Assembly: GCA_002794465.1 (NCBI GenBank)
Contig: MTSL01000065.1
Coordinates: 1-9,387, forward strand
DNA from: Paramicrosporidium saccamoebae KSL3
Taxonomy: Eukaryota > Fungi > Cryptomycota
Direction: 5' to 3'
DNA length: 9,387 nt
The translations under genes were made by a program, and so were the position numbers. Below, in pieces: positions 1 to 9,387 of this stretch. The notes under the pieces are model-generated. The model made no database searches. It was not told the origin of the DNA and worked only from the letters and a program-made list of their open reading frames with translations. The stretch's first letter is position 1, and the number at the start of each line of letters is the position of its first letter.

Positions 1-227
1 TACACATCTCACTGTCCTCAAATACCCAGCAACTAATCAACCCTCTGCCTCTGCCTTTACGTCACATAGCCAACTAATCAATTCTCTATATCACACAGAA
101 GCAAAGCTTGGCATGTGTGAACAGTTTATTCTCGCTACTGCTTTCCCATTTCATTGAGAGTGTCGCCACATTACCCACTGCATTTGTGGCCATTGAACCC
201 ATAACTGATTAGTATCTAGGACTTGAC

Positions 228-329
228 CCATTTTCAGTGACAGATTTGCGAAAATCTAGGCATAAGCGGAAACACCGTAGCCCATGTGACCAAGCACTTT
301 AAAACTCCGAAAACCAGGGTTATAGAGCA
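228..329 (+). repeat. Type-B upstream module (copy 1, K1); homologous to 3365-3469 upstream of K3
   Basis: Identical 12-mer agcggaaacacc at 265-276 and 3403-3414, with collinear agattt, agccc, caagcac and agggt blocks. Confidence 0.8.
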
Positions 330-1415
330 ATGTTCGTGGAGGTGATAATCCATCTACTCACCCTAGCAGCGCTAGGTGCTACCTCGCGGACCGCGCACCC
401 TCTATCCAAGCTAACCCTCCCTGAACTGCTGCAACGAAAGAATGAAGGGCTTACAAATCGCGCGGGCTGCTATCTACCGCTCTTCCCAAAATACAATGGA
501 AAGCTATGCACCCGCAATGACTTTAAATTTGTCAAGTCAATCAGTAGGAGTAATTGCGACAAGATCATCACCGCCGTCTACCTTGCGGAACACTGTGCCT
601 CAGGCAAAACAGTAGTTATCAAAAGTATGTACAACGTTCCCCCGGATGAGATCCGGATAGACGAGATAGCCCTTAATATGCTCGGGCACCAAAATATCCC
701 AAAAGGTATTTGCACCTTTGCTGAGGGACAAATAGTAAATCTGGTTATGGAATTTGACACTGAAAAGACCCTCGAGAAGTGGATAGGCGCTCCAGAGGCC
801 GCCCAGCCCGGCTTCTTTCAAAACGTGACTCGCCAGTTGGTGGATGTTCTGGCTTATCTGCACGACCTACACATAATTCACAGTGACATCAAGCCCTCCA
901 ATATTTTGGTAGCCAATGACGGAATGGTCAAACTGATTGACTACGGTATGGCCATTGTCAGCGGCCCCGATGGCACCACAGCCCGATGCGGCGCTCCGTT
1001 ATACTATTCCCCAGAAAAATTAGACAAATCTACCGGATGCTACAATAACGGAGCCGATTGGTATGCGCTCGCGGTGACACTGATTGAAGTTAAGATGAAA
1101 GTGCACCCATTCGACCACATCAAGGCTAGAAAGGATCTGAAAAAGGCTATCAAAACGGAGATTATTGTAAACACGGGCGATTCCGACTTTGATAGTTTTT
1201 TTCAAAATCTTGTCCGTGTGAATCCCGAGGAGCGTTGGAGTCATGCGAACAGGGATATGGACAAGATTCTAAATCATCCATTTCTCGCAAATATACACGT
1301 TTCAACAGAGCCAAATATCCAGGCTGAGCCTGTTGATACAATGACAAAGCCCACAACAACTAAAGAAGATTTGGTTTCAAGTGATGCAGGGGCAAGTCTC
1401 AGTGACTTCTCATAA
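330..1415 (+). CDS. K1: signal-peptide-bearing Ser/Thr protein kinase (AGC-like, non-RD), 361 aa, soluble tail
   Basis: Motifs VVIK (K98), HSDIKPSN, DYG, RCGAPLYYSPE, ADWYALAV, PEERW and KILNHPFL. The N-terminus MFVEVIIHLLTLAALGATS is hydrophobic and signal-like. The tail ends ASLSDFS. Confidence 0.93.
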   Translation: MFVEVIIHLLTLAALGATSRTAHPLSKLTLPELLQRKNEGLTNRAGCYLPLFPKYNGKLCTRNDFKFVKSISRSNCDKIITAVYLAEHCASGKTVVIKSMYNVPPDEIRIDEIALNMLGHQNIPKGICTFAEGQIVNLVMEFDTEKTLEKWIGAPEAAQPGFFQNVTRQLVDVLAYLHDLHIIHSDIKPSNILVANDGMVKLIDYGMAIVSGPDGTTARCGAPLYYSPEKLDKSTGCYNNGADWYALAVTLIEVKMKVHPFDHIKARKDLKKAIKTEIIVNTGDSDFDSFFQNLVRVNPEERWSHANRDMDKILNHPFLANIHVSTEPNIQAEPVDTMTKPTTTKEDLVSSDAGASLSDFS

Positions 1416-1424
1416 CAACCTTTC

Positions 1425-1681
1425 ATTAAAAATCCATCATTTCCAAAGTTTGAGTGGCAGGTGTAGTTGGCATGGTGCTGCCCTATGGCAGAACTACAAT
1501 CTTTTACAATCCAGTCTCAAAAGTTGGAAACTCGGTGCTTATCAGACTACATTGAGACTCGTACTCTAGGTATAAATAATGCCATCCTCTGGTACAGGAC
1601 TTTACATTTATAAAATTTACCCCCGTGCCAATATGCTTCTGGGCACTTGAAATTGAACTCATATAACCAGGGAGCATTGCA
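1425..1681 (+). repeat. Type-A intergenic module (copy before K2)
   Basis: Shares ccatcattt, ctacaatctttta (1494-1506), cgtgcca and ctcatataaccaggg with the other copies. Confidence 0.8.
1658..1681 (+). promoter_or_regulatory. Conserved pre-ATG motif CTCATATAACC(A)GGG-N9-ATG (copies at 1658, 4737, 6678, 8491; variants at 312 and before 3470)
   Basis: ctcatataaccaggg (K2, K4), cccatacaaccaggg (K5), ctcatataaccgggg (K6), aaccaggg (K1), actaggg (K3). All six ATGs have G at -3. The function is inferred only. Confidence 0.5.
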
Positions 1682-2659
1682 ATGTTCGTTGGGATAATAT
1701 TCCGTTTGCTCGCTCTAGTGGCGCTAGGCGCTGCCTCGCGGATCACACTCGCCCCAAACAAGCAGTCCTACCATGAACTGGTGAAGCGAGCGACTAGAAA
1801 GCTCTCGGATTGCCAAGGCGATTATAGGCCGCTCTTTCCAAACTATATGGGCAGAGAGTGTGCCCGCGATGACTTCAAATTTGGCAAGATACTTGGTCAA
1901 AAGCAAGGCGTTTATAGTTCCACCAAGATCTACCTTGCGGACCATGATGCTTCGAAAAAGAAGGTAGTCATCAAAACTATGTGTGGCATTGACTTGGGTG
2001 TGATGAGGATGGACGAGATTGCTCTCCATATGCTCGAGCATCCAAATATTCCAAGGGGCATTTGTACATGTTTTGGGGGAGACAAGAACACGGTGCATCT
2101 GGTTATGGAATTTGACACGGAAAAAACTCTTGAGAATTGGATGGATACTCCCGAGGCTGCCAACCCTCGCTTTCTTCGAAAGGTCGCCAGCCAGTTGGTG
2201 GATGTGCTGGTCTACCTGCACGACCGGAACATTATTCACAATGACATCAAGCCCCCTAATATCCTGGTACTCGATGACGGGACGATCAAACTGATCGACT
2301 ACGGCTCGGCCACTGTCAGCGCGCTTGATGGCACCACAAGCGGGGACGGCACCCCAGTATATAACTCACCAGAAAAGTTAGACACACCTAGCTGTTACAA
2401 TAATGGAGCAGACTGGTATGCATTGGCAGTAACACTTATTGAATTTAAAACTGGGAAGCACCCGTTTGGCCATATCCAAACAATGGCTGATCTGAATGAA
2501 GCTGTCAAAAAAGGAATAGTTGTAGATACGAGAGATTCCGATTTCAACAACTTTGTCAAAATGATTGGCCATGTGGATCCCAATCAGCGTTGGAGTCATG
2601 CTAATGGAAATATGGACAAGATTCGAAATCATCCATTTCTCAAGAATTCAGGGGTTTAG
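1682..2659 (+). CDS. K2: signal-peptide-bearing Ser/Thr protein kinase, 325 aa; C-terminal tail truncated by an apparent 1-nt deletion
   Basis: Motifs VVIK, HNDIKPPN, DYG, GTPVYNSPE, ADWYALAV and KIRNHPFL. The ORF stops 5 codons after HPFL, while a paralogue-like tail continues in another frame to 2760. Confidence 0.92.
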   Translation: MFVGIIFRLLALVALGAASRITLAPNKQSYHELVKRATRKLSDCQGDYRPLFPNYMGRECARDDFKFGKILGQKQGVYSSTKIYLADHDASKKKVVIKTMCGIDLGVMRMDEIALHMLEHPNIPRGICTCFGGDKNTVHLVMEFDTEKTLENWMDTPEAANPRFLRKVASQLVDVLVYLHDRNIIHNDIKPPNILVLDDGTIKLIDYGSATVSALDGTTSGDGTPVYNSPEKLDTPSCYNNGADWYALAVTLIEFKTGKHPFGHIQTMADLNEAVKKGIVVDTRDSDFNNFVKMIGHVDPNQRWSHANGNMDKIRNHPFLKNSGV

Positions 2660-2760
2660 CAGAGACAGGCTGTGCTGCTTATATTGTGACAAAACCCGTA
2701 GCAATACAAGCATCCCCCATTTCGGACGGTGCAGGGACCAGTCTTGACGACTTTCAGTAA
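2653..2760 (+). pseudogene. Out-of-frame C-terminal tail of K2 (GLAETGCAAYIVTKPVAIQASPISDGAGTSLDDFQ*)
   Basis: Manual translation from 2653 is open to TAA at 2758-2760. It matches the K1 tail (TKP plus 20 aa, SSDAGASLSDFS) and the K3 end (SLDDFQ*, shared agtcttgacgactttcagtaa). Confidence 0.8.
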
Positions 2761-2845
2761 AAATCTATCATTTGTTGAGCAGTTTCGAGTTTTGACTAGT
2801 GGCTGCGGTCGGCCTTTTGCTGTTTATGACAGATTTACAGTCTAG
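2761..2845 (+). repeat. Type-A intergenic module, 5' part only (after the K2 tail)
   Basis: atcatttgttg...tttcgagttttgactagtggctgc matches 4505-4550 and 6290-6307. Similarity fades near 2845. Confidence 0.75.
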
Positions 2846-3364
2846 CTTTAGATGATAAAAATCAAAACTCATGAACCCGTAGCTACATGCATTAAAGACG
2901 GCCTGCCCGGGGACTCGACGTCAGCGACAGGATGGTAAATTTTTATCCTGTAAACCCGCTATATTGTTGCTGACAAAGTTTTAAATTGGTCGACTATATC
3001 AGGATTTATGGCGTCAACCCTACGACACTAACGTCCTCGAGCGTAGATCCGAATTTGACTGAAAGAACGATTCATTTGTTTCAGGTGGCACAGAATATGG
3101 TAATTAGTGCGCTATTCCAACCCCCCCCTCACTGAGGACAATGACTCGTGTGCTTTCTGGATGCTAAAACAAGAAACATCTTGCTGATCCTCGAAAATAA
3201 AGCCAACACTGAACCCAGGATCGTAATCGCCCGATACGGATATATTACAAGCCATTGCTGCCACCCCCCCCCAGTGGTGGTAATGATGATGCATGTCACT
3301 TTGTGGACATGTTATGACATTTGGATCCCATACAGAGATAGGGCCGCGCCGACGAAGAATCCCA

Positions 3365-3469
3365 CCAGTCTCTAGTAAAAGATTTACAAAAATTCAGAGA
3401 TGAGCGGAAACACCACAGCCCTTGCAATCAAGCACCTTAACCGGGACTAAATGACTAGGGTGCGTAGCC
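3365..3469 (+). repeat. Type-B upstream module (copy 2, K3)
   Basis: Collinear similarity to 228-329. Confidence 0.8.
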
Positions 3470-4504
3470 ATGTTCGTGGGAGTGATATTTCATCTGCTCG
3501 CTCTTGTGGCACTAGGTGCTACCGCGCAGCCTCCAGTCGAGCTGTCCCACTCCAAGCTACTGCAGAAAGCGAATAGAAAACTCTCGACCACTTGGGGTTA
3601 TTACAAACCTCTTTTGTCAACCTATAAGGGCGGAGAGTGTACTCTTTTGGACTTTGAATTTGGCGAGGTACTCAATTATAAGAAAGGCGGTGGTAGTTAC
3701 ACCAAGGTCCAACTTGCAGAGCATGTGGCTACAGGAAAGACTGTAGTCATCAAAATTATGAAGAACATTGGCTTGCGTGCAGTTAGGATGGACGATCTCG
3801 CCCTTAACATGCTCGAACATCCAAATATTCCAAAGGGTATTTGTACCTTTATGAATATGAAGGAGGTGAATTTGGTCATGGAATTTGATACTAAGAGGAC
3901 CCTTGAGAAATGGATAGGTGCTCCAGAGGCCGCCGATCGCCGCTTCCTTCAAAATGTGACTCGCCAATTGGTAAATGTGCTGGCCTACTTGCACGACAAT
4001 CACATCACCCACAATGACATTAAGCCCCCCAATATTCTGGTATCCGATGAAGGAACAGTTAAACTAATTGACTACGGCCTGGCCACTGTCAGTGCGCTCG
4101 ATGGTACCACGATCGAAAATGGCGCTCCAGCATACAGTTCACCAGAGAAATTGGAAAAATCTAAGCGTTACAATAATGGAGCAGACTGGTATGCACTCGC
4201 AATAACCCTGATTGAATTTAAAAAGGGGAGGCACCCGTTTTGTAGTGTCGCAACAGTATATGAGCTGAAAGAATTTACCAAATCCTGGGTACCCGAAGAT
4301 ACGGACGATCCCGAGTTTGATAGCTTTGTCCGAGGGATTGGGCATTTCGATCCCGATCAGCGTTGGAGCCATGCGAATGGAAATATGGACAAGATTCGAA
4401 ATCATCCATTCCTTACAGAGGCTGGAACGGTACCAGATCTCTGTACAAGAGGAGAGATCCCCGTTTCAAGTAGCACAGTAGCAAGTCTTGACGACTTTCA
4501 GTAA
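3470..4504 (+). CDS. K3: signal-peptide-bearing Ser/Thr protein kinase, 344 aa, soluble tail
   Basis: Motifs VVIK, HNDIKPPN, DYG, GAPAYSSPE, ADWYALAI and KIRNHPFL. This is the only copy with a Gly-rich loop remnant (KKGGGSY). It ends ASLDDFQ. Confidence 0.93.
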   Translation: MFVGVIFHLLALVALGATAQPPVELSHSKLLQKANRKLSTTWGYYKPLLSTYKGGECTLLDFEFGEVLNYKKGGGSYTKVQLAEHVATGKTVVIKIMKNIGLRAVRMDDLALNMLEHPNIPKGICTFMNMKEVNLVMEFDTKRTLEKWIGAPEAADRRFLQNVTRQLVNVLAYLHDNHITHNDIKPPNILVSDEGTVKLIDYGLATVSALDGTTIENGAPAYSSPEKLEKSKRYNNGADWYALAITLIEFKKGRHPFCSVATVYELKEFTKSWVPEDTDDPEFDSFVRGIGHFDPDQRWSHANGNMDKIRNHPFLTEAGTVPDLCTRGEIPVSSSTVASLDDFQ

Positions 4505-4760
4505 AACTCCATCATTTGTTGAAGTTTTGAGGTTTGACTAGTGGCTGCAGTTGGCACGACGTCGCCTTATGACTGATTTATAGTCTTTTACGATCCAGTC
4601 CCAGAGGATAAAAGCTCAGTGCTGATAAGACTGCATTGAGCCTTCTCCTCTCATCGGCATAGGAAATGTCATCCCGGTACATGTCTTGCAGAGCTCATCC
4701 TCGTGCCACTATACGTCTAGACACTTTAAGTTAAAACTCATATAACCAGGGGACACTGTA
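4505..4760 (+). repeat. Type-A intergenic module (copy before K4)
   Basis: ccatcatttgttg, tttgactagtgg, catcctcgtgcca and ctcatataaccaggg are collinear with 1425-1681 and 8311-8513. Confidence 0.8.
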
Positions 4761-5915
4761 ATGTTCGTTGGGATAATACTCCGCTTGCTCAATCTAGCAG
4801 CACTAGGTGCTGCCTCGCAGGCCACACTTGCGCCAACCAAGCCGCCCTACTCCGAAATACTACAACGAGCGACTAAAAAGCTCTCGAATTTTTGGGGTAA
4901 TTACGAACTGCTCTATCCAAACCATGTGGGCAGAGAATGTAGTCACCATGATTTTAAAGTTATCAAGTCACTCAGTCATAAGGCAGCCGCCAATAGTTTT
5001 ACCAGTGTCCACCTTGCAGAACACAAAATTTCAGGAAAGAAGGTAATCATCAAAACTTTGCATAGAATTGCCTTGAGCGCAATTAGGATGGACGAGATTG
5101 CCCTTTACATGCTCGAACATTCAAATATTCCGAATGGTATTTGCACATATTTTGGGGAAAGCAAAGATACGGTGAATTTGGTCATGGAATTCGACACTGA
5201 GAGGACTCTCGAGAAGTGGAAAGGTACTCCAGAGGCCGCCGATCCTCGCTTTCTTCGAAAGGTTGCCAGACAGTTGGTGAATGTTCTGGCCTACCTACAC
5301 GACCGGCACATCATTCACAATGACATCAAGCCCTCCAATATCCTGGTACTCGATGACGGAACGATTAAACTGATTGACTACGGCTCGGCCACTGTCAGTG
5401 CGCTTGATGGCACCACGAGAGGAGAGGGCACTCCACTGTACAATTCACTAGAGAAATTCAAAAGAGACGCGCTTTACGATAATGGAGCGGACTGGTATGC
5501 ATTGGCAGTAACACTTATTGAATTTAAAACTGGGGAGCACCCGTTTGGCCATATCAAAAACTTTTATATACTGGAAGTAGCTGTCCAAAGAGAGATAGTT
5601 GTGAACACAGATGATCCCGTGTTCAATGACTTTATTCAAAATCTCTCCCGTGTGAATCCCAAAGAGCGTTGGAGCCATGCTAATGGAGATATGGACAAGA
5701 TCCGCAACCATCCTTTTCTCACAGAGACTGAAACGGTATCGGATCTCTGGGCAAAAGGAAAGGCTCTCATTTCAAGTAACACAGTAGCGAATCTTGACAG
5801 CGGTGGCGTGCAATGGACAGACGTAAGCAAGGGCGCTTATTGGTCCATAGCACTGCTTGTGATCTATCTATTGTGGCTCGTGATGGGCCCATCTGCTATG
5901 GTCCAGGGACTATAG
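4761..5915 (+). CDS. K4: signal-peptide-bearing Ser/Thr protein kinase with C-terminal hydrophobic anchor (TM or GPI signal), 384 aa
   Basis: Motifs VIIK, HNDIKPSN, DYG, GTPLYNSLE (SPE changed to SLE) and ADWYALAV. The terminal hydrophobic segment WSIALLVIYLLWLVM lies at 5841-5885. Confidence 0.92.
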   Translation: MFVGIILRLLNLAALGAASQATLAPTKPPYSEILQRATKKLSNFWGNYELLYPNHVGRECSHHDFKVIKSLSHKAAANSFTSVHLAEHKISGKKVIIKTLHRIALSAIRMDEIALYMLEHSNIPNGICTYFGESKDTVNLVMEFDTERTLEKWKGTPEAADPRFLRKVARQLVNVLAYLHDRHIIHNDIKPSNILVLDDGTIKLIDYGSATVSALDGTTRGEGTPLYNSLEKFKRDALYDNGADWYALAVTLIEFKTGEHPFGHIKNFYILEVAVQREIVVNTDDPVFNDFIQNLSRVNPKERWSHANGDMDKIRNHPFLTETETVSDLWAKGKALISSNTVANLDSGGVQWTDVSKGAYWSIALLVIYLLWLVMGPSAMVQGL

Positions 5916-6443
5916 CCCTTATATGGTGCCATGGTCAGGTAGAAAAGTCCGTCCTATACAACACAGCCTGTAGTCACTAGGGCCAGCCCTCGCTTGGCGC
6001 ATGCATCCAATAAGATGTTTATGTATGCAGTGTGGTGGCACTTTGATAAAGTGGATTGATTTGTTGGGTATTTGATGATTATCACCATGTCACTTGAGAG
6101 ACTATAAAAGGCCTATTGGATTAAAAGTGAATGGGTTCTCTTCCCGCTTGAGAAATCCTGTGGTATTACCTCCACTGCACGGCATATCGGTGGCAAAGCC
6201 CATTGTTAGATCCTGTGCTATGGATCGACCAGTGGCTCACAACGACTTTCAACAAGTGTTTACCATAGAACGTATTCTTTGCTGATCGATTTCGAGTTTT
6301 GACTAGTAGCTATAGTCGGTATGATGCTACCTTATGGCAAATCTACAATCTTTTAAAGACCTCTTGCAGATACAGGAAATACCATCCCAGTACGGGACTT
6401 AGAGTTCATCCTCGTACCACTATATTTATAGGCACTTTAGATT
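5916..6443 (+). repeat. Long downstream block of K4 (including a type-A module from about 6266), homologous to 7844-8490
   Basis: Collinear blocks: tatgtatg.agtgtggtgg.actttgat, actataaa, a 59-nt near-identical block (6209-6267), tttcgagttttga.tagt, ctacaatctttta, agatacaggaaa and gagttcatcctcgt. Confidence 0.85.
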
Positions 6444-6668
6444 GTCGCGTAGTGGGGATAAATAGTATGGACTGTCAGGCGAGAAGAGACGAGATGGGAC
6501 GAGAAGGGAATTTCTTCAGTCGATCCAACGACCCATTTATAGGCTCACAAATAACATAATCCTCAAATGGTAAAGGTCTCATTATCCTTCATAGATTGTT
6601 CTGATTATCCCTTCTCCAAACTAGGGAACCATTTCCTAAAGACATGCTAATCAGTCTTTTACGTCACA
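6444..6668. other. Approximately 225-nt insertion interrupting the type-A module upstream of K5
   Basis: The module matches the other copies up to ggcactttagatt (6443) and resumes at agattacaacccatacaaccagggg (6669). A direct repeat agatt lies at 6439-6443 and 6669-6673. Confidence 0.6.
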
Positions 6669-6701
6669 AGATTACAACCCATACAACCAGGGGTTACTGT
6701 A

Positions 6702-7843
6702 ATGTTCGTTGGGATAATACTCCGCTTACTCAATCTAGCGGCGCTAGGTGCTGCTTCGCAGGCCACACTTGCGCCAACCAAGCCATCATACTCTGAATTA
6801 CTGCAACGAGTGACTGAAGACCCCTCGACTTTCTGGGGTCGTTATAAACCACTCTATCCAAAATATAGGGACAGAGAATGTAGTCGCCATGATTTTGAAT
6901 TTATCGAGTTACTCAGTTATAAGGAAGATCCCGATAGTTTTACCCCAGTATCCACCTTGCAGAACACAAGACTTCAAAAAAGAAGGTAGTCGTCAAAACG
7001 ATGTATAGAACTGCCTCGAGTGCAATTAGGATGAACGAGATTGCCCTTCATATGCTCGAACATCCAAATATTCCAAAGGGTATTTGCACATATTTTGAGG
7101 AAAGCACAGGTACAGTAAATTTGGTTATGGAATTTGACACCAAGAAGACTCTCGAGAAGTGGATAGGTACTCCAGAGGGCGCTAACCCTCACTTTCTTCA
7201 AAATATGGCTCGCCAATTGGTAGAGGTGCTGGCCTACCTGCACGACCATCGCATCATTCACAATGACATCAAGCCCTCCAATATTCTGGTATCCGATGAC
7301 GGAAGTGTCAAACTGATTAGCTACGGCTTGGCCACTATCAGTGCGCCCGATGGCACCACGAAAGGGACAGGCACTTCAATATACAACTCGCCAGAGAAAT
7401 TCACCAAACTTTACAATAATGGAGCAGACTGGTATGCACTCGCAGTAACACTGGTTCAATTTAAAACTGGGAAGCACCCGTTTAGCCATGTTAAGAAGCC
7501 TTGGTCACTGAGGAAGGCTCTCCAAAACGGAATAGCTGTGAACACGGATGATCCCGCGTTCAATGACTTTATTCGAAAGCTTTCCCGTGTGGATCCCAAA
7601 GAGCGTTGGAGTCATGCTAATGGAGATATGAGCCTGATTCGAAATCATCCATTTATCACAGGAACTGGCACGATACCAGATTCCTGGGCAAGGAAAAAGG
7701 TCCTCATTTCGGATAGCGCAATAGTAAGTCGTGAAAGCAGTGGTGTACAATGGATAGATCCGAAAAAGCGTGGTTATTGTTTAATAGCACTGCTTGTCCT
7801 CTATCTGTTGTGGCTCGTGATGGGCCAATCTGCTACGATCTAG
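6702..7843 (+). pseudogene. K5: frameshifted kinase paralogue (about 379 aa if restored), probable pseudokinase, with C-terminal hydrophobic anchor
   Basis: It joins ORFs 6702-6989 and 7001-7843. Compared with K4 (ttt acc agt gtc cac ctt gca), K5 reads ttt acc cc agt atc cac ctt gca, i.e. 2 extra C in the run at 6943-6946. The DYG Asp is Ser (agc, 7319-7321). The hydrophobic tail CLIALLVLYLLWLVM lies at 7778-7822. Confidence 0.85.
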
Positions 7844-8513
7844 GAACAATAGCCATTATGTGTAACCATAATCGGGTAGGGGAATCTGTCCTACAAAACG
7901 TTCTGGAATCAATAAAATCGGCCTTTGTTTGGTGTGTCCAGCAAGACATGTATGTATGTAGTGTGGTGGTACTTTGATGGAGCGGATTGATTGCCATATT
8001 ATTTGGGGTTAGTGCTCAGTTTGGAGAAGACATATTTGGAACAATCGATTAAAGACAGTGATATCTTTATCACTTTAATATTACTACTACGTCTCTTGTG
8101 GAACTATAAATAGGCTTACACATTGATAATAAAGGAGTTCTTTTGCCTCCCGAATAAGTAGTAGTGATAAATCATGTGGTATCCCCCGCTGCATGGCGAC
8201 GGGACACTTGTATGCAGCGATCAATTATCGGTAGCAAAGCTCGTTTTTAGATGATCCTGTGCTATGGATCGACCAGTCGCTCACAACGACTTTCAACAAG
8301 CGTTTACCATAAAACTCATTATTTACTGGTCGTTTCGAGTTTTGATTAGTGTCTGGGGCCGGTATGGTGCCGCCTCATGGTAACTCTACAATCTTTTAGA
8401 GACCTCTCACAGATACAGGAAACACCACCCCGAAATGGGACTTGGAGTTCATCCTCGTGCCATTATGTTTCTGGGCGCTTTAAATTAAAGCTCATATAAC
8501 CGGGGATACTGCA
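7844..8513 (+). repeat. Long downstream block of K5, ending in the type-A module before K6
   Basis: Collinear with 5916-6443 and continues directly into ctcatataaccgggg-N8-ATG. Confidence 0.85.
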
Positions 8514-9387
8514 ATGTTCGTTGGGATAATACTCCGCTTGCTCAATCTAGTAGCACTATGCGCTACCTCGCGGATCGCACATTCTTCATCCGAGTTAACC
8601 TACTCTGAATTATTGCGACGGAAGAATGAAAAACTCTTGGATTCTAGGGACCAGTATAACTCGCTCTTTCCAACACATGACGGCAAACTATGCACTCCCC
8701 TTGACTTTAAATATGGCAAGAGAATTAGCGACAATTCAAATTCCTTTTCTTCCACTGAAGTTTTCCTTGCAAAACACAGTGCTTCAGATAAGTCAGTAGT
8801 CATCAAACGTACGTACGAGGTTGCTTTTGCTTCGATCCGGATGGAAGAGATAGTCCTCCATGTACTCAAGCACCCAAACATTCCGGATGGCATCTGCACT
8901 ATTCCCGAGGCAGGAGGCGTGGTGAATTTGGTTATGAACTTTGATACTGAAAAGACTCTCGAGAATTGGATGAAGACGCCAGAGGCCATCACCCCTTACT
9001 TTCTTAAAAATGTGGCACGCCAGTTGGTGGATGTTCTGATCTATCTGCACGACCATCACATCATCCACAATGACATCAAGCCTTCCAATATTTTGGTAAC
9101 TGATGATGGAAGAGTCAAACTGATTGACTACGACTTGGCCACTATCAGCGCGCGTGATGGCACCACCACCAACGGGGCAGGCACTCCACTGTACAGTTCA
9201 CCAGAGAAATTGGACAAATCTAAGCGTTACAATAATGGAGCAGACTGGTATGCCCTCGCAATAACACTACTTGAAGTTAAAAACGGGAAGCACCCGTTTG
9301 ACCATATCAGGGACAAATTTGAATTGCAAAAATTCACCAAATCCTGGGTACCCGAAGATACGGACGATCCCGAGTTTGATAGCTTTG
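8514..9387 (+). CDS. K6: signal-peptide-bearing Ser/Thr protein kinase, 3'-partial (291 codons visible)
   Basis: Manual translation from the ATG at 8514 is open to the window end: MFVGIILRLLNLVALCATS...LCTPLDF...VVIK...GICT...HNDIKPSN...DYD...GTPLYSSPE...ADWYALAI...FDSF. It is not in the ORF track, presumably because no stop is reached. Confidence 0.92.
   Translation, partial: MFVGIILRLLNLVALCATSRIAHSSSELTYSELLRRKNEKLLDSRDQYNSLFPTHDGKLCTPLDFKYGKRISDNSNSFSSTEVFLAKHSASDKSVVIKRTYEVAFASIRMEEIVLHVLKHPNIPDGICTIPEAGGVVNLVMNFDTEKTLENWMKTPEAITPYFLKNVARQLVDVLIYLHDHHIIHNDIKPSNILVTDDGRVKLIDYDLATISARDGTTTNGAGTPLYSSPEKLDKSKRYNNGADWYALAITLLEVKNGKHPFDHIRDKFELQKFTKSWVPEDTDDPEFDSF

Follow-up and report, generated by a model that had tools for sequence, protein, structure and literature searches.

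The window analysed here (the whole 9,387-nt stretch of DNA, with a GC content of about 45%) carries on its + strand six collinear kinase paralogues, c1 to c6, that are 55–70% identical to one another (Table 1), and each of the six ORFs matches Pfam Pkinase (PF00069) above the gathering score, with E values from about 1e-33 to 6e-40. Since c1 to c6 are unbroken ORFs (c5 in two pieces, see below) and align with their homologues without gaps, the genes are considered intronless. The tandem array of six collinear, intronless paralogues with signal-like N-termini described in an initial annotation of this DNA was recovered as six Pkinase ORFs with a hydropathy peak in each. Three copies are fully intact (c1, c3 and c4); c2 has lost its tail, the N-lobe of c5 is broken, and c6 is cut by the end of the window.

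Table 1. Coordinates of the kinase genes and associated features in the window.
Feature	Position	Strand	Basis and remarks
Conserved upstream block of c1	294..319	+	Upstream-region alignment; GCACTTTAAA ... AACCAGGG, 10 nt before ATG
c1 kinase gene	330..1415	+	Intact, 361 aa; Pkinase E 3.8e-38
Conserved upstream block of c2	1637..1673, approximate limits	+	Upstream-region alignment; …CTCATATAACCAGGG…
c2 kinase gene	1682..2659	+	325 aa, kinase domain intact; Pkinase E 4.8e-36
Displaced c2 tail, other frame still open	about 2650..2760	+	Three-frame translation; tblastn relic match 2716-2757
Conserved upstream block of c3, degenerate	3425..3461, approximate limits	+	Upstream-region alignment
c3 kinase gene	3470..4504	+	Intact, 344 aa; Pkinase E 5.9e-40
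Conserved upstream block of c4	4716..4752, approximate limits	+	Upstream-region alignment
c4 kinase gene	4761..5915	+	Intact, 384 aa; Pkinase E 4.8e-33; additional C-terminal hydrophobic segment
c4 C-terminal hydrophobic stretch, residues 359-381	5835..5903	+	Hydropathy scan
Intergenic repeat, first copy	6185..6443	+	Self-blastn, 82% identity to 8226-8486
Conserved upstream block of c5, partly degenerate	6657..6693, approximate limits	+	Upstream-region alignment
c5 in two pieces, whole span	6702..7843	+	Pkinase E 1.3e-33
c5 upstream piece	6702..6989	+	Signal-like N-terminus and pre-kinase region
c5 downstream piece	6950..7843	+	Remaining kinase domain, different frame; SYG for DYG
Intergenic repeat, second copy	8226..8486	+	Self-blastn
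Conserved upstream block of c6	8469..8505, approximate limits	+	Upstream-region alignment
c6 kinase gene	8514..9387 (window end)	+	291 codons, incomplete; DYD for DYG

The C-termini of the window proteins lie 9–45 residues past HPFL and differ from copy to copy. The first gene, c1, combines a hydrophobic signal-like N-terminus, an HSD catalytic loop and DYG with an acidic tail ending in SLSDFS, and the tail of c3, which has Asp in place of the alpha-C Glu, ends in SLDDFQ. A frameshift has removed the tail of c2, whose stop codon falls 9 codons past HPFL; the displaced reading frame still encodes the family C-terminal tail (...GAGTSLDDFQ, followed by a stop at 2758–2760). The C-terminal hydrophobic stretch of c4 follows SGG and a spacer of 10 residues, and would serve as a membrane anchor or for GPI attachment. 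A C-terminal hydrophobic segment also occurs in c5 (7769–7834), where the reading frame changes between 6946 and 6950 and a stop follows at 6987–6989; c5 is a probable pseudogene. In all six copies the first ATG lies 8–11 nt 3' of the conserved upstream block, which also occurs 5' of L001 and L227, two relatives from metagenomes, and which may represent a subfamily-specific promoter or 5' UTR element. The pair of intergenic repeats is read as the trace of a unit duplication.

The N-termini of c1–c6 share the consensus MFV[GE][IV]I...L[AV]ALGA[AT]S and, besides the C-terminal stretch of c4 and c5, form the sole 15-residue stretch whose Kyte-Doolittle hydropathy averages 1.8 or more. Signal-like N-termini are conserved family-wide: in an alignment of 26 sequences (among them those of the window, of P. 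saccamoebae and of other contigs), a hydrophobic N-terminus is present in all full-length relatives found, together with a Y-x-P...C...F pre-kinase motif; on its hydropathy and conservation, it would be a cleavable signal peptide. In the same alignment Y45, C57 and F62 are invariant, and C125 and R298 nearly so. The pre-kinase segment contains an invariant Cys before beta-1, which may form a disulfide with a near-invariant Cys in beta-4. The family signature seen in the window copies comprises the hydrophobic N-terminus, the pre-kinase motif G.Y.P.[FY]P...C...F, [IL]CT in beta-4 and, at the end of the kinase domain, RW..[AS]N[GN]....I..H[PQ]F.

The motifs initially quoted for these proteins (ADWYALA, RCGAP/GTPxYxSPE, the pre-beta-1 DF and KIRNHPFL) are all present in the alignment of the copies, as is HNDIKPxN. 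The beta-3 Lys, HxD Asp and catalytic Asn are kept throughout, and the DFG-position Asp and the alpha-C Glu in five copies each (the exceptions being Ser in c5 and Asp in c3, respectively). The alignment likewise bears out the description of the copies as non-RD kinases devoid of GxGxxG: their catalytic loop reads HND or HSD, DYG replaces DFG (SYG in c5, DYD in c6), and GxGxxG is absent from all six and from their closest metagenome relatives, its position being taken in the window copies by a hypervariable Ser/Lys-rich stretch three residues longer. A Gly-rich loop is present in deeper family members, and deep paralogues have YRD or FRD in the catalytic loop. The window copies retain Thr at the PKA Thr197 position (DGTT). 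Within the subfamily the catalytic Lys, HxD, Asn and DYG form the most conserved blocks, and the most variable parts are the Gly-loop position (residues 69–76), the beta-3/alpha-C loop and the alpha-F/alpha-G region. The activity of some copies is doubtful, because GxGxxG is lost and because of the alpha-C Asp of c3, the DYD of c6 and the SYG of c5. Gly-loop-less secreted kinases are nevertheless able to work, as illustrated by WNG1, a secreted kinase of this type that is experimentally active (PMC6442604), and catalytic activity is predicted for the window kinases.

The AGC origin assigned to these proteins at the outset was corroborated by profile searches. With a family-wide profile, the best 60 matches among solved structures are all AGC kinases (PKA 211–199 bits, Akt 193, PKC-theta 189); a profile of the window subfamily also places PKA first, by a thin margin (114 bits, only 4 bits over CDKL3 at 110). 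A deep paralogue matches PKC-theta, PKG and PKA best, with an alignment to PKC-theta that extends into the start of the AGC tail; this start (HxxF..I.W..L....I.PP..P) survives only in deep paralogues, and Pkinase_C (the turn and hydrophobic motif tail) has no match in the window copies or their relatives. An AlphaFold2 model of c3 (pLDDT 88, pTM 0.84) is a confident bilobal kinase fold that includes the pre-kinase segment, with the N-terminal helix at moderate confidence only; a fold search with this model gives matches at TM 0.6–0.87 that do not separate AGC, STE and Aurora kinases. Judging from the profiles, the family is derived from an AGC (PKA-like) catalytic subunit. The window proteins share with PKA-C and other AGC kinases the pre-beta-1 DF, GTPxYxxPE with a Thr matching PKA Thr197, DWW/YALG and, closing the domain, HPFF/L. 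In contrast, they start with a signal-like peptide, carry a Cys in the segment ahead of the kinase domain, lack GxGxxG and any detectable AGC tail or hydrophobic motif, have HRD replaced by HND, DFG by DYG and KPEN by KP[S/P]N, and are tandemly expanded; the accompanying remark that AGC kinases are normally single-copy-like is loose.

Relatives are rare. An exhaustive search of 1.84 billion representatives returned, among the matches listed, about 20 single-domain relatives of 280–360 aa, from one JGI metagenome set, some Logan and JGI contigs, one NCBI assembly and P. saccamoebae; no microsporidian, Mitosporidium or Rozella protein is found among the single-domain matches in the best 150, and the window proteins themselves were not found in the protein collections searched. 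On one contig of P. saccamoebae, an intranuclear parasite of amoebae with a genome GC content of 47% (PMC5701793), three tandem same-strand copies occur, of which two are unannotated and one is annotated as hypothetical (PSACC_01713, PJF18472.1, 'hypothetical protein'). These copies are 32–36% identical to those of the window and belong to a different subfamily, sharing with them the signal-like N-terminus, Y-x-P...C...F, the beta-4 ICT and the RW..ANG...I..H end; PSACC_01713 has degenerate catalytic motifs, HxD being replaced by HNN and DFG by GFE, and its two neighbours keep LGxGxxS-type loops. The NCBI assembly has six clustered copies beside an RPL4 gene, whose product has that of P. saccamoebae as its best named match (76% identity), and glutathione synthetase adjoins family clusters in three genomes. 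Tandem clusters comprise six copies in the window and in L231, three in L001 and L235, two or three in L233, and two in L227, L234 and L236.

In the tree, the copies from the window fall into a single clade (support 100/99), whose sister group is a metagenome clade with an expansion of its own; the P. saccamoebae copies group with the window clade, and the family clade has a support of 99/98. Instead of one-to-one orthologues in free-living relatives, which would be expected of an already established family, the relatives belong to an intracellular-parasite lineage and the tree describes a lineage-specific expansion; on the matches found, the family is restricted to Paramicrosporidium-type intracellular parasites of amoebae. 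Among the window copies, dN/dS is about 0.3–0.65, below 1 in every pair, and dS is 0.27–1.0, which indicates old, constrained but fast-evolving paralogues; with a mean dN/dS below 1, positive selection is not demonstrated.

Several known kinase systems resemble this family in part. Plasmodium FIKK kinases are exported, lineage-expanded and active without a canonical Gly-rich loop, and the lineage expansion and missing loop are common to the window family. An assignment to FIKK was nevertheless rejected, since all copies have V[VI][IV]K (VVIK) and not FIKK at beta-3; the window family is also AGC-derived, and no PEXEL-type motif was seen in the window proteins. The same strategy is found in ROPK (Toxoplasma/coccidian rhoptry kinases), where an intracellular parasite has kinases and pseudokinases that bear signal peptides, are often intronless, are tandemly duplicated and evolve fast (cited in PMC5423893). 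No ROPK occurs in the best 60 sequence or best 50 fold matches, and this assignment was rejected too, as the initial annotation had anticipated for both systems; the window family is AGC-derived and belongs to a different parasite lineage without rhoptries, its relatives lying on contigs of the fungus-related rozellid lineage. Fam20C, VLK and Four-jointed also bear a signal peptide and function extracellularly or in the secretory pathway, but belong to an atypical kinase fold family, whereas the window kinases are canonical ePK (Pfam Pkinase). Finally, Toxoplasma WNG kinases (e.g. WNG1, PMC6442604) are secretory-pathway kinases that lack the Gly-loop and keep their catalytic residues; unlike the window family, they have stayed conserved with no tandem expansion, target parasite proteins within the vacuole and are part of the ROPK-related apicomplexan clade, and no specific similarity to them was found.

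The window is probably part of a tandem array of lineage-specific, exported, PKA-derived kinases in a Paramicrosporidium-like parasite of the rozellid/early microsporidian lineage. Each gene would have its own short conserved promoter-proximal block, and each product would enter the parasite secretory pathway via its N-terminal signal peptide, with the pre-beta-1 and beta-4 Cys probably stabilising the fold locally. Copies c1 and c3, with their acidic SLxDF tails, would be released, and c4 and c5 would stay attached to the parasite surface through a C-terminal anchor or GPI signal. If the parasite, like P. saccamoebae, is intracellular or intranuclear, an exported kinase would meet host ATP and host proteins, and could phosphorylate Ser/Thr independently of activation-loop control (non-RD), with an altered nucleotide lid and an altered P-2 specificity residue (KPEN to KP[S/P]N). 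Export to the host and action on host substrates are predicted, and a candidate host-directed effector family is credible because the family is otherwise known only from Paramicrosporidium-type intracellular parasites of amoebae. The initial interpretation, an independently evolved secreted kinase family that may act on host proteins, is supported at the level of sequence.

Could the kinases instead stay in the secretory pathway or at the parasite surface, with exported proteins of the parasite itself, such as those of the spore wall, polar tube or surface coat, as their substrates? Analogues exist in Fam20C in the Golgi and in WNG1 in the Toxoplasma vacuole. The signal-like N-termini and conserved cysteines indeed indicate placement in the secretory pathway, c4 and c5 have a predicted C-terminal anchor, the genomic neighbourhood is conserved in several genomes, and the nearest functional analogue lacking a Gly-loop, WNG1, targets parasite proteins (PMC6442604). 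This reading is nonetheless rather unlikely, given a copy number that depends on the lineage (2, 3, 6 or at least 6, by separate expansions), a dN/dS that is high compared with housekeeping kinases, and the variability of the putative substrate-facing segments. Pseudokinases serving as exported non-catalytic scaffolds for host or parasite partners, comparable to ROP5, would account for the substituted Gly-rich loop, the deviant residues of c3, c5 and c6, and the degenerate PSACC_01713; however, the beta-3 Lys, HxD Asp, catalytic Asn and DYG Asp occur together in five of the six copies within the most conserved blocks, and FIKK (as is generally known) and WNG kinases (PMC6442604) are active without a canonical Gly-loop, making this improbable for the window subfamily.

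A membrane anchor that is not cleaved, or a wrongly called start codon, leaving ordinary intracellular membrane-associated AGC kinases, would fit the moderate model confidence of the N-terminal helix, but is very hard to reconcile with a hydrophobic N-terminus placed at the first ATG at a near-constant distance from the upstream block in every copy, retained among members at 25–35% identity and followed by small residues (LGA-A/T-S) as for a cleavage site, or with conserved cysteines that suit an oxidising compartment. The damage to c5 (a frameshift and the loss of the metal-binding Asp) and to the tail of c2 might also point to a decaying relic, with duplicates becoming pseudogenes deprived of current function; four ORFs of 325–384 aa remain intact despite dS values up to 1.0, dN/dS stays below 1 and the promoter-proximal block is conserved even across species, so that this is the least probable reading of all.

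Within the exported-kinase reading, a more specific scenario is put forward tentatively: in the Paramicrosporidium lineage, a PKA catalytic subunit would have been captured by the secretory pathway, freed of regulatory-subunit, activation-loop and Gly-loop constraints, amplified as soluble and surface-anchored arrays, and released by an intranuclear parasite straight into the host nucleus, rewriting host phospho-signalling. No description of this Paramicrosporidium-lineage secreted kinase family was found in the literature. If this scenario is correct, no effector family would have been known for Rozellomycota before this one, and Gly-loop-less secreted kinases would have arisen independently of the apicomplexan ROPK, WNG and FIKK. 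In the related Microsporidia, signal-peptide/TM-enriched large gene families with kinase domains offer a possible parallel: Reinke et al. (2017, PMC5423893) report expanded protein kinase families in two species, among large gene families predicted to be host-exposed.

Six plus-strand ORFs, all matching Pfam Pkinase with E-values from 1e-33 to 6e-40, bear out the six collinear kinase paralogues described in the initial annotation (c1 to c6, in their order along the window). The motifs it quoted are all present in an alignment of the copies, and the intronless structure it assigned to them agrees with the alignment to homologues, which is free of gaps that would suggest introns. The copies are 55-70% identical to one another in pairwise comparison, and the GC content of the window stays at 42-49% throughout. 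Only c5 carries two independent defects, an N-lobe frameshift and the loss of the metal-binding Asp, and it is therefore probably a pseudogene: its frame changes between 6946 and 6950, a stop lies at 6987-6989 (the pieces up- and downstream of this stop were searched separately), it reads ISYG with Ser replacing the Asp, and its upstream block, too, is degenerate in part. The kinase ORF of c2 ends nine codons past HPFL, at a stop (2657-2659) right after a G-run, and the displaced tail, open in another frame, reflects either a recent frameshift at the G-run or an assembly error. Smaller departures are DYD in c6, where the other copies mostly have DYG, and an Asp in place of the alpha-C Glu in c3.

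Long antisense ORFs recur at equivalent positions from copy to copy. As they lack Pfam matches and mirror the conserved coding frame, they are not genes; the small intergenic and antisense ORFs of the window gave no family match in a Pfam search and were treated as non-genes, and tRNA and Rfam searches of the window found no RNA genes.

Coordinates of the kinase copies, the displaced c2 tail and the long antisense ORFs (window positions)
Feature	Position	Strand	Remark
c1	330-1415	+	ORF, Pfam Pkinase match
c2	1682-2659	+	ORF, Pfam Pkinase match
c3	3470-4504	+	ORF, Pfam Pkinase match
c4	4761-5915	+	ORF, Pfam Pkinase match
c5	6702-7843	+	Two frames, Pfam Pkinase match
c6	8514 to window end	+	ORF cut by window end, Pfam Pkinase match
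Displaced c2 tail	2650-2760	+	...GAGTSLDDFQ then stop, open in a frame other than that of the kinase ORF
Long antisense ORF	600-863	-	No Pfam match
Long antisense ORF	1724-2239	-	No Pfam match
Long antisense ORF	3617-4012	-	No Pfam match
Long antisense ORF	6974-7261	-	No Pfam match
Long antisense ORF	8793-9068	-	No Pfam match

The signal-like N-terminus claimed for these proteins is found in all copies, which begin with MFV[GE][IV]I..LL.L[AV]ALGA[AT]S, hydrophobic by hydropathy scan and the sole strongly hydrophobic 15-mer of each protein, except for a C-terminal one in c4 and c5. It is followed by a pre-kinase stretch of about 40 residues (G.Y.P.FP...C..DF, with invariant Tyr, Cys and Phe). 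In the kinase domain, a stretch with three additional residues takes the place of the canonical GxGxxG, the beta-3 Lys sits in V[VI]IK, the alpha-C motif is R[MI][DE][ED], and beta-4 reads ICT with a near-invariant Cys. The catalytic loop is H[NS]DIKP[SP]N, the metal-binding motif DYG, and the activation segment DGTT..G[TA]P.Y.SPE, followed by NGADWYALA, the domain ending in RWSHANG..D.I.NHPFL. Within the subfamily formed by the window copies and their like, conservation is highest in the catalytic loop, DYG and subdomain IX, and variability at c3 residues 69-76 (the GxGxxG replacement), 98-102 and 260-271. An AlphaFold2 model of c3, with the family alignment as input, predicts a confident kinase fold (mean pLDDT 88, pTM 0.84), in which the pre-kinase segment is well ordered and the N-terminal helix and last 14 residues are not. 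In PKA, the Glu of the catalytic-loop KPEN binds the substrate P-2 Arg; this KPEN of AGC kinases is kept in most other family members and has become KPSN or KPPN in all window copies, a change that suggests an altered substrate preference in the window subfamily.

Among the copies whose end lies inside the window, two types of C-terminus occur, an acidic tail ending in SL[DS]DF[QS] (c1, c3 and the displaced c2 tail) and, in c4 and c5, a hydrophobic end that follows SGG or SSG plus a spacer of 10 residues and is compatible with a membrane anchor as well as with a GPI signal. A terminal SL[DSEM]DF[QS] is conserved between subfamilies whose identity is otherwise about 30% (c1, c3 and the relatives P0002, P0003, P0005, P0057 and P0089), and the c3 model is disordered at this tail. 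PKA terminates in F-x-x-F, the AGC hydrophobic motif, of which the SLxDF end could be a vestige, or it could be a sorting signal.

Taking the signal-like N-terminus as a predicted signal peptide, we consider it most likely that the kinases would enter the ER, fold, probably with a Cys57-Cys125 bridge, and be exported, to be set free or to stay tethered to the surface of the parasite. Should the parasite be an intracellular or intranuclear one like P. saccamoebae, they would then meet host ATP and proteins. From the non-RD loop, an activity that needs no phosphorylation of the activation loop is predicted, and WNG1, an active secreted kinase devoid of a Gly-loop, shows that a secreted kinase lacking this loop can be active (PMC6442604). 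In rival readings, the hydrophobic N-terminus may be an uncleaved anchor, the kinases may target the parasite's own secreted proteins, the copies may be pseudokinase scaffolds, or the array may be decaying. The pairwise divergence of the window copies (dS 0.27-1.0, dN/dS 0.32-0.65) indicates duplicates that are old and under a constraint that is relaxed yet real; positive selection is not shown by these pairwise dN/dS values.

How did the array grow? Self-comparison of the DNA aligns c1-c2 (576-2642) with c3-c4 (3707-5721) at 72% identity, and c4 with its 3' flank (4731-6061) with c5 and its flank (6672-7992) at 80%, and a 260-bp intergenic segment is present twice (6185-6443 and 8226-8486, 82%). 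Since this similarity crosses gene boundaries, the array expanded through the duplication of larger, multi-gene units (two genes, or a gene plus its flank), which is further supported by the alternation of two types of distal upstream sequence, GAGCGGAAACACC at c1 and c3, and CATCCTCGTGCCA at c2, c4 and c6. Closer to the genes, a block GCACTTTAAA...CTCATATAACCAGGG sits 8-11 nt upstream of every ATG in the window; it is common to the closest metagenome relatives and absent from other subfamilies, and suggests that the 5' UTR may be very short and that the subfamily may have a core promoter of its own.

The window proteins were not found in a set of 5.8 billion proteins or in a gene-position index, and an exact look-up of c4 returned no record. 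Their closest relatives come only from the JGI metagenomes 3300042203, 3300042204 and 3300042205, where they are likewise in tandem: five proteins (P0001-P0005) share 48-55% identity with the window copies, and a sixth from the same samples (P0006), at 40%, belongs to a different subfamily. About 20 further single-domain proteins (280-360 aa) came from an exhaustive profile search of 1.84 billion representatives; those of full length have the same hydrophobic N-terminus and pre-kinase motif. A metagenome scan with the family alignment was dominated by generic kinases (at most 37% identity), because HNDIKPxNI, one of its two patterns, is generic, and a word-indexed protein search with a broad alignment returned mostly generic kinases and missed known members. 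A maximum-likelihood tree groups the six window copies in a single clade (100/99), sister to seven sequences of the JGI organism (96/94), and both clades together are sister to a group with two P. saccamoebae copies. This topology implies separate expansion, or homogenisation, in each lineage, and no one-to-one orthology. An orthologue in the JGI organism is 67% identical to one P. saccamoebae copy.

Relatives also occur in conserved surroundings. In the NCBI assembly GCA_020047435.1, a six-kinase cluster lies between RPL4/CPL and glutathione synthetase, and the best named match of this RPL4 is P. saccamoebae (76%; Rozella and other fungi 64-73%). Glutathione synthetase adjoins family clusters of 2 to 6 copies on four contigs (L231, L234, L236 and L238), and CPL/PUF and RPL4 lie nearby on three of them (L231, L236 and L238). 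We conclude that the window derives from a Paramicrosporidium-like rozellid, and P. saccamoebae itself may be the source, as genes of this kind are missed in its annotation. A bacterial origin was rejected: sigma-70 and terminator patterns occur in the window at shuffle level, tRNA and Rfam matches are absent, and the relatives adjoin eukaryotic genes such as RPL4 and CPSF73. With a degenerate DNA pattern for NGADW[YF]A, the matches listed for prokaryote-only genome contigs were chance matches and one generic kinase. A viral origin was likewise rejected, none of 24 IMG/VR matches to this pattern being a real relative by tblastn.

The AGC origin proposed in the initial annotation is upheld by the family-wide profile, whose best 60 matches among solved structures are AGC kinases only, led by yeast and mammalian PKA (199-211 bits), with Akt1 at 193 and PKC-theta at 189. 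The window-subfamily profile also places PKA first (about 47 of the best 60), with a margin of only 4 bits over CDKL3. PKC-theta, PKG and PKA are the matches of a deep paralogue that has GxGxFG, YRD and DFG, and its alignment extends across the beginning of the AGC tail, HQWFQGIPWEDFERGHINVLIPPPKRP; Pkinase_C, searched across window copies and relatives, was not detected anywhere in the family. A fold search, with PAK, MEK, PKA, PDK1 and Aurora at an equal level, does not separate kinase groups, and no ROP kinase was among its matches. An AGC (PKA-like) ancestry of the family is thus well supported at the level of sequence, and extends to the window copies because of their nested position in the family tree; from these, the AGC tail, the Gly-loop, the RD Arg, the DFG Phe and the KPEN Glu have since disappeared. 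The tree was not used to decide between AGC and CAMK, as the halves of the 'RSK' outgroup behaved as two near-identical domains. This protein (P0067, XP_024214704.1, annotated as Halyomorpha halys RSK), split at residue 400, gives near-identical kinase halves on a very long branch, different from the AGC-plus-CAMK pair expected of RSK, and may come from a gene model that is mis-annotated or fuses tandem genes.

Expanded exported-kinase families serve apicomplexan parasites as central tools of virulence. To our knowledge, no counterpart has been characterised among rozellids and microsporidia, a lineage with hardly any known effectors and no genetics. The window family, known here from its sequence, resembles the apicomplexan ROPK, FIKK and WNG families in presumed function but differs in descent, being of AGC origin and none of them. 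It can also be likened, in presumed function, to kinase families enriched in signal peptides that have been predicted in two microsporidian species (PMC5423893). No description of the window family turned up in literature searches, and the genome paper of P. saccamoebae, an intranuclear parasite of Saccamoeba with a 7.3 Mb genome of 47% GC, does not discuss secreted kinases (PMC5701793). We rate it as a putative exported-kinase family that would have evolved independently, in a lineage whose effectors are essentially unknown. Its members are concrete and easily expressed candidates (320-380 aa, intronless, confidently folded in prediction), and they offer a natural experiment in kinase evolution, in which a PKA-like core loses stepwise the Gly-loop, the RD arginine, the DFG phenylalanine and the AGC tail, with intermediates preserved in sister subfamilies.

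The family also brings gaps in annotation to light: in a published P. saccamoebae locus, two of its three copies are unannotated. This locus (MTSL01000121.1, 9995-13499) holds three tandem intact family ORFs, of which only the first is annotated, as PJF18472.1 (hypothetical protein PSACC_01713), a 277-aa product with a called intron where the sequence has an uninterrupted ORF of 313 aa; the gene table omits the other two, at 11161-12231 and 12468-13499.
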